This document shows, one piece after another, positions 1 through 64,000 of a DNA stretch of 64,000 nt. Position 1 is the first letter of the stretch. The number at the start of each line of letters is the position of its first letter. Source of the stretch: Rhodoblastus sp. Lineage in GTDB: Bacteria > Pseudomonadota > Alphaproteobacteria > Rhizobiales > Beijerinckiaceae. The stretch is from contig JBAOHX010000001.1 of the NCBI GenBank assembly GCA_037044955.1, positions 107,140 to 171,139 of the forward strand. The letters are read 5' to 3'. Made by a program: the position numbers and the translations under genes. The notes beneath the pieces were generated by a model. That model did no database searches and was not told the origin of the DNA. It saw nothing but the letters and a program-made list of their open reading frames with translations.

Positions 1-93
1 GTGCATACGCTCAACCTTGGCGGAGGATTCGAATTCATCGACGCTCGCGGGCCGCGAGGCGGACGCGCAACGTCGGGCGAGTGGAGGCGCGCC

Positions 94-1182
94 ATGATCT
101 CGCGCCGGGCTCTCATCGCTGGCGTCGCGGCGACCGCGCTGACGCCGGTCGACGCAAGCGAGCAGGAAACGCTGGCCTCCGCCGCGCAGCGCGCCGGCCT
201 GATCTTCGGCGCGTCCATCGATCAGTCGGGGCTGGACAATCCGGCCTATTTCGAACTCTACCGGCGCGAAACGCAGATGTTCGTCACTGACGTCGCGTTG
301 AAGTTCGACTGGCTCCGGCCCGCGCCCGACGTCTGGAATTTCGCGCCTGCCGACCGCATCGTCGCCGCCGCCAAGGCCGATGGCAAACTCGTGCGCGGCC
401 ACACGCTCATCTGGAACGACAATGCTCCGGCCTGGCTGAAGAAACTGTCGTCGCGCGAGATCGAGCGCGTCTTCGACGAGCACATCGACCGCGTCGTCGC
501 GCGCTACGCCGGGGCGCTGCATTCCTGGGACGTCGTCAACGAGCCCTTCTGGCCGATGGATCGCAAGCCCGGCGGCTGGCGCGACGGGCCATGGTTTGCC
601 GCCATGGGGCCGTCCTACGTGGAGCGCGCGTTTCGCCGCGCGGCCGCCGTCGATCCGAAGGTCAGGCTGACCCTCAACGAAGCGCAATGCGACAATGACG
701 GCGACTGGGGCCGTTCGATCCGGCCTCTGCTGCGCGGGCTGACGGATCGTCTTCTCGACGGAGGCGCGCCGTTGCACGCGATCGGCCTGCAGTCGCACCT
801 GCAGTCGGAGTTTCCGCAGAACTATCCGGCCTTCGCCGAATACATCGACGGTTTCGGCGCCAGGGGGCTGGATATCTACATCAGCGAATTCGACGTCAAC
901 GACGCGGCCTTTCCGGACACAGTCTCCGAGCGCGACGCCGCGACGGCGGCGCTCGCGCGCGACTTCCTGACCGCCACGCTCGCCGTTCCCGCGGTCAAGC
1001 TGCTCGTGACATGGCAATTGTCGGACCGGTACTCCTGGTACGCGGGCCTCCGGCGCAAGCGCATGATCGGCGCCGCCCGCGCGCCACGCCCCCTGCCGTT
1101 CGACGCCGACCTGCGGCCCAAGCCGCTGCGCAAGGCGATGGTCGAGGCGTTGCGCGCCCGCCCGGCAACGGCGAAGAAATGA
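94..1182 (+). CDS. Glycoside hydrolase family 10 (endo-1,4-beta-xylanase-like) with Tat-type signal
   Basis: ORF 1..1182. GH10 signatures HTLIWN, WDVVNEP (acid/base Glu) and YISEFDV (nucleophile Glu). The twin-arginine leader MISRRALIAGVAATAL begins at codon 32, so the start is placed at ATG 94 (uncertain). Confidence 0.8.
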   Translation: MISRRALIAGVAATALTPVDASEQETLASAAQRAGLIFGASIDQSGLDNPAYFELYRRETQMFVTDVALKFDWLRPAPDVWNFAPADRIVAAAKADGKLVRGHTLIWNDNAPAWLKKLSSREIERVFDEHIDRVVARYAGALHSWDVVNEPFWPMDRKPGGWRDGPWFAAMGPSYVERAFRRAAAVDPKVRLTLNEAQCDNDGDWGRSIRPLLRGLTDRLLDGGAPLHAIGLQSHLQSEFPQNYPAFAEYIDGFGARGLDIYISEFDVNDAAFPDTVSERDAATAALARDFLTATLAVPAVKLLVTWQLSDRYSWYAGLRRKRMIGAARAPRPLPFDADLRPKPLRKAMVEALRARPATAKK

Positions 1183-1423
1183 TCGCTCGGAACGGTCAAG
1201 CTCTTGATCTTGCTCAGATCCAGCTTGCCCGACGCGTTTCGATCCTAAGCAATTCGTAACCATAAACCTTTAGATTTCGCCGGATGGGTCGGCGGCTTGA
1301 TCGGCCGCCCATGGCAACGGTCGGGACGAGCGAAAGCGTAAGATTCGTATGGCCTCGCGGGCTGAAGGTTATGGATCGTTCGACCGGCCGCACCGCGCGG
1401 CCGGATACGACGGCGCGCCTTCG

Positions 1424-3475
1424 ATGGACATCGGCGAAATGTCCAGGGCCGTTTTCTCGCGCCTGCGCCTGCTGCTGCCCTGCCTCGCGGTGACGATCGG
1501 CCTCGCGCTCGCCTACGCTTTTCTCGCGCCCACGACCTATACCGCGACCATGTCGATCCTGATCGACCCGCGCGAGCGCGTGCCCGCCGGCGTGGACGCC
1601 GCCCCCATGCCGCAAAACCCCGATGCGGCGCTGGTCGAGAGCCAGATGCGTCTGATCACCTCGCAGCCGGTGCTGCTGAAGGTCGTGGACGAGCAGCATC
1701 TCGCCGACCAGACGCCGGGCCTGATCGGCTCGATCTTCGAAGCGCTGCGCTCGGTTGCGGGCGGCGCGGCGCCGGGGGCCGACATGCGCCGGCAGGCCGC
1801 CGCCGAGCGGCTGGAAAAAGCGGTGGCGATGAAGCGCAGCGAGCGCAATTACGTCATCGACGTCGAGGTCAAGGGACGCACGCGCCAGCAGGCCATCGCC
1901 ATCGCGCAGTCGCTCGCCGACGCCTATCTCGCCGCCAAGGCGCGGCTGACGGACGAAGTGTCGGACCGCGAGCGCGACCTGATCGACCGCAAGTTGCGCG
2001 ACCTGCGCGCGCGGGTGGAAGCCGCCGAACGCAAGGCGCAGGAATATCGCGACAAGAACGAACTCGTCGTCTCCGACGGCCGCACCTCGCCCGAGCAGCG
2101 CCTCAAGGACGCCAACAGCGCGCTCGTCGTCGCGCAGGGCAAGCGCGCCGATGTCGAGGCGCGCTACACGCAGATCAAGGCGGCGCTCGCCGCCGGCGTC
2201 GACGCCCAGACCGTCAACGACGACCTGCGCTCGCCCGTGATCGAAAAGCTGCGCTCCGACTATGCCGCGCTCGCGCGCGACGAAGCCTATGCGCAATCGG
2301 TGCTTGGACCGCGCCATCCCAGCTACCTGACCATCCAGAAGCAGATGGAATCCACGCGCGCGCAAATTCGCGCCGAGCAGCAGCGCATCGCGCAGGCGAC
2401 CGAACGCGAGCTGAAATCCGCGCGCGAGGCGGAGCGAACCGCCGCCAAACTCGTGAATTCCCTGGAGCTCTCCACCAACAAGGTCGGCGACAAGCGCGTG
2501 GAGCTGAACGATCTGGACCGCGCCGCCTCCGCGCTGCGCACGTCCTACGAAAAGGCGCTGGCCGCGCGCGAGACTGTCCGTCGCGATCCGATTTCGGCGC
2601 CGCTCGCCATGCTGATCAGCCCGCCGTCGGCGCCCATGTCGCCGTCGAGCCCGAAGACGCTGCCCGCTCTCATCATCGCCTTCGTCGCCGGCGTCAATCT
2701 GTGGATCGCATCCGCGCTCGGCGCCGAATATCGCCTGCGCCGCCGCAACGCCGAGGCCTCGCCGGCCGCGGCGGCGACGCGTCCTGCCTCCCTCGGCGCC
2801 GCCGCGACGCGGGAAAGGGTCCGGGCCGCACAGCGGCGAGCCGAACATGAAATACCAGGATTGCCTCCGTCCCGGGGGGCCATGCCGCGCGCGGGTCCCG
2901 CCGCCGTGGCGCCCGCGATGAGGACGGCCGGTCCCTATCGCGCCGAAATAGACGCTCTGTTCGACAGCCTGCTCGATGCGCTCCACGCATCGGGCAGAAC
3001 GCCGTTTGTCCTGATCGGCGGCGCGGCCTCCGGCAGCGGCGCCACCACGATCGCCCTGTCGCTCGCGCATGCGGCCTGCAATCGCGGGTTGCGCACGCTT
3101 CTTGTGGACCGTTGCGAGCGTGCGCCGACGCTCTCGAACTTCGGCGAAGATTTCGAGCCGACCCGTCTTCGGCGCGGCGGCGCCTCGCTGCGCGTGCTGC
3201 GCAGGGACGGCGACGGCGAGATCCTCCTTCAGTCCGTGGATGGCGAAGACGGCGTGACGACGGACGACGATATCGACCTGGTTCTCGTCGACGCCGGCCA
3301 GTTCCGCTCGGCCGCCCGCATCGCGCGCGAAATCCGTTCCGTCGACGCCATGGTCGCCGTCGCGCGCAACGGCAGCGACGCGGCGCGCGTCGAGGACGAA
3401 CTCGATCGCCTCGGCCTCGCCGATCTCTGCGTTGCGCTCGCCTTCAACGTGGCGCGCGGCAGGAGCGCGCGATGA
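1424..3475 (+). CDS. Exopolysaccharide chain-length determinant / polysaccharide co-polymerase (GumC/ExoP-like) with degenerate C-terminal BY-kinase-like domain
   Basis: ORF 1349..3475. Hydrophobic N-terminal segment followed by a Wzz-like SILIDPRE motif, a long coiled-coil-like region (RLTDEVSDRERDLIDRKLRDLRARVEAAERKAQEYRDK) and a second hydrophobic segment. The C-terminal P-loop-like domain reads GGAASGSGATTIALSLA...LLVDRC...DLVLVDAG. Start at ATG 1424 is uncertain. Confidence 0.75.
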   Translation: MDIGEMSRAVFSRLRLLLPCLAVTIGLALAYAFLAPTTYTATMSILIDPRERVPAGVDAAPMPQNPDAALVESQMRLITSQPVLLKVVDEQHLADQTPGLIGSIFEALRSVAGGAAPGADMRRQAAAERLEKAVAMKRSERNYVIDVEVKGRTRQQAIAIAQSLADAYLAAKARLTDEVSDRERDLIDRKLRDLRARVEAAERKAQEYRDKNELVVSDGRTSPEQRLKDANSALVVAQGKRADVEARYTQIKAALAAGVDAQTVNDDLRSPVIEKLRSDYAALARDEAYAQSVLGPRHPSYLTIQKQMESTRAQIRAEQQRIAQATERELKSAREAERTAAKLVNSLELSTNKVGDKRVELNDLDRAASALRTSYEKALAARETVRRDPISAPLAMLISPPSAPMSPSSPKTLPALIIAFVAGVNLWIASALGAEYRLRRRNAEASPAAAATRPASLGAAATRERVRAAQRRAEHEIPGLPPSRGAMPRAGPAAVAPAMRTAGPYRAEIDALFDSLLDALHASGRTPFVLIGGAASGSGATTIALSLAHAACNRGLRTLLVDRCERAPTLSNFGEDFEPTRLRRGGASLRVLRRDGDGEILLQSVDGEDGVTTDDDIDLVLVDAGQFRSAARIAREIRSVDAMVAVARNGSDAARVEDELDRLGLADLCVALAFNVARGRSAR

Positions 3476-4779
3476 CTTCGGCCGCCGCGGTACGATCGCC
3501 GCTCGCCCGCGCCGCCGACGCGCTCGCTGTACTCACCGCGCTGCTGTTGTTCGGCGTTTCCTCGATGACGCTGTCTGCGTTCGGCGTCGCCTACGATCAG
3601 GCCGGCGGCAGCTTTCTCCAGAAATTTCATCCCGCGACCTACATGGCCTGCCTCGCGCTCGTCGTGCGCTTTCTGGCGCAGCCCCGTCCCTTCGGCTGGC
3701 TGGCCCTGCAGATCGAGCGTTTTCCCGGCGCCGCCTACTTTGCGGCGACCTGGGCCGTCATGATCGTCTTTGCCGGCGTCGTGCAGAAAGCCCCGATCTC
3801 GCCCATCGTCGATTCCTTCCTGTGCGGCGTCGCGTTTCTCGTCCTCTACGCGGACGCCGACGAACGGACGCGCGCGACTCTGCGCCTGGCGCTGCATGCC
3901 TTCATGCTGGTCAACGCCTGCATCGGCCTTTTCGAATTCGTCACGCACATGCGGCTGACGCCCTTCGTCGCGGGCGGCAAGATCATCCTCCACGACTATC
4001 GCTCCACCGCGCTGCTCGGGCATCCGCTCGTCAACGCGAGCGCCGCCGCGGCCTATGCGCTGATGCTGATCTACGGCGCCGACCGCGCCATCGGCTGGCC
4101 GCTGCGGCTCGTCCTCATCGCTGCGCAGGCTGCCGGTCTCGTGGCGTTCGGAGGCCGCACGGCGATCGTGCTCTGCGCGGCGCTCGGCGTCCTGCGCATG
4201 GCGCGGCCGGCTCTCGACCTGATGAGCGGCCGCCGCTTCGACATGCGCGCCGCGCTCATCGCGGCGCTATTGGCGCCGGTGGCATTTGCCGCGCTATTCA
4301 TTCTCGCGCAGGGCGGAACGTTCGACGGGCTGGTCGAGCGTTTCGCGGACGACAAGGGCTCCTCCGACGCGCGCATCCTGATCTTCCAGCTTTTCGACTA
4401 TTTCACCTTCGACGAATTGCTCTTCGGCCCCGATCAACTGCGCCTGAACACGGTCCAGAATACGCTCGGCATCGAATATGGAATCGAGAGCTCGTGGTTC
4501 GGCTTTCTGTTCGGCTATGGCGCGCTCATGACGTTTTTCTTCGTCATCGCCTTTGCCGCGCTGATGTGGGAGCTCTGGCGGCGTTGCAGGCCCGGCGCCT
4601 GGGCGTTGTTCGTCTACATCATCGTGCAGTTGAGCTCGGCCGCCGGCGTCTCCGTCAAGACGCTCGTGTTCAACCAGTTCGTCGTTCTCCTGCTCGCATT
4701 CTTCTGCGACTGGCGCGACGAGGCGCCTGCGCCCCGTCGCATGCGCGCGGCCTATCGGCTCGCGCCGGGGCGCCCGTGA
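3472..4779 (+). CDS. O-antigen ligase / Wzy-like polysaccharide polymerase family membrane protein (ExoQ-like)
   Basis: ATG 3472 overlaps the upstream stop (ATGA). The protein is a multi-pass hydrophobic protein. The central region (RSTALLGHPLVNASAAAAYALML...FGGRTAIVLCAALGVL) resembles the O-antigen-ligase/Wzy_C family. It lies in an EPS locus. Confidence 0.6.
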   Translation: MTSAAAVRSPLARAADALAVLTALLLFGVSSMTLSAFGVAYDQAGGSFLQKFHPATYMACLALVVRFLAQPRPFGWLALQIERFPGAAYFAATWAVMIVFAGVVQKAPISPIVDSFLCGVAFLVLYADADERTRATLRLALHAFMLVNACIGLFEFVTHMRLTPFVAGGKIILHDYRSTALLGHPLVNASAAAAYALMLIYGADRAIGWPLRLVLIAAQAAGLVAFGGRTAIVLCAALGVLRMARPALDLMSGRRFDMRAALIAALLAPVAFAALFILAQGGTFDGLVERFADDKGSSDARILIFQLFDYFTFDELLFGPDQLRLNTVQNTLGIEYGIESSWFGFLFGYGALMTFFFVIAFAALMWELWRRCRPGAWALFVYIIVQLSSAAGVSVKTLVFNQFVVLLLAFFCDWRDEAPAPRRMRAAYRLAPGRP

Positions 4780-6219
4780 TGGCGCGCTCTCTCGTCCGAA
4801 ACACCTTGCTCTATCTTCCGGCCCAGGTTCTCGGGCCTTTCGTGCAATTCGCCGTCGTCATCGCCTGGACGCACCTGCTCGATCCCGCTGCCTTCGGCGT
4901 CGTCACCTTCGTCATCGCCGCGCAGGAATTGACCGCGCTGGTCGGGCTCGTCTGGTGGTCGCTCTACGTATTGCGGTTTCGCCAGCGCTACGAGGGCGAG
5001 GACGAAAAGCGCTTTCGCGCCATGGACGTTCGCATGGCGCTCTACGGCTCCGCCACGCAGATCGCCTTCGCGCCGCTCTGCCTCATGATGGTCGGCGTCG
5101 TCGCCGACGCCATGACCACGATGGCCGCCGCCGCCTATCTCGTCACGCGCCTGCTCGTCGCCCACTACAGCGAATGGGCGCGTTCGCAGCACCGCATCCG
5201 GGCCTATACGGCGGCGCAGTTCGCCGGCCCGATCCTCGGCTCCGGCCTGTCCGTCGTCGCCTTGCTCCATGTGGCGGCGACGCCTGCCGTGGTGTTTTTC
5301 ACCATGGCGCTGGGCCAGGCCGCAGGCGCCGTCGCCGTCATGTCGGCGCTGGGCGTGCGGCCGCAGATCGGGCGCTTCGACACCGCCATATTTCGCGAGG
5401 CGCGTCGTTATTGCGCCCCGCTCATTCTGTCGGGCCTTTTCGCCTGGACGGCGATCAACGGCATTCGCGTGCTCGTGCAGGCGGGCGCGGGCGTCGTCGG
5501 ACCTCGGGCTTCTGTCGGCGGGCTGGGGACTTGGACAGCGCGTCGCCAATTTCATCGCCATGATCTGCACGGCTGCCGCCTTCCCGCTCGCCGTCGATCG
5601 CATCGAGGCCGGCGACCGTCGCGGCGCCCTGGAGCAGGTGGCCCTCAACGGCACGCTCATGCTCGCGCTGCTCGCGCCGGCGACGGTCGGCGTCGCGGTT
5701 CTCGCCGCGCCGCTCGTCGATCTCCTGATCGCCGCCGACTACAGAAGCGTCACGACCCTCGTGCTGCCGATTTCGGCGGCGGCGGGCGCCATCCGCACTT
5801 ACAAGACCCATACGGCGGATCAGGCCGGCCTGCTGCTCGAGCGCACGCGCGCCCTGACCGTCTCCAACTTCGCGGACGCCGCGACAACCTTGCTTTGCGC
5901 TGGCCTTGGGCTCGTCTATGGCGGCATCGAGGGCGCGGCGGTCGGTTGCCTCGTCGGGACGTTGATCGCCGCGCTGGGCGCTTTGATCTACGCGGCGCGC
6001 TGGCTCGAACTTCCGATAGATTTCGGCGCCTACCTGCGCATCCTCGCGGCCGTCTGCGCGATGTTCGCGGGCCTCGTGCTGACGCCGGCGCCGCACACTC
6101 TCCTCAGCGTGGTCATGAAGATAGCGCTCGGCGCCGCCTGCTACGGCGTCGTTCTGCTGGCGTTGTTTCCCGCCGTCCGCGAAGCGCTCGTCACGCGGCT
6201 TTCGGCGCGGCTGCGCTGA
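4779..6219 (+). CDS. Wzx-type oligosaccharide flippase (polysaccharide biosynthesis protein family), frameshifted in this sequence near 5480-5505
   Basis: The N-terminal part (MARSLVRNTLLYLPAQVLGPFVQFAVVIAW... to ...GIRVLVQAGAGVV) lies in the frame of ORF 3432..6281. The C-terminal hydrophobic part (DLGLLSAGWGLGQRVANFIAMICTAAAFPL... to stop 6219) lies in the frame of ORF 5269..6219. After the junction the first frame becomes Arg-rich nonsense. Confidence 0.75.
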
Positions 6220-7005
6220 TCAGTTTGGCCGGGGCGGCGCGACGCCGGCGGGCGCGAGATCGTCGACGGGTTGCGCGCTGAACACGAGCGGCAGGCGACG
6301 CAGCGCGATCAAGACGAAGACCTCCGCGCAACGCCAGTAGCGCGGCGCGAGCCGCAGCGGGTCCGATGTCAGCCGCCACGCCCATTCCATGCCGAGGCCC
6401 TGCACCCAGCGCGGCGCGCGCTTGACCGCGCCGGCGATGAAATCCAGCGCGGCGCCGACGCAGAGGAACCCGACGCCTTCGCAACGTTTCTTCAGCGCGT
6501 CGGCGACCAGCTCCTGCTTCGGCGCTCCAAGGCAGATGAAGCACAGGCGTGCGCCCGAGGCGCGCACGCGCCGCGCCAGATCGTCCATCTGCGCGGCGTC
6601 TTCGGGGGCGATGATCGAGGCGTCGGCGCCGGCGATGTTCAGGCGCGGGAAGCGTTCGCGCAGAGATTCTATCGCGCGCTTCTGCACATGCGCCTGCGGC
6701 CCGACGATGAAGATCGGAATCCCCGCTTCCGCCGCCTTCTCGCACAACGGCAGCGCGAGATCGGCGCCGGTCGTGCGCTCGAGCGTCACGCCGCGCCTGC
6801 GGAAATGCCAGACGATCGGCCAGCCGTCGGCGGAGACGAGATCCGCGTCTTCGTAACACGCCTGAAACGCGGCGCTGCCGCGCAACTTGACGACGTGATC
6901 GAGATTGAGCGTGAACAGGGTGAACGAGCGGGGCGCCGCGAGGCGCGTCAGCACCGCGTCCAGCGCCTGCTGTGGCGTGAACAGGTTGACGCGCACGGCG
7001 CTCAT
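6220..7005 (-). CDS. WecG/TagA/CpsF family glycosyltransferase (GT26)
   Basis: Internal ATG at 7005 of ORF 6220..7428 (MSAVRVNLFTPQQALDAVL...). Family-typical motifs NLDHVVKL, LVSADGWPIVW, IFIVGPQAHV, ICLGAPKQE and MEWAWRL. Confidence 0.85.
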   Translation of the reverse strand: MSAVRVNLFTPQQALDAVLTRLAAPRSFTLFTLNLDHVVKLRGSAAFQACYEDADLVSADGWPIVWHFRRRGVTLERTTGADLALPLCEKAAEAGIPIFIVGPQAHVQKRAIESLRERFPRLNIAGADASIIAPEDAAQMDDLARRVRASGARLCFICLGAPKQELVADALKKRCEGVGFLCVGAALDFIAGAVKRAPRWVQGLGMEWAWRLTSDPLRLAPRYWRCAEVFVLIALRRLPLVFSAQPVDDLAPAGVAPPRPN

Positions 7006-7379
7006 GCCCGCTCGACGTATTTTGCCGCGCGCAGGCGCGCTGCGATCTGAAGATCGGCCAGACGCGAGAGGCCGCGCGCGACCGAGAGGGGCGTCGGCGC
7101 GCGGCTCGGCGCGCCGCCGATCGACGCGAGACCGGCGAGCGCGCCGCCGAGCGTCACTATGGCTGCCTGGCCGCGCGTCATGCGCTCGAGCAGGGCGATT
7201 TCGCTTTGCGAGAGCGCGGCCGTCGCCAGCGTCGGCGGCGCGACGCGGCAGAGCGCCGTCATCCAGATCGCGCGGCGCGCGAGCAGCGCGACGATCGCGC
7301 CGCGCCTGATGGCGTCGGCCAAGCCGGCGGTCGGCGCGTGGAGAGGTCCTGATCGGACCCTCGCGGCATGGCTCGTCAT
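7002..7379 (-). CDS. Hypothetical small protein (125 aa)
   Basis: Tail of ORF 7002..8597 from ATG 7379 (MTSHAARVRSGPLH...AAKYVERA). Its stop overlaps the start of the downstream WecG gene (ATGA-type overlap), and it fills the gap between two same-strand genes. No recognisable domain. Confidence 0.35.
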   Translation of the reverse strand: MTSHAARVRSGPLHAPTAGLADAIRRGAIVALLARRAIWMTALCRVAPPTLATAALSQSEIALLERMTRGQAAIVTLGGALAGLASIGGAPSRAPTPLSVARGLSRLADLQIAARLRAAKYVERA

Positions 7380-7402
7380 CCCGGCGCTCGTCCTCCGTCC
7401 TC

Positions 7403-8590
7403 TCAACCCGCGGCATGGCGCGGCGCAAGGGCGCCGCCGACCAGCGCGCGCAGGCGACGTTGCAGCAGAACGCGGCGGCGATGGAGCGCCCAGCCCATGC
7501 CGCGTCCGACCGTCGAATTGCGCCGATAGTTCGCCGCGTGCGACGCGCGGCCGTCGCACGCGATCTTTTCCGGGTCGCGGTAGAAGCCGGCGATCTTGTA
7601 GGCGCCCATGCCGGGCGTCGCCAGCCATTGCGGAATATAGGCGTTGCACAGGCGTTCGGCGTCGGTGAAGGCGCGGCTCAGTCCGTCGCCGACGGCGGGA
7701 CAGCTCGTGCGAAACGCATCGCCGACGAGGACGACCCCCGGTCGGTCGACGCCGTCGACCTCGTAGAGATCGACAGGCCGCGCAAGCGCCTTGCTCGTCA
7801 CCTCGAAATCGCCGAGCGCGGACTGGAGGCCGGGCAGGGCGGCGAGAACCGCCTGTTTCGGATCGCTCCGCAGCGCGGCGAAGATCGGGTCCTGCATGTC
7901 GCGATAGAGGAAGAGATTGGCGCGCATCCCGGTCGGAAACGGGAATATGCTGAGATAGTCGATGCCGTCGCGCGGCGCATCGCCGTAAATGGTCAGCGTC
8001 TCGAAGTCGAAGCCCGCGCGCCCGACCGCGCGCAGGTCGAAGGCGACGCTGACCGAATGATCCTTGTGCAGCACGCGCCTGACGTAGCCGAGCTTCGCGC
8101 GCAGCGCTTCGCCGCCGCCGGTGGCGAGAACGACGAGCCGCGCTTCGATGGTTTCGCCGGTCGAGAGTTCGACCCGTTGCCGCTCGTCGCTCGCCTCGAT
8201 ATTGGCGACCCGCGCGACGATGCGCGCGACCGACGGCGGTATGGCCTGCCGCATCGCGTTGACGAGGTCCTCGTAGGGCAGGTTGTATTCGCAGGCGCTC
8301 TGGCGGTCGATGACGCGCCCGCGCCGCATGTTGACGACGCTGCTGGAACGCACGCCCGCCCTCGCGAGGGCGTCGAGCAGGCCGAGGCGGCGCATCAGGC
8401 CGATCTGGTCGCCCGCCACCTTGTCGGCCTTGAAATCGGGCGGGCAGACGTCGTGCAGGTCGATGACGGCCGCGCGTACGCCGCGCGCGCCGAGCGCGCA
8501 GGCGGCGGCCGACCCTGCCGCCCCGCCGCCGACGATGACCACATCGAACGAACGCGATGCCTGCGCAGCCGAGGATACGGACGCACTCAT
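7403..8590 (-). CDS. FAD-dependent oxidoreductase / monooxygenase family protein
   Basis: ORF 7403..8659 with ATG at 8590 (MSASVSS...). Dinucleotide-binding fold FDVVIVGGGAAGSAAACALGARG and a later VVLVGDAF motif typical of flavoprotein monooxygenases. Confidence 0.8.
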   Translation of the reverse strand: MSASVSSAAQASRSFDVVIVGGGAAGSAAACALGARGVRAAVIDLHDVCPPDFKADKVAGDQIGLMRRLGLLDALARAGVRSSSVVNMRRGRVIDRQSACEYNLPYEDLVNAMRQAIPPSVARIVARVANIEASDERQRVELSTGETIEARLVVLATGGGEALRAKLGYVRRVLHKDHSVSVAFDLRAVGRAGFDFETLTIYGDAPRDGIDYLSIFPFPTGMRANLFLYRDMQDPIFAALRSDPKQAVLAALPGLQSALGDFEVTSKALARPVDLYEVDGVDRPGVVLVGDAFRTSCPAVGDGLSRAFTDAERLCNAYIPQWLATPGMGAYKIAGFYRDPEKIACDGRASHAANYRRNSTVGRGMGWALHRRRVLLQRRLRALVGGALAPRHAAG

Positions 8591-8807
8591 GACGCAACTC
8601 CCGTCCCGAAACTCCGGACTTTGACGCCGCAATTGATCTCGTCCGCTTTTTCTCCGCAAATCAATTCAAAATTAATAGTTATTTTACGAATTGATTGTGG
8701 GGGCGCGTTCATCGACGCTTAATGCGAAGGTCCGAATTTGCGGGCGCGGTCGGTTCCCACGCAGAATTTTCCTGCGGCGGCGTCCGTTCGCGGCGGCGGA
8801 GTTGAAC

Positions 8808-9938
8808 ATGACGATCCTCGAGGCCCGTCGCGACGGGCCTTTCGAAGTCGACGTCTTTGCCGATATTGCGGCCGTGCGCGACGACTGGGCGGCGCTCGAA
8901 TCGACAGGCGAATGCACGCCCTTCCAGACGCGCGCGTGGCTCGAGCCGTGGTACGAGATCGTCGCGCCGCATTTCGGCGCCGCCGCGCTTTTCGTGCGCG
9001 TGCGCGAGCGTTCCTCTGGCCGTCCCGTAATGCTGCTGCCACTGGTGAAGCGGCGCGACGCCGGTCTCACCCTCGTCGAATTCGCCGATCTCGGCGTCAG
9101 CGACTATCACGCGCCGCTGTTCGCGCCTCCGATGGGCGATCTGGGCGCGCAGGGGCCGGCGCTCTGGTCGAAGATACAGGCGGCGCTGCGGCCGGCCGAT
9201 CTCTTTCGCCTGGAGAAAGTCCCCGCGACGGTCGGCGGCGCCCGCAATCCGCTGCAGGACATCGCGCGCCGCCGCATGAATTTCTCGTCTTGGGACGTCG
9301 TCCTGCCGGGCGACCGCGCCGCATTCGACGCGGCGCTGCCGGATCGATCCTTCCTGCGCGAACTCGCGCGCAAGGGCCGCCGCCTTGCCGGGCGCGGGCA
9401 GGCGCGCTTCGCCGAAGCGACGACGCCGGGCGACCTGCGTCGCGCCTTCGAGGCTTTGTGCGCGCAGCGTGCGGCGCGCTTTGCCGAGCTTGGCCGTGAC
9501 AATATCCTGCAAGCTCAGCCCTTCCGCGATTTCTATGAACGGGTCGCGCTCGCGCCGCAGGATCGCGTCGCCCGCCTCTTCACTCTGTCGGTAGACGACG
9601 AGATCGTCGCCACCGTCTTCGGCCTCGCGCGCAAGGGCCGCTTCTGCATGATCATGTCGACCATCGGCGATGCGCGCTGGAAAAGCGCTTCCCCCGGCAA
9701 TGTCGCGATGGGCCGCCTCGTTTCGCGATTGATCGAGGAAGGCGGCGGCGTGCTCGACTTCACCATTGGCGACGAAGCCTACAAGCGCAGCTTCGGCGCC
9801 GCGCAGCGTCCGCTCGACGCCGGCGTGCTGAGCCTGTCCTGGCGCGGTTCGCCGCAGCTCGTCGCCGATTTCGCCAGGAAGATTCGCGGCCCCCGCGATC
9901 TCGCCCCCGCGGGCGTGGGGTCTCCGCGCGGACGCTAG
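8808..9938 (+). CDS. GNAT-fold acetyltransferase, CelD/BcsL (FemAB-like) family
   Basis: ORF 8691..9938 with ATG 8808 (MTILEARRDGPFEV...). N-terminal WAALESTGECTPFQTRAWLEPW and C-terminal LDFTIGDEAYKRSFG are typical of cellulose/EPS-associated CelD-like acetyltransferases. Confidence 0.75.
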   Translation: MTILEARRDGPFEVDVFADIAAVRDDWAALESTGECTPFQTRAWLEPWYEIVAPHFGAAALFVRVRERSSGRPVMLLPLVKRRDAGLTLVEFADLGVSDYHAPLFAPPMGDLGAQGPALWSKIQAALRPADLFRLEKVPATVGGARNPLQDIARRRMNFSSWDVVLPGDRAAFDAALPDRSFLRELARKGRRLAGRGQARFAEATTPGDLRRAFEALCAQRAARFAELGRDNILQAQPFRDFYERVALAPQDRVARLFTLSVDDEIVATVFGLARKGRFCMIMSTIGDARWKSASPGNVAMGRLVSRLIEEGGGVLDFTIGDEAYKRSFGAAQRPLDAGVLSLSWRGSPQLVADFARKIRGPRDLAPAGVGSPRGR

Positions 9939-10049
9939 ATCATCGGTTGAACGCATGGCTGGCGCCAGCGTAGTGCGCGGCGGCGACGCTTGCCGTTCGC
10001 GTTCAATGCATGGACAGTGCGCTCCCCTTCATTCCACCGCCCCGGAATC

Positions 10050-11291
10050 ATGCAGCACGCCAATATCGACACGCGCTTTGCGCCGGACGGCGCCTACGCC
10101 AACATGCGGCTCGGCGTCTCGCTCGTCGCCGCCACGCTGCTTGCCGCCGGCATGTGGTCCATCGTCGTCGTCATGCCGAAAGTGCAGGCCGAGTTCGGCG
10201 TCGCGCGCGCGGCCGCGTCCATGCCGTACACGCTCAGCATGGTCGGCTTCGCCGGCGGCGCCATGATGCTCGGCCGCTGGGCGGATCGCGTCGGCATCGT
10301 CGTTCCGCTCGCCGTTTCCGCGGTCGTGCTCGGGCTTGGCTTTCTCATCGCGGGGCTGGCGCCGAACATCGAGATCTTCACGGCGGCGCATGTCTTGATA
10401 GGCTTCGGCGCGGCCGTGGGCTTCGGCCCGCTCATCGCCGATATTTCGCACTGGTTCGTGCAGAGGCTCGGTCTCGCGGTCGTCGTCGTCGCGTCCGGCA
10501 ATTATGTCGGCGGCGCGATCTGGCCGCTCGTGCTCAACCAGACCGTGCCGGCCTATGGCTGGCGCGCCAGCTACATCGCCATCGGCCTGTGCGTCGCCGC
10601 GGCCGTGCTGCCGATGTCTTTGGCGTTGCGCCGCCGCCCGGCCGAGCACACGATCGAGGCGGCGGCCGCCGCGACCGCCGCCGCGCAGGCCAATCTCGGC
10701 GTTTCCACGCGCACGCTGATGAACCTTCTGAGCGTCGCCGGCGTCGCCTGCTGCGTCGCCATGTCCATGCCGCAGGTGCATATCGTCGCCTATTGCAGCG
10801 ACCTCGGCTACGGCGTCGCGCGCGGCGCCGAAATGCTCTCGCTCATGCTGTTCCTCGGCATTTTTTCGCGCGTCGCGTCCGGCTATGTGTCAGATCGCAT
10901 CGGCGGCGCGAAAACCCTGCTGGTCGGCTCGGTCATGCAGGGCGTGGCGCTCATGCTCTATCTCTTCTTCAACGGGCTGGCGTCGCTCTACGTCGTGTCG
11001 GGCATATTCGGCCTGTTCCAGGGCGGCATCGTGCCGATGTACGCGGTCATCTGCCGCGAACTCCTGCCGCCGCGCGAAGCCGGCGCCCGCATCGGCGTGC
11101 TGGTCACGGCCACCATCGTCGGCATGGCCTTCGGCGGCTATTTTTCCGGCCTGATCTTCGACTGGACGGGCTCCTATCGCATGGCCTTCCTGAATGGCGT
11201 GCTGTGGAACGCGGTGAACGTGTCGATCGTCGCCTGGCTGGTGTGGAAGCAGACGCGGCAGGGGCGCGTGGCGGAGGCGGCTGCACAATAG
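10050..11291 (+). CDS. MFS transporter
   Basis: ORF 9990..11291. Twelve-helix-like hydrophobic pattern with an MFS-like loop (LGRWADRVGIV). The first codon of the ORF is TTG, so ATG 10050 (MQHANIDTRF) is preferred. Confidence 0.8.
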   Translation: MQHANIDTRFAPDGAYANMRLGVSLVAATLLAAGMWSIVVVMPKVQAEFGVARAAASMPYTLSMVGFAGGAMMLGRWADRVGIVVPLAVSAVVLGLGFLIAGLAPNIEIFTAAHVLIGFGAAVGFGPLIADISHWFVQRLGLAVVVVASGNYVGGAIWPLVLNQTVPAYGWRASYIAIGLCVAAAVLPMSLALRRRPAEHTIEAAAAATAAAQANLGVSTRTLMNLLSVAGVACCVAMSMPQVHIVAYCSDLGYGVARGAEMLSLMLFLGIFSRVASGYVSDRIGGAKTLLVGSVMQGVALMLYLFFNGLASLYVVSGIFGLFQGGIVPMYAVICRELLPPREAGARIGVLVTATIVGMAFGGYFSGLIFDWTGSYRMAFLNGVLWNAVNVSIVAWLVWKQTRQGRVAEAAAQ

Positions 11292-11523
11292 CTGCGGAGG
11301 CGTAGCGGACTCGGTTGGAGCTTGGCTTGAGATTTGACGCTGGGCCGACGACTCCTGCCGGTCGAGCGTCCCTGAGCGGCAGGACAAGCGGGCCTCCAGC
11401 CTCGCGAAGGACGACGGGCCGGGATCGCGCAGCCCGCGCTTGAGCGCCAGCGCCGCCGGTCCGGTCGATTTGCGGGCGAGCCCTCCTCCTTTCCTCCCCT
11501 TTACCATTGAATTCCGCCAATAC

Positions 11524-11541
11524 TGACGCTATCTTGCGTCA
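11524..11541. promoter_or_regulatory. Dyad TGACGC-N6-GCGTCA upstream of the Xre-RES operon (candidate antitoxin operator)
   Basis: Read directly: ctgacgctatcttgcgtcaa. It lies about 35 bp upstream of the AGGGAGG Shine-Dalgarno sequence and ATG 11577. Confidence 0.3.
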
Positions 11542-11576
11542 ATATTCTTGGCTTTAATGCAGGGAGGTCATGTCCC

Positions 11577-11927
11577 ATGGGCCTTGCCCAATATGCCGAC
11601 GACGGCCTTTTCGCCCCGCGCAGGATTGCTGAAACCCTCCGCACGACCAGCGAGGAAGTCGCGCGAACAGCCGGGCTTGGCAAGGATGCGGTCCAGCGGC
11701 GGGACAGACTTCGCTCTGACCGCACCCAGCGGCGTTTGCGCGAGATGGTGGAGGTCATCAACAAGGTCGAGCCACGTTTCGGCTCGGCGCTGATGGCCTA
11801 CGCCTGGTATCGCTCGGAGCCGCTGCCGGGTTTTTCCGGACAGACGGCCATGCAGCTCGTCCGCAGCGGCCGGGCCGACGACGTGCTCGACTATATCGAC
11901 GCTGTCGACGCCGGCGTGCACGCCTGA
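11577..11927 (+). CDS. Xre/MbcA/ParS-family antitoxin (DUF2384 toxin-binding domain)
   Basis: ORF 11577..11927. AGGGAGG lies 9 nt upstream. The C-terminal SALMAYAWYRSEPLPGFSGQTAMQLVRSGRADDVLDYIDAVDAG is typical of RES-cognate antitoxins. The gene sits 2 nt upstream of a RES-domain gene. Confidence 0.85.
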   Translation: MGLAQYADDGLFAPRRIAETLRTTSEEVARTAGLGKDAVQRRDRLRSDRTQRRLREMVEVINKVEPRFGSALMAYAWYRSEPLPGFSGQTAMQLVRSGRADDVLDYIDAVDAGVHA

Positions 11928-11929
11928 CC

Positions 11930-12433
11930 GTGCCGATCCGATACGAGGGCAAGCTCTATCGCGCGCTAAACCCGGTCTATGCTCGTGAACCGCTTTCGGG
12001 GCGGGGGGCCGCGCTGTACGGCGGCCGGTTCAATCCCAAAGGGACGCCGGCGCTCTATGCCTCCCAATCAGTGATGACGGCGCTCAGGGAAGCCAATCAA
12101 GTCGGCAATCTACAGCCGACGACGCTCATATCCTACGACGCGGAGATAGAGGCCATCTTCGATTGCCGGGACGAAGCGGCGCTGGAGGCGGAGGGCGTCA
12201 GCCCCGACACGCTGGCTGCGGCGACATGGCGGGACGAAATGAAGACGACAGGCGAGGCGAAGACCCAGGCCTTCGCGCGTCGCTTGATGAACTCCGGGCG
12301 CAACGGTCTCATCGTCAGAAGCTTCGCGCCGGGCTCGACGCCCGACGATCTCAACCTCGTACTCTGGAAATGGGGCGATGCAGCGCCTGCCCGCCTCGCC
12401 TTGATCGATGACGAGGGCCGGCTGTCGCGATAG
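11930..12433 (+). CDS. RES-domain toxin (MbcT/ParT-like NAD+-targeting toxin)
   Basis: ORF 11930..12433 (GTG start). Motifs LYRALNP...GAALYGGRFNPKGTPALYAS (RES Arg), internal Glu region and NGLIVRSFAP (Ser) match RES-domain architecture. Confidence 0.9.
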   Translation: MPIRYEGKLYRALNPVYAREPLSGRGAALYGGRFNPKGTPALYASQSVMTALREANQVGNLQPTTLISYDAEIEAIFDCRDEAALEAEGVSPDTLAAATWRDEMKTTGEAKTQAFARRLMNSGRNGLIVRSFAPGSTPDDLNLVLWKWGDAAPARLALIDDEGRLSR

Positions 12434-12850
12434 GCCGTGGCGCCGGTGAAGAATATCGCGCCGCGACCGCGCGGCAGCATATGTCGCGTAGCCTCCCGGC
12501 CGGCCAGGAAGCCCGAATAGCAGGCCATTTCCCAGACCTTCCGAAACACACGCTCGGTCGTTTCCAGGATAGGGAAACTGACATTGGCGCCGATGTTGAA
12601 GACGCAGGCCTCCAGCGGCGCGAAGCTCTCCGCTTCGTCGAGAAAGGCGATCACCTCGTCTTCTTTTCGAGCATCGAGAGTACGGCCATGCAGGACGCCC
12701 CCGGCCGCCCTTCGCAAAGGAGGTGCACACGCATCCAGGACCTGGCGCGGCGGATGCGGGAGGTAATGAGAATTCACCGCCGAGGCGGAGAACTCGATTG
12801 CCTGAATGGCGCCACTTCCTATTACGCGATGGGGTCGGCACGAGGAATGC
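12433..12850 (-). pseudogene. SDR family oxidoreductase remnant (C-terminal ~40% missing, N-terminus degenerate)
   Basis: Within ORF 12133..13467. LDARKEDEVIAFLDEAESFAPLEACVFNIGANVSFPILETTERVFRKVWEMACYSGFLAGREATRHMLPRGRGAIFFTGATA is clear SDR core. Homology stops exactly at the RES gene stop (12433). The Rossmann GxxxGxG region (VIGSGAIQ...) is corrupted. Confidence 0.6.
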
Positions 12851-13067
12851 TTACGCCGTTCGGTAGTTGTGGGCGCCGCAATGAAATCCTGCGTAAGCCT
12901 CCGAGACTCTTTCAATTGCACACAACTTCGCGTCAGTTGGCCCGCTCCGATGTCGAGCGTTATCGTGTCCATGACGCCGGGTATATGGGGTGTCATAGAT
13001 GAATGTCGGATCGGAGCCCGACCCGCCAGAAAGATGCTGAGTCGGCGCCGCCGCCGGTCAGGTCCGG

Positions 13068-13817
13068 CTACCGCGCTCGCCGTTTCAAGCGGCGATCCCG
13101 CTGGGCCTGCGCCTTGGCGTAACTGTCTTTCAGATAATCGATCAGCGCCTGCAGGCGACGGCAGAGTTCGTCTGCGTCGCGGCGTTCCAGCGCCTTCAAC
13201 ATCCGCTCGTGGTGCTGGATGATCGTGCTGCGGTCGCGCACATAGACAATGACCATATTGGTCACGGGCACGAGAGACTCGATCATCGCATACATCACAA
13301 ACCGCAGCATCGTGTTTTGCGTCGCGTCGATGATCGCGCGGTGAAACTGAACATCGGTCGCGCAGAAATCCTCGTCGCTGAGAGCGGGATCGCGCTGGCG
13401 CTCGAGCGTGTCGCGCAGGGCAGCGAGCACATCCTCCGTCATGCGCTGCACGGCCATGCGGCAGCACAGGCCTTCCAACTGGATGCGCGCGTCGGCGATC
13501 TCGTCCATGTCGAGGCCGCCGACGGTGACCAGCATGGTGGCCGCCGTCGTAACGTTCTCCGCCAGTTCCTGAAGACTTAGACTATTGACGAACGTGCCGC
13601 CGGCCGGTCCGCGCTTTGACGAAATCAAATTCTGGGCGGCGAGGCGCTTGAGCGCCTCGCGCACGGTTGGCCGCGACACGCCGTAGCGCGCCGCCAGATC
13701 CTCCTCGGTCGGCAGCCGTTCGTCGCCTTTGAGGCGGCCTTCGAGAATCGCGGTGCGAATATGCTCCGCGATCTGTTTCGCTGCGCTCTTGGTTACGATC
13801 TGCTCGTCGCCGAACAT
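13068..13817 (-). CDS. GntR family transcriptional regulator (FadR/FCD subfamily)
   Basis: ORF 13068..13877 with ATG 13817. Winged HTH (LPTEEDLAARYGVSRPTVREALKRLAAQNLISSKRGPAGGTFV) followed by an all-helical C-terminal domain. Confidence 0.85.
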   Translation of the reverse strand: MFGDEQIVTKSAAKQIAEHIRTAILEGRLKGDERLPTEEDLAARYGVSRPTVREALKRLAAQNLISSKRGPAGGTFVNSLSLQELAENVTTAATMLVTVGGLDMDEIADARIQLEGLCCRMAVQRMTEDVLAALRDTLERQRDPALSDEDFCATDVQFHRAIIDATQNTMLRFVMYAMIESLVPVTNMVIVYVRDRSTIIQHHERMLKALERRDADELCRRLQALIDYLKDSYAKAQAQRDRRLKRRAR

Positions 13818-13857
13818 GGAGGCACCTCGCTCGGGCCGGCGATTCGCCGCCCGCTGC

Positions 13858-14850
13858 TCATTTCGACATAGCAACAACCGTGCGGCCGCGCACCCGTCCC
13901 GCGAGAATGTCCGCGCCGAGCCCCGGAATTTCGGGCAGGCCGACCTCCGAAGCGACCGCCTCCAGGTCCTGCGACGACAGCGCGGAAGCCAGGCGGTTCC
14001 AGGCTTCGGCGCGCCTCTGCTTCGGGCAATTGACGGAATCGACGCCGATCAGGGAGACGCCGCGCAGGATGAAGGGCGCGACCGTTGTCGGCAGGTCCAT
14101 GCCGCCGGCAAGGCCGCAAGCGGCGACGGCGCCCTCATAGGCGATCGAGGCCAGCACGTTCGCCAGCAGCACGCCGCCGACCGTGTCGACGCCGCCCTTC
14201 CAGCGCTCGCCTTGCAGCGGCTTGCCGGGCGCCTGAAGCTCCGCGCGGCCGACAAAATCCTGCGCGCCGAGCGAACGCAGATAGTCGTGCTGCTCGGGCC
14301 GGCCGGTCACGGCGGTCACGTGGAAGCCGAGCTTGGCGAGCAGCGCGACGGCGACCGATCCGACGCCGCCGGCCGCGCCGGTCACCACCACCTTGTCGCC
14401 GGCCTGCAACCCGGCGCGTTCCAGCGCCATGACGCAGAGCATTGCGGTCAGGCCCGCCGTGCCGATCGTCATCGCCGCGCGATTGGTCATGGCTGCGGGA
14501 GTCTTCACGAGCCACTCGGATTTCACGCGGGCGCGCTCGGCAAAGCCGCCCGACCAGCCTTCGCCGACGCCCCAGCCGGTGAGAATGACGCGGTCTCCCT
14601 TCGCGAATTCCGGCGATTGCGAACTGCGGACGACGCCGGCGAAATCGATGCCGGGGATGATGGGAAACTTGCGCAGGATCCTGTTCTTGTTCAGCAGCGC
14701 CAGCCCGTCCTTGTAGTTCAGCGACGAGAATTCGACGTCGACCAGCACATCCGCCTCGGGCAGGTCCGCATCCGTGATCTGTTCGAGTTTGACCGTCACC
14801 GGCCCCTTGTCGCCGTCCTGCCGCGCCACGATCGCCTGAAACTGCTGCAT
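13858..14850 (-). CDS. acuI: Acrylyl-CoA reductase AcuI/YhdH-type NADPH-dependent MDR oxidoreductase
   Basis: ORF 13858..14850. SSLNYKDGLA, PGIDFAGVV and VVVTGAAGGVGSVAV are hallmarks of the YhdH/AcuI quinone-oxidoreductase subgroup. Confidence 0.8.
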   Translation of the reverse strand: MQQFQAIVARQDGDKGPVTVKLEQITDADLPEADVLVDVEFSSLNYKDGLALLNKNRILRKFPIIPGIDFAGVVRSSQSPEFAKGDRVILTGWGVGEGWSGGFAERARVKSEWLVKTPAAMTNRAAMTIGTAGLTAMLCVMALERAGLQAGDKVVVTGAAGGVGSVAVALLAKLGFHVTAVTGRPEQHDYLRSLGAQDFVGRAELQAPGKPLQGERWKGGVDTVGGVLLANVLASIAYEGAVAACGLAGGMDLPTTVAPFILRGVSLIGVDSVNCPKQRRAEAWNRLASALSSQDLEAVASEVGLPEIPGLGADILAGRVRGRTVVAMSK

Positions 14851-14886
14851 CCGTCCGTCCTCCTCACACTGGCCGGAGGCTACCTT

Positions 14887-14908
14887 ACAAATATTTGTTT
14901 GACAAATA
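14887..14908. promoter_or_regulatory. Overlapping palindromes ACAAATATTTGT / TATTTGT-TTG-ACAAATA (candidate GntR-type operator)
   Basis: Read directly in the AT-rich divergent intergenic region between acuI (-) and the binding-protein gene (+). TTGT-N3-ACAA fits the general GntR/FadR GT-Nx-AC operator pattern. Confidence 0.35.
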
Positions 14909-14959
14909 GAGAAATGGAGGAGAGCATCCGCCTCGGCCTCAGGCCAAGGGAGGAAAGCA

Positions 14960-16180
14960 ATGCGAAAGATTGTGCTTGGCGCGATCGCCGCGCTCGCGAG
15001 CGCCGCGCCCGTCGCCGCAGCCGATATGCCGACGTTCCGTGTCGGCGTCCTGAACGACCAGTCCGGGCTCTACGCCGATATCGCCGGTCCCGGCTCTGTC
15101 GAGGCGGCCAGGATGGCCGTTGAGGATTTCCAGCCCGAAAAGCACGGTTTCAAGGTGGAAGTGGTCGCGGCCGATCATCAGAACAAGCCCGACATCGGCT
15201 CCTCGATCGCGCGCAAGTGGTTCGACGTCGATAATGTCGACGCGATCGCGGACGTGCCGACGTCTTCGGTCGCGCTGGCCGTGTCGCAGATCGCGAAAGA
15301 CAAGGACAAGACGTTCCTGATCGCCAGCGCCGGCAGTTCGGACCTCACCGGCAAGTCGTGCACGCCCAACAACGTCCATTGGACCTACGACACATGGGCG
15401 TTGGCGAACGGCACCGCGCGCGCCGTCATCGCCAGCGGCGGCAAGTCCTGGTTTTTCCTCACAGCCGACTACGCCTTCGGCAAAGCGCTGGAACGAGACG
15501 CCGCCGAAATCGTGAATGCGAATGGCGGAACGGTCGTCGGTCACGTGCTCGCGCCGTTCCAGACTCCGGACTTCTCATCCTTCCTCTTGCAGGCGCAGCA
15601 GAGCAAGGCGTCCATCATCGCGCTGGCGAATTCCGGCGGCGACACGATCAATTCGCTGAAGCAGGCGCAGGAGTTCGGCGTTACGGCCGGCGCGCAGAAA
15701 ATGGCGGGCTTGCTCGTCTTCCTGTCGGACGTACACGCGATGGGCTTGCCGATCGCCAAGAACCTTCTGCTGACCGAAGCCTTCTATTGGGACATGAACG
15801 ACAAGACGCGCGAATGGACCAAGCGCTTTGCGCCGCGCAACGGCGGCAAGTATCCAACCATGAATCAGGCGGGCGCATATGCTGCGGTCCTTCACTGGAT
15901 GAAGGCGATTGCAGCGATGGACAAGGTCAAGGCCAAGTCGGGCGCGGCCGTTGTCGCTGCAATGAAGCAGATGCCGACCGACGACCCGCTGTTCGGCAAG
16001 GGCAGCATTCGCGCCGATGGCCGCACCATCCACGACATGTATCTGTTCCAGGTGAAGACGCCCGAGGAATCGAAGAAGCCGTATGATTATTACAAGCTCG
16101 TGAGCACGGTGCCCGGCGACAAGGCGTTCCGGCCGATGGCGGACGGCGGTTGCCCACTGGTCAGCGCGGGCGCCAAGTAG
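14960..16180 (+). CDS. ABC transporter substrate-binding protein (LivK/branched-chain amino acid-type, Peripla_BP_6)
   Basis: ORF 14960..16180. Sec signal MRKIVLGAIAALASAAPVAAA. Family-typical FRVGVLNDQSGLYADIAGPGS and LTADYAFG. Confidence 0.85.
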   Translation: MRKIVLGAIAALASAAPVAAADMPTFRVGVLNDQSGLYADIAGPGSVEAARMAVEDFQPEKHGFKVEVVAADHQNKPDIGSSIARKWFDVDNVDAIADVPTSSVALAVSQIAKDKDKTFLIASAGSSDLTGKSCTPNNVHWTYDTWALANGTARAVIASGGKSWFFLTADYAFGKALERDAAEIVNANGGTVVGHVLAPFQTPDFSSFLLQAQQSKASIIALANSGGDTINSLKQAQEFGVTAGAQKMAGLLVFLSDVHAMGLPIAKNLLLTEAFYWDMNDKTREWTKRFAPRNGGKYPTMNQAGAYAAVLHWMKAIAAMDKVKAKSGAAVVAAMKQMPTDDPLFGKGSIRADGRTIHDMYLFQVKTPEESKKPYDYYKLVSTVPGDKAFRPMADGGCPLVSAGAK

Positions 16181-16271
16181 GACTATGCTGCAACGGGAGT
16201 CGGCGGCGCCAGCGTCGGCGCCTCTGACCGGGAGTCGCCTCGAGGCGGCCAAGATTCGCGGGAGCGGAGGA

Positions 16272-17090
16272 ATGGATTTCGAAACGATCGCCTATCGCGT
16301 GGAGGAATCCGTCGCGCATATGACCCTTTCGCGACCCGCGCGCACGAATGCGCTCAATGGCCGGATGCTCGAAGAGATCAACATGGCGATGGATCTGGCC
16401 GAAGCGGATGTCGCCGCGAAAGTCGTGGTCGTCTCGGGCGCCGGCGCCGCCTTTTCGTCCGGCTTCGATCTGAAAGAGCAGATGGAGCGTCGTCCGACCG
16501 GCTTCGATCAGTGGAAGCCGATCCTGCGCAAGGATTTCGACGCGGTCATGCGGTTCTGGCACTGTCCGAAGCCCACGATCGCCGCCGTGCGTGGCCCCTG
16601 TCTCGCCGGCGCCTTCGAACTCAGTCTGGCCTGCGACATGACGATTGCGAGCGAGACCGCTTTCTTCGGCGAGCCCGAACTCAAATTCGGGGCCGGCATT
16701 GTCGCCATGGTGCTGCCGTGGCTGGTTGGCCCGAAGGTCGCCAAGGAAATCATTTTTCTCGGCGAAGACCGTCTTTCCGTCCAGCGCGCGCGGGAGCTCG
16801 GGATCGTCAACCGCATCGTGCCCGACGCCTCGCTGGAGACCGAAGCAGCGTTGGTCGCGAGGCATCTCTGCGCGATCGACCCCAATCTCCTGAAGCAGAC
16901 CAAGCGCGCCATCAACCAGACGCTCGAGCGCCAGGGCATGCTCGATGCGCTGGAGACGGCGCTCGCCATCGATCTCGAAATCGAAGGTCCGGGCTCGCCG
17001 GACAAGATGGCCTTCATGGACATCGCGCGCGCCGATGGCCTGAAGGCGGCGCTCGCCTGGCGCGACGCCCGTTTTCCGGAGCGCAAATGA
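16272..17090 (+). CDS. Enoyl-CoA hydratase/isomerase (crotonase) family protein
   Basis: ORF 16185..17090 with ATG 16272. RPARTNALNGRM, VVSGAGAAFSSGFDL and GEPELKFG (oxyanion hole/catalytic Glu region). Confidence 0.85.
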   Translation: MDFETIAYRVEESVAHMTLSRPARTNALNGRMLEEINMAMDLAEADVAAKVVVVSGAGAAFSSGFDLKEQMERRPTGFDQWKPILRKDFDAVMRFWHCPKPTIAAVRGPCLAGAFELSLACDMTIASETAFFGEPELKFGAGIVAMVLPWLVGPKVAKEIIFLGEDRLSVQRARELGIVNRIVPDASLETEAALVARHLCAIDPNLLKQTKRAINQTLERQGMLDALETALAIDLEIEGPGSPDKMAFMDIARADGLKAALAWRDARFPERK

Positions 17091-18493
17091 GCGCGGACAA
17101 TCTTGCGCGCCGCGTCCTCGACGCGCCCGCCTTCGCGCAGGCCAGCGCGGGCGAACTCGGTGAAGCGGCGCTGTCCTCGGCCGCGCTCGCAGACGCTGCG
17201 CAAAAAATCGCGGCAGACCTGCGCGCGGCCGGCGCAACGGCGAACGAACCGGTCGTGCTGTTCATCTCCAACAGGCCGGAAGACGTCGTCGGCTTTCTCG
17301 GCCTTTGGCTTGCCGGCTGCGTCGCCGCGCCTATCCATGTCGGGACGCCCGAGACGGCGATCGAGGCGCTGATCGTACGCCTCGGCGCGCGCCTTGCCGT
17401 TCGTGCGGGCGCCCTGGAGCGGATCGGCGTCGCGCCACCGCCTCGCCGCCCGCTGCTCGACGGCGCGGCGCTGATCGTCTTCACCTCCGGCAGCACGGGC
17501 CAGCCGAAAGGCGTGGTCGTCACTCACAAGGGGCTCGCCTGGAAGCTGCGGGCGCTCTCGCGCCTTCTGACGCCAACGACAAGCGATGTCGTGGTCGTGC
17601 CGCTGCAACTGACCTTCATCTTCGGCATCTGGGTCAGCCTTTTGACTCTCATGTCCGGCGCCCGTTTGTTGCTGGCGCCGAAATTTTCGGCCACTGCGCT
17701 GGCGTCGCACGGCGACGAGATCACCATTCTCGCCGCGGTGCCGACCTTGCTGCGCACGCTGTGCGCGGATTCCAACCTGCGCGCGGACAAGCTCGAGAAA
17801 ATTCTGACTGGCGGCGAGCCATTCAGTCCTGTTCTTGCCGAAAAGCTGGCGGAGCTGCTGCCGCACGCAAATGTCTTCGATCTGTTTGGTCTGACCGAAA
17901 CCGGCTCGTGCGATTTCAGTGTGCGGCCCGAGGATCAAAGTCTTGCGCGCGGCACGATTGGCCGCCCGACCGAAGGCGTCGCGTTCCGCATCGCCGAGCA
18001 GCCTGAACTCGGTCTGGCGCCGGGCGTCGGCGAGTTGCAAATCCTGACGCCTGCCGTGATGGCCGGCTATCTCGACGATCCCGCGCAGACCGCCGCCGCC
18101 TTCGCCGACGGCTATTTCAGGACGGGCGACCTCGCGACGGTCCGCGCCGACGGCTTCGTGCAACTGGTCGGCCGCTCCAAGGATGTCGTGTCGCGCGGCG
18201 GCAACAAGATCACGCCGCTTGAAATCGAAAACCTGTTTGCGCAACACGAGGGCGTCGCCGCCGTGCTGGCCTTCGGCGCGCCGGACGAGAGGCTCGGCGA
18301 AAGCCTGCATCTGATGGTTGTCGCGCGCGATCCGGCGCTGAACGAGGCGGCGCTGCGAGCCTGGGCCAAGGATCGGCTCGAACGATTCAAGACGCCGGAC
18401 TCATTCCATTTCGTCAGCTCATTGCCGGCCGGCCGGACCGGCAAGGCGGATCGGGCGGCGGCGCGTCTGTCGCTCGAGAAGCGCGGCGCATGA
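17087..18493 (+). CDS. AMP-binding acyl-CoA synthetase / ligase family protein
   Basis: ATG 17087 overlaps the upstream stop (ATGA). AMP-binding motif IVFTSGSTGQPKGVV, then GYFRTGDL and SRGGNKITP. Tail of ORF 16511..18493. Confidence 0.8.
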   Translation: MSADNLARRVLDAPAFAQASAGELGEAALSSAALADAAQKIAADLRAAGATANEPVVLFISNRPEDVVGFLGLWLAGCVAAPIHVGTPETAIEALIVRLGARLAVRAGALERIGVAPPPRRPLLDGAALIVFTSGSTGQPKGVVVTHKGLAWKLRALSRLLTPTTSDVVVVPLQLTFIFGIWVSLLTLMSGARLLLAPKFSATALASHGDEITILAAVPTLLRTLCADSNLRADKLEKILTGGEPFSPVLAEKLAELLPHANVFDLFGLTETGSCDFSVRPEDQSLARGTIGRPTEGVAFRIAEQPELGLAPGVGELQILTPAVMAGYLDDPAQTAAAFADGYFRTGDLATVRADGFVQLVGRSKDVVSRGGNKITPLEIENLFAQHEGVAAVLAFGAPDERLGESLHLMVVARDPALNEAALRAWAKDRLERFKTPDSFHFVSSLPAGRTGKADRAAARLSLEKRGA

Positions 18494-19356
18494 CCGGCGC
18501 CGCCGCGCACCTGCCGTCATCCCGCACGGTCGGGCTGACGGTCGTGGCCATGCTCGCCTTTGCGGCAAATTCCATTCTGTGCCGGCTGGCGCTTGCGCAA
18601 GGCGCCATCGATCCCGCGAGTTTCACGCTCGTGCGCATCGCTTCGGGCGTCGCGACGCTGTGGCTGATCCTGGCCCTGTCCGGACGCGCGCGGACGGTCG
18701 GGGGGTCGTGGCGCGCAGGCTTCGCGCTGTTTGCTTATGCCGCGGCCTTCTCCTTCGCTTACATCACCTTGCCGGCTGGCGCGGGCGCGCTGCTTCTGTT
18801 CGGCGCGGTGCAGGCGACCATGGTGACGACCGGCCTGGTGCGCGGCGAGCGTCTCGCGCGCCTGCAATGGCTGGGGTTTGTTGCGGCGCTCGGCGGTCTT
18901 GCGGCGTTGCTTGCGCCGGGCGTCTCGGCGCCGCCGCCGGTCGGCGCCAGTCTCATGCTCGCAGCCGGCGTCGCCTGGGGCGCCTATTCGCTGTTCGGGC
19001 GCGGCGCCGCCGATCCGCTGGCTGCGACGGGCGGAAACTTCCTGCGAGCGCTGCCGATGGCGGCTGCTTTGCTCGCGGCCGCAGCCTTCGCCGGTCTGAA
19101 AGGCGATGCGATGGGAATAGTCTACGCAGTCCTTTCCGGCGCTGTCGCATCCGGGCTCGGTTACTCGATCTGGTACGCAGCGCTGCCGGGCCTCTCGCCC
19201 GCGCAAGGGGCGTCCGTGCAACTTTCCGTGCCAGTCATAACCGCCATTGCAGGGACGCTCATGATCGGCGAAGCGATAACGCCTCGCCTCGTTCTGTCTT
19301 CGGTCGCCATCCTCGGCGGTATAGCGCTCGTTATTGGAAGCAAGCCAAGAGCATAA
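18490..19356 (+). CDS. EamA/DMT family transporter
   Basis: ORF 18490..19356. ATGA overlap with the upstream gene. Ten-helix-type hydrophobic protein with duplicated EamA-like halves. Confidence 0.8.
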   Translation: MTGAAAHLPSSRTVGLTVVAMLAFAANSILCRLALAQGAIDPASFTLVRIASGVATLWLILALSGRARTVGGSWRAGFALFAYAAAFSFAYITLPAGAGALLLFGAVQATMVTTGLVRGERLARLQWLGFVAALGGLAALLAPGVSAPPPVGASLMLAAGVAWGAYSLFGRGAADPLAATGGNFLRALPMAAALLAAAAFAGLKGDAMGIVYAVLSGAVASGLGYSIWYAALPGLSPAQGASVQLSVPVITAIAGTLMIGEAITPRLVLSSVAILGGIALVIGSKPRA

Positions 19357-19384
19357 CCAGCCTTGCTCACGGCGGGCATCGCCA

Positions 19385-19564
19385 GAGGCGCGCGCATTGA
19401 TGGACAGCGTCGATGTCGCGACGCCGATCGGCTTGCGTGACCGTGCGCTTGTCGCGCCGATGGTTTATTCGTTCGCGCGCATCGGCGCAGCGCTTGCGAT
19501 GAAGGTCGAGGACGTCTTTGTCGCGCAACGTCGCCGCTGGACGCGCTTGCGCGAAAACGGCGGC
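19385..19564 (+). pseudogene. Tyrosine recombinase/integrase fragment (~60 aa only)
   Basis: In ORF 19334..20233. GLRDRALVAPMVYSFARIGAALAMKVEDVFVAQRRRWTRLRENGG matches the conserved core-entry region of phage-type integrases. There is no catalytic R-H-R-Y region, and the flanks are nonsense. Confidence 0.6.
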
Positions 19565-19667
19565 AATCAGTCGACACTGCCGCCCGAGCCGAAAGCGGAC
19601 GCTTCGCTTGCAGCCGGCGCATCATGCGGACCGCCTCAAGCCGAATTGCACTCGTCGCTGAGTTATC

Positions 19668-20363
19668 GTGAACGGCCGCACATATGCGCGCCCAAAGCGC
19701 CCGACCGTGGTGATTTGTCTCGATGGATTCGATCCCGAATATTTCGACCACGGCATCGCCAACGGCAAACTTCCGACGCTTGCCGCGCTGAGGCGCGACG
19801 GCTTCGTCGGCCACGCGCTGGCGACGTTGCCAACCACCACGAACACAAACAATACGTCGATCGTGACCGGCGTTTCGCCCGCCGTTCATGGCGTCAACGG
19901 CAATTTCTACCTCGACGCGGAGACCGGCGAAGAAATCATGATCACCGACGCCCGCCGGTTGCGTTGCGGCACGATCCTTGGCGCGCTGAGCAGCATCGGC
20001 GTCCCTACGGCCGTCGTCACCGCCAAGGACAAACTCCTCAAGGCGCTCGCCTACGAAATGGATGGGATAGCGTTCTCGTCCGAATATGCCGACAAGGCCG
20101 ATCTCTCGAAATTCGGGTTCGCCAATGGCGAGGCGCTCGTGGGGCGGCCACGACCGGATCAGTACTCCGCCGATCTGTCGCTGTTCGCGCTGGACGCGGG
20201 GCTGAAGCTTCTGCAGTCGCCGACACGTCCTGATCTGATGTATCTGTCGACCTCGGATTACGTGCAGCACAAGAACGCGCCGGGAGAACCGGATTCGGAC
20301 GCTTTCCATGTCGCAGTCGACCAGCGCGTCGCCGCCATGATGGCGATGGGGGCGACCGTCGCC
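19668..20363 (+). pseudogene. Phosphonoacetate hydrolase (PhnA, alkaline-phosphatase superfamily), C-terminally truncated
   Basis: ORF 19668..20426. PTVVICLDGFDPEYF, TLPTTTNTNNTSIVTG and DLMYLSTSDYVQH are family motifs. Homology ends at ...AMGATVA (~232 aa of an expected ~400). Confidence 0.7.
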
Positions 20364-20377
20364 CGAAGGCCGAACGA

Positions 20378-20795
20378 GGCAAGGTCTATGGACTCTATCT
20401 GTTCGCCGCCGGCATGTCGTCGGTGATGGCCTATGTCTCCGCGCTGCTGGTGATCGACACCTTCCACCTCGATTGGCGTTGGGTGTTCCGTCTTCCAGTA
20501 TTGTTGCTGGCGACGGCCGGAATCATTTTCTTTTTCGTTGCGCGCGATCAACCCTCGGACACGGGCTTTTCGCGGGCGGAAGAGCCCGAGGAAGACGCCG
20601 CGCATGCGACTCCGGAAGGCGAGACCTCGCTGCTGCGCTATCGCGGCGTGCTGCGAAACATCCGAATTCACATCGGCGGCTGCGCTCTCGGCTTTCAGAA
20701 CGCCGCTCGCTACGGGCTGATCGTCTGGGTTCCGGTGCATTTCCTCGGCGCCAACTGGAAAGCGGCCGGCGGAGGCTTGCTCAATCCCGTCTGGA
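20378..20795 (+). pseudogene. MFS transporter internal fragment
   Basis: Frame of ORF 20414..20839 (VYGLYLFAAGMSSVMAYVSALLVIDTFHLDWRWVFRLPVLLLATAGIIFFFVARDQP...). It lacks both termini and is fused directly to the PhnA fragment and the LysR fragment. Confidence 0.5.
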
Positions 20796-20801
20796 TCACG
20801 G

Positions 20802-20999
20802 TTGCTCCGCCAGGCGGTCGAACGAGGTCTGGGCGTTAGCGTCGTCGCGGATTTCGAATTCGTCGCGCATCCGAATTTGCAAATTCTTTCGATCCGCGAT
20901 TGCACGATCCAGACCAGATACAGCATCGCACATCACGCAGATCGAGCACATTCGCCGCTTATCAAAGCTTTTCTGAGGACCGTCGAACGGATGAAGTGA
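20802..20999 (+). pseudogene. LysR-family regulator C-terminal fragment
   Basis: ORF 20802..20999. AVERGLGVSVVADFEFVAHPNLQIL...SPLIKAFLRTVE matches the end of a LysR substrate-binding domain. No HTH domain is present. Confidence 0.55.
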
Positions 21000-21145
21000 T
21001 CATGCGACGGCGAACTGGCTTGCGCCGATTGGCGCATATGTTCTCGGTATGTCTTGCATGCTTTCGCTGATCGGAGCGCCAGTGTTGCGCAACGAAGAGC
21101 CAGTCTAGCCAATTGATGTTTAACGGATTTTCTGGCGTTTGAAGC

Positions 21146-21194
21146 TGGTGCTGCGAGAGAGGATTGAACTCTCGACCTCTCCCTTACCAAGGGA
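21146..21194 (-). repeat. 49-bp direct repeat: duplicated 3' half of tRNA-Thr (att-like site)
   Basis: tggtgctgcgagagaggattgaactctcgacctctcccttaccaaggga is identical to 24515..24563, which covers the tRNA-Thr anticodon stem through CCA. Confidence 0.9.
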
Positions 21195-21412
21195 TGCATT
21201 AAATGCCAAAAAATGCTGTCAAATCAATTATTTATAAGACATCACAGGCGCGAAACACCCAAAAAACACCCAGTGCCTGTCAGGAGATCTAACGAAAATT
21301 GCAAGGAGTGTCTGGGCCGCCACTGGAAGTCCTGACGCGTCGCCGACTTCACGTCAGGCTGAATAACAAGGATTGTTCGCACGAATAGCGCTTCCGACTT
21401 GGAACACGCGTG

Positions 21413-22373
21413 TCATGGACGAGCGTTTGGTCGCTTGGGCGGTGCGTATTCGAGCACCGCGTCAACCAGTCGGTTTCCGTATTTAGTCCGCATCCGCGTA
21501 ACGAACGTTGCTTCTGCCGCGACACAAAAACCGAGGTAGCCTTTTAGCTTCGCCATATGCTCTGGGTCCGTTTCCCCGAGCGCAACTTTGTGCAGCATCG
21601 CTGAGATCAGTCGCTTGCGTTCCCGTCCAATCGAGACTTTCTCATCGGGTGTAACTATTAGGCCGGTTACCATCCGGCGTTGGCCCTTGCCGTACATGCC
21701 ACGTTTCTCATCATTGAATGTGAGGCGCGGTGACTTGTGCCTAGCAATTAGAGACCGTGCTGACCGCTCGAAGCGCAACAGCGCGTCAGCGGACTCGCCA
21801 GAGACGGTGATGTCGTCAGCGTAGCGCGAATAACTAACGCCCAATTTTGAAGCGGTTTCAGAAAACCTTTGATCAAGCTCGAACATCACGATGTTTGACA
21901 GCTTTGGCGACGACGGAGCACCAATCGACAGGCACTTTGGATCGCTGGAATTCACGCCCCAAAACAAGATTTCGACTGCAAACTCGCAGGTCGGCGGGAC
22001 TTAGTTCTAGCGCGGCTTTTTTCGCAACTCTCTCCCAATCGGCAACCATTATGCTTGGGAAGAAATCCTTGAAGTCCAACTTGAGAATGACAGCGCTATC
22101 GACGTGCCTGCGAGCATTGTGCGCGATGCTACGCCCTTCGACGTAACCCATCGCGTCTGAATGCACCGGCAGTTTCTTGAGAAGCGTGTCATGCAAGTAG
22201 CGTTGGAGAATTTTTAGATCGCGGGCCGGCTGCGCAATTATCCGCGTGCCTCCGGTGCGCTTGGGAATCTCGTAGACCTTATAGCGTCGTGGCGCAGTCG
22301 CGACGATGCGCACGAGGTCCGACATCGCAATCGCTAGGTCTGCGCTGAGCTTCTGAAGCAGGCCTTCCGTCAT
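21413..22373 (-). CDS. Retron-type reverse transcriptase, frameshifted in this sequence near 21957-21990
   Basis: The N-terminal part is ORF 21873..22373 (YKVYEIPKRTGGTRIIAQPARDLKILQRYL, GRSIAHNARRH, KLDFKDFFPSI). The C-terminal part is ORF 21413..21967 (LSIGAPSSPKLSN, YSRYADDITVSG = YADD catalytic box, RRMVTGLIV = retron VTG motif). The two parts lie in different frames and join around cgaaatcttgttttgggg. Confidence 0.85.
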
Positions 22374-23337
22374 GTCGCAATCCTCGCCTTTGCGACGATG
22401 GTTCGGACGTGACGCGGTAGCGCTGCCCCCTTGTGTACCGATTGCGCAATATTAAGCTTTCGCCGGGAACTGTCGGTTATGGCAACTCCGTCATTGTATG
22501 CATAGATAAATGGATCATGATCGTAGGCGGCGAATAAATAATCTTTAGATGAATATTGGCATATATTCACCCACCCTACGAGGCGCAAGCAGTATATCGC
22601 GTTTCTTATCTCCCGTTCGGTCAATTCTGGTCTTAAGGCAAGGACTATCTCGTACAATTGTTGACGCGTTATCGCGTAATATACATATATAACCCATAAT
22701 ATCACAAAGAATTTTGACTCAGATTTAAGTTTAGAATATAACTCACTCTTCGGGATCGCTGCTAGTTGCTGCTTGATGAATTTGATCATTTCGCGCTTAT
22801 GCGGACTTGCTGACCTAACAATGAGCGTCCCCTTCTTGCTCGTCTTCCAAGGATAAATTCCGACGAAGTCGCTGTTATCTTTCTTTATTCTTTCGACCGG
22901 GCCATATCTGATGAAGATTCTTCATTTGCGTGTTGTTCCTTGAGTATAATTCGCAGCTTGCTGCGCATAATGTGATTGCTGGCAAACGCACCCAATTCCG
23001 CAAGGCTTCCTGGGCTTTCAGCTATAACAAGAATAATAGATGCGATTTGAGCGATATCTTCCTCAAATGTAATTAGGTCCGAGTACGCAGTCTCTCGATA
23101 AAGTTGATTTGCAGCTTCAGCCAATATGACTTGCCCGTCGAGAGGGGTCTTTGGCTTAAAATTGCGGAGTATGTAGTCGCGCAAACTTGGCGGCGGATTT
23201 GGTGCCTTAATCAGGCCGCCGCAGAGAAAAATAGGCTTCGAGGGGCGACTGATGCGAAGCTTATCTTTGTTGAGGTCGCTAAAAAGACCGAGTATCTCGT
23301 CAGTCAATTGCTCTTTACCTTTGAAAGGCAGGAACAA
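22370..23337 (-). CDS. Candidate retron effector: NDT/TIR-like (flavodoxin-fold) N-domain fused to a winged-helix C-domain, frameshifted near 22885-22925
   Basis: ORF 22885..23337 carries KPIFLCGG...IILVIAESPGSLAELGAFA (nucleoside-deoxyribosyltransferase/TIR-like pattern). ORF 22370..22789 stays open upstream to 22921 (RIFIRYGPVERIKKDNSDFVGIYPWKTSKKGTLIV...) and contains the wHTH-like ITRQQLYEIVLALRPELTEREIRNAIYCLRLVGWV. Its stop overlaps the RT start. The start is uncertain: TTG 23337 lies inside the msd hairpin, and the alternative TTG 23307 lies just after repeat a1. Confidence 0.6.
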
Positions 23338-23496
23338 GGGTTGAGAGTTATCGGTACCGCAGGGCGAGGAGCGAAGCGACGAGAGATAACTCTCAAGCCT
23401 TGTTCCTGCCGTTAAGCGCCGACAATAACGTACCGTCTGGCGAATCGCCCGACAAAGCCGAGTTTAAGATGATTCGGCTCGCACGCGTAAAGAGCA
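23309..23496 (-). ncRNA. Candidate retron msr-msd non-coding RNA
   Basis: A 10-nt inverted repeat (transcript 5' UGCUCUUUAC, from 23496..23487, pairs with 3' GUAAAGAGCA, from 23318..23309) acts as a2/a1. A G follows a2 directly (23486), the candidate branching G. Small msr hairpins are present (AGCCGA-N12-UCGGCU; GUCGGGCGAUUCGCCAGAC). A long msd-like hairpin with 26-nt arms and one mismatch spans 23327..23410. TTGACG (-35-like, 23530..23525) lies upstream. Its position upstream of effector and RT matches Sen2/St85-type order. Confidence 0.5.
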
Positions 23497-23565
23497 GTGC
23501 TTTGTCGCCGATTCGGCGCGCCAACGTCAACAGAGCCATACGATGATGGCGAGGCGCGACGCGGT

Positions 23566-23787
23566 TTAAAGACCAGCTTCTCGGAGAAGAGCCGACGCGG
23601 AGGTCTCAAGGGCCTCGGCAATTTTGTTGATGTTGACTAGGCTTACGTTGCGCTCCCCTCTTTCGACGCCGCCGATGTAGGTCCGATCAAGGTTGCTCGC
23701 GGCTGCAAGCCCCTCTTGAGAGAAGTTCAAGGCCTTCCGGCGGGCTCGAACAGCAGCCCCAAAAGATGTGAGCGCCTCACTTTTCAT
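23566..23787 (-). CDS. XRE-family helix-turn-helix transcriptional regulator
   Basis: ORF 23566..23817 with ATG 23787. The HTH_3 pattern is FGAAVRARRKALNFSQEGLAAASNLDRTYIGGVERGERNVSLVNINKIAEAL. Confidence 0.8.
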   Translation of the reverse strand: MKSEALTSFGAAVRARRKALNFSQEGLAAASNLDRTYIGGVERGERNVSLVNINKIAEALETSASALLREAGL

Positions 23788-23850
23788 ATTGCTGCACACG
23801 CGTGGAGTGAGCAGCAATTCGTTCGGCTGATGACAATAAGTCTACGGACT

Positions 23851-23917
23851 ATAAGTATCAAAATTGTGTGGAGAATGTAGCATATGGGTGGCTGCTGCGG
23901 CTGGATTTGATACTTAT
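23851..23917. promoter_or_regulatory. Perfect 12-bp inverted repeat ATAAGTATCAAA / TTTGATACTTAT in a divergent promoter region
   Basis: Read directly at 23851..23862 and 23906..23917, between the divergently transcribed XRE gene and the excisionase-like gene. Candidate operator pair. Confidence 0.4.
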
Positions 23918-23937
23918 GGTCATCATCGAGGAGGGCT

Positions 23938-24312
23938 ATGCCGATGATGTGTGACGGAGGGGATCAAAGGCTGGTGTTCACGGCAAACGAGGTCGCCGCG
24001 ATGCTTCAAGTTTCTATGGCAACGCTACGGCGGCTGACGGCTCACGCGCCGCACTACCGAATGGCAGGACGAAAGCGGGTCTTCACAAGAGATGACTTAG
24101 CCCGATTTTTGGAAGCGTTGCCCACTCCCCAAAACCATGAATGTAGCGGGGAGCCACGTGGGGGCACGTCGATAGTTCGGCGCACTGGAACCCTAAAAGC
24201 TCTGGCCAGAATTGAGCAGAGGAAGCGAGAGCGTCGAATAGCGGCCGACGCACGTCGCGAGATCGCGAAAGCGGAGCGAAGGAAGGACAGAGAAAGTTGC
24301 GGAACGCCTTAA
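23938..24312 (+). CDS. Excisionase-family / HTH_17 DNA-binding protein
   Basis: ORF 23938..24312. GAGGAGGG Shine-Dalgarno sequence upstream. LVFTANEVAAMLQVSMATLRRLTAH...RKRVFTRDDLARFLEAL matches MerR-like excisionase HTH. The tail is basic. Confidence 0.7.
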   Translation: MPMMCDGGDQRLVFTANEVAAMLQVSMATLRRLTAHAPHYRMAGRKRVFTRDDLARFLEALPTPQNHECSGEPRGGTSIVRRTGTLKALARIEQRKRERRIAADARREIAKAERRKDRESCGTP

Positions 24313-24514
24313 TAGAAAATTGTTCTCTTTCCGGGCATCCGAGCCAATTCTGCAATGTCCCCGAGTGTCTGTGAGTGTCCGTGCGTGCGGAAAACATCGT
24401 GAATACAATGTATTAGGAAATAGCGCTCCCTACAAATGGGTGTTTTTCAGTGGCAAGTTGTAGGACAATAATGCCTGTCAACAATTGAGAAATACCAATA
24501 GTTTCAATTATTTA

Positions 24515-24589
<75 letters not shown>

Positions 24590-24863
24590 TTTGGGTCGGG
24601 CGCGGCGGGGCCGGCGCGGGACGGCGCGCTTGTGCCACAGCGTCGCCGGCATGACAAGCGCGGTCGCTTGACGGCTCCTCCGCCATGCCCATGCCCCTCG
24701 AGGCGGAGAGCCCCAGGCGATCTTGCGAGCTTTCCCGCCTTCCGCTGGCGGAAAATCCGGGACCGCCGCGATCGGACGGCGCCGGCCAGTTCCGGCCTGC
24801 GGCTTGCAGGTCATGGCTTTGGCCCCTAAACATGCGCCGGATTGAAACGGGGGCGCTTCCCGC

Positions 24864-25061
24864 ATGAGCAAGGCCGGCCCGAAGGGCGGCGCAAAGGGTG
24901 GTGATCGCGCGAGCCGGCTGTCGAGCGCGTTGCGCGACAATCTGCGCCGGCGCAAGGCGGCGACCCGTCCGGCGGAGGGCGGGGGCGAGAAGCCGGCCGG
25001 CGACGGACGCCCAAATGCCACACCGCCGCAGAAAACGGCGGACGGGGGGCGCGAAGACTGA
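24864..25061 (+). CDS. Small basic hypothetical protein (65 aa)
   Basis: ORF 24864..25061 (MSKAGPKGGAKGGDRASRLSSALRDNLRRRKAA...). It resembles small Lys/Arg-rich proteins often found upstream of murA in alphaproteobacteria. This rests on recollection only. Confidence 0.35.
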   Translation: MSKAGPKGGAKGGDRASRLSSALRDNLRRRKAATRPAEGGGEKPAGDGRPNATPPQKTADGGRED

Positions 25062-25187
25062 ATCGGCCCTTGGTCCGCCACATTGCATGGGCTTGTGCAA
25101 GAGGGCGCGAGCAGGGTTTGTTCGGGCGGCTCGCCCGCGAAAATCGTACTGAGGGGCGCCGGCGCGCGGCCCCGGAAGCGAGGTTTG

Positions 25188-26480
25188 ATGGATCGCATTC
25201 GCATCGTCGGCGGCCACCGTCTCAACGGGACCATTCCGATTTCCGGCGCCAAGAACGCCGCCCTGCCGCTGATGATCGCCTCGCTCCTGACCGAAGGCAC
25301 GCTGACGCTGGAAAACCTGCCGCGCCTCGCCGACGTGTCGCAGCTCGCCCGCATTCTGGCCAATCACGGCGTCGACTACACGATCGAGGGCAAGCGCTCC
25401 GGCGATTCGGACACGCAGGGCCAGACCGTGCATCTGGCCGCCCGCCAGATCGTCGATACGACCGCGCCCTACGACCTCGTCTCCAAGATGCGCGCCTCCT
25501 TCTGGGTGCTGGCGCCGCTGGTCGCCCGCATGGGCGAGGCGAAAGTCTCGCTGCCGGGCGGCTGCGCCATCGGCACGCGCCCGGTCGACCTGCTGCTCAT
25601 GGCGATGAAGGAACTGGGCGCGGACATCGAGATCGAGGGCGGCTACGCCATCGCCCGCGCCAGGAACGGCCTCAAGGGCGGCGACATCCTCTTCCCGAAG
25701 GTCACGGTCGGCGGCACGCATACGGCGCTGATGGGCGCCAGCCTCGCGCACGGAACCACGGTCATCCACAACGCCGCGCGAGAACCGGAAATCGTCGATC
25801 TCGCGGAATGCCTGATGAAAATGGGCGCCAAGATCAAGGGCGCGGGCACCAAGACCATCGAGGTGACCGGCGTGACCCGCCTCAACGGCGCCCGCCATGC
25901 CGTGCTGCCTGACCGCATCGAGACCGGCACCTACGCCATGGCCGTCGCCATGACCGGCGGCGACGTGCTGCTGCAGGGCGCGCGCGCCGATCTGCTGCAA
26001 GCCGCGCTCGACGTGGTCGCGGAGACCGGCGCGAAGGTCACCCAGACCAACGACGGCGTGCGCATCTATCGCAATGGCGGCGCGATCCAGCCGGTCGACG
26101 TCGTCACCGAACCCTATCCGGGCTTCCCGACCGACCTGCAGGCGCAGTTGATGGCGCTCGTCACCCGCGCCAACGGCGTGTCGCGCATCACCGAGACGAT
26201 TTTCGAGAACCGCTTCATGCACGTCTCGGAACTCGCCCGCTTCGGCGCGCAGATCCGGCTCGACGGCGACACGGCGATCATCGAGGGCGTGGAGAAGCTG
26301 AAGGGCGCCCCGGTGATGGCGACGGACCTGCGCGCCTCGGTTTCGCTGGTCATCGCCGCGCTGGCGGCGGAGGGCGAGACGACGGTCAATCGCGTCTATC
26401 ACCTCGACCGCGGCTTCGAGGCGCTGGAGAAGAAGCTCGGCGCCTGCGGCGCGGAGATCGAGCGCATTTCGGCGGGCTGA
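25188..26480 (+). CDS. murA: UDP-N-acetylglucosamine 1-carboxyvinyltransferase
   Basis: ORF 25083..26480 with ATG 25188. [34 protein letters not shown], the catalytic Cys loop [14 protein letters not shown], and FPTDLQAQ. Confidence 0.95.
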
Positions 26481-26599
26481 TTAGCCGGGGCCGCCGGCCT
26501 CCGGCCGGCCGCTGCGGTTATGCCGGCCAGAGGCCGGCGGTCCCGGCTCGCCCTTGCTTCGGGCCGCCGTCGCCCCCAAATGGCGGATGCGAGGCCGTC

Positions 26600-27073
26600 A
26601 TGACAAAGCAATGCCCCGATAGCGAAAAGCCGCTCCGCCTCATCGCCTTCGACGCGGAAGACCTTCAGATCGTCTCCGCCCACCTGCAGGACGCGCTGGT
26701 GCGCGTCGGCGACATGGCCTGGCTGCCGGAGCAGGATCGGTTCGTTCTGGGTCTCCAGCGATTCGACTGGATCGCGGCGGACGCCGGCCAGTGCGAGCGG
26801 GCGGTCGCTTCCCTGCAGTTCGATCGCGTGCGCACCGTGCGCCAGAACGGCGTGCCGCAACGCGAGCCCGACACGGTGCTGAGCCTGCTGACGGTCGCCT
26901 TCGAGCCGACCGAAGCCCCGGCGGGCCATGTTCTGCTGACATTTTCGGGCGGCGCGGCGCTGCGGCTCGACGTCGAGTGCCTGGAGGCGCATCTGCGCGA
27001 CCTCGGGCCCCGCTGGACCGCCAAATCCCGGCCCGGCCACGCGCTTGACGCGGGCCCCGGTCAAGGGTCATGA
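26600..27073 (+). CDS. DUF2948 family protein
   Basis: ORF 26600..27073 (LRLIAFDAEDLQIVSAHLQDALVRVGDMAW...). It occupies the conserved murA-hisD intergenic gene position of Rhizobiales. Confidence 0.7.
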   Translation: MTKQCPDSEKPLRLIAFDAEDLQIVSAHLQDALVRVGDMAWLPEQDRFVLGLQRFDWIAADAGQCERAVASLQFDRVRTVRQNGVPQREPDTVLSLLTVAFEPTEAPAGHVLLTFSGGAALRLDVECLEAHLRDLGPRWTAKSRPGHALDAGPGQGS

Positions 27074-27128
27074 CCTGACGGACAAATTCGGGGCGCGCGT
27101 CCTCCGCGCCCGATTCCGGAGTTCGCCG

Positions 27129-28430
27129 ATGACCCTGCGGCTCGACGCCACGGCCGCCGATTTCGACACGCGCTTCGCCGAACTCCTCGCCATGAAGCGC
27201 GAGGTCTCGGAGGACGTGGATGCCGCCGCCCGCGCCATCATCGCCGACGTGATTTCACGCGGCGACGCGGCCCTGATCGACCTGTCGAGGAAATTCGACC
27301 GGATCGACCTCGCCCAGCGCGGCCTCGCCATCTCGAGGAACGAGATCGAGGCGGCGGTTTCCGCCTGCCCGAAGAACGCGCTCGATGCGCTGGACGTCGC
27401 GCACGCCCGCATCGTCGCCTTCCACCAGCGCCAGAAGCCGCAGGACCTGCGCTTCACCGACGAGGCCGGCGTGGAGCTCGGCTGGCGCTGGACGGCGGTC
27501 GAGGCGGTCGGCCTCTACGTGCCCGGCGGCACGGCCTCCTATCCCTCGTCCGTCCTGATGAACGCCGTGCCGGCCAAGGTCGCCGGCGTGCCGCGCATCG
27601 TCATGGTCGTGCCGACGCCCGACGGCGCGATCGACCCGCTGGTGCTGGCGGCCGCCTCGCGCGCCGGCGTCGACGAAGTCTACCGTATCGGCGGCGCGCA
27701 GGCGGTGGCCGCGCTCGCCTATGGCACCAAGACCATCCGGCCGGTCGCCAAGATCGTCGGCCCCGGCAACGCCTATGTGGCGGCGGCCAAGCGCCGCGTG
27801 TTCGGCCAGGTCGGCATCGACATGATCGCCGGCCCCTCGGAAGTGCTGGTCATCGCGGATGCTAGCGCCAATCCCGCCTGGATCGCCGCCGACCTCTTGG
27901 CGCAGGCCGAGCACGATACGGCCGCCCAGAGCATCCTCATCACCGACAGCGCGGAGCTCGCGCGCGACGTCGAGCGCGCGGTGGAAGCCCAACTTTCCAC
28001 CCTGCCGCGTGAAAAAATCGCGCGGGCGAGCTGGAATGAGTTCGGCGCGACCATCGTGGTCAGATCGCTCGACGACGCGATCCCGCTCGCCGACCGCATC
28101 GCCGCCGAACATCTCGAGATCATGGCGGAGAATGCGGAGACGCTGGCGGCGCGCGTGCGAAACGCCGGCGCCATCTTCATCGGCGCGCATACGCCCGAAG
28201 CCATCGGCGATTATGTCGGCGGCTCCAATCACGTGCTGCCGACCGCGCGCTCGGCGCGTTTTTCTTCCGGCCTCGGCGTGCTCGACTTCATGAAGCGCAC
28301 GTCCATTCTCAAGTGCTCGCCGCAATCGCTCGAAACGCTCGGGCCTTCGGCGATCGCGCTCGGGCAGGCCGAACGGCTTGAAGCGCACGCGCGCTCGGTG
28401 GCCATCCGCATGAACAGAGGCGCCGCATGA
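27129..28430 (+). CDS. hisD: Histidinol dehydrogenase
   Basis: ORF 27045..28430 with ATG 27129. [35 protein letters not shown] and [13 protein letters not shown] are Zn/NAD site motifs. Confidence 0.95.
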
Positions 28431-28903
28431 CGACAGAGACGAAGCGGCTGATCGCGATCACGCTCGACGACGCCTCGATCGGCCGCGGCACGCCGGATCA
28501 GGAGCACGAGCGCGAGATCGCGATCTACGACCTGATCGAGGACAACAGGTTCGCGCTGCCGGCCCACGACGGCGGCCCGTACGCGCTCTTTCTCGCGCTG
28601 CACGACGCCAAGCTCGCCTTCGATATTCGCGACGAGGGAGGCGCGACCATCGTCACGCACATTCTGTCGCTGACGCCGTTCCGCAAGATCCTGAAGGACT
28701 ATTTCATGGTCTGCGAGAGCTATTACGCGGCGATCCGCACCGCGACGCCGGCGCAGATCGAGGCGATCGACATGGGCCGGCGCGGCCTGCACAACGAAGG
28801 CGCGCAACTGCTGGCCGAACGGCTGAAGGGCAAGGTCGAATGCGACATGGACACGTCGCGCCGCCTCTTCACGCTCGTCACCGCCCTGCACTGGAAGGGC
28901 TGA
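28427..28903 (+). CDS. UPF0262 family protein
   Basis: ORF 28427..28903. ATGA overlap with his[18 protein letters not shown]...[21 protein letters not shown] is typical of the alphaproteobacterial UPF0262 family. Confidence 0.8.
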
Positions 28904-28995
28904 GGCGGCGTGCCGCGCGTCTCTCGAGCATGTCCCGCAAAAGTTGCAGACTTTTGTGAGAAGGATATGCGCTTTAAAGCGCCCGGAGGCTGACG

Positions 28996-29430
28996 ATGGA
29001 GAGCGGCCGTCGCCCGCAATCCATTCTGTTCTGCTGCACCTTCAACGCCGTTCGCTCGCCGATGGCGGAAGCGATCGCGCGCTATTATTACGGTCGCGAC
29101 GTCTATTTCGCCTCCGCCGGCGTCAAGGCCGGCGAACTCGATCCCTTCGCCGTCGCGGCGATGGACGACATCGGCATCGACATTCAGAAATTCAAACCGC
29201 ACACGTTCGAGGACCTCGAGGATTCGAGCTTCGACCTCATCGTGTCGCTGTCGCCGGAAGCCCACCACAAGGCGCTGGAATTCACGCGCACGCTGGCCGT
29301 CGACGTCGTCTACTGGCCGACCGTCGACCCCACTGCGGTGCAGGGCTCGCGCGAGCAGATGCTCGACGCTTATCGCGCGGTCAGGGATGGGTTGAAGAAG
29401 CGGATTACGGCGTTGCTGTCGCCGACGTGA
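28996..29430 (+). CDS. Low-molecular-weight phosphotyrosine phosphatase / arsenate-reductase-like protein
   Basis: ORF 28996..29430. LMW-PTP P-loop SILFCCTFNAVRSPMAEA (C-X5-R-S). Confidence 0.8.
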   Translation: MESGRRPQSILFCCTFNAVRSPMAEAIARYYYGRDVYFASAGVKAGELDPFAVAAMDDIGIDIQKFKPHTFEDLEDSSFDLIVSLSPEAHHKALEFTRTLAVDVVYWPTVDPTAVQGSREQMLDAYRAVRDGLKKRITALLSPT

Positions 29431-29434
29431 TCAC

Positions 29435-29509
29435 GAATGTCATTCCCGCGAAAGCGGGGAACCAGCCCGGCGCTGCGCCTGGATTCCCGCTTTCGCGGGA
29501 ATGACATTC
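29435..29509. repeat. Nested palindromic REP-like element
   Basis: gaatgtcattcccgcgaaagcgggga ...23 nt... ttcccgctttcgcgggaatgacattc. The ~25-nt arms carry one mismatch, and each arm contains its own cccgc-gaaa-gcggg hairpin. It lies between convergent genes. Confidence 0.7.
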
Positions 29510-29529
29510 GGGGTCGACGCCGACAACGT

Positions 29530-29838
29530 TCAAAACCCCATCGCCCTTAAGCCCGCCGCCGTGGCAAATCCCACCGCGAGCGACGGCAGTTCGCGTCGTG
29601 TGAAGAACATCACGATGGCCGCCGCCGCGACCGCCGCCGTTCCGGCCACGCCCGACTTCAGCGCGATCGGCGCCACCGTCGCGATGAAGATCGATGCGGG
29701 CAGGGCGTCTAGCCCGCGCCGCACGCGCGCCGTCATCGGCACGCGCGCCATCAGCCAGTAGCCGCCGAGCCGCAGCAGGATCGTCACCGCCGCGGTGGCG
29801 AATATGACCGTCCATGGACCGATGGAGGGGCTCATCAT
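29530..29838 (-). CDS. azlD: AzlD family branched-chain amino acid transport protein
   Basis: Tail of ORF 29530..30579 from ATG 29838 (MMSPSIGPWTVIFATAAVTILLRLGGYWL...). 102 aa, hydrophobic, with an ATGA overlap with azlC. Confidence 0.75.
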   Translation of the reverse strand: MMSPSIGPWTVIFATAAVTILLRLGGYWLMARVPMTARVRRGLDALPASIFIATVAPIALKSGVAGTAAVAAAAIVMFFTRRELPSLAVGFATAAGLRAMGF

Positions 29839-30548
29839 TCCTCGTCGATCAGCGCGGCCGACAGCGCGCCGGCGAGCGCGCCGGCGACGATGAACCAGCC
29901 CGGCGCAAACAGCGAGACGACGATGGCGACGAGCCCGGCGATGACCAGCGGCGCGAAACGCTTCGCCCGGCGGACCATCGGCACGGTGAGCGTGGCGAAG
30001 ACGATCGGCAGCACGAGATCGAGCCCGTAGCGCTCGGGACGCGCGACCAGCGCGCCGGCGACGAAGCCGATCGCGGTGACCGCGACCCAGCCGAGATAGA
30101 GCGGCACGTTGGCGCCGATGACCGGCCCGTGGTCGCGCCCGCCGCCCGCATGATGGCGCGCGCCGATGGCGAAACTCGCGTCGGTCAGAAACAGCAGGCT
30201 GGAATAGACGAGGCGCCGGTCGAGCCCTTCGATCCACGGGCGGAATGTCGCGCTCATCAACAGGAAGCGCGCATTGATCGCCGCCGTCACGCCCATCGCC
30301 GCGAGCAGCGCGCCGAGCGTCCAGTCGGGCGTCCAGATCTGCAGCGTCAGCATCTGTGAGGCGCCGGCGTAGACGATGGCGCTCTGGCCGATCGCTTCGG
30401 CGAGCGTCAGCCCCTTCTGGTTCGCGACCGCGCCGACCGCCAGGCCGAAGATCAGCGCTCCGGGCTGGAAGGGCAGGGACTCGACCATTCCGCGCCAGAA
30501 GCCGGCGCGGCTGACATGGGGTTCGGCGCGCGAAGCAGATGTTTCCAT
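29835..30548 (-). CDS. azlC: AzlC family branched-chain amino acid permease component
   Basis: ORF 29835..30614 with ATG 30548. FGLAVGAVA, VYAGASQM and MSATFRPW are AzlC-type motifs. Confidence 0.85.
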   Translation of the reverse strand: METSASRAEPHVSRAGFWRGMVESLPFQPGALIFGLAVGAVANQKGLTLAEAIGQSAIVYAGASQMLTLQIWTPDWTLGALLAAMGVTAAINARFLLMSATFRPWIEGLDRRLVYSSLLFLTDASFAIGARHHAGGGRDHGPVIGANVPLYLGWVAVTAIGFVAGALVARPERYGLDLVLPIVFATLTVPMVRRAKRFAPLVIAGLVAIVVSLFAPGWFIVAGALAGALSAALIDEE

Positions 30549-30663
30549 CGGACGATCTTCGCTCGATACGCGCTCGCATGCTAGATCAGCCCGCATTTGA
30601 GCGAAATTGCTCAAATGCGGGAAAGCTGATCGATTTCAAAATGTGGAGCGCGCGTGTCGCGAA

Positions 30664-31359
30664 ATGCCGGCTTCCGCTTTTTCGCTGCGCGCTCTAGACC
30701 GAATGATGAATGGCCTGTCCGCAGAAGCCGCAGGAGACCTTTCCATCGCGCCGCTCGTACTGTCTCTCGATCATGCCGGCGGCCGCGCCGACATCTGGCT
30801 TGCGCGGCTGAGCGCGCCCGCGCGCGACCTCGGGCCCGCCCGCGCGGCGTTGGCGCGGCGCCTGATCGCATGGCGGACGGGCTGCGACGAGGCCGATGTC
30901 GTCATCGCGCATGACGCGCAAGGCGCGCCAAAAATCGTCGCGCCAAATCCCTCGCTCGCACTGTCGCTCGCCGGGCGTGACGATATCGTCGCGGCCGCTG
31001 TTGCCGACGGCCCCATCGGCGTCGATGTCGAAACGATCGGCGCGCGCTTCGATCCGCCGCTCAACGTGCTGCACCCCGCCGAACGCGCTGCGCTCGCGGC
31101 GGCGGCCGACGCGGATCACGAGCTTTTCCTGCGCATCTGGACCGCCAAGGAGGCCTATGTGAAGGCGCTCGGGACAGGCTTTTCGCGTGAGCCCGAGGAG
31201 ATCGAGATCAGGCCCGACGCTTCGCCGGCGGCCTTTGCCGAACCCGCGCCGCTCGTCATTCGCGACGCCGGCGGTCGCGTCGCGACGCGGCTCGCGCGGT
31301 CGGGTCGAACGAATATCGAGGGTCGGCCGGCCATGCTGTCCTGCGTCGTGCTCGAGTGA
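30664..31359 (+). CDS. 4'-phosphopantetheinyl transferase (Sfp-type)
   Basis: ORF 30607..31359. GVDVE...LHPAERA...FLRIWTAKEAYVKALGTGFS is the PPTase W/KEA signature. The start is uncertain. Confidence 0.75.
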   Translation: MPASAFSLRALDRMMNGLSAEAAGDLSIAPLVLSLDHAGGRADIWLARLSAPARDLGPARAALARRLIAWRTGCDEADVVIAHDAQGAPKIVAPNPSLALSLAGRDDIVAAAVADGPIGVDVETIGARFDPPLNVLHPAERAALAAAADADHELFLRIWTAKEAYVKALGTGFSREPEEIEIRPDASPAAFAEPAPLVIRDAGGRVATRLARSGRTNIEGRPAMLSCVVLE

Positions 31360-31593
31360 GAGCGCCGGGAATGACTTTCGGCACTGGCGCGGCGGGCGGC
31401 GGCTGGTAGCTGCTGTCTGCAGATCGGAGACTTTTCGCTTGCAACGTAAGTCCCCGGCGACGATCATCGGCGCGCTTTCGGTATCCGGTCGACCGGGGGC
31501 GTACTTTTGCCGGGCGTCCGTTTTTCGGACGTTTCATCACTTGAATCGTTGCTGCGGACTCATACGTTGGCGGCGTTGAAACAGGAGTTACCC

Positions 31594-31974
31594 ATGGGCT
31601 TCTTCGGCTCCATCATGAGCAAGATTTTTGGCGTCACCCCGGCCGCTGCCGAGGAGGCAAAGCCGGCTTCCGCCACAGCCGCCGCGCCGGCGGCGCCCCT
31701 CGCGCCGGCCGGTTCGGTCGACGTCGCCGCGATCCTCGACGACCTCGTCGACAAGCACGCCGAGGAGCTCAACTGGCGCGTGTCGATCGTCGACATGATG
31801 AAGGCGCTGGGCCTCGATTCCAGCCTCTCGGCGCGCAAGGATCTCGCCAAGGAGCTGCATTACGACGGCGACACCGGCGACAGCGCCAAGATGAACATCT
31901 GGCTGCACAAGAAGATGATGGAAATGATCGCCGCCAACGGCGGCAAGCTGCCGGACAATATCGCCAAGCACTGA
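31594..31974 (+). CDS. DUF3597 domain-containing protein
   Basis: ATG 31594 is preceded by AGGAG. MGFFGSIMSKIFG, then an Ala/Pro linker, then NWRVSIVDMMKALGLDSSLSARKDLAKEL. Confidence 0.75.
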   Translation: MGFFGSIMSKIFGVTPAAAEEAKPASATAAAPAAPLAPAGSVDVAAILDDLVDKHAEELNWRVSIVDMMKALGLDSSLSARKDLAKELHYDGDTGDSAKMNIWLHKKMMEMIAANGGKLPDNIAKH

Positions 31975-31994
31975 TCGTCCATCGACGGTTCGGG

Positions 31995-32026
31995 AAGCCC
32001 GCGGCGTTCGCGCCGCGGGCTTTTTT
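31995..32026. terminator. Bidirectional rho-independent terminator
   Basis: aagcccgcggcg-ttcg-cgccgcgggctt (12-bp perfect stem) followed by a T-run. It lies between the convergent DUF3597 gene and the carboxylase gene. Confidence 0.8.
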
Positions 32027-32043
32027 GCGTCCCCAGATTTGCG

Positions 32044-35000
32044 TCACCAGGTGTCGACGAACGGCCGCTTGCGCGTCGCGCGCGGCTGCGGCGCCGGGCA
32101 GGAACTCGAGACCGCGGATGATCCAGCGGCGCGTCTCCACGGGATCGATCACCTGATCGATCTCCAGCACCGAGGCGATGTTGGTCGCCTTGCCGACTTC
32201 GTATGATTTCGCGACCATCGACTGGAAGAGCTTTTCGCGCTCCGCGAGGTCTTCCACCGCTTCCAGCTCCTTGCGGAAACCGAGGCGCACCGCGCCTTCG
32301 AGCCCCATGCCGCCGAATTCGCCTGTTGGCCACGAGATCGTGAAGGTTTGCGCGTGAAACCCGCCGCCGGCCATCGCCTGCGCGCCGAGGCCGTAGCCCT
32401 TGCGCAGCACGATGGTGAAATAGGGAATGTCGATCGAGGCGGCCGTCACGAACATGCGGCAGACGTGGCGCACCAGCGCGGTCTTCTCCGCTTCCGGCCC
32501 GACCATGAAGCCCGGCGTGTCGCACAGCGAGACGATGGGAATGTCGAAAGCGTCGCACAATTGCATGAAGCGCGCGGCCTTGTCGGCGGCCTCCGAATCG
32601 ATGGCGCCGCCGAGATGTTTCGGATTGTTGGCGACGAGGCCGAAGGGACGTCCCTCGACGCGGATGAACGCAGTGACGATGCCGGCGCCGAAGCCGCCGC
32701 GCAGTTCGAGCACGGACCCTTCGTCCGCGAGCGCGTGGATGACGTCGCGGATTTCGTAGACGCGCAGCCGGTTTTCCGGAATCGCGCGCCGCAGCAGTCG
32801 CTGGTCGGGCGCGCTCCATGCCGCGACCGGCCCCTGAAAGTAGGAGAGATATTTCTTCGCGGCCGCGCAGGCCTCGACTTCGTCCTCGACCAGAACGTCG
32901 ATCACGCCGTTCGGCCATTGAATGCTGGTGGGGCCGACCTCGTCGGGATGATAGACGCCGAGCCCGCCGCCCTCGATCATCGCCGGCCCGCCCATGCCGA
33001 CGCTCGTGTCCTTCGTGGCGATCACCACGTCGCAGCAGCCGAGCAGCGCCGCATTGCCGGCAAAGCAGCGGCCGGACACGATGCCGACCAGCGGCACGAG
33101 GCCGCTGAGCCTGGCGAATTGCGCGAAGGTCGGCACGTCGAGGCCGGTGACGCCGAGCCGTTCCGTATCGCCTGGCCGCCCGCCGCCGCCTTCGGCAAAC
33201 AGCACGAGCGGAATGCGTTGCCGCTCCGCGATGGTGAAGAGGCGGTCCTGCTTCTTGTGATTGCGCTGCCCCTGCGTGCCGGCGAGCACCATGTAGTCGT
33301 ACGCGACGACCATGGTGCGCGCGCGTTCCGGCCCGAACCTGTCGCCGTTGACGGTCGCGAGCCCCGCCACCACGCCGTCGCCCGGCGTGTTGCGGATGAG
33401 ATCGTCCTTCGAGCGCCGCGCGGCCTGCGCGGCGACGGCGAGCGAGCCATATTCGACGAAGCTGCCATCGTCGACGAGCGCCGCGATATTCTCGCGCGCC
33501 GTGCGATGGTTGGTCTTGCGGCGCTTGGCGACCGCCTCCGCGCGGTTCTCGTCGAGCCCGAACGCCTGTCGCGCCACCACGTCGGCAAGATCAGGCCTGA
33601 TAGCGTCGGGATCGACGTCCACGGCCTGCGTGGAATCCTCCGCGCCGACATCGGCCGGCTCGACGAACAGGATAGGATCGTCCTTGTAGAGCGTGTCGCC
33701 CTTGCGCCCCCTGATCTCGCGCACCACGCCGCCGCAGGGCGCGGTGACGAGGTGCTCCATCTTCATCGCCTCGAGCACGGCGATCTGTTGTCCCGGCCGC
33801 ACCAGCGCGCCTTCCGTCACATCGACCGTCACGATCGTGCCGAGCAGCGGCGCGGAAATCGCCACCGTCCCCTCGGGACCCGCGTGCGTCGTCGCGCGGC
33901 CGGACGGCGCATCGTCGGAGGTCGCGTCGAAATAATAGCGATGGCGTTCCTGCGCGGCGGAGGCCAGCAGTTCGGGCAGATGCGTTTCGATGAAGCGCGT
34001 GTCGATGCGGTTGGCGGCGAAATCGGGATGCGCCAGCAGCGCCTGCAGGAAGGAGATGTTGGTGTCGACGCCGGCGATGCGGAATTCCGCGAGAGCGCGC
34101 AGGGCCTTCGCCACAGCCGTCGCATAATCGGGCGAGGGCGAATGCACGATCAGCTTGGCGATCAGCGAGTTGAAGGCCGCGCCCGTGCGATAGCCTGAAT
34201 ATCCAAATGTATCGACGCGCACGCCGGGACCGGAGGGAATGTCGAAGGCGACGATCTTGCCGCCGCTCGGCAACGCTTCGCCCGCCGCGTTCATCGTTTC
34301 CAGATTGACGCGCGACTGGATGGCGTAGCCGCGCGGCGCGCGCGGTTCGGCAAGGCCGATGTCGTCGAGTGTCGCGCCAGCCGCGACGCGGATCTGCGCC
34401 TGCACGAGATCGACGTCGAATGTCTCCTCGGTCACGGTGTGCTCGACCTGCAGGCGCGGATTGGCCTCGATGAAGGCGAAATAGGCGGCGTCCGAGGAAT
34501 TGCGCGCGTCGACCAGGAATTCGAAGGTTCCGAGATTGTCGTATTTCGCCGCGCGCGCCAGCATCATCGCGGCGCCCGCGATCTTCTCGCGCAGGGCGGG
34601 CGACAGCGACGGGCTCGGCGCAACCTCGATCAGCTTCTGGTTGCGCCGCTGGATCGTGCATTCGCGCTCGCCGAAATGTACGAGCCCGCCGTGTTTGTCG
34701 CCCAGTATCTGTATCTCGATATGCCGCGCGCTTTCGATCAGGCGTTCGGCGTAGAGCGATCCGTCGCCGAAGGCGCTCGCCGCTTCGGATGCGCAGCGCG
34801 CGAAGGCGTCCGCGATCTCGTCCGCGCGCCGCACCGCGCGCATGCCGCGCCCGCCGCCGCCGGATATGGCCTTCAACATGATCGGCGCGTTGATGATGGC
34901 GAAGAAGGCGCGCGCTTCGTCGGCGTCGCGCACGACAGCGCCCTGAATGACCGGCGCATCGACGCTCAGCGCCAGCTCGCGCGCCTTCAGCTTGTCGCCG

Positions 35001-35347
35001 AACAGGTCGAGCGCTTCCGCTGACGGGCCGATGAACGCGATCCCGGCCGCCGCGACGGCGCGGGCGAAGGCGGCGTTCTCGGCGAGAAATCCGTAGCCCG
35101 GATGAATGGCGTCGCAGCCGGTCTCCTGCGCCAGCGCGACGATGCGCGCAATGTCGAGATAGGCCGCCACCCCCGACTTCGGCAGCGCATGCGCCTCGTC
35201 CGCCTTGCGCACATGCAGCGAGGCGGAATCGTCCTGCGAATGGATGGCGACGCTGGCCACGCCCAGCGCCGCCGCCGCGCGCGCGATGCGTATGGCGATC
35301 TCGCCGCGATTGGCGATCAGTATCTTTCGGAATGGCGGACGGGACAT
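32044..35347 (-). CDS. Single-chain acyl-CoA carboxylase (biotin carboxylase + BCCP + carboxyltransferase domains); C-terminal frameshift near 32098-32112
   Basis: ORF 31769..35347. ILIANRGEIAIRIARAA (BC), LEAMKMEH (biotin attachment) and a CT domain. The last ~20 aa, ...CPAPQPRATRKRPFVDTW-stop (TGA at 32044..32046), lie in another frame. The nominal ORF tail runs through the terminator and 200 nt of the convergent gene. Confidence 0.85.
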
Positions 35348-35390
35348 GTCTGTTCGACTCTCGCTTTTCTGTTCTGACGCGACGCGGCGT

Positions 35391-37116
35391 CTAGAGGCCC
35401 AATTCCTTGGCGATCTGCTGCTTGAGCTTGTATTTCTCGACCTTGTTGGTCGGCGTGACCGGCAGCGCCTCGACGAAGCGTATGTGCCTGGGGATCATGT
35501 ATTTCGGCATGACCGCGCGCGCGTGATCGCGAATCTCCGCTTCGGTCGGCTGCTCGCCCGCGACGGGCTGGACGAAGGCGACGATGTCGTCTTCCGAGCC
35601 TTCGGCGGCCGGTATAGGCAGCGCCGCCGTCGCCTGCACCTTGGGATGGCGCGAGATCAGCGCCTCGACCTCGAACGACGAGACATTCTCGCCGCGCACG
35701 CGAAAAAACCCGCCCATGCGGTCGACGAAGCGATAGACGCCCGAGCCGTCGGGAATTTCCGCGCAGGCGTCGCCGGTATGGAACCAGAGATTACGGAACG
35801 TCTTGAGCGTCGCCTCGGGCTTGCGGAAATATTCCTGCAGCAACAGGCCGGGAAAGCGCGGGCGAATGCCGAGCTGCCCGACGACGCCCGGCGCGCATCT
35901 GTTGTCGTCGTCGTCGAGGATCGCGACTTCGAGCAGCGGCGAAGGCTTGCCCATGAAGCCCGTCGGCAGCTTTGCGGCGCCGTCGACCACGAGCACGCCG
36001 AGTTGGTTGCAGAGCTCGCGCATCTGCGTCTTGGAATATCCTTTCCTTGCGGCAGAGCGCGCGCCCTCCTCGTCGCCGAGTTCGTCGATCATGCCGACGA
36101 AGGGATTGCCGGATTCCGTCTGGCCGAAGCCGGCGGTGACGAAATCGATGCCGAAGCGCGTCGCGACCTCGCGATGGTTCGGCGGCAGCGGTTGCATGTG
36201 CACGATGGAGAGCGTGTTGCCGCGGTCGCCGTCGCGGGGCGGCGCGCCGAGCAGCCAGGGCGTCATCACGTCGAGCAGGATGGCGTAGGTGGCGCCGACT
36301 TCCGCGATGCGCTCCCAGAATTGCGTCGGCGAGAAGCGATCCCAGAGCCCGACCGTATTGCCCTTCCACACGGCGCGCGCGAGCAGGGCGAAAGCGCCGC
36401 CGACGTGATAGAGCGGCAGGTCGCAGTAGATGACGTCGTTCTCGCTCGTGAAGGCGCGCAGGAAGAACGTGTACTGGTTGATCCAGCGAAAATTCTGCAG
36501 AACGCCCTTCGAGGGCCCCGTCGTCCCGGACGTATAGACGATATTGGCGAGATCGAAGGGCCCCGGCGAAACCGGCGGCGCCTTGGCGCGATGCGCGCAG
36601 AGGGCCGCGAAATCGAGCAGCGTCGCATCGCCGAAGTCGGAGGGAAATGTCGCGCCGGCATGGTCGTGATCTCCTGCCTTCGGCGTATGGATCACGAGGC
36701 GCGGCGGGCAGGCGCTCGCGCCGATTTCCTCGAGGATTTCGAGGAAGGACGGATCGGTGACGAGCGCCGCCGGCCTGGTGTCGGCGAGCTGGTAGGAAAG
36801 CTGCGGTCCCTTGAAGTTGAAGTTGATCGGCGCAAACAGGCAGCCCGCGCGCCAGATGCCGAACATGGCGATGGCGCTGACCAGCGAATTGCGCGTCAGC
36901 ACGCTGACGGAATCGCCGGGCGCGACGCCGGCCTCCAGCAAACCGCCGGCGAAACGGTCCGTGATCGTCGACGAATTGCGCGAACGTCAGGCGCACGCCG
37001 TCTTCGCCATAGTGGATGAACGTCTTGTCCGGCGTCCGCTTCGCGCATTCGGCGAGCTTGTCGAGCGCGATATCGCCCTGCGCGACCATTTGGGCGAAGG
37101 TCTGTTCGGGCGTCAT
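35391..37116 (-). CDS. AMP-dependent acyl-CoA synthetase/ligase; N-terminal frameshift near 36958-36975
   Basis: ORF 35391..36941 carries YTSGTTGPSKGV, WFHTGD and the VTPTNKVEK end. The N-terminus MTPEQTFAQMVAQGDIALDKLAECAKRTPDKTFIHYGEDGVRLTFAQFV lies in the frame of ORF 35791..37116 and joins ...TDRFAGGLLEAGVAPGDSV. Confidence 0.8.
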
Positions 37117-37125
37117 GGTCCGTTC

Positions 37126-37959
37126 CTATCGTTTGAGCGTCGGATCGAGCGCGATGCGCAGGGATTCGCCGAGCGCGTTGAAGGCGAGCGCCGTGAACAG
37201 GATGGCGAGGCCCGGCGGATACATCTGCTCGGGCGCGACGTCCATCGTCTGGTAGGCGCGCGCCAGCATGGCGCCCCAGCTCGGATTGGGCGGCTGCACG
37301 CCGAGGCCGAGAAAGCTCAGGCTCGCCTCCGCCAGCAGCGCGGCCGCCAGCAGCAGCGTCACCTGCACGATCACCGGCTGCACCGTGTTCGGCAGGACGT
37401 GACGCCACAGGATATGCGGCGTCGAGGCGCCGAAGCAGCGCGCCGCGTCCACGTAGAGTTCGTGCCGCACGACCAGAGTGCGCGCGCGCGCCAGCCGCGC
37501 GAGCTGCGGCGCAAACACGATGCCGACGGCGATCATGCCGTTGGTGAGGCCGATGCCGAGCGCGCCGGTCACCGCGATCGCCAGAACGATCGCCGGGAAG
37601 GAGAGCAGCGTGTCGATCGTGCGCGAGATGACATCGTCGATCCAGCCGCCGAAATAGCCGGCGAGCAGGCCGACGGGCACGCCGAGCAGGATGGCGATCG
37701 CCACCGCGAGGAAGCTCGCGTAGATCGTCGCCGGTGCGCCGTGGATGAGGCGGCTCAATATGTCGCGGCCGAGATCGTCCGTGCCCATCCAGTGCGCGGC
37801 GCTCGGCTCCTGCAGCATCTCGTTGACGTTCTGCGCGGTCGGCGAATAGGGCGAGAGCCAGGGCGCGGCGAAGGCCACGACGACGAGCAGGGCGAGATAG
37901 GCGATCGCCATCGCGGCGCGAACGTCTCGCCGCAGAAACGCGAGAAAGCCGCCGATCAT
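37126..37959 (-). CDS. ABC transporter permease (DppC/OppC-type)
   Basis: Last 277 aa of ORF 37126..39639 from ATG 37959 (MIGGFLAFLRR...). EAA-like region DAARCFGASTPHILWRHVLPN. ATGA overlap with the upstream permease. Confidence 0.9.
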   Translation of the reverse strand: MIGGFLAFLRRDVRAAMAIAYLALLVVVAFAAPWLSPYSPTAQNVNEMLQEPSAAHWMGTDDLGRDILSRLIHGAPATIYASFLAVAIAILLGVPVGLLAGYFGGWIDDVISRTIDTLLSFPAIVLAIAVTGALGIGLTNGMIAVGIVFAPQLARLARARTLVVRHELYVDAARCFGASTPHILWRHVLPNTVQPVIVQVTLLLAAALLAEASLSFLGLGVQPPNPSWGAMLARAYQTMDVAPEQMYPPGLAILFTALAFNALGESLRIALDPTLKR

Positions 37960-38912
37960 CGACCAATCCTCGGATCGACGGCGGCGCACAGCACGTCGGT
38001 AATCAGATTGACCAGAATGACGACGATCACCATGGCGAAGACCACGCCCTGCACGACCGTGAAGTCGCGCTGGATCGCGGCATGCACGATCAGGCCGCCC
38101 ATGCCCGGAATGGCGAAGACGGCCTCGACCACGACGGTTGCGGCGAGCAGGCGATTGAACAGCAGGCCGGTGACGGTCAGCAGGTTGACCGCAATGTTCT
38201 TGAGACCGTGCCGCCAGAGAATGGTCGACGTCGTCAGCCCCTTCGCGCGCAAGGTGCGCACGAATTGCGAGCTCATGACGTCGAGCAGCGCGCCGCGCGT
38301 CTGTCGCGCCACTTCCGCCATGCCGCCCGCAGCCAGCGCCAGCGCGGGCAGCGTCGCATGATAGAGCGCATCGCTTGGCGAAACGGAAAAGGCCGTCGCG
38401 CCCGTCGCGGGAAAAATGTTCCAGCGCAGCGCGAACAGCGAAACGAGGATCATCGCCAGCCAGAAATTCGGCACGGCTATGCCGACCGAGGCGAGCGTCA
38501 TCGCGGCGCGATCGATCAGGCCGTTGGGCCGCGCAGCGGCGGCGGCGCCGAGCGGCACGCCGACGATCAGCGCCAACGCCAGCGCGAGCGCGACGATCAG
38601 CAGCGTGTGCGGGAAGCAGCGCGCGATGGAGGCGACGACATGCTCGCCGGACAGGATGGATTGCGAGAGATCGCCGTGCGACGCTTTCCACAACCACGCG
38701 CCATATTGCACGAGGAACGGCCGGTCGAGGCCGTAGAGCCGGCGGATTTCCTCGATGCGCTGATCGGTGGCGTTGTCGCCGGCGAGCGTCACGGCGACGT
38801 CGCCGGGCAGCAGTTTCAGCAGGCCGAAGACGATGAATGTGGCAAGCACGATGACCGGCGCCGCCTGTAGCAGGCGGCGCCCGATCACGCGCAGCGCGGA
38901 CGATCGCGCCAC
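37956..38912 (-). CDS. ABC transporter permease (DppB/OppB-type)
   Basis: ORF 37956..38912. LLKLLPGD, FVRTLRAKGL, and a BPD_transp_1-type hydrophobic pattern. Confidence 0.9.
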   Translation of the reverse strand: MARSSALRVIGRRLLQAAPVIVLATFIVFGLLKLLPGDVAVTLAGDNATDQRIEEIRRLYGLDRPFLVQYGAWLWKASHGDLSQSILSGEHVVASIARCFPHTLLIVALALALALIVGVPLGAAAAARPNGLIDRAAMTLASVGIAVPNFWLAMILVSLFALRWNIFPATGATAFSVSPSDALYHATLPALALAAGGMAEVARQTRGALLDVMSSQFVRTLRAKGLTTSTILWRHGLKNIAVNLLTVTGLLFNRLLAATVVVEAVFAIPGMGGLIVHAAIQRDFTVVQGVVFAMVIVVILVNLITDVLCAAVDPRIGR

Positions 38913-38915
38913 CGG

Positions 38916-40472
38916 TCAGCTCTCGAGCCAGACGCCTTCGTATTTCGGCTTGCCCAGAAGATTGGGCTTGAAGCCCTTCACCTTCGACGACAGCGCATCC
39001 AGCTCGAACTGGAAGGCGAGCGGGCAGACGAGCGCGTTTTCCATGACGACGCGCTGCACCTTCGAAAAGGCCTTCTTGCGCTCGTCGAGATTTTCGGTGA
39101 TGCGCGTCGCCTTCAGCGCATCCGGCAAGTCGGCCGGAACGTCCGCGCGCCCGGCGTTGAAATACGAATCCTTCGAATACATCAGCGTGTAGGTGAGGCT
39201 CGGGTCCGGTCGTCCGGTCCATGCAGACAGCAGGCCCGCGCCTTTCTTGTCCTTGCCGAAGAAGGCGGCGCTCATTTCGGCGATCGAGCCGTTGGTGAAT
39301 TTCGCCTTCAGTCCGACCTTGGCGAATTGCTCGATCAGGATTTCCTCGCGGCGGATCGAATCCTGGTCGGTGTAGCCGATCAGGTCGAGTTCGAAGCCCT
39401 GCGGGACGTTCGCTTCCTTCAGCAGCGCGCGCGCCTTGTCGAGGTCGTGCGGATAGAGCTTGGCGACCTCGGCGTCGTAGGCCCAATGCGAGGAGGGCAG
39501 GTTCATGAAGGCCGGCTCGCCGACGCCTTCCAGTGTCGCCTTGACGAAGGTCGCGCGATCGACCGCGTAGTTGAGCGCCTTGCGCACGCGGATGTCGTCG
39601 AACGGCGGCTTGCCCCAATTGTAGTAGATCTGCACGCAATAGACCGTCGGTCCCGTCGCCTGCTGGATGTTGGAGGCGCGCGCCAGCACCGCCTTCTGGC
39701 GCGCGGGCAGCGCATAGGCGACATGGTTCTGGCCGGCGACGACCGAGCGCACGCCGGTCGCCACTTCCGGAATGATCGCGAATTCGATGCCGTCGACGTA
39801 ACGCTCGTTCGCGCGCCAGTATTTCTCGTAGCGCTTGACGACCAGCTTCTCGTTGTCGGTCCAGCTCACGAATTCATAGGCGCCGGCGCCGACGGGCTTG
39901 CGGTCGATATTGCCGTTCGCCTTCACGGCGGCCGGCGAGACCATCATGCCGGCGCGATCCGAGAGAATGCCCGGCAGAGCGGCGTCGGGTTGCGACAGTT
40001 TCAGCGTCACCTGTTGCGGACCGGTGACCTCGATGGACGAGACGGTCGCGAGGTCCGCCTTGATGTTCGAGCGCTGCTCGGTCTTCGCGCGTTCGAAATT
40101 GAATTTCACCGCTTCGGCGTCGAGCGGCGTCCCGTCGTGGAAGGTCACGCCCGAACGAATGTTCAGAACCAGCGTCTGCGGATCCGGGAAGGACCATTGC
40201 GCGAGGCCGGGCTTCGGCTTCAGCGTTTCGTAGTCCCACTCCACCAGCGTGTCGTACATCGGGTAGAGCATCGTGTGGTCGGAGCCCGCGCCGCCGGTCT
40301 GCGGATCGAGGCTCGACGGATTGGCGTTGGCGGAGACTTTCAGCACGCCGCCCTTCTTCGGCGCGCCCTGCGCGAGCGCGGACGTATCGATCAGCGCGGC
40401 CGCGCCCGCGGCGCCGGCCAGCGCCATCGCTTCGCGGCGCGTCAACCGACCGAATTGCTTGCGGTCTCCCAT
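38916..40472 (-). CDS. ABC transporter substrate-binding protein, family 5 (peptide/nickel/opine type), Tat signal
   Basis: ATG 40472 (AGGGAGGG Shine-Dalgarno sequence) within ORF 38916..40619. Leader RLTRREAMALAGAAGAAAL, then GGVLKVSANANPSSLDPQ. Confidence 0.9.
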   Translation of the reverse strand: MGDRKQFGRLTRREAMALAGAAGAAALIDTSALAQGAPKKGGVLKVSANANPSSLDPQTGGAGSDHTMLYPMYDTLVEWDYETLKPKPGLAQWSFPDPQTLVLNIRSGVTFHDGTPLDAEAVKFNFERAKTEQRSNIKADLATVSSIEVTGPQQVTLKLSQPDAALPGILSDRAGMMVSPAAVKANGNIDRKPVGAGAYEFVSWTDNEKLVVKRYEKYWRANERYVDGIEFAIIPEVATGVRSVVAGQNHVAYALPARQKAVLARASNIQQATGPTVYCVQIYYNWGKPPFDDIRVRKALNYAVDRATFVKATLEGVGEPAFMNLPSSHWAYDAEVAKLYPHDLDKARALLKEANVPQGFELDLIGYTDQDSIRREEILIEQFAKVGLKAKFTNGSIAEMSAAFFGKDKKGAGLLSAWTGRPDPSLTYTLMYSKDSYFNAGRADVPADLPDALKATRITENLDERKKAFSKVQRVVMENALVCPLAFQFELDALSSKVKGFKPNLLGKPKYEGVWLES

Positions 40473-40473
40473 G

Positions 40474-41498
40474 TCACCCTCCCTGTTGCGACAGGCCGGC
40501 TTTGTCGCCGGCGTTTGTTTCGTCGTTGCAGAATTGTTCCGCGAAATGACATGCCGCCCAATGATCCCGCGCAATTTCCCGCCACTCCGGCGCGCGTTGC
40601 GCGCAGAGCTCGGCGGCATGGGCGCAGCGCGTTCGGAAATGGCAGCCGGACGGCGGATTGATCGGGCTCGGGATCTCGCCTTCGAGCAGGATGCGTTCGC
40701 CCGTGCGCATATGCGACGGCAATGGCTCGGGCTCGGCGGACAGAAGGGCGCGCGTGTAGGGATGGATCGCCGCCTCCGTCACCGCCTCAGCAGGCCCGAG
40801 CTCCACCAGTCGGCCGAGATAGGCGACGGCGATGCGGTCGCTGATGTGCGAGACGACGGACAGGTCGTGCGTGATGAACAGGTAGGTGAGGCCGAGTTCG
40901 CGCTGCAGTTCGGCGAAGAGGTTGAGCACGTCGCCGCGAATGGACATGTCGAGCGCCGCCACCACTTCGTCGCAGACGATCAGCTCGGGCTTCATCGTCA
41001 GGGTGCGCGCGATGACGACGCGCTGCTTCTGGCCGCCGGAGAGCTGATGCGGATAGCGCGCGCCGATTTCCTCCGGCAGGCCGACGCGCGCGAGCGCCTG
41101 CATGGCTGCGCGGCGGCGATCCTCGACCGCGCCGAGGCCGGCGATCGCCAGCGGCTCCATGACGGAGGAGAGGATCGTGCTGCGCGGATTGAGCGCGGCG
41201 TTCGGGTCCTGGAACACGATCTGCCAGGCGCGGCGCGCGGCGCGGAATTCGCGCGCCGACAGCGTCGCGGCGTCGACGCCGTCGTGCAGGATCGAGCCCG
41301 CCGTTGGCGCCGTGAGATGCACGACGGCGCGGCCGATGGTCGTCTTGCCGGAGCCGGATTCGCCGATCAGGCCGAAGGTCTCGCCCTTGAAAATGTCGAA
41401 GGAGACGCCGTCGACCGCCTTCACCGTCGCGCCGCGTTCGGCGGCCGGAAACTCGATGCGCAGGTCGCGCACGGAGAGCGTGGGCGTGCGGGCGTCGC

Positions 41499-41502
<4 letters not shown>
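40474..41502 (-). CDS. ABC transporter ATP-binding protein (DppF/OppF-type)
   Basis: Tail of ORF 40474..42564 from ATG 41502 (MSDARTPTLSVRDL...). Walker A GESGSGKTT, signature LSGGQKQR, Walker B LIVCDE. C-terminal Cys-rich oligopeptide-type extension. Confidence 0.9.
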
Positions 41503-42529
<1,027 letters not shown>

Positions 42530-42533
<4 letters not shown>

Positions 42534-44881
42534 GCGGCGCCGCGCTCCGCGGCCTCGGCCACAACGAGCTGGTCGCCGATCACGCCTGCGCGCTCGAGTT
42601 CGTCGATCTCGGCCTCGGAAAGTCCCAGCAATTCGCCGAGCACCGCACGATTGTATTGCCCGAGCGTCGGCGAAGGCGAGCGAACCGGGTAGGGCGCAGC
42701 AGCCTCGCGCACGGCGGCGGCAGGCTGCGCGTGCCGCCCGATGTAGGCGCGCTCGGACCAGAGCCAGTAGTTCGCGCGCGACGAGATGCGGATCCGTCGA
42801 GCAGATCGAGCGGCCGCCGCGCCACGCCGGCGGCGACGCCGATCTCCTGCAACGCGCTCATCGCCGCGTCGGGCGTGCGCGCGCGCGTCCATGCAGTCAG
42901 CGCGACATCCACGCTCTTGCGTGGCCTGACGCGCGAGATCGGGGCGCGCGAGCAGCGCCGCAAGCCGCGTCCATGCGGCCTCGTCCGTGACGGCGATCGA
43001 AATCCAGGCGTCTTCGCCCGCGCACGGATAAATCCCGCTCGGCGCATGATCGGGATGGCGCCCGGCGGAGCGTTGCGGCGTCGTTCCATCGGCGGAATGC
43101 GCCGCGATCCATGGGCCGACCATCTGCATCATGCATTCGACCTGCGAGAGGTCGATGTGCTGGCCTTCGCCCGTCCGCCGCGCATGCAGCAGCGCGGCCA
43201 TCAGCGCCGCCATGCCGGCCAGGCCGCCGACCGGATCGCCATAGGCCGGGTGGCCCATGACAGGCGGATCGCCGGGGCGCCCGAGCAGGTGCGGCAGGCC
43301 CGAGCCCTGCTCCAGCGTCGAGCCATAGGCGCGGCAATCGCGCCACGGGCTGGACGCGCCGAAAGCCGACATGGACAAGGTGACGAGCCGCGGATTCTCA
43401 GCGCGAAAAATCGCGGGGGCGAGGCCGAGTTTCGGCAGCACCTCGACGGAATAATTCTCGACCACAGCGTCCGCGCGCGCGGCCAGCGCCTTGGCGATGC
43501 GCACGCCCTCGGGCCGCGTCAGATCGACGGCGACGCCGCGCTTGTTGCGATTCATGACGGCGAAGCGGCCGGTCTTCTCGTAGAGCTTTTCGCGCAAGAC
43601 GTTGGGGCGGCGGTCGACGCCGCGCCACCAGTCCGGATAGGAGCAGGCTTCGATCTTGATGACGTCGGCGCCGAGGTCGGCGAGCGTGCGCGCGCAGAGC
43701 GGACCGGCCCATCCCATGGTGAAATCGAGGATGCGGAAGCCCGCCAGAGGCAGCGCGCCTTTCGCGGCGGCCGGCGTGTCGAAACGCGGCGCTTGCTCGC
43801 GCGGCGCCCACGCCGGGGCGCCGCCGCCCTTTCGCGCGAGAATCGCTTCAACGGTCGGCGGCGTGCGCGTCAGCCGCAGCGGCGACGCCGGCGCGCGCAA
43901 CGTCCTCTCGCCATCGCGAATCGAAGCGATGGCGCCGCGCGTGAGAAATTCGGGAGAGGACGCGAGGTCCTCGAGCTTCGGCACGACGACGATCGGCAGC
44001 TTGCGTTTCAATCCTTCCTGGAACCAGTGCGCGGCCGGCTTCTCCGCGAGCCGCGGCGCGAATTGCGCTTCCAGTTCGTCGGCATGCGGCAGGCGCTCGA
44101 GCCCTGTCGTGAAATGCGGCGCGGCGCCGAGTTCGGGCAGGCCCAGCATGTCGCAGAAGCCGCGCCATTGCGCCGGCGTGACCATGGTCGCGCCGATCCA
44201 GCCGTCGCGCGCGCGATAGACGCCGAGCGGATAGGTGGGCGCGAAACGGCCGATGCCCGCGCGCTCCTGCGGCGCGCCGCGCAGCGCCGCCTCCGCGACC
44301 TGATATTCGGCGAGCGTGACGCAGGCTTCGTGGACGCTGGCCTCGAACCGCCGTCCGCCGTCGCGCGCCCGGGCGACGAGCCCGGCGCAGGCGGCGATGA
44401 AAGCCCAGAGGCCAGCCACATAGCCGGCCTGAAAATCCGGCGCGGCCATCGGCGGCCCTTCCTTCGGTCCGACGAGTTGCGCCAGCCCGGCCAGCGCGCG
44501 CACGGTCGCGTCGGTCGCCGCATGGTCGCGATACGGGCCGCTGCGCCCGAACCAGCTCGCGTCGATCACGATCAGATCGTGGTTTTCGGGCAGCGCCGGC
44601 GCCTCGGCCGCGCCGAGAACAAGCACGTCGCAGTCGCGGATGAGCGCCGCCGCGTCGGCGTCGTGCAAATATGCGAGACGCTTGCCGAAATTCAGGAAGG
44701 CGAAGGCCGCGCTCCGCCTGTCGTCCGCTTCGCCGAACAAGGGAGACGTCGCGCGAATGGGGTCGCCGCCGTCGGGTTCGAGTTTCAGGACGTCCGCGCC
44801 GAAATCCGCGAACAGCCGCGCGCACCAGGACGCCGAGGCGAGCGAACCCAGTTCGAGGACGCGAAGCCCCGCAAACGCCAT
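42530..44881 (-). CDS. Tandem-domain family III CoA-transferase (two CaiB/BaiF-like modules); local compensating frameshifts at ~42775-42930
   Basis: ORF 42530..44881. Module 1 starts LRVLELGSLASASWCARLFADFGADVLKLE and module 2 starts FRILDFTMGWAGPLCARTLADLGADVIKIE. Between ~42915 and ~42775 the conserved sequence (KSVDVALTAWTRARTPDAAMSALQEIGVAAGVARRPLDLLD / DPHLVAR / NYWLWSERAYIG) lies in the other two frames. Confidence 0.8.
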
Positions 44882-45156
44882 GTCTCCTCCGGGGCGCCGA
44901 GCTGGAGACTTCCAGCGTCCTGCGCTTTGTCGCCGCTTCGGCGGCTGTTGGATCGAGCATGACGAGCGCGCGCGCCGCGGGCAAGCAAAAATGCGCTCGG
45001 CCGCCGCGCATGGCCCGCATTCGCGGCGCGCGCGGCTGGTGGGAGACGCCGTCAGGCGGTCGTTTGGAAATTAGACGAATTAAAAAGGCGCAGCCTGACC
45101 CTTCAAGCCCGACGCAGGATCGTGTTACGCGCCAAGGGAGATCGAAAGAGCCGCAC

Positions 45157-45384
45157 ATGATCGTCTGTTCCTGCAATCGCATCTCCGACCGCGATATCGA
45201 GAATTGCGCCACGACGCCGAAGAACGTCGCGGCCGCCTTCCGCGCGCTGGGTCGCGCGCCGCGATGCGGGCGCTGCGCCGGCGGGATCGACGAGGTTCTC
45301 AAGGCCGCGCGCGCCCGCGATTGCGATCATTGCGTCCCCGGCCGCTGCGATTGCGCCGAGCTCGGCGCGCAGGACGCGGCGTGA
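45157..45384 (+). CDS. bfd: Bacterioferritin-associated ferredoxin-like (2Fe-2S)-binding protein
   Basis: ATG 45157 in ORF 44671..45384. MIVCSCNRISDRDI...GRAPRCGRCAG is the BFD-like C-x-C...C-x2-C cluster motif. Confidence 0.8.
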   Translation: MIVCSCNRISDRDIENCATTPKNVAAAFRALGRAPRCGRCAGGIDEVLKAARARDCDHCVPGRCDCAELGAQDAA

Positions 45385-45418
45385 CCTCCGCTTCGTCACA
45401 TCCGCGGCGGCCGCGCTC

Positions 45419-45667
45419 ATGGACGAATTGAACGGCCGCCTGGTCGCCTGCCAGCTCATGATCGCGGGCCTGGCGGCGCGCCTCGCCAACGCCTCGCCGG
45501 ATCCGCTGCGCTTCATCACGGATTTCCGCGACGAGATGCATGCGGTCGTCTCCGGCGTGCGCCTTTCCGGCGAGGAGGAGGAAACGGCCGTGCGCGCGTC
45601 GGCGCGGCGCACGCTCGATGAATTGTTTTCGCTGATGAAGGGGCCGTCCAACTCCGCCGAGGGATGA
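45419..45667 (+). CDS. Hypothetical protein (82 aa)
   Basis: ORF 45419..45667. Protein-like composition (MDELNGRLVACQLMIAGLAARL...LDELFSLMKG). No recognisable domain. Confidence 0.4.
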   Translation: MDELNGRLVACQLMIAGLAARLANASPDPLRFITDFRDEMHAVVSGVRLSGEEEETAVRASARRTLDELFSLMKGPSNSAEG

Positions 45668-45686
45668 GCCCGGCGCGCTGCCGAGA

Positions 45687-46226
45687 CTAGATCTCGACGC
45701 GACGGATCCGGTCCGTCGTCAGTGCGAACGCCCCGAGCCGCCAAAGGTCTTCCGCGATGGCCCGACCGCACGGCGCTTGCGTCAGCACCAGCGCCGCGGC
45801 GTCGACTCCGATCGAATTGCCGTCGATGGCGGCTTGCAGGCCAAGAAGAAACTCGCCCTCGCAGGATGTCAGCACGTCTTGCGCGTCGCGCAGGAAGTGG
45901 AAGCCGAACTCGCGCTCACGCCGCAGGGCGCGCGCGATCGACACGAGCGTCCTCACATAGTCGACAGCCATGAGCCGCTCGAACTGGCGCTCGGCAAGCT
46001 CGTAAGCCCGCGCGAGATGAGACATGTCGGCGTCTTCCTGCGCCGAAAGAACCAGGCGAAGGCAGTCGACGGCGAGCGCCTCGCGTCTGGACCGCGCGAA
46101 GTCGCGCACGACAATGCGTGTCTCAGCGTCTTTCATTCCGATGCGCCCGCTCGCGCCGCGCGCGTCCGAGACGGCAGGCCAGGACGTCGTTCGCGTCGAC
46201 AGGATTTCGTGGTGCGCGTCGAACAT
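45687..46226 (-). CDS. Hypothetical protein (~179 aa)
   Basis: ORF 45687..46421 with ATG 46226 (MFDAHHEILS...). Divergent from the TonB-dependent receptor. No recognisable domain. Confidence 0.45.
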   Translation of the reverse strand: MFDAHHEILSTRTTSWPAVSDARGASGRIGMKDAETRIVVRDFARSRREALAVDCLRLVLSAQEDADMSHLARAYELAERQFERLMAVDYVRTLVSIARALRREREFGFHFLRDAQDVLTSCEGEFLLGLQAAIDGNSIGVDAAALVLTQAPCGRAIAEDLWRLGAFALTTDRIRRVEI

Positions 46227-46371
46227 GTCGGTCTCCCCGGGCCCGATTGCCTGAGCGGAATCGATACGTGCGCATCTCGAAGTCAGCAACGAATTATCGT
46301 CGCGAGACGCAAGATTAGAAGACGCATAATTCGCAAATCGGAACGCCGTCGCGCACGAGAACGCTTTGCGA

Positions 46372-46388
46372 CTTAGAACAATTCCAGA
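46372..46388. promoter_or_regulatory. ICE-like (Irr-box-like) motif upstream of the TonB-dependent receptor
   Basis: cTTAGAAcaaTTCcAgA matches 11 of 14 defined positions of the TTTAGAA-N3-TTCTAAA iron control element. It lies 133 bp upstream of ATG 46521, and irr is encoded 5 kb away. Confidence 0.3.
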
Positions 46389-46520
46389 GTGTATTTTTCG
46401 ACGCGTTCCAATGTGAAGCATCGGAAGCCTCTTTCAATTGACTCGTGCTCGCGCGTTGCGGCATTGCTCGTTGCAATGCGCCGGAAAGGCGCTTGGAACT
46501 TGTCGAAAAGAGGATTTGTG

Positions 46521-49070
46521 ATGAGCGCCATCAAGTCGCCGAGATCATTGCGTGGCGAGCGTGTGGCGCATCATGCGCGTCAACCTTCCGAACGCGCCGT
46601 AGGCACGTCTCTCGCCTTTGCATGCATTGCGGCTGGCGGCGGCGCGGCGCAAGCGCAGACGCAACCCTCGACATTGCCGACCATGGTGGTCGATGCGCCG
46701 GTCGTGAAGCGTCGTCCCGTCGCCGCGCCGAAGCCGAGCGCCGCGCATGTTCGCGCGCGCGCCGCGATCCGCCAGCGCGCGCGCGCGCCTGCAGCCGCGA
46801 CGCCGGCTCCCGCGGCGCCGAGCCCTGCGCCCGTTCCGGCATTCGCGCGCCTGCCCAGCGACAATCCCTATGCGCAGGCGGGCAGCCCCTACAAGGTGAA
46901 CCGCCTGCAGTCGAAGAAGTTCTCCGAGCCGATCGCCAACACGCCGCGCACCATCACCGTGCTGTCGAAGGAAGTGCTGGAAGACAAGGGCGCCACCAGC
47001 CTGCGCGAACTCGGGCGCAGCACCGCCGGCGTCACGCTCGGCACGGGCGAGGGCGGCAACGCTTTCGGCGATCGCTTCTTCATCCGCGGCTTCGATACGC
47101 GCAACGACGTCTTCCTCGACGGCATCCGCGATCCGGCGGTCAGCGTGCGCGAGAATTTCTTCACCGAGCAGGTCGAAATCCTGCGCGGGCCCGCGTCCTC
47201 CTTCGCGGGGCGCGGCACGGCCGGCGGCGCGATCAACATCGTCACCAAGAAGGCGAATACGGACGGCAATTTCCGCATCATGGAAGGCACGGGATCGCCG
47301 ACCGATCGCGGCGGCCGCTTCACGGTCGACGTCAACCAGGCGATCAATTCCGATCTCGCGGTGCGCGTGAACGGCCTCTACCAGAACCAGAAGATCCCCG
47401 GCCGCGATTTCGTCACCGATAATCGCGCCGGCGCGTCTGTCTCGGTCGTCTACAAGCCGATCGAGCCGTTGAAAATCTCGCTCGACTACATTCATACCGA
47501 CCTGTGGGGCCTGCCCGATTTCGGCGTGCCCTACAACAGGTTCGGCACGAACCGGCCGTTCACGGAAGGCTTCACCAATCGCAATCTCTGGTACGGTTTC
47601 GTCAATCGCGACTTCCAGAAGATCAGGCAGGATATCGGCACGGCGGGCGTCGAGTACCAGTTGAACGATCACGTCACGCTGTCGTCGCGCTTCCGTCGTC
47701 AGCAATCGCTGCTCGACTATGTCGGCACGCTGGCGCAGGGCGCCTCGTTCGCGACGGCCATTCCCGGCGGCCAGGTCAATCTCAGCCCGCAGAGCCGCTA
47801 CCAGCAGACGGCGGTCATCGCGAGCCAGAACGACGCCACCATCAAGTTCGACACCGGGCCTGTCATGCACACCTCGGTCGTCGGTACGGAAATCTCGCAC
47901 GAGCAGATCACCCGCGACAGCTATACTGGCCTGTCGTCGGAATTGTTCGGCGGCGGCGCCTTCAACGGCAATGGAACGGCGATCGGCGGCATTCTCTTTC
48001 CGCCCAATCTCCTTCCGTTCAACACCAAGCCGACGCTCGCCGGCAATCCGACGAACATCGTGGTGGACAGCAAGTCCGCCTATCTCATCCACACCGCCAA
48101 CTACAACGACTTCATCATCGTCAACGGCGGCCTGCGCATGGACGACTACCGCATCTCGTCCTACTCGCCGACGGTGGCGGCGGCGGCGGTGTTCAATCCG
48201 GGCGTGCCGGCTCTGGTCAACAATTTCTACAACGCCTACGCCGGCGCGCACAGCACGTTGTTCAACTACAATGGCGGCCTCGTCGTGAAGCCGCTGCCGG
48301 GCTGGAGCCTCTACGCGGCCTATGCGACCTCGGCCAATCCGGTCGGCGCCGAACTCGACGGATCGGCCGCAGCCTACGGCGCGCTCAACGCCGCGTCCCA
48401 GATACTGGCGCCGGAAAAGAACAAGTCGGTCGAGGTCGGCTCCAAGCTCGAATTGTTCGACAAGCGGCTGCTGCTGACCGCCGCGCTTTTCCAGACGACC
48501 AAGACCAATGCGCGCGAGGTCTTCGGCACGAACGTCTACGGCAGCGGCGCCTACGAGATCAGGGGCATCGACCTCGGCGTCAACGGCAAGATCACGGACA
48601 GGTGGAGCGTGTTCGGCGGCCTCGTCTTCATGCATTCGAAGGTGACGCAGTCCAAGGCGCCGTCCAACGTCGGCCTGGCGCTCGCCAATCTCGCGCACGC
48701 CTCGTTCAGCCTGCTCTCCAAATATCAGCTGACCGACGAACTGGAGCTCGGCGGACAGGCCGTCTACAATTCGCGGCGTTACGGCGGCTCCCTGCTGGCG
48801 GCCAACGGCGGCGCGGCGATCAGCACGACGACCTTCCTGCCGGCGCCGACGGCGGCCAATCCCTTCCTCAACGTGCCGACCGTCCTGCCGTCCTACTGGC
48901 GGTTCGACGCTTTCGCCGAATACAAGATCACGCAGAACGTGACCGCCAAGGTGCAGGCGATCAACCTGTTCAACCGCACCTATTACGACGCCTTCTACCA
49001 GAGCGCGGCGCCCTTCGCGCAGATCGCGCCCGGCCGCAGCGTGCAGTTCAGCGTGAAGGCGACCTTCTGA
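46521..49070 (+). CDS. TonB-dependent siderophore receptor (Fiu/catecholate-receptor-like)
   Basis: ORF 46389..49070 with ATG 46521 (AAGAGGA Shine-Dalgarno sequence). Signal peptide ending AAQAQ, an Ala/Pro linker, the plug ([43 protein letters not shown]), a beta-barrel, and a terminal F. It is followed by piuC, as in the fiu-ybiX arrangement. Confidence 0.9.
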
Positions 49071-49749
49071 TGCTGATCTGCATCCCCGAAATCCTCAGCA
49101 AGGCGGAAGTCGCGGACTTCCGCCGGCTGATGGACGCCGTCGACTGGGAGGACGGACGCTCCACCGCCGGCGCGCAATCGGCGATGGTGAAGAAGAACGA
49201 TCAATTGCCGCCGGACTGCGATCTGGCGCGACGGCTCGGCGCGCGCATCGTCTCCGCGCTCACGCGCAACCCGACCTTCGTGTCGGCCGCCATTCCCCTG
49301 CAGATCTTTCCGCCTCTGTTCAATCGCTACGGCGTCGGCCAGAAATTCGGCATTCACGTCGACAACGCCGTGCGCGGCGACGCGCTGACCGGCCTGCGCA
49401 TCCGCACCGATCTCTCCGCCACGCTGTTCCTGGCCGAGCCCGAGGACTACGACGGCGGCGAACTCGTCGTCGAGGATTATTACGGCTCGCACGAAGTGAA
49501 GCTGCCGGCCGGCGATCTCGTTCTTTATCCCTCGAAGAGCCTGCACATGGTCACGGAAGTCACGCGCGGCGCGCGCGTCGCCTCCTTCATGTGGATGCAG
49601 AGCATGATCCGCGACGATCACGCGCGCAGCATGATCTTCGATCTCGACAATTCGATTCAGGCCCTGTGCGAGCGCCTCGGCCGCGACGATCCGGAAGCCG
49701 TGCGGCTCACCGGCGTCTATCACAACCTCATCAGATATTGGGCCGAGAC

Positions 49750-49753
<4 letters not shown>
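49070..49753 (+). CDS. piuC: Fe(II)/2-oxoglutarate-dependent PKHD-type hydroxylase (PiuC/YbiX family)
   Basis: ATG 49070 overlaps the receptor stop. FGIHVDNA (H-x-D), GGELVVED and SLHMV (distal His). 227 aa. Confidence 0.9.
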
Positions 49754-50544
<791 letters not shown>

Positions 50545-50547
50545 GTC

Positions 50548-51003
50548 ATGGGCTTCTCGCTCGGCGACGCCGACAGCGACGATCTCGCTGAATCCCACGA
50601 GATCAACGTCACGCCGTTCATCGACGTGATCCTGGTGCTGCTCATCATCTTCATGGTGGCGGCGCCGTTGTCGACCGTCGATCTGCCGGTCGATCTGCCG
50701 ACCTCGAGCGCGACGCCGCAGAAGCGCCCGGACAAGCCGACCTATGTGACGATTTCAGGCGATCTCGCGGTCTCGCTCGGCGAGACGCCGGTCAAGCGCG
50801 TCGATCTGGCGGCGGCGCTCGATGCGCAGCCGTCCGAGCAGGGCAAGGACCGTCGCATCTTCCTGCGCGCCGACCGCGGCGTGCCCTATGGCGAGATGAT
50901 GGACGTGCTCGAGCGCCTGCGCAAAGGCGGTTACCTCAAGGTCGCGCTCGTCGCGCTGGAAGCGGTCGGCGACAGGCCGGTCGACGCCAGGGGCAAGCCA
51001 TGA
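50548..51003 (+). CDS. exbD: ExbD/TolR biopolymer transport protein
   Basis: ORF 50548..51003. EINVTPFIDVILVLLIIFMV motif. Confidence 0.9.
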   Translation: MGFSLGDADSDDLAESHEINVTPFIDVILVLLIIFMVAAPLSTVDLPVDLPTSSATPQKRPDKPTYVTISGDLAVSLGETPVKRVDLAAALDAQPSEQGKDRRIFLRADRGVPYGEMMDVLERLRKGGYLKVALVALEAVGDRPVDARGKP

Positions 51004-51815
51004 TCGCGTCCGACGCCCTCCGCGCGCTCGCGCCCGGCCGCGCTGTCGCGGGCGTGTGGCTGACCGCAGCCCTCGTCGCCGGCTCGTTGCATATTGGCGC
51101 GGCGGGCGTGGCGGCTTGGACGTTGAGCGCCGACGATACGTTCGACGACGAGGGCGCGCCGGCGATCGAGCTCGCCATGGACATGGCCGCGCCGAAGACG
51201 GAGCAGACGGACCTGCCGCCCGGTCCCGAGGCCGACGCCTCCGCCGCCGCGCCGGAAAGCGCACAATCGGCTGCGAAAATGGAAGCGACCGACCGTCCGA
51301 AGGAAGAGGTCGTCGAAGCCGAAAATCCCGATCGCATCGTCGCGGTCGAGGAGCCGAAGAAGCCCGAGGAAAAGGCGGAGGAGCAGCAGCGTCGCTCCGA
51401 GGCGTCGACGGCGTCCATCGCTTCCGAGGCGACAGCCGCGCCGCGCCAGGAGGCCGCGCCGCCGGCCCCTGCGGCGCGCGCCCCGGTCATCGGCGCCGGG
51501 CAGAATGCGCAGAAGATGAAAGCAGAGTGGACCAAGCGCCTGTTCGCGCATCTCAGCCGTCACAAGCGCTATCCGCAGGGCGTGCGCCAGCGGCAGGCGG
51601 AGGCGCGCGTCCTGTTCACGCTCGATCGCGCCGGCCATGTGGTGACGGCGCAGGTGTCGAAGACGGCGGGCGATACGGCTTTCGACGGCGCCGCGCTCGA
51701 CATGATGAAGCGCTCGGACCCCGTGCCCGCGCCGCCGCCGCTGGTCGCGGACGAGGGGCTGACGTTCGAGATTCCCGTGGCGTTCCGGCCCGCCGCCGCG
51801 AACGCAGGGCGCTGA
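51000..51815 (+). CDS. tonB: Energy transducer TonB
   Basis: ORF 51000..51815. N-terminal anchor, a Pro/Glu/Lys-rich spacer, and a C-terminal TonB domain (YPQGVRQRQAEARVLFTLDRAGHVV...FEIPVAF). Confidence 0.85.
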   Translation: MIASDALRALAPGRAVAGVWLTAALVAGSLHIGAAGVAAWTLSADDTFDDEGAPAIELAMDMAAPKTEQTDLPPGPEADASAAAPESAQSAAKMEATDRPKEEVVEAENPDRIVAVEEPKKPEEKAEEQQRRSEASTASIASEATAAPRQEAAPPAPAARAPVIGAGQNAQKMKAEWTKRLFAHLSRHKRYPQGVRQRQAEARVLFTLDRAGHVVTAQVSKTAGDTAFDGAALDMMKRSDPVPAPPPLVADEGLTFEIPVAFRPAAANAGR

Positions 51816-51832
51816 ACGAGGGCGTCGGCGCG

Positions 51833-52312
51833 TCAGGCGTCGTTGGCGCCGGCGCGCAGCGTAGCGATTGCCGGCGGGACTTTCTTCAGGCGCACGACGA
51901 CATCGACGCCGACGATGCGCGTGCCGGGCGGCGGCGCGATCGGCAGCGCGGGCTCGGCGTGCCGCGGCATGTCGAACAGCTTCTCGTTCTGCTCGATGTA
52001 ATAATGGTAGTGCGAGCCGGTCGTCGTGTCGTACCACAGCTTCGACCCGTACAGCGCAACCTCGCGCAACAGGCCGCAGCGCGCGAAATCGCGCAAGGCG
52101 TTGTAGACGGTCGAGAGCGACGGCGGATAGCGCTCGGTCCGCGCCTCCTCGAACAATTGCTCGGCCGTCACGTGACGTGCGTCGCCGGCGAACAGGAGAC
52201 GCGCGATCTGCAGCCGTTGCCGTGTCGGCTTCAGCCCCGCTTGCCTCAGCTTGAGGGTCAAGATTTCTCGATCGCCCGAATGCACGCCTGTCGCCCCGGA
52301 ATTCCCGGTCAC
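51833..52312 (-). CDS. irr: Fur-family iron response regulator Irr
   Basis: In ORF 51833..52519. LRQAGLKPTRQRLQIARLLF...RHVTAEQL...SLSTVYNALRDF and the His-rich GSHYHYYIE (Irr HxH-type region). There is no in-frame ATG, so GTG 52312 or GTG 52285 is the probable start. Confidence 0.8.
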   Translation of the reverse strand: MTGNSGATGVHSGDREILTLKLRQAGLKPTRQRLQIARLLFAGDARHVTAEQLFEEARTERYPPSLSTVYNALRDFARCGLLREVALYGSKLWYDTTTGSHYHYYIEQNEKLFDMPRHAEPALPIAPPPGTRIVGVDVVVRLKKVPPAIATLRAGANDA

Positions 52313-52388
52313 ATTGCGGCAAGCCGGCGCAGGCGCGTTTGATCTGGCGCAAAAATCGCGCGGGGCGCGGCGGTTTTCAGGAGTTTGA

Positions 52389-52465
52389 TGGTACCGCCAC
52401 CCCGGCTCGAACGGGGGACCTCTAGATCCACAATCTAGCGCTCTAACCAACTGAGCTATGGCGGC
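52389..52465 (-). tRNA. tRNA-His (anticodon GUG), alphaproteobacterial type without G-1
   Basis: The reverse complement GCCGCCATAGCTCAGTTGGTTAGAGCGCTAGATTGTGGATCTAGAGGTCCCCGTTCGAGCCGGGGTGGCGGTACCA folds as a cloverleaf. The anticodon loop is TTGTGGA. It has a G1-U72 pair, discriminator A73 and encoded CCA. Confidence 0.95.
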
Positions 52466-52613
52466 ACGCGGGGCGCGGATTTCGCCGACGAACGGCGCGC
52501 GTCTTGCGCCGCGTTTCAATAAAAGAGCCGCGCGGGGATTGCAAGGCGCGCGCGCTCTGCAAAAGCAAACGCCGCCCTCTCTGGGGCGGCGCCGCGCGAC
52601 GGGAAACGAAGTC

Positions 52614-53288
52614 TTACTTCGCCTGAACCTTCTTGATCTGCGCCTGGATCGGGGCGCTCGCCTCGCTCGCCGTCTTCTTGGCGATTTCCGCGAATTCCTT
52701 GGCCTGCGCGATCGCGGCTTCGGACTGCGTGCGGATGAACTGGCCGTGCATCGACACGGCGTCCGCCAGCGTCTTGGCGCCGGCCAGCGCCTTCAGATGG
52801 TCGAAGGTCGCATTGGCGTTGACCTTGGCGACTTCCAGCGCCTTGGCGGCGAGCTCGGCCGCGCCCTTGGACGTGGCGGCGACGCTCGCCTCGATCGTGT
52901 GGGTCGCTTCGTCGCTGGCTTCCTTCATGCGCTCGAAGGCGGCGCGGCCCTGCTCGATCGTCTTCGAGGCGGCCTTGCGCAGATTGTCCTGCATGCCGGA
53001 GACGTCGACGGCGGCGATGGCCTTCGCCGGCGCTGCGGTCGCCTTCGCGGCGACGGGCTTGGCTTCGACAGGCTTGGCTTCGGCCGCCTTCGCGGGCGCG
53101 GCAGGCTTGGCCGGCGCCGGAGCGGGCTTGGCGACAGGCTTGGCTTCGACGGGCTTGGCTTCGGCGGGCTTGGCGGGCGCGGCGGGCTTCGCAGGCGCGG
53201 CCGCCTTCGCGGGAGCCTCGGGGGCCTTGGCCGGCGCCGCAGCCTTGACGGGAGCGGCGGGCGCTTTGGCGGGTCTACGGACTGCCAT
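52614..53288 (-). CDS. Phasin-family protein with Ala/Lys/Pro-rich repetitive N-terminal extension
   Basis: ORF 52614..53288. The N-terminal ~95 aa are AKP/AEAKPVEAKPV repeats. The C-terminal part is Phasin_2-like (AFERMKEASDEA...FDHLKALAGAKTLADAVSMHGQFIRTQ). Confidence 0.8.
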   Translation of the reverse strand: MAVRRPAKAPAAPVKAAAPAKAPEAPAKAAAPAKPAAPAKPAEAKPVEAKPVAKPAPAPAKPAAPAKAAEAKPVEAKPVAAKATAAPAKAIAAVDVSGMQDNLRKAASKTIEQGRAAFERMKEASDEATHTIEASVAATSKGAAELAAKALEVAKVNANATFDHLKALAGAKTLADAVSMHGQFIRTQSEAAIAQAKEFAEIAKKTASEASAPIQAQIKKVQAK

Positions 53289-53342
53289 GTTTCAATCTCC
53301 GGATCAGAGCGGTTCGCGTCCGCGGGACGCGGTCGGGAATAG

Positions 53343-53708
53343 TCAGGAAGACTTGGGCGTGACGGCCTTCTGGACGGCGGCGCCGAATTCCTTCGCCTGG
53401 TCCTGAAGGGTGGAAAGCTGCGACTTCAGATACTCGTTCTGCAATTGCAGGACTTCCTGCAGGTCCTTCGCATGCACGAGGTTCTGCGCATGGTCGAAGG
53501 CGGCCTTCACGTTGGCTTCGGCGTAGGCGACGGCCTTCGCGCCGACTTCCTTGACGCCGAGCGGCATCGCGAACGGGCCGGCTTCCGCTGCGGTCACCGC
53601 CTTCTGGGCGGCGCCGATGAATCCTTCAAACGCCTTGCGGGCCTGCTCGACGCTCTTTTCCGCGAAATCGCGCATTTCGGCCGGAATCTCATAAGGAATC
53701 TGCGCCAT
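53343..53708 (-). CDS. Phasin (PHA granule-associated protein)
   Basis: ORF 53343..53708. MAQIPYEIPAEMRDFAEKSVEQARKAFEGF...AFDHAQNLVHAKDLQEVLQLQNEYLKSQ. Confidence 0.85.
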   Translation of the reverse strand: MAQIPYEIPAEMRDFAEKSVEQARKAFEGFIGAAQKAVTAAEAGPFAMPLGVKEVGAKAVAYAEANVKAAFDHAQNLVHAKDLQEVLQLQNEYLKSQLSTLQDQAKEFGAAVQKAVTPKSS

Positions 53709-53973
53709 TGAAATCTCCTGTGGCTGCGTTTCCCGACGCGGGCGATTCTCTGCTTCTCCGCCCGTAGCGCAAGCAAACTATCACATCTTTGCTGCAATGC
53801 AACATCCCGTCTAAAGTTCATTGTGCACTGCAATGTGGCCGTTCATCATTAACTCATCAAAAGCCGGCCGGGCGGCGCCCGCGCGTAGACCCCCGGGCGC
53901 CGCGACGTTAAGACTCCATTAAGTCTGACGGGCCGGCTGGAGCCGGCGCGCATTGCGTACACAGGGCGTTGCG

Positions 53974-56900
53974 ATGAGCGAGGCTGAGTTCGGCCGCGAA
54001 GTGGCGAGGGAACACGTCGAGGCGGCTCTGGCCGACCCGGCTCTGGCGTCGCTGCGCCTGTCCGGGGCGCCCGTCGTCGTCATAGCCGGCGGGCCGGGCC
54101 GCGTCGTCTATGCAAGCGAAGGCGCGCAATCCCTGTTTGCCGGCGACCTGCCGGCGCTGGGACGCCGCCTCCTTCTGGGCGCCGAACCCGGCGCGCGCCG
54201 CATCGTCGCCCTCTCGCGCTCCCTGCTGCCGGGCGCCGCGCCGCGTCTCGAACGGTTGCGCTTCTTCTTCGGCCCCGTCGCAGAAACAGTGACGGTGCTC
54301 TGCCGCCGCGTCTCGGTCGCGCCCGGCGAAACGCTGTTCGCTCTGGCCGTTCTCGGCCTTCGCGCGCCGCAGGCGACGGCGCGGCGCGCCGGCGACGCCG
54401 AACCGCCGCATTTGAAGATTGCGGACGACGCGATCGAACCCAGCTCTGCCGCCGCGCCTGTCGCCCGGCTGCTGGCGGAAGCGGAAGAGGCGATGCGCGA
54501 GAACGCAGCGCCTCCGCCGTCGCCCGCGCCCGCGCCCGTAGCGCCGGCGCGCGGCGCGCGCTTCGCCTGGCGCACGGACGGCGATCACGTCGTCACCTTC
54601 GTCGCGCCCGCGCTCGGCGCGGAGATCGGCGCCGCCAACGCCGACATCGTCGGCCGTTCGTTCGTCGATGTCGCGCGCGACAAGCGCCTCGACGCCGACG
54701 GACGTCTCGTCGCCGCGCTTGCGGCCCGCGACACGTTCGCGGGCGTCGAAACCACGTGGCCGGCAGGCGAGGGGCTGCGCGCCACGATAGCCCTCGGCGC
54801 CGCGCCCGCATTCGACGAGGACGATCGCTTCGACGGCTTTCGCGGCTATGGCGTCGTGCATCCCGAACGTATCGCCGCGCCGCAACCCGAACAGCCGACG
54901 GAGGCCCCCGCGCTGACATCCGATGCGGCGGCGAAGGAGATCGAAGCGATCACGCGGCCCGCCGACGCGCCGCCGCCGCCGCTGGCGGTCGAGCGCGAAG
55001 GAGAGGCTGCCGCCACGAACGAGGCGCAGGCCGAGGCCGCGTTTTTCGCGCCCTATGCGGCGGAGGCGGCCGACGGTCCGATTGCGGACGCGGAAGCGGA
55101 CGAAGCCAACGACAACGAAATCAACTCGCAGTGAAGACGCCGGCGAGATCGTCGCCGTTTCCGACGCCGGCGAAGCCATGCGTCGCGGCGATGTCGGCGC
55201 GGAGCCGACCGCGCCGGCGGCGGAAGAGGCGGAGCCCTTCTACGAAGACGAATTGTCCGCGGACGACGAAGAGGACATTGCCGCGCGCGAAGAGACGGCG
55301 TCGCCCGCCGGCAATATCGTGCCCCTGCGCCCGCAGCATCCGGGGCGTCTTGCCGATGCGCCGACGCGTTCGCCCGCGGGCGAATTGTCGCCGGGCGAGA
55401 AATCGGCGTTCGAGGAAATCGGGCGCGCGCTCGGCGGCGAGCCTGCCGCCGAAAGCGCCGACGACGAGCCGAAACTCAGCCCCGCCGCGACAAAGCGCGC
55501 GCGCGATCTGATCGATCTCGTCGCGCGCTTCGGACGTTCCGACGAGCCTGCGGAAGAGCCGAAGCCCAAGGAAGAATCGAAGCCGTCGCCGCTCGCGGCG
55601 GTTTCCGAGGACACATCGGCGAAGATCGCCGCGCAACTGCCGGAGCGCAATGCGGCGGCCGTGCTGGAGCGTCTGCCTGTCGGCGTCGTCGTCAGCCGTT
55701 TCAACGTGCCGATCTACGCCAATCGCACGCTGCTCGATCTTCTCGACTACAGCGACATCGACGCGTTTCACCAAGCCGGCGGCCTCGATCGCCTGTTCCG
55801 CGGTCGCGCGCCCGACAGCGGCGTCGCGCAGATCGAAACGCGCGACGGCGAAGTTCTGCCTGTCGACGCGCGTGTGCAGGCGGTCGATTGGGACGGCCAG
55901 CCCGCGACGCTCGTCACCCTGCGCCGCGCGCAAGAGAACCGCCCGCAAGAGAACCGCCTACAAGAAATTCGGGCGCAAGAAGATCGGACGCAGGAGAATG
56001 CCGACGCCGCCAGGGCGAAGGCGCTGGAGCTCGATCTGCGCCAGCGCGACGCCGAAGCGCGCGAATTGCACGCCATCCTCGACACGGCGACCGACGGCGT
56101 CGCCGTGCTCGACGCCGACGGCCGCATCCTCTCGCTCAATCGTTCCGGCGAGGCTTTGTTCGGCTTCGATCAGAACGAGGTGGCCGGCGAGCCTTTCTCG
56201 GCGCTCGTCGCAAAAGAAAGCCAGGAGGCGGTCGCCGCCTATTTCGACGGCGTGAAGTCGGGCGGCGTGCAAAGCGTTCTCAACGACGGCCGCGAGATTT
56301 TCGCGCGCGCGCGCCAGGGCGGAAGCATTCCCGTTTTCGTCACGCTCGGCCGCCTCGGCAGCGGCGCGACGCCGAAATTCTGCGCCGTGCTGCGCGATCT
56401 CACGGCATGGAAGAAGGCCGAGCGGGAACTGGGCGACGCCCGCCGCGAAGCCGAGCGCGCCAGCGCGCTGAAATCCGATTTCCTCGCCAAGGTCAGCCAC
56501 GAAATCCGCACGCCGCTCAACGCCATCCTCGGCTTCGCCGAAGTCATCATGGACGAGCGCTTCGGCCCGGTCGGCAATGCGCGCTACCGCGACTACATGC
56601 GCGACATCCACAAATCGGGCGAGCACGTGCTGAGCCTCGTCAACGATCTGCTCGATCTCTCCAAGATCGAGGCGGGCAAGGTCGATCTCACCTTCACCAG
56701 CGTCGACATCAATGCGGTCGTCGCCGAATGCGTGTCGCTCATGCAGCCGCAGGCCAATCGCGACCGCGTCGTCATGCGCCTGTCGCTCGCGCCCAATCTG
56801 CCGAACATCGTCGCCGACGAGCGCTCGATGCGCCAGATCGTGCTCAACCTTCTGTCCAACGCCGTGAAGTTCAACGAGCCCGGCGGGCAGGCGATCGTCT

Positions 56901-57163
56901 CCACCGCGCTCACCGACGCCGGCCACGCCGTCGTGCGCATCAAGGATACCGGCGTCGGCATGAGCGACGACGAATTGCAGACGGCGCTCGAGCCGTTCCG
57001 CCAGGTGTCGACATCCCGCAAGAGCGAGGGCACGGGCCTCGGGCTTCCGCTCACCAAGGCGCTGGTCGAAGCCAACCGCGCGTCCTTCACCATCCGCAGC
57101 CGCAAGGGCGAAGGCACGATGGTCGAAGTAACCTTCCCGCCGACGCGCGTTCTGGCGGAGTAG
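53974..57163 (+). CDS. PAS-domain sensor histidine kinase (PdhS/PleC-DivJ-like, ~1060 aa); apparent frameshift near 55100-55140
   Basis: ORF 53953..55134 (N-terminal domain, acidic linker) and ORF 54923..57163 (acidic linker continues SEDAGEIVAVSDAGEA..., PAS, H-box FLAKVSHEIRTPLNAI, N-box LLSNAVKF, G-boxes DTGVGM / GTGLGL). The combined length fits PdhS-type kinases. Alternatively there are two genes, the second starting at ATG 55178. Confidence 0.75.
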
Positions 57164-57209
57164 GGGCGCGGAAGACCGCTATCGACCGGTTGCGGACAGT
57201 ATCCTCTCC

Positions 57210-57599
57210 GCGTCATGGCCGGGCTTGTCCCGGCCATCCACGCCGGGCAGCATCAGATCATGCGGGGCGGCTGGGTCTACATCATGACGAACCACGCCAA
57301 CGGCGTGCTCTACGTCGGCGTCACGTCCGACCTCTCCCGTCGCGCCTATGAACATCGCGAAGGCCTGATCAAGGGCTTCACGAAGCGCTATGGACTGAAG
57401 CGGCTCGTCTACTTCGAACGCTACGACGACATTCGAGATGCGATCCAGCGCGAGTCGAACCTGAAACACTGGCGGCGCGCGTGGAAAGTGAGACTCATCC
57501 TCGACTCGAATCCGGGGTGGCGTGATCTCTACGAGGACTTGGCTTGACGTTCGCTGCTCGGCTCGGCGTGGATGGCCGGGACAAGCCCGGCCATGACGC
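57210..57599. mobile_element. GIY-YIG cassette bounded by perfect 35-bp inverted repeats
   Basis: gcgtcatggccgggcttgtcccggccatccacgcc at 57210..57244 is exactly reverse-complementary to 57565..57599. Each copy contains an internal palindrome ATGGCCGGG-N5-CCCGGCCAT. The cassette sits between convergent genes. Confidence 0.45.
57260..57547 (+). CDS. GIY-YIG nuclease family protein (~95 aa)
   Basis: ORF 57215..57547 with ATG 57260 preferred (MRGGWVYIMTNHANGVLYVGVTSDLSRRAYEHREG...RESNLKHWRRAWK). GIY(VYI)...YVG and the conserved Arg/Glu are present. Confidence 0.85.
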   Translation: MRGGWVYIMTNHANGVLYVGVTSDLSRRAYEHREGLIKGFTKRYGLKRLVYFERYDDIRDAIQRESNLKHWRRAWKVRLILDSNPGWRDLYEDLA

Positions 57600-57662
57600 A
57601 TTCAGGGATGCGTCCACTTTCCGCCCATAGCGCAGGTTCCAAGGCAAGCCCGCTCGCCCGCC

Positions 57663-60368
57663 CTACGTCTCCGCGATCTTCTCCGTCAGATCCAGCGTCA
57701 CGATGCTCACGCCCGGCTCCTCGCGCGACTCGCGCTGCCTGAAGCCGAGCGCCTTGCACATCTGCAGCATCGGCTGATTCTCGGTCAGCACCTGCCCGTC
57801 GATCCTGTGCAGGCCGAGGCGCCGGCCGTGTTCGATCATCATCTTCATCAGCGTCCAGCCGAGCCCTTGCCCCTTTGCGTTGGGCCCGAGCAGGATGGCG
57901 TATTCGCCTTCGGTCAGGTCGGCGTCCATCATCAGCCGCACGCCGCCGAGCATTTCGCCCGTGTCCACCTTGATGGCGGCCACCGCATAGGCGCGCGCGT
58001 AGTCGATCTGCGTGAGACGCGCGAGGAAGGCGTGGCTGAACGCCTTTACCGGCGCGAAGAAGCGCAGGCGCAGATCGTTCTGCGGCACGGTCTCGAAGAA
58101 AGCGTGATACATCTCTTCGTCTTCCGGCCGCACCGGGCGCACGAGCACTTCCGACCCGTCCTTGACGCGGATCGTCTGCTCGAGATCCTTCGGGTAGGGC
58201 GCGACCGCGAAACGGCGGTTCGACTGGCCGACGCGCTGCTTCGGATCGGGTTCCACGCGGATGCGCGCGTCGACCACCATCACGCCGTCCTCGTCGGCGA
58301 GCAGCGGATTGAGGTCGAGCTCGCGCACTTCCGGCACGTCGGCGGCGAGCTGCGCCAGCTTGACGAGGGTCAGCGCCACGGCGTCGATGTCGGCGCGCGG
58401 CACGTCGCGATAATATTCGAGGATGTTGGCGACGCGCGTGCGCTTGATCATGTCGTGCGCGAGCGCGAGGTCGAGCGGCGGCAGCGCCAGCGAGCGGTCC
58501 TCGATGATCTCCACCGCCTTGCCGCCGCGCCCGAACACGATCACCGGGCCGAAGGTCGGATCGTCGGCGATGCCCGCGATCAGTTCGCGCCCGTGCGGAC
58601 GCTTGATCATCGGATGCACGGTCACGCCCTCGATGCTCGCTTGCGGAATTTCGCGCCCGATGCGCGCCATCATCTCGCGCGCCGCCTCTACCGCGGCGTC
58701 GGGCGTGCGGATGTCGAGCACGACGCCGCCGATATCCGACTTGTGCGCGATGTCGCGCGAAACGATCTTGATGACGCAGGCGCGCGAGCGCGCGATGTAC
58801 AGGCGCGCGAGTTCGCCGGCTTCTTCCGGCGTGCGGGCGAAACGCGCGGGCGCCACGGGAATGTCGTAGGCGTCGAGCAGCATGGTCATCTCGACCGGCG
58901 CCAGCCAGCGATGGCCACGATGGATCGCCTGGGCGACGACGCTGCGCGCGCGCGCCACGTCGGGCTCGAAATCCTCCGGCAGGTTCGGCGGCGTGCTCAT
59001 CATGAACTCGCGCGCCTCGTTCCAGCGCACCATGTGCATGAATCCGCGCACGGCGCCGTAGGCATAGTGCGGAATGCGCGCGTCCTCGAAAATCTTGTCG
59101 GTCTCCTCCGTCGCGCCGAACCACACGGCGAACACGGGCTTCGGCGACAGCGTGCGCTTGCGCGCCTCCTTCACGGCGGCGACCACCGCGTCGGCCGCTT
59201 CCGGCGATCGCGACAGGGCGCTGGGCGCATGCATCACCATGATCGCGTCGGTCGTCTTGTCCTCCAGCAGCGCGCCGACCGCCGTCTTGAACCGCGCGGG
59301 ATCGGCGTCGCCGTCGATGTCGAGCGGGTTCTCCTTCGATATATCAGGCGGCAGCACGCCTTCGAGCTTCGTCCATGTCGCGGGCTCGATCGGCGCGAGC
59401 TTGCCGCGCTGGTCGGCGAGTCGGTCCGCCGCGAGCCGCCCGAGGCCGCCGCCGTTGGAGACGATGGCGAGGCGTCCGCCGGGGAAGGGCTTGATGCGCC
59501 CGAGCGCCTCGGCGGCGTCGAACAATTCGTCGACGTCGCCGACGCGCAGCAGGCCGGCGCGGCGGAAGGCGGCGTCGTAGACCGTGTCGGGGCCCGCCAT
59601 GTTGGCGACCGACGAGCCGCCGCGCGGCCCGCGCTTGTGGCGGCCGGACTTGACGACGATGACAGGTTTCACGCGCGCGGCGGCGCGCGCGGCCGACATG
59701 AATTTCTGCGCGTCTTCCAGCCGGTCGATGTAGAGCAGGATGGCGCGCGTCGCGACGTCGAGCGCGAAATAGTCGAGCAGGTCGCCGAAATCGACGTCGA
59801 CCATTTCGCCCGCCGACACCATGCCGGAGAAGCCGACGTGCCGCTTGTGCGCCCAGGCGAGCAGCGCCGCGCCGATCGCGCCGGATTGCGAGACGAGCGC
59901 GAGATCGCCGGCGGGCGCCTGCTGGCCGGAAAGCGAGGCGTTGAGGCCTGCCTTCGGCACGAGAACGCCCAGGCAATTCGGGCCGATGATGCGCATCCGG
60001 TCGCGTTGCGCGATCTTCTTCAGCCGCTCCGTCATCTCGCCGCCGCGCCATCCCTCGGGATCGCGCGTCATCACCAGCGCGCCCGGCACGCCGAGCCGCT
60101 CGGCTTCTTCGAGTTGCGCCACGACATGCTCGGCGGGCGCGGCGACGACGAGCAGATCCGGCGGCGTCGCGAGATCGGCGAGCGCGCGCACGCAGGGGCG
60201 CCCGTCGATTTCCTCGTAGCGCGGATTGATCAGCGAAATCTCGCCCTTGAAGCCGGCGCCCACGATATTGTCGAACAGCGCCCGGCCGGACGAGCCCGGC
60301 CTCGGGCTCGCGCCGACCAGCGCCAGCGACTTCGGCGAGAAAATGCGGTCGAGCGCCCGCGTGCCCAT
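57663..60368 (-). CDS. Bifunctional NDP-forming acyl-CoA synthetase-like / GNAT protein acetyltransferase (Pat-type)
   Basis: ORF 57663..60461 with ATG 60368. CoA-binding SLALVGASPRPGSSG, succinyl-CoA-ligase-like and ATP-grasp regions, and a C-terminal GNAT (AILLGPNAKGQGLGWTLMKMMIEHGRRLGL). Confidence 0.85.
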   Translation of the reverse strand: MGTRALDRIFSPKSLALVGASPRPGSSGRALFDNIVGAGFKGEISLINPRYEEIDGRPCVRALADLATPPDLLVVAAPAEHVVAQLEEAERLGVPGALVMTRDPEGWRGGEMTERLKKIAQRDRMRIIGPNCLGVLVPKAGLNASLSGQQAPAGDLALVSQSGAIGAALLAWAHKRHVGFSGMVSAGEMVDVDFGDLLDYFALDVATRAILLYIDRLEDAQKFMSAARAAARVKPVIVVKSGRHKRGPRGGSSVANMAGPDTVYDAAFRRAGLLRVGDVDELFDAAEALGRIKPFPGGRLAIVSNGGGLGRLAADRLADQRGKLAPIEPATWTKLEGVLPPDISKENPLDIDGDADPARFKTAVGALLEDKTTDAIMVMHAPSALSRSPEAADAVVAAVKEARKRTLSPKPVFAVWFGATEETDKIFEDARIPHYAYGAVRGFMHMVRWNEAREFMMSTPPNLPEDFEPDVARARSVVAQAIHRGHRWLAPVEMTMLLDAYDIPVAPARFARTPEEAGELARLYIARSRACVIKIVSRDIAHKSDIGGVVLDIRTPDAAVEAAREMMARIGREIPQASIEGVTVHPMIKRPHGRELIAGIADDPTFGPVIVFGRGGKAVEIIEDRSLALPPLDLALAHDMIKRTRVANILEYYRDVPRADIDAVALTLVKLAQLAADVPEVRELDLNPLLADEDGVMVVDARIRVEPDPKQRVGQSNRRFAVAPYPKDLEQTIRVKDGSEVLVRPVRPEDEEMYHAFFETVPQNDLRLRFFAPVKAFSHAFLARLTQIDYARAYAVAAIKVDTGEMLGGVRLMMDADLTEGEYAILLGPNAKGQGLGWTLMKMMIEHGRRLGLHRIDGQVLTENQPMLQMCKALGFRQRESREEPGVSIVTLDLTEKIAET

Positions 60369-60570
60369 TCTGCTTATCCTCGAACTGACGCGGCCGGCCC
60401 GGCCGGTTTGCGTACCGGAATTATCATGCTGCATTGCAGCACGGGCAAGGCGGGAATTCATTGAGATCGCGCAAAGCGCATGCGCATCGAGCCCGCAAGC
60501 CGATTGACAGTCAACCGGCGTCTCGCTTCACTCTCCGCAACCCCGGGGACAGGGACAGAGGGAGCTGATC

Positions 60571-60942
60571 ATGAAGCGAATGATTTTGGCGGGCGTGGGC
60601 GTGCTCGCGCTGATGGGGCCTGCGATGGCGGCGGACATCGTCGGCACCTGGCTGCGCAGCAACGGCGAATCGCGCGTGCGCATGGCGCCTTGCGGCGGCG
60701 GCGTCTGCGGCACCATCACCTGGCTCAAGACGCCCGGCAAGAGCGACGCCAAGGTCGGCCAGCAGGTTTTCTACAACATGAAACCGGACGGTTCCGGCGG
60801 CTGGGAAGGCTCGGCCTTCAATCCCGAGGACGGCAAGACCTATGCCGGCAAGGCCTCGGTCTCCGGCTCCAGCATGACCACCAAGGGCTGCGTGCTCGGC
60901 GGCATGATCTGCAAGTCCGTGAGCTGGTCGCGCGTCAACTGA
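60571..60942 (+). CDS. DUF2147 domain-containing periplasmic protein
   Basis: ORF 60571..60942. Signal peptide, then IVGTWLRSNGESRVRMAPCGGGVCGTITWLK...GKTYAGKASVSGSSMTTKGC. Confidence 0.8.
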   Translation: MKRMILAGVGVLALMGPAMAADIVGTWLRSNGESRVRMAPCGGGVCGTITWLKTPGKSDAKVGQQVFYNMKPDGSGGWEGSAFNPEDGKTYAGKASVSGSSMTTKGCVLGGMICKSVSWSRVN

Positions 60943-61564
60943 ACCGCAAGATCGGCGGCGCGCTCGGATGCCATTCGGGCGCGTAGCCGGCCGATAGCGC
61001 GGCAAGGTTCGTGGGCGGCGTGAGGCAGGCGACCTCGCGCTTGCGCGGTCGTGGCGCGGGCGCGCCGTAGCCGGCAAACGACCACGAAAAAATCCGGTCG
61101 CCCCTGATCGCGAAAGCCTGCGCGCCTGCGGCGTAGATCGCCCCGTCGGGCAAATCGTCGATCTGCGACGGATGCGTGCGCTTGGCGCGGCCGTCGCGGC
61201 GCTCGGCGTCCAGACGCCGGTCGAGGTCGCCCGCCCGCAACGTCTCCGTCGGGTCGATCGCGGCGCGATAGGCGAGCGCCCGGTCGCGCCGGCATTCGAA
61301 GCACGGCCGGTGGCCGGCGGCGAGCGCCGTGGGTTCGTCGAGGAAGAAAAGGTCGGTGTAGCGCCTGCCGAACACCACGTTGCGCCGGTTCTTGAACGCG
61401 CACAGGCACGTGATCCATTGCTTCGATTTCCAGCGCGAGGTCCCGAGCGTCTGGTCGCCGCGGTGAAACCGCCCGCCGCGATTGCCGTAGAACAGGCCGC
61501 GTTCGGGCGTGGCGTGGATATCGCCGAAGGGGTCGACGCGGTTCTGGAGCGGCGAGGGACGCAT
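60935..61564 (-). CDS. Conserved hypothetical protein (209 aa) with CxC and CxxC motifs
   Basis: ORF 60935..61564. Its start directly abuts the stop of the upstream Cys-rich mini-protein gene. QWITCLCAF...YTDLFFLDEPTALAAGHRPCFECRR. Confidence 0.6.
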   Translation of the reverse strand: MRPSPLQNRVDPFGDIHATPERGLFYGNRGGRFHRGDQTLGTSRWKSKQWITCLCAFKNRRNVVFGRRYTDLFFLDEPTALAAGHRPCFECRRDRALAYRAAIDPTETLRAGDLDRRLDAERRDGRAKRTHPSQIDDLPDGAIYAAGAQAFAIRGDRIFSWSFAGYGAPAPRPRKREVACLTPPTNLAALSAGYAPEWHPSAPPILRFS

Positions 61565-61858
61565 TCAGCCGCCTACGAAGCCCGCGGTCGGGCTCGAGCA
61601 CCGGCCTTCGCGCGCCTTCATCGTCGGCGGATCGCAGGGCGACAGGTCTTCCGCGCACATGGGACGGCACACCTGCCCGGTGACGGGGTCGACCTGGCGA
61701 TTGTCGCGCAGCGGCGTCTCGGGATCGTCGGCGCGCCGCTGCGCGCGCGCCGCGCTCGCGAAGACGACGCAGACAAAGCCGGTTGCAGCGACGAAGAGTC
61801 CGCGGCGCGAAAGAACCGGTCTGCTCAACGCACGCTGCCCGCTGTCGGGCTCGAGCAT
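61565..61858 (-). CDS. Small secreted Cys-rich protein, paralog A
   Basis: Tail of ORF 61565..62203. Tat/Sec-like leader SRRGLFVAATGFVCVVFASAARA. C-terminal motif CRPMCAEDLSPCDPPTMKAREGRCSSPTAGFVGG. The start is ATG 61858 or TTG 61828 (TTGA overlap with the paralog B stop). Confidence 0.55.
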   Translation of the reverse strand: MLEPDSGQRALSRPVLSRRGLFVAATGFVCVVFASAARAQRRADDPETPLRDNRQVDPVTGQVCRPMCAEDLSPCDPPTMKAREGRCSSPTAGFVGG

Positions 61859-62085
61859 CGGCCGTCGGCGGCCTTCTGCTGCGGCGAATCGCACGGGGTC
61901 GCATCTTCCGCGCACATCGGCCTGCATCTGCCGGCATATGGTTCGCCGTAGGGCTCGGAATAGGGACCGCGCCGGCGCACGCGTTCCTCGTAATAGACCT
62001 GCGCCAGCGCTTCGCCGGCGAACGCGGCGGCGCCGAGCGCTGAGGCGCTCAAGATAAGAAACGAGCGCCGCGACTGGGCGGTCAT
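61825..62085 (-). CDS. Small secreted Cys-rich protein, paralog B
   Basis: ORF 61825..62085. Tat-like leader MTAQSRRSFLILSASALGAAAFAGEALA. C-terminal CRPMCAEDATPCDSPQQKAADGRCSSPTAGSVR. Confidence 0.6.
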   Translation of the reverse strand: MTAQSRRSFLILSASALGAAAFAGEALAQVYYEERVRRRGPYSEPYGEPYAGRCRPMCAEDATPCDSPQQKAADGRCSSPTAGSVR

Positions 62086-62106
62086 GGCTCCTCTCCTCGT
62101 TGTTGC

Positions 62107-62331
62107 TTACGGCATCTGCACGCCGCCGACGAACGGGCTCGAGCACCGTCCGTCGGCGCGCTTGAATTCCGGCGGATCGCAGGGCGTCATGTCGAACGTG
62201 CACATCGGCCGGCAGACGCCGGCGCTCGCGCGCGCCGTTTCATAGACGCGCACATTCTTCTTCTTCGGTTTGGCGGCCGCAGGTCCCGCCATCAGCGCGG
62301 CTGCGGCCAGGATGACGATCACGAGACGCAT
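62107..62331 (-). CDS. Small secreted Cys-rich protein, paralog C
   Basis: ATG 62331 in ORF 62107..62415. Sec leader MRLVIVILAAAALMAGPAAA. C-terminal CRPMCTFDMTPCDPPEFKRADGRCSSPFVGGVQMP. Confidence 0.6.
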   Translation of the reverse strand: MRLVIVILAAAALMAGPAAAKPKKKNVRVYETARASAGVCRPMCTFDMTPCDPPEFKRADGRCSSPFVGGVQMP

Positions 62332-62416
62332 GCTGGCCTCCTCGGTTCCCGCCATAGATGACGCCACGACGGCCCGTCGGCAAGTGCGCAAGCTGACGCG
62401 CCGGCAGTCGCGCAAA

Positions 62417-63808
62417 TTACCGCGCGTCGGCCTGCAGGCCGATCGAGTCGACCTGGTAGACGTCGTCGGCGAAATGCACGGCGCCGTCGGCCGAGGCCCA
62501 GCCGGTCATGTACACCCAGATCACCGGCGTCGGGCGCGCAAGTTTGAGGTCCTGCCGCTCCTTGCCGATCTGCGCCATCAGCCCGGCGCGGTCCCAATTG
62601 CCCGAACCCTGCAGCAGCCAGGCGGCGAGGTCCCATACGCCCTGCACGCGCACGCAGCCGTGCGACAGAAAGCGGTAATCGCGATTGAAGAAGCCCTTCG
62701 AGGGCGTGTCGTGCATGTAGACGGCGTATTTGTTGTTCATCTGGATGCGGATGGAGCCGAGCGCGTTATGCGTGCCGGAATCCTGTCGCAGCGTGTAATT
62801 GACCGCCTTCTCGCTGCCCCAGTTGATCGAACGCGGGTCGATCACCGTGCCGCGCCCGTCGAGGATCTTGATCTTCGAGCGCGCGAGATAGCCGGGGTCG
62901 CGCCGCATCTTCGGAATGATCTCGTTCTTGATGATCGAGGTCGGCAGCGTCCATGTCGGGTTGAGGTTGATGGCGCTGATGCGCGTCGACACTTCGGGCG
63001 AGCGATGGTCGACATCGCCGACGACCGCCGTGTAGCGCTTGACGACCTGCCCGTTCTCGACCGCCTCGACGGCGGCGGATGGAATGTTGACCACGACATA
63101 GCGCTCGCCGAACGCGAATTGCACGCCGGCCAGCCGCTGCGAGCTCGAGGCGAGCTGCTTGAAGCGGACATTGGCGGTCGTGTTGAGCGCGCGCAGCGTC
63201 GCGCCGGAAGCGACGCCGGTCTGCTTGAGGCCGTTGCGCGCCTGGAAATGCTTGACGGCTGCAGCCAGCGTCGCGTCCCAGGCGTCGCCGGGCCCCACGG
63301 CCTCGTGCGGATCGCCCTCGATCTGCAGCCGCCGCCGCAGCGCCGCGACCGCGGCGCCCTTGGCGCCCGGTCCGACATTGCCGGGCACCTTCGGCCAGCC
63401 GCCGGCGTCCACGATCTTGGCGTAGCGCTCGGAGGCGGCGGCGCTGGCGAAGAAGGTTTCGGGCTGGAACGATGGCGTCGGATCGTCCGACAGCGCCCAC
63501 TCGCGGATCGGCGGCTTGGGCTTCGGCTTGGCGGCGGCCTTGGGCTGCGGCGCGGGCTGCGCCGGCGGAAAGCCCGCGGCCTCGCCGGCCGGCTGGGCGG
63601 ACGGGGCGGGGGCGGGCGCAATGCTGGTCGAAGGGGCCGCCGGCGGAGCGGGCAGCGGCGTGAAGACGTTGGGCAGCGGGGCCGACTGCGTCGCGCGCGG
63701 CGCCATCTGGCCGGGCGCGGGCTGCGCAGCAGCGAACTCGCCCCACGCCACGGCGGCGGCCGCGGCGCAGATCAAGCGGAAAGACCTCGTATGGGCCTGA
63801 AAATTCAT
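62417..63808 (-). CDS. L,D-transpeptidase (YkuD) with peptidoglycan-binding domain
   Basis: ORF 62417..63808. Signal peptide and Pro/Ala-rich linker. PG_binding_1 (LRRRLQIEGD...AVKHFQARNGLKQTGVASGATL). YkuD catalytic region YMHDTPSKGFFNRDYRFLSHGCVRV. Confidence 0.85.
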   Translation of the reverse strand: MNFQAHTRSFRLICAAAAAVAWGEFAAAQPAPGQMAPRATQSAPLPNVFTPLPAPPAAPSTSIAPAPAPSAQPAGEAAGFPPAQPAPQPKAAAKPKPKPPIREWALSDDPTPSFQPETFFASAAASERYAKIVDAGGWPKVPGNVGPGAKGAAVAALRRRLQIEGDPHEAVGPGDAWDATLAAAVKHFQARNGLKQTGVASGATLRALNTTANVRFKQLASSSQRLAGVQFAFGERYVVVNIPSAAVEAVENGQVVKRYTAVVGDVDHRSPEVSTRISAINLNPTWTLPTSIIKNEIIPKMRRDPGYLARSKIKILDGRGTVIDPRSINWGSEKAVNYTLRQDSGTHNALGSIRIQMNNKYAVYMHDTPSKGFFNRDYRFLSHGCVRVQGVWDLAAWLLQGSGNWDRAGLMAQIGKERQDLKLARPTPVIWVYMTGWASADGAVHFADDVYQVDSIGLQADAR

Positions 63809-64000
63809 GTCGCCAACTCGCGCAAATCCGCGGCAAGATCAACCGGAGCCTATCCATAGGCCGGCCAAGCCGCAGTTTCCAGCGCAAACAAGCGGGCGAC
63901 GCCCCGCTACCGGCCTGTTTTCTGGCCCGGTATCGGCGGTTCGTCGCCCGTGATGCCGGCCCCGGGCTGCGTCTCGGTCGGGGGATCGCTGGCCGGGAAA

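Follow-up and report, generated by a model that had tools for sequence, protein, structure and literature searches.

Predicted type II-A1 (St85/Sen2-family) retron with frameshifts in both protein genes in a tRNA-Thr islet of Rhodoblastus sp.

Genes and RNA elements of the locus

The window, that is, the whole stretch of 64,000 nucleotides of a Rhodoblastus sp. metagenome-assembled genome (MAG) that was analysed, carries on its minus strand a non-coding RNA gene, an effector gene, and a reverse transcriptase (RT) gene, in this order. Every minus-strand element that an earlier note had reported here is present where it was placed, and none of this is due to chance.

The effector pseudogene (22370..23307, minus strand) belongs to the St85/Sen2 family and is RcaT-like, with an NDT-like N-domain and a winged-helix C-domain. 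It is split in two: an open reading frame covers 23337..22885, and another frame stays open over 22918 to 22370 (both minus strand). It carries PIFLCGG and ESPGSLAELGAFA. The upstream frame is present as described earlier, but its start is most likely the TTG at 23307, two bases after the a1 repeat, and not 23337 inside the hairpin, since in the intact allele L067 the effector is called from the position equivalent to TTG 23307. The repaired effector scored 189.1 bits with NCBIfam NF038232 (retron St85 family effector; curated cut-off 100 bits), and for its halves the PADLOC model NDT_II-A was ranked first (4.7e-37 and 1.9e-16). Pfam searches with the effector fragments gave nothing useful, the local scan being without PF28093 for the N-terminal fragment; PF28093 is found on all 333 effector homologues, many of which are named "retron St85 family effector". 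An AF2 model of a homologue of 71% identity (pLDDT 88.9) gave the Retron-Eco1 effector as the top PDB match (1.8e-10), followed by wHTH repressors and MilB. The NDT/TIR-like and winged-helix domains previously proposed for this protein of about 320 amino acids are thus corroborated by HMMs and by the fold search on the homologue, but the family, which had gone unrecognised, is a named one.

The RT pseudogene (21413..22373, minus strand) was assigned to the St85 family, in a clade shared with type I-A, with PADLOC and NCBIfam models. It is split into two open reading frames, 22373..21873 and 21967..21413 (minus strand). The retron hallmarks listed earlier are all present, as SIAHNARRH (NAxxH), DFFPSI, IGAPSSP, RYADD, and VTGLIV, and these positions are invariant in an alignment with seven homologous RTs. 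The repaired RT scored 315.7 bits with NCBIfam NF038233 (retron St85 family RT; curated cut-off 235 bits), and the halves matched PADLOC RT_II-A with 3.5e-46 and 4.6e-55.

An msr-msd non-coding RNA gene of the IA1/IIA1 type was located at 23309..23496 (minus strand, 188 nt) by folding, alignment, and covariation. Its minimum free energy (MFE) was −88.4 kcal/mol, in comparison with −54.9±4.2 kcal/mol for shuffled sequences (z=−7.9; 0 of 200 shuffles as good). The alignment comprised this locus and 31 other alphaproteobacterial loci (32 in total) and gave a consensus of 39 pairs, 23 of them with compensatory changes. Over the 32 loci, 94.5% of the pair cells were paired, as against 38–44% with slid partners, and the covariation score was 0.358, as against 0.05–0.09 in the slid controls.

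The 10-nt inverted repeats a2 (TGCTCTTTAC, 23487..23496, minus strand) and a1 (GTAAAGAGCA, 23309..23318, minus strand) pair perfectly with one another, and the pairing is seen in the fold and in the covariation. G23486 lies directly 3′ of a2; all 32 aligned sequences have a G in the corresponding column, G10, and by analogy with retron biology this residue is a candidate 2′-5′ branching G. Of the two small msr hairpins recognised earlier, hairpin 1 (23455..23480, minus strand) has a 7-bp stem and varies in sequence and length between loci, and a substitution private to this copy, at 23464, falls in its loop. Hairpin 2 (GTCGGGCGATTCGCCAGAC, 23435..23453, minus strand) is almost invariant across the family, with 100% of its consensus pairs kept in the 32 sequences. 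The long msd hairpin, the putative stem-loop template of the msDNA, occupies 23324..23413 (minus strand) and was found by the repeat finder, in the MFE fold, and by covariation. The repeat finder gave arms of 29 nt (23324–23352 and 23385–23413, 93% complementary), the MFE fold 25 pairs over 23410–23385 and 23352–23327, and in the alignment the helix has 24 consensus pairs, 19 of which are changed on both sides across loci. Conservation and covariation of the a1/a2 repeats and of the msd stem, on which the earlier reading depended, were found over the 32 loci.

The promoter expected upstream of the RNA was also found. The box TTGACG (23525..23530, minus strand) is probably the −35 element of the retron's own promoter: 28 of 32 loci have a TTGAC that starts 33–37 nt ahead of the ncRNA alignment, within otherwise unconserved surroundings and against a background of 0.8% of equal-sized windows. 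The −10 element is weak (CGACAA, after a 17-nt spacer), and a promoter scan with an E. coli-style consensus did not call the −35 box. With Rfam, two tRNAs only were found at gathering thresholds, and permissive thresholds added only a sub-threshold match of the msr model (22.8 bits; gathering score 52), which lies on the conserved msr hairpin 2. The Rfam msr family misses the alphaproteobacterial II-A1 RNAs, and the present alignment, with its strong covariation and positioned −35 box, could seed a better model.

Frameshifts in the effector and RT genes

The effector indel, placed by comparison with the intact allele L067 and with 15 homologues, is the loss of one T at 22914–22916 (TTT→TT), within the NDT domain and before the invariant residues F132, R134, G136, and P137. 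The RT frameshift is one extra A at 21970–21972 (AA→AAA), upstream of YADD. The predicted effector is consequently truncated inside the NDT domain and the predicted RT before its catalytic YADD, and with both genes frameshifted this copy does not work for defence in its present state. Its RNA gene and predicted promoter are apparently still intact.

Three loci from three other, independent sequencing runs (L067, L071, and L072) carry the same 3.3-kb islet with 99.6–99.9% identity, and each encodes an intact 319-aa RT. An intact 312-aa effector is encoded by L067 and L071; the effector gene is outside the coverage of L072. L067 differs from the window copy by the two indels and by four substitutions. 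The frameshifted allele was found in one MAG only, with the intact proteins on 3–4 contigs from other runs. The 166-aa RT fragment is present in the NCBI MAG (cluster table); an exact look-up of this fragment gave no match, and neither did two scans of JGI metagenomes with patterns that accepted either allele at each indel.

Because the allele is confined to one MAG and each indel concerns one base of a short homopolymer, the frameshifts may be errors of assembly or consensus, in which case the organism would carry an intact, working St85-family retron like that of L067. We regard this as unlikely, and recent inactivation as the better reading of the window copy. The neighbouring chromosome, compared with three independent assemblies in about 9.3 kb of pairwise alignment over one roughly 4-kb stretch, contains no indel in coding sequence and just two intergenic ones, one of which is common to another assembly. 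The window is also rich in long uninterrupted high-GC3 open reading frames (up to 1242 aa). Three private substitutions lie within the retron of the same copy, which points to real divergence, and decayed retron copies occur in other genomes too (for example, L037 and L033).

If the copy is indeed decayed, intact and doubly frameshifted alleles of one retron within one environmental population form a natural matched pair. The toxin may have been lost before the RT. With the toxin lost first, later loss of the antitoxin RT would be harmless, and the pair fits the expectation that a toxin–antitoxin retron decays safely only if the toxin is also lost.

A working effector made of two pieces, or one restored by programmed frameshifting, is a very improbable reading of the split gene. 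In type II-A2 retrons, a frameshift between the NDT and DNA-binding domains has been reported (Mestre et al., PMC7736814), and in the window the frame that follows the shift stays open between 22918 and the start of the RT gene. The shift, however, falls inside the NDT domain, before the four invariant residues named above, and not at the domain boundary, and the near-identical alleles from other samples have one continuous gene. The RT is likewise broken before YADD, and we know of no functional retron that tolerates such a break. Membership in type II-A2 was rejected: the frameshift is not at the boundary, and the downstream frame is separate from the RT, to which the DNA-binding part is fused in that type.

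Family assignment and comparison with known retrons

Type II-A1 is defined in the table of Mestre et al. by an RT of clade 1, an ncRNA of type IA1/IIA1, and an effector with NDT and DNA-binding domains; its members there are Sen2, Vch2, and Eco3 (PMC7736814). The order ncRNA–effector–RT is seen in the window and in related loci, and among 62 genome loci the RT gene is directly downstream of the effector in nearly all of those with an intact effector gene. Judged from its sequence, the RT probably belongs to clade 1, which is common to types I-A and II-A1. The earlier assignment to a Sen2/St85-type retron with this gene order holds, on the strength of the curated HMM cut-offs that were passed, the fold matches, and the covariation of the stems. 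Taken as one explanation, a type II-A1 retron of the St85/Sen2 family with the working presumed below, present as a decayed copy in a tRNA-Thr islet, is very probable.

That the RT is of another class (group II intron, DGR, Abi, or UG/DRT) and the hairpin a terminator, REP-like element, or att site deserves hardly any credence: nothing but generic RVT_1 domain matches speaks for it, whereas the best group II intron RT model reached 49.8 bits (cut-off 300) and Drt2 and Drt3a 38 and 29 bits, both falling far short of their cut-offs, the model for the St85 retron RT passed its own, and 32 loci have the hairpin together with the a1/a2 stem and the conserved msr hairpin, all covarying, just upstream of the effector.

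The locus is, from these matches, evidently of a well-known kind of bacterial anti-phage system, the St85/Sen2 type (type II-A1), whose family, architecture, and mode of action are already established. Automatic annotation names it: the effector fragment MEI2733441.1 of the Rhodoblastus sp. MAG is called "retron St85 family effector protein" in GenBank, and the effector family is annotated in RefSeq/GenBank in Microvirga, Bradyrhizobium, Undibacter, Reyranella, Aureimonas, Devosia, and Methylocystis. The suggestion of an uncharacterised defence system, with an effector new in itself and to this lineage, does not stand, given the named family (NF038232/PF28093, STM3845), its presence in alphaproteobacterial genera and in this MAG, and the frameshifts in both genes. 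The discovery value is correspondingly small.

Among the closest known systems is Retron-Sen2 (St85) of Salmonella Typhimurium (msrmsd–rcaT–rrtT), which has the same ncRNA–effector–RT order and overlapping effector and RT genes. The repaired proteins pass both of the NCBIfam models named after it, the effector has the same NDT-like N-domain and winged-helix C-domain, and by analogy a tripartite toxin/antitoxin system would be expected, in which the RT plus msDNA neutralise RcaT. The differences are that the window host is an alphaproteobacterium, with an effector of about 27–30% identity to gammaproteobacterial St85-family proteins, that the msd stem is longer (29-nt arms), and that here both genes are frameshifted and the carrier is a tRNA-Thr islet, whereas Sen2 has been described as directly inserted in the chromosome (PMC11701397). 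With only 27–30% effector identity, the chemistry and the triggers could differ.

An Eco3 (Ec73)-like St85-family retron of E. coli (locus L070, NZ_CP128951.1), which from its genomic context may be Ec73 itself, has several RNA motifs in common with the present locus, arranged alike at both loci and lying just ahead of the effector gene: CTTTACGCG (a2-G), GTCGGGCG.TTCGCCAGAC (hairpin), TTATTG, and AGGTAAAG (a1). The stem arms of msr hairpin 2 are identical, with one loop base different, but the sequences of the msd stem and of msr hairpin 1 are unrelated, and in E. coli the retron is carried by a P4-like element that has psu and ogr/delta genes.

Among solved structures, only Retron-Eco1 (Ec86, type II-A3; PDB 7v9x, 7xjg, 8qbk, and 8qbl) has a related effector. 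The effector match has an E-value of 1.1e-11 over the NDT domain, and the fold match of the homologue model extends over the full length, but with a TM-score of only about 0.5. The Glu of SLAELGAF in the window effector is invariant and aligns with the catalytic Glu E106 of Eco1 (alignment; title of 8qbl). The RT clade is different, the Ec86 RT matching with 6e-36 as against 1e-57 to 3e-60 for Ec78 and Ec83. In Ec86 the effector gene is downstream of the RT, unlike the ncRNA–effector–RT order. Ec78 and Ec83 (Eco7 and Eco4; type I-A, Septu PtuAB) are the closest solved RTs, and RT_I-A was the second-ranked PADLOC RT model after RT_II-A. Types I-A and II-A1 have the IA1/IIA1 ncRNA–RT module in common (Mestre et al., PMC7736814), but the type I-A effector combines an ATPase with an HNH nuclease and is not NDT-like, and no such genes were found in the window.

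The following working is proposed for the intact form, which other samples from this population contain. The msr-msd RNA, the effector gene, and the RT gene would be transcribed together from the retron's own promoter, and the RT would bind the RNA in its folded state, with the a1/a2 stem adjoining the conserved msr hairpin. Priming from the 2′-OH of the G after a2, the RT would use the msd hairpin as the template for a multicopy single-stranded DNA, some 80–100 nt long. The RT–msDNA complex would keep the NDT-like/winged-helix effector (RcaT-like toxin) inactive; if phage functions altered or destroyed the msDNA, the toxin would be released and the infection aborted. The antitoxin logic is taken by analogy from Sen2, in which RcaT is a toxin bound by the RT and the msDNA enables the antitoxin activity (bioRxiv 10.1101/2020.06.22.160168). 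An N-glycosidase/NAD+ chemistry of the effector may be presumed from Eco1.

The carrier islet at tRNA-Thr

The only, and mildly, unusual feature of the locus is its compact and possibly mobile carrier, a very small integrase-less islet of 3.3 kb bounded by 49-nt tRNA-Thr repeats. The gene for tRNA-Thr(GGT) lies at 24515..24589 (minus strand), and its 3′ 49 nt (24515–24563) form the proximal direct repeat. The distal repeat, a 100% identical copy of the tRNA 3′ end, lies at 21146..21194 (minus strand). The islet between them (21195–24514) is low in GC (42–55% inside, 65–72% outside), and no integrase open reading frame was found within it. A search further left for a third copy of the tRNA-derived repeat, as in tandem islands, gave none. 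Among the related loci, a tRNA just downstream of the RT was found at L029 only, so tRNA-flanked islets are not general for the clade.

Two further genes lie in the islet. An XRE-family HTH gene (23566..23787, minus strand; Pfam HTH_3, 1e-12; PADLOC Control_protein, 6.6e-21) resembles the controller (C) proteins of restriction–modification systems and is co-oriented with the ncRNA, 70 nt upstream of it. An excisionase-family HTH_17 gene (23944..24312, plus strand; Pfam HTH_17, 5.2e-9) is divergent from it and scored 25.2 bits with TIGR01764 "excise", below the cut-off of 28.8. Homologues of the two genes were not found with tblastn beside 62 related loci or beside the closest relative (L066), so both are considered to belong to the islet and not to the retron.

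A related strain (L063) has an integrase-bearing island at the same tRNA-Thr. It is suggested tentatively that the 3.3-kb unit (tRNA-Thr repeat, excisionase-like gene, XRE gene, retron, and repeat) may be a minimal defence islet with no integrase of its own, which sibling islands at the same tRNA-Thr site would mobilise in trans through theirs, and that the XRE protein might gate expression of the retron. A 16-nt inverted repeat (23847–23862 and 23906–23921) is present between the XRE and HTH_17 genes.

Classification of the retron locus

Four retron elements are arranged in succession on the minus strand: a -35 box (TTGACG, 23530-23525), a structured RNA gene of 188 nt (23496-23309), an effector gene of about 312 codons (23307-22370) and a reverse transcriptase (RT) gene of 319 codons that overlaps the effector gene (22373-21413). 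Each protein-coding gene is interrupted once. According to the ORF listing and three-frame translation, the effector is composed of the ORF 23337..22885 and a second frame open from 22918, and the RT of the ORFs 22373..21873 and 21967..21413. The overall observation of the earlier note, a retron-like module at this locus, was confirmed: the motifs it had named were all found, in the RT (SIAHNARRH, DFFPSI, IGAPSSP, RYADD, VTGLIV) and in the effector (PIFLCGG, ESPGSLAELGAFA), and they occupy invariant positions in the alignments with homologues.

Both RT halves were matched by the PADLOC model RT_II-A first (3.5e-46, 4.6e-55) and RT_I-A second, and both effector halves by NDT_II-A first (4.7e-37, 1.9e-16). 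After repair of the frameshifts, the RT scored 315.7 bits with the NCBIfam model retron_St85_RT (cut-off 235) and the effector 189.1 bits with NF038232 (St85-family effector, cut-off 100), which bears out the proposed St85/Sen2-type classification; NCBIfam models for group II introns, Drt2 and Drt3a stayed far under their cut-offs on the repaired RT. The nearest solved RTs are those of Ec78 and Ec83 (1e-57 to 3e-60), followed by Ec86 (6e-36), and for the effector the sole solved relative is that of Ec86/Eco1 (1.1e-11, NDT domain). The AlphaFold model of a 71%-identical homologue, P0001 (pLDDT 88.9), matched the fold of the full-length Retron-Eco1 effector (1.8e-10) and, more weakly, winged-helix repressors (MecI/BlaI, HlyU, Fur, MarR) and the NDT-fold N-glycosidase MilB. 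The Glu aligned with catalytic E106 of Eco1 is invariant among the effector homologues. Type II-A1 has been defined by an RT of clade 1, an ncRNA of type IA1/IIA1 and an NDT-like plus DNA-binding effector, with Sen2/St85, Vch2 and Eco3 as named members (Mestre et al., PMC7736814); the window locus matches this definition.

The window encodes a MurA with exactly the sequence of MEI2733444.1, which lies on a 188.7-kb contig of a Rhodoblastus sp. MAG in GenBank, so the genome had rightly been described as Rhizobiales-type. The same contig also lists the retron fragments, as MEI2733441.1 (150 aa, 'retron St85 family effector protein'), MEI2733440.1 (166 aa, 'reverse transcriptase domain-containing protein') and MEI2733439.1 (157 aa, 'hypothetical protein'); the locus is already recognised in public annotation. 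All 333 effector homologues carry Pfam PF28093 (STM3845), and many, from Microvirga, Bradyrhizobium, Undibacter, Reyranella, Aureimonas, Devosia and Methylocystis, are named 'retron St85 family effector protein'. The suggestions of an uncharacterised system, an unrecognised effector and an unreported lineage were not supported. The window locus is a St85/Sen2-type retron of a known kind, most likely decayed.

Retron RNA and putative promoter

Within the RNA gene, a2 (TGCTCTTTAC, 23496-23487) pairs with a1 (GTAAAGAGCA, 23318-23309), and G23486 lies directly 3' of a2. It is followed by a variable msr hairpin (23480-23455), a conserved msr hairpin 2 (23453-23435) and a long msd hairpin with 29-nt arms (23413-23385 / 23352-23324), the last located by repeat search and folding. 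The folding energy was -88.4 kcal/mol, compared with -54.9 +/- 4.2 in dinucleotide shuffles (z = -7.9).

When genomes were scanned with the effector profile, 62 loci were recovered, mostly from Alphaproteobacteria; in 31 of these, a simple pattern located the same RNA immediately 5' of the effector gene. In the resulting alignment of 32 sequences (the window and the 31 loci), the consensus comprises 39 pairs, 23 of them with compensatory double changes. Standard pairs occupy 94.5% of the cells, versus 38-44% when the partners are slid by 1-3 columns, and the covariation score was 0.358, versus 0.05-0.09 in the slid controls; none of 500 shuffles attained even one of the observed values. Covariation is concentrated in the msd helix (19 of its 24 pairs); the a2-G motif and msr hairpin 2 hardly vary. 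An annotated St85-family retron on a P4-like element of E. coli (L070) has an RNA in which the elements of the window RNA recur in unchanged order (CTTTACGCG, the GTCGGGCG.TTCGCCAGAC hairpin, TTATTG and AGGTAAAG), the hairpin having identical stem arms and a loop that differs by one base. The window RNA is therefore a retron RNA of the IA1/IIA1 type. The Rfam msr model gave 22.8 bits against a gathering score of 52, in a match confined to hairpin 2, and is too narrow for this RNA.

The putative promoter with the -35 box TTGACG was not called by a scan with an E. coli-style consensus because its -10 is weak. TTGAC nevertheless starts 33-37 nt upstream of the RNA alignment in 28/32 loci, within otherwise unconserved sequence, against a background of 0.8% of equal-sized windows, and this positional conservation supports a predicted dedicated promoter.

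Frameshifts and the intact allele

The exact XRE protein adjoining the retron is also encoded on a Logan contig (L067, run DRR350540), which is 99.8% identical to window 24543..21141. On that contig both the effector (312 aa) and the RT (319 aa) are intact. Relative to this contig, the window lacks one T at 22914-22916 (TTT to TT), which throws the effector out of frame within the NDT domain, ahead of the invariant F132, R134, G136 and P137, and has one extra A at 21970-21972 (AA to AAA), which shifts the RT frame ahead of YADD. Four substitutions were also recorded, at 23464 (RNA loop), 23110 (synonymous), 22726 (E to K) and 21171 (distal repeat). Two further contigs, L071 (SRR21749616) and L072 (SRR31527407), have the intact state at each differing site that they cover, so the six differences are private to the window. 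At 21171, the distal 49-nt repeat of the window has the G of the tRNA copy and all three contigs have A; this identity could have arisen by gene conversion from one repeat to the other, or by a collapse during assembly of the MAG.

The two frameshifts could be assembly errors, but real mutation is the likelier explanation: comparison of the window with the neighbouring chromosome in three independent assemblies (about 9.3 kb pairwise, over the same stretch of about 4 kb) showed no coding indel in the window, long intact ORFs are abundant in the window, and the adjoining 19.2-21.1 kb region consists of remnants of truncated genes, all of which suggests a sound assembly. Two metagenome scans built to catch either allele returned no match. 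The window copy is predicted to be unable to make full-length effector or RT, its RNA may still be transcribed, and no msDNA could be produced from it. Decayed II-A1 copies were also seen in Mesorhizobium sp. CA14 (L037, 6945-7881), with the RT split in two frames, and only part of the effector gene is left in five loci (L033, L039, L057, L061, L062); such decay seems to recur among II-A1 retrons.

In Sen2, RcaT is the toxin to which the RT binds, and antitoxin activity is made possible by the msDNA (bioRxiv 10.1101/2020.06.22.160168). The PDB titles of the Eco1 structures describe filaments containing the ADP-ribosylated effector and the inactive effector variant E106A. Because of the homology with Sen2 and Eco1, the intact allele is most likely a tripartite toxin-antitoxin, abortive-infection system. 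Family membership, RNA homology with covariation, and gene order are direct observations; by homology with Sen2, the RT would bind an RcaT-like toxin and msDNA would enable the antitoxin activity. Priming would occur at the G after a2, the msDNA would measure about 80-100 nt, and a toxin chemistry and phage triggers are presumed.

The islet at tRNA-Thr(GGT)

The retron lies inside a 3.3-kb low-GC islet (21195-24514; GC 42-55%, versus 65-72% outside) bounded by perfect 49-nt direct repeats of the tRNA-Thr(GGT) 3' end (21146-21194 and 24515-24563). Beyond the retron, the islet holds only an XRE gene resembling R-M controller proteins (23566-23787, minus strand; PADLOC Control_protein, 6.6e-21) and a divergent HTH_17/excisionase-family gene (23944-24312, plus strand), neither of which was found beside other II-A1 retron loci. 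Between them, a 16-nt inverted repeat (23847-23862 / 23906-23921) and a promoter-like site (23861-23833) look like a putative operator. No integrase gene is present in 21195-24514. In a related strain (L063), the same tRNA is occupied by an island that does carry one, a DUF6538/Phage_integrase gene of 533 aa, and mobilisation of the islet in trans is possible.

Close to each end of the islet lies a copy of a perfect 12-nt direct repeat, TCAATTATTTAT (21224-21235 and 24504-24515). One copy adjoins the 3' end of the tRNA, and the second is placed 30 nt inward of the distal repeat; the repeat may serve as an arm-type site for a recombinase or may have arisen by chance, the sequence being AT-rich. 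Contigs from two other runs (L068 and L069, equivalent to window 24543-23497 and 24541-23515) are 100% identical to the window over the HTH_17/XRE part and end where the retron RNA gene begins, which may be due to assembly-graph branching, with cargo differing between strains, or to low coverage. Just outside the distal repeat, 19161-21145 is a graveyard of truncated genes, with fragments of a phosphodiesterase-family protein (profile positions 1-200 of 342), an MFS protein (internal, 137-259 of 347) and a LysR protein (C-terminal, 141-205 of 209). The stretch at about 19400-19570 resembles a tyrosine-recombinase remnant, for which Pfam gave no match, and the whole region may be what remains of an older island. 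Among 33 related retron loci scanned for tRNAs, only that of Sulfitobacter marinus (L029) also has a tRNA gene directly downstream of the RT, a tRNA-Leu at 8151-8234, and it may be a second tRNA-associated retron islet.

Follow-up and report, generated by a model that had tools for sequence, protein, structure and literature searches.

Three tandem paralogous genes (A, B, and C) on the minus strand of the window (the whole 64,000-nucleotide stretch of DNA that was analyzed) code for small proteins that are, on balance, best read as undescribed, lineage-restricted, exported envelope proteins, with a module closed by two disulfides and a putative ligand-binding face. The array is also a clean evolutionary example of apparent insertion into a conserved gene pair, tandem amplification, and a predicted Sec-to-Tat switch of the export signal.

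Organization and coding status of the array

The three genes, defined as open reading frames with their translations, share a common plan in which an N-terminal leader ending in AxA is followed by a divergent linker and a four-cysteine module; all features described here are on the minus strand unless stated otherwise. Gene A (62107-62331) starts at an ATG six bases on from a GAGGAGG Shine-Dalgarno sequence (62337-62343) and codes for a 74-aa precursor with a Sec-type leader (MRLVIVILAAAALMAGPAAA, 62272-62331), a basic linker (KPKKKNVRVYETARASAGV), the module (CRPMCTFDMTPCDPPEFKRADGRC, 62143-62214), and the tail SSPFVGGVQMP. Twenty-one bases separate its stop codon from gene B (61825-62085), which has an ATG start preceded by GAGGAGAGGAG and codes for an 86-aa precursor composed of a twin-arginine-type leader (MTAQSRRSFLILSASALGAAAFAGEALA, 62002-62085), a linker of Tyr, Arg, Glu, and Pro, the module (CRPMCAEDATPCDSPQQKAADGRC, 61855-61926), and the tail SSPTAGSVR. 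Gene C (61565-61828) begins at a TTG that overlaps the TGA stop of B as TTGA, and its 87-aa product has an RR-type leader ((L/M)SRPVLSRRGLFVAATGFVCVVFASAARA, 61742-61828), a linker, the module (CRPMCAEDLSPCDPPTMKAREGRC, 61598-61669), and the tail SSPTAGFVGG. Initiation at an in-frame ATG at 61858 would instead yield a 97-aa form of C, but the TTG is most likely the start, because C-type orthologues at four other loci (L032, L035, L065, and L072) begin at the equivalent position, with the overlap with the B stop also seen in L035. The original prediction of three tightly packed paralogues on this strand, with these coordinates and this motif and a possible TTGA overlap, therefore holds; its length range of 74 to 97 aa is right for A at the lower end, but C is more likely 87 aa long.

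The TGA stop of C abuts the ATG of a gene (60935-61564; GGCTGAATGCGT) coding for a conserved cytoplasmic protein of 209 aa. Upstream of A, across a gap of 85 bases, is a gene (62417-63808) with PG_binding_1 and YkuD domains, and a conserved intergenic block (CTTGCC...CATCTATGG, 62352-62384) lies between the two.

The modules of A, B, and C follow the consensus C-R-P-M-C-x2-D-x-[ST]-P-C-D-x-P-x2-K-x2-[DE]-G-R-C-S-S-P. The recurrence extends to the DNA, as had been noted from the sequence, with a 12-base string (TGCTCGAGCCCG) identical in the three copies and a mean column identity of 81% over the module DNA. A module HMM run against the six-frame translation of the 64-kb window matches A, B, and C at E values of 1e-22 to 1e-25 and finds no fourth copy, the next best match having an E value of 0.35; the triple recurrence is thus not due to chance.

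Translation of the three genes is deduced from evolutionary evidence, which argues that all are coding genes under purifying selection. Among 5 to 12 orthologous loci (12 for B and 5 for C), median dN/dS values are 0.25 for A (11 related loci), 0.33 for B, and 0.34 for C, third-position differences dominate, linker indels preserve the frame (multiples of three), and the genes begin and end at conserved positions; GC3 is 0.78 to 0.84 (0.84 in A) in a window of 66.6% G+C overall. An element on the opposite strand as the source of the conservation had been named as something that would refute the reading, and such an element, or a noncoding one, in place of three proteins can be given hardly any credence. 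Long plus-strand ORFs (61172-61951 and 61509-62057) do span the region, and a DNA motif (CGGGCTCGAGCA) recurs across the copies, but the plus-strand frame that reads the module consistently (as GLEHRPS) has one stop inside A and four inside B, and just 17 of 122 family genes leave this antisense frame open. The plus-strand ORFs have no Pfam match, Rfam has nothing in the region, and the constraint lies in the sense frame, with dN/dS below 0.35, in-frame linker indels, and starts and stops kept. These results led us to reject antisense coding as well as an RNA element.

A lineage-restricted family and its predicted export leaders

The module appears to define a real and apparently undescribed protein family. 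No match above curated cut-offs was found in Pfam-A 2025 or NCBIfam 20.0 for A, B, and C, or in Pfam-A or NCBIfam for 137 relatives; the module matched no PDB or Rfam entry, and literature searches by keyword and by the printed motif string returned nothing relevant to it. That the module was not recognized from sequence alone is thus in keeping with the HMM and profile searches, which match it to no curated family. It adds a sharply defined, uncharacterized mini-domain (24 residues, 11 invariant positions) to the many small exported bacterial proteins, and it opens no long-standing question and is not very surprising to a specialist.

Word-indexed searches are nearly blind to so short a family, yielding 18 matches with B (all close relatives from Rhodoblastus metagenome genomes, unnamed or called "hypothetical protein") and nine with the module profile, and the family was revealed only by an exhaustive profile search together with a degenerate DNA pattern scan. 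The module-profile search of 1.84 billion representative proteins gave 136 clusters at an E value of ≤1e-3, and 133 of the 135 that were retrieved have C-x3-C-x6-C-x11-13-C at the C terminus, in proteins mostly 70 to 120 aa long; wherever family members carry a database name, it is "hypothetical protein." The DNA pattern, which corresponds to PCDP-x2-[FY]-K-x2-DGRC, identified 98 stretches in one-genome-per-species contigs, from Methylobacterium, Methylocella, Methylocapsa, Methylocystis, Rhodoblastus, Lichenihabitans, Lichenibacterium, Lichenifustis, Chelatococcus, Camelimonas, Salinarimonas, and other Hyphomicrobiales. Three matches are on contigs binned as Thermoplasmata, Solirubrobacteraceae, and Granulicella; the genes there are family-typical, and these are probably binning contaminants. 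The family is confined to one alphaproteobacterial branch of Beijerinckiaceae/Methylobacteriaceae type, and a tblastn search of plasmids gave no family match. Some genomes carry copies at more than one locus (Lichenihabitans, L010 and L018; Chelatococcus reniformis, L019 and L020), and independent tandem pairs occur elsewhere (L008, L010, L034, L054, and L092).

The pooled family set contains 236 unique sequences, and in every one the module is exactly 24 residues long. Cys1, Cys5, Asp8, Pro11, Cys12, Asp13, Lys18, Arg23, and Cys24 are invariant or nearly so, Asp21 and Gly22 are present in 98% and 95%, respectively, and position 4 is Leu, Met, or Trp in roughly equal shares. The linkers (median length, 25 residues) are rich in Pro, Arg, Ala, Tyr, and Gly and are free of Cys in all 236 sequences, and all but one of the predicted mature parts (235/236) contain exactly four Cys residues.

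Export is suggested by an N-terminal hydrophobic core in 231 of the 236 members, with a lipobox-like string in only four. At the window array, cleavage is predicted between AAA and K in A, ALA and Q in B, and ARA and Q in C. The original prediction of export leaders, two of them of RR type, is borne out by the motifs SRRSFL in B and SRRGLF in C; both arginines are retained by 11 of 12 orthologues of B and by all five of C, and the B orthologues retain SRRSFL itself. Protein B scores 15.0 bits against the TIGR01409 Tat signal model, below its cut-off of 16.7, and matches the PF10399 Tat leader with an E value of 0.022. Across the family, RR precedes the hydrophobic core in only 19 members (8%), and RR leaders are essentially restricted to the B and C types, suggesting that the export signal changed after duplication. 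The B linkers of orthologues have runs of four to seven Arg residues followed by acidic runs, and Sec is intolerant of positive charge near the leader, so that a switch to Tat may have accommodated these highly charged linkers. Tat leaders are usually found on proteins that fold or take up a cofactor before they leave the cytoplasm, and their presence on B and C speaks against a simple periplasmic disulfide reading.

The leader of gene A (MR, LVIVILAAAALM, and AGPAAA) leads into an early mature region, KPKKK, with a net charge of +4 over 12 residues that is found in all A orthologues. In every A-type copy, a basic cluster of +4 or +5 immediately follows the point of predicted cleavage. Sec export is normally impeded by a cluster of this kind, and the topology of the gene A product is therefore uncertain.

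Neighboring genes and history of the array

In Rhodoblastus-type loci the gene order is lutABC, a 56-aa ORF, the L,D-transpeptidase gene, A, B, (C), the 209-aa gene, a convergent DUF2147 gene, and a large CoA-ligase/acetyltransferase gene. The gene upstream of A is identified by its domains as a YkuD L,D-transpeptidase, with scores of 83.9 bits against PF03734 (YkuD; cut-off, 23.4) and 39.3 bits against PF01471 (PG_binding_1; cut-off, 23), and in 18 of 98 loci an orthologue, down to 67% identical, immediately precedes the small genes on their strand.

The 209-aa protein, to which the original prediction tied the small genes, is a positional neighbor and not a dedicated partner. Its gene is present downstream in only 13 of the 98 species-representative loci with a module gene, and its family is far larger (>7,740 clusters versus 136 for the module). 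At three Xanthobacteraceae loci (L108 to L110), it comes after lutABC and the same transpeptidase gene, from which 23 bases without any small gene separate it, and a dedicated partnership was rejected on the basis of family size, co-occurrence, and these loci. The 209-aa gene follows ftsH in another lineage. The protein has no Pfam match, and a search of its profile against the PDB places four Ada entries at the top, although the match is weak (best E value, 0.02; block FFLDEPTALAAGHRPCFECRR) and only three Cys residues (C53, C88, and C91) are invariant in the family, compared with the four zinc-ligand Cys residues of the Ada N-terminal domain. One further locus (L105) has a 104-aa ORF between the transpeptidase and 209-aa genes, which has no Cys and is not a family member.

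From their direct adjacency at L108 to L110, the transpeptidase and 209-aa genes appear to be an older pair that received the small-gene insertion. The number of copies at this site varies, as expected of the local amplification originally proposed: one in L015, L037, L058, L062, L074, and L099, two in most Rhodoblastus-type loci as well as in L008 and L092, and three in the window, L032, L035, L065, and L072. Over the module and four further residues, B and C are 72% identical, A and B 62%, and A and C 61%, and single-copy forms are nearest to A (61%, versus 50 to 52%). On these identities, we infer that an A-like gene was inserted between the preexisting L,D-transpeptidase and 209-aa genes, that it was duplicated to give B, with a changed export route, and that B was in turn duplicated to give C in a subclade.

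Outside the Rhodoblastus-type clade the contexts are heterogeneous, with 114 flanking genes matching 109 different Pfam families. The commonest neighbor is infC, in seven Lichenihabitans-type genomes; a Peptidase_M15_4 gene is directly upstream at three loci (L050, L056, and L087) and a MepA (Peptidase_M74) gene is 1.4 to 2.2 kb upstream at two (L023 and L053). No metal-homeostasis gene is present among the 25 Pfam families listed of the 109 from these 114 genes, and neighbor clustering with a Pfam scan of the 114 neighbors revealed no recurrent maturation, transporter/export, or immunity genes near family members.

Predicted structure, function, and promoters

AlphaFold2 models built with the family alignment have pLDDT values of 87 to 90 over the module, with the linker and tail at low confidence. 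The modeled module has one helix, of seven residues (PEFKRAD), lying between Cys3 and Cys4, and lacks strands. A Foldseek search of two models against the PDB gave no matches, and the module sequence profile found only a chance match in the PDB (E = 2.3).

The closest resemblance found is to the PAN/apple core, in which the cysteines form structural disulfides and have the same C-x3-C-x6-C-x11-C spacing. Sub-threshold matches to PAN_1 (PF00024) occur in 11 of 137 relatives at profile positions of about 24 to 50, the best of those scored in detail being P0240, with 14 bits against a cut-off of 21.4 and a match to positions 24 to 50 of 76; A, B, and C have no PF00024 match at an E value of ≤1. 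In contrast to PAN/apple domains, where a helix is packed on a β-sheet, the modeled module is sheet-less and lacks two-thirds of the domain, and PAN domains are mainly eukaryotic. Membership was rejected, given the scores below 21.4 bits, the match to about a third of the profile, and the absence of a sheet, and the similarity is a resemblance in Cys spacing. High-potential iron-sulfur proteins (HiPIPs) and the copper storage protein Csp1 provide another comparison, although only B and C resemble them, sharing small size, a predicted periplasmic location, a twin-arginine-type leader, a constant Cys complement, and occurrence in related bacteria. The HiPIP spacing, C-x2-C-x~14-C-x~15-C, differs from the C-x3-C-x6-C-x11-C of the family; there is no HiPIP match at an E value of ≤1 for A, B, or C, nor is HiPIP among the 25 families listed for the 137 relatives. 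The family further differs from HiPIP and Csp1 in having no Pfam or NCBIfam match, no helical bundle, and Sec leaders on most members, and Sec leaders are incompatible with cofactor loading in the cytoplasm.

The role of the family probably concerns the cell envelope. Sec would export the precursor of A and Tat those of B and C, and cleavage after the AxA site would give mature peptides of ~54 to 58 residues, in which the rigid 24-residue module would be preceded by a disordered linker with abundant Pro, Arg, Tyr, and Gly. The four invariant Cys residues would most likely form two disulfides in the oxidizing periplasm, and the invariant polar surface of Asp8, Asp13, Lys18, Asp21, and Arg23 would probably bind an envelope ligand.

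The evidence on the cysteines leans towards disulfides over a metal site: disulfide bonding predicts an even and fixed number of Cys residues in exported proteins, and the near-universal count of four mature Cys residues and the Cys-free linkers agree with this, as does the Cys spacing shared with the PAN/apple core. Periplasmic metal-binding or metal-buffering mini-proteins with a thiolate site for Cu(I), Zn(II), or a similar ion are possible but distinctly less probable. Four invariant Cys and three invariant Asp residues within 24 residues would suit such a site, C-x3-C is a known copper-binding motif in Sco proteins, and related methanotrophs have Tat-exported Cys-rich copper storage proteins, so that B and C, with their Tat-type leaders, might be loaded in the cytoplasm before export. 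However, 92% of members have ordinary Sec-type leaders, unpaired thiols in the periplasm are normally oxidized by DsbA, conserved His or Met co-ligands are absent, no metal-binding family in Pfam or NCBIfam is matched, and no gene for copper, zinc, or other metal homeostasis recurs among the 25 neighbor Pfam families listed. A broader proposal is rather a long shot: that the module is a new minimal fold whose invariant Asp/Lys/Asp/Arg face and four Cys residues bind a specific envelope target or a metal in the alphaproteobacterial stress response, and that the array sends a single mature domain out through both Sec and Tat, linker charge having driven the switch of route.

The neighboring genes bear on two other explanations, that the proteins act as regulators, inhibitors, or substrates of peptidoglycan-remodeling enzymes (here the upstream L,D-transpeptidase), which we regard as unlikely, and that they are precursors of secreted antimicrobial or ribosomally made modified peptides with the 209-aa protein as modifying enzyme, which is very improbable. 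The transpeptidase position in 18 of 98 loci and the M15_4 and MepA genes upstream of other members are consistent with a peptidoglycan partner, but these amount to about three independent placements among dozens of contexts, which by rough estimate is not significant, and the other 114 neighbors fall into 109 Pfam families. The transpeptidase link is also explained by one insertion into a stable lutABC-transpeptidase-209-aa block followed by vertical descent, gene A apparently has its own conserved upstream block, and the mature N and C termini are not conserved as they are in known transpeptidase substrates. Small Cys-rich peptides in a tandem array, tightly coupled to a 209-aa gene whose product has conserved Cys and His residues, might recall a peptide-antibiotic cluster, but this was rejected because the proteins have Sec or Tat signal peptides ending in AxA in place of peptide-maturation leaders, and genes for transport, immunity, or maturation do not recur near members; moreover, the 209-aa family is mostly found without small genes, and most members have no 209-aa neighbor. 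An exported envelope protein with a disulfide-bonded module remains our preferred reading.

In 12 Rhodoblastus-type loci the intergenic block at 62352-62384 is retained between variable flanks, and although a consensus promoter scan did not call it, its conservation and position make it a candidate sigma-70-like promoter that would probably drive transcription of A, B, and C, and probably serves the 209-aa gene as well. Some family members elsewhere lie behind a different type of promoter, that of the EcfG general stress response, with the motif GGAAC-N16-17-CGTT (PMC3892343). An exact motif is present 13 to 72 bases upstream of 15 of 114 members (13%), with copies in Methylobacterium frigidaeris, M. 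crusticola, and M. isbiliense as examples, and is missing from the window locus and from 87% of the family. Among the remaining genes of these loci the count is 8 of 602 (odds ratio, 11; p = 7e-8); the reverse complement gives 1 of 114, and random segments have the motif in 0.3% of cases. That a sizeable minority of members lie behind EcfG-type promoters points to an envelope or stress role and offers a testable handle on function. The family resembles the small periplasmic proteins of the EcfG regulon in being small, exported, functionally uncharacterized, and lineage-variable, but has no sequence relationship to known stress-regulon families, and the literature search found no regulon study listing a family member. 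The members with the EcfG motif are spread over several subtypes.

Gene order and the 209-aa protein

The 209-aa gene (60935-61564, minus strand) lies directly 3' of gene C, the last of the three small four-Cys genes, and is part of an arrangement that extends beyond this family of bacteria. Across families, lutABC is followed by the gene for the YkuD L,D-transpeptidase and then by the 209-aa gene, as seen by comparing the window (60935-63808) with three Xanthobacteraceae contigs (L108-L110) that have no small genes between the latter two. The 209-aa gene is separated from its preceding gene by 8 to 23 bases, whichever gene precedes. This conserved order couples a periplasmic cell-wall enzyme, the transpeptidase, with a cytoplasmic protein of predicted Zn type.

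Within the 209-aa protein, the block LFFLDEPTALAAGHRPCFECRR is invariant and aligns with the Ada N-terminal Zn-binding domain; the top PDB matches are four Ada entries (best E = 0.02). The only invariant Cys and His residues are C53, C88, C91, H34, and H85. The family contains more than 7740 clusters and has no Pfam entry, and it may be a domain family of the Ada-N-like Zn kind that has gone unrecognised.

Convergent with the 209-aa gene is a DUF2147 gene (60571-60942, plus strand) whose product carries a signal peptide; the 3' ends of the two genes overlap by 8 bases, and this arrangement is kept in the Rhodoblastus-type loci. The place of a 932-aa open reading frame downstream of the A-B-C array (57663-60461, minus strand) is likewise kept in related loci, and its orthologues contain CoA_binding_2, Succ_CoA_lig, ATP-grasp_5, and Acetyltransf_1/Acetyltransf_3 domains.

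Promoters and neighbours of family genes

Exact matches to the EcfG-type general-stress promoter motif, GGAAC-N16-17-CGTT, are present 13 to 72 bases 5' of family genes in 14 loci (L016, L028, L031, L044, L052, L053, L054, L059, L060, L061, L081, L090, L096, and L102), with hosts including Methylobacterium, Lichenihabitans, and Chelatococcus; the motif is 11-fold enriched relative to other genes in the same loci. In lineages without the transpeptidase linkage, a Peptidase_M15_4 gene is directly upstream of a family member (L050, L056, and L087), or a MepA (Peptidase_M74) gene is 1.4 to 2.2 kb upstream (L023 and L053). These are second and third kinds of cell-wall enzyme adjoining family members.

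Gene A topology and outlying family members

Gene A codes for a basic cluster, KPKKK, at codons 21 to 25 (62257-62271, minus strand), and all A-type copies retain a Lys/Arg/His cluster just past the predicted signal-peptide cleavage site. Such clusters are unusual among Sec substrates, and the topology of the gene A product is therefore uncertain.

Typical family genes are also present on contigs of metagenome-assembled genomes from unrelated phyla, binned as Thermoplasmata (L036), Solirubrobacteraceae (L069), and Granulicella (L077). The module is identical between L036 and L069, and thus all three placements probably reflect binning contamination from a Hyphomicrobiales genome.
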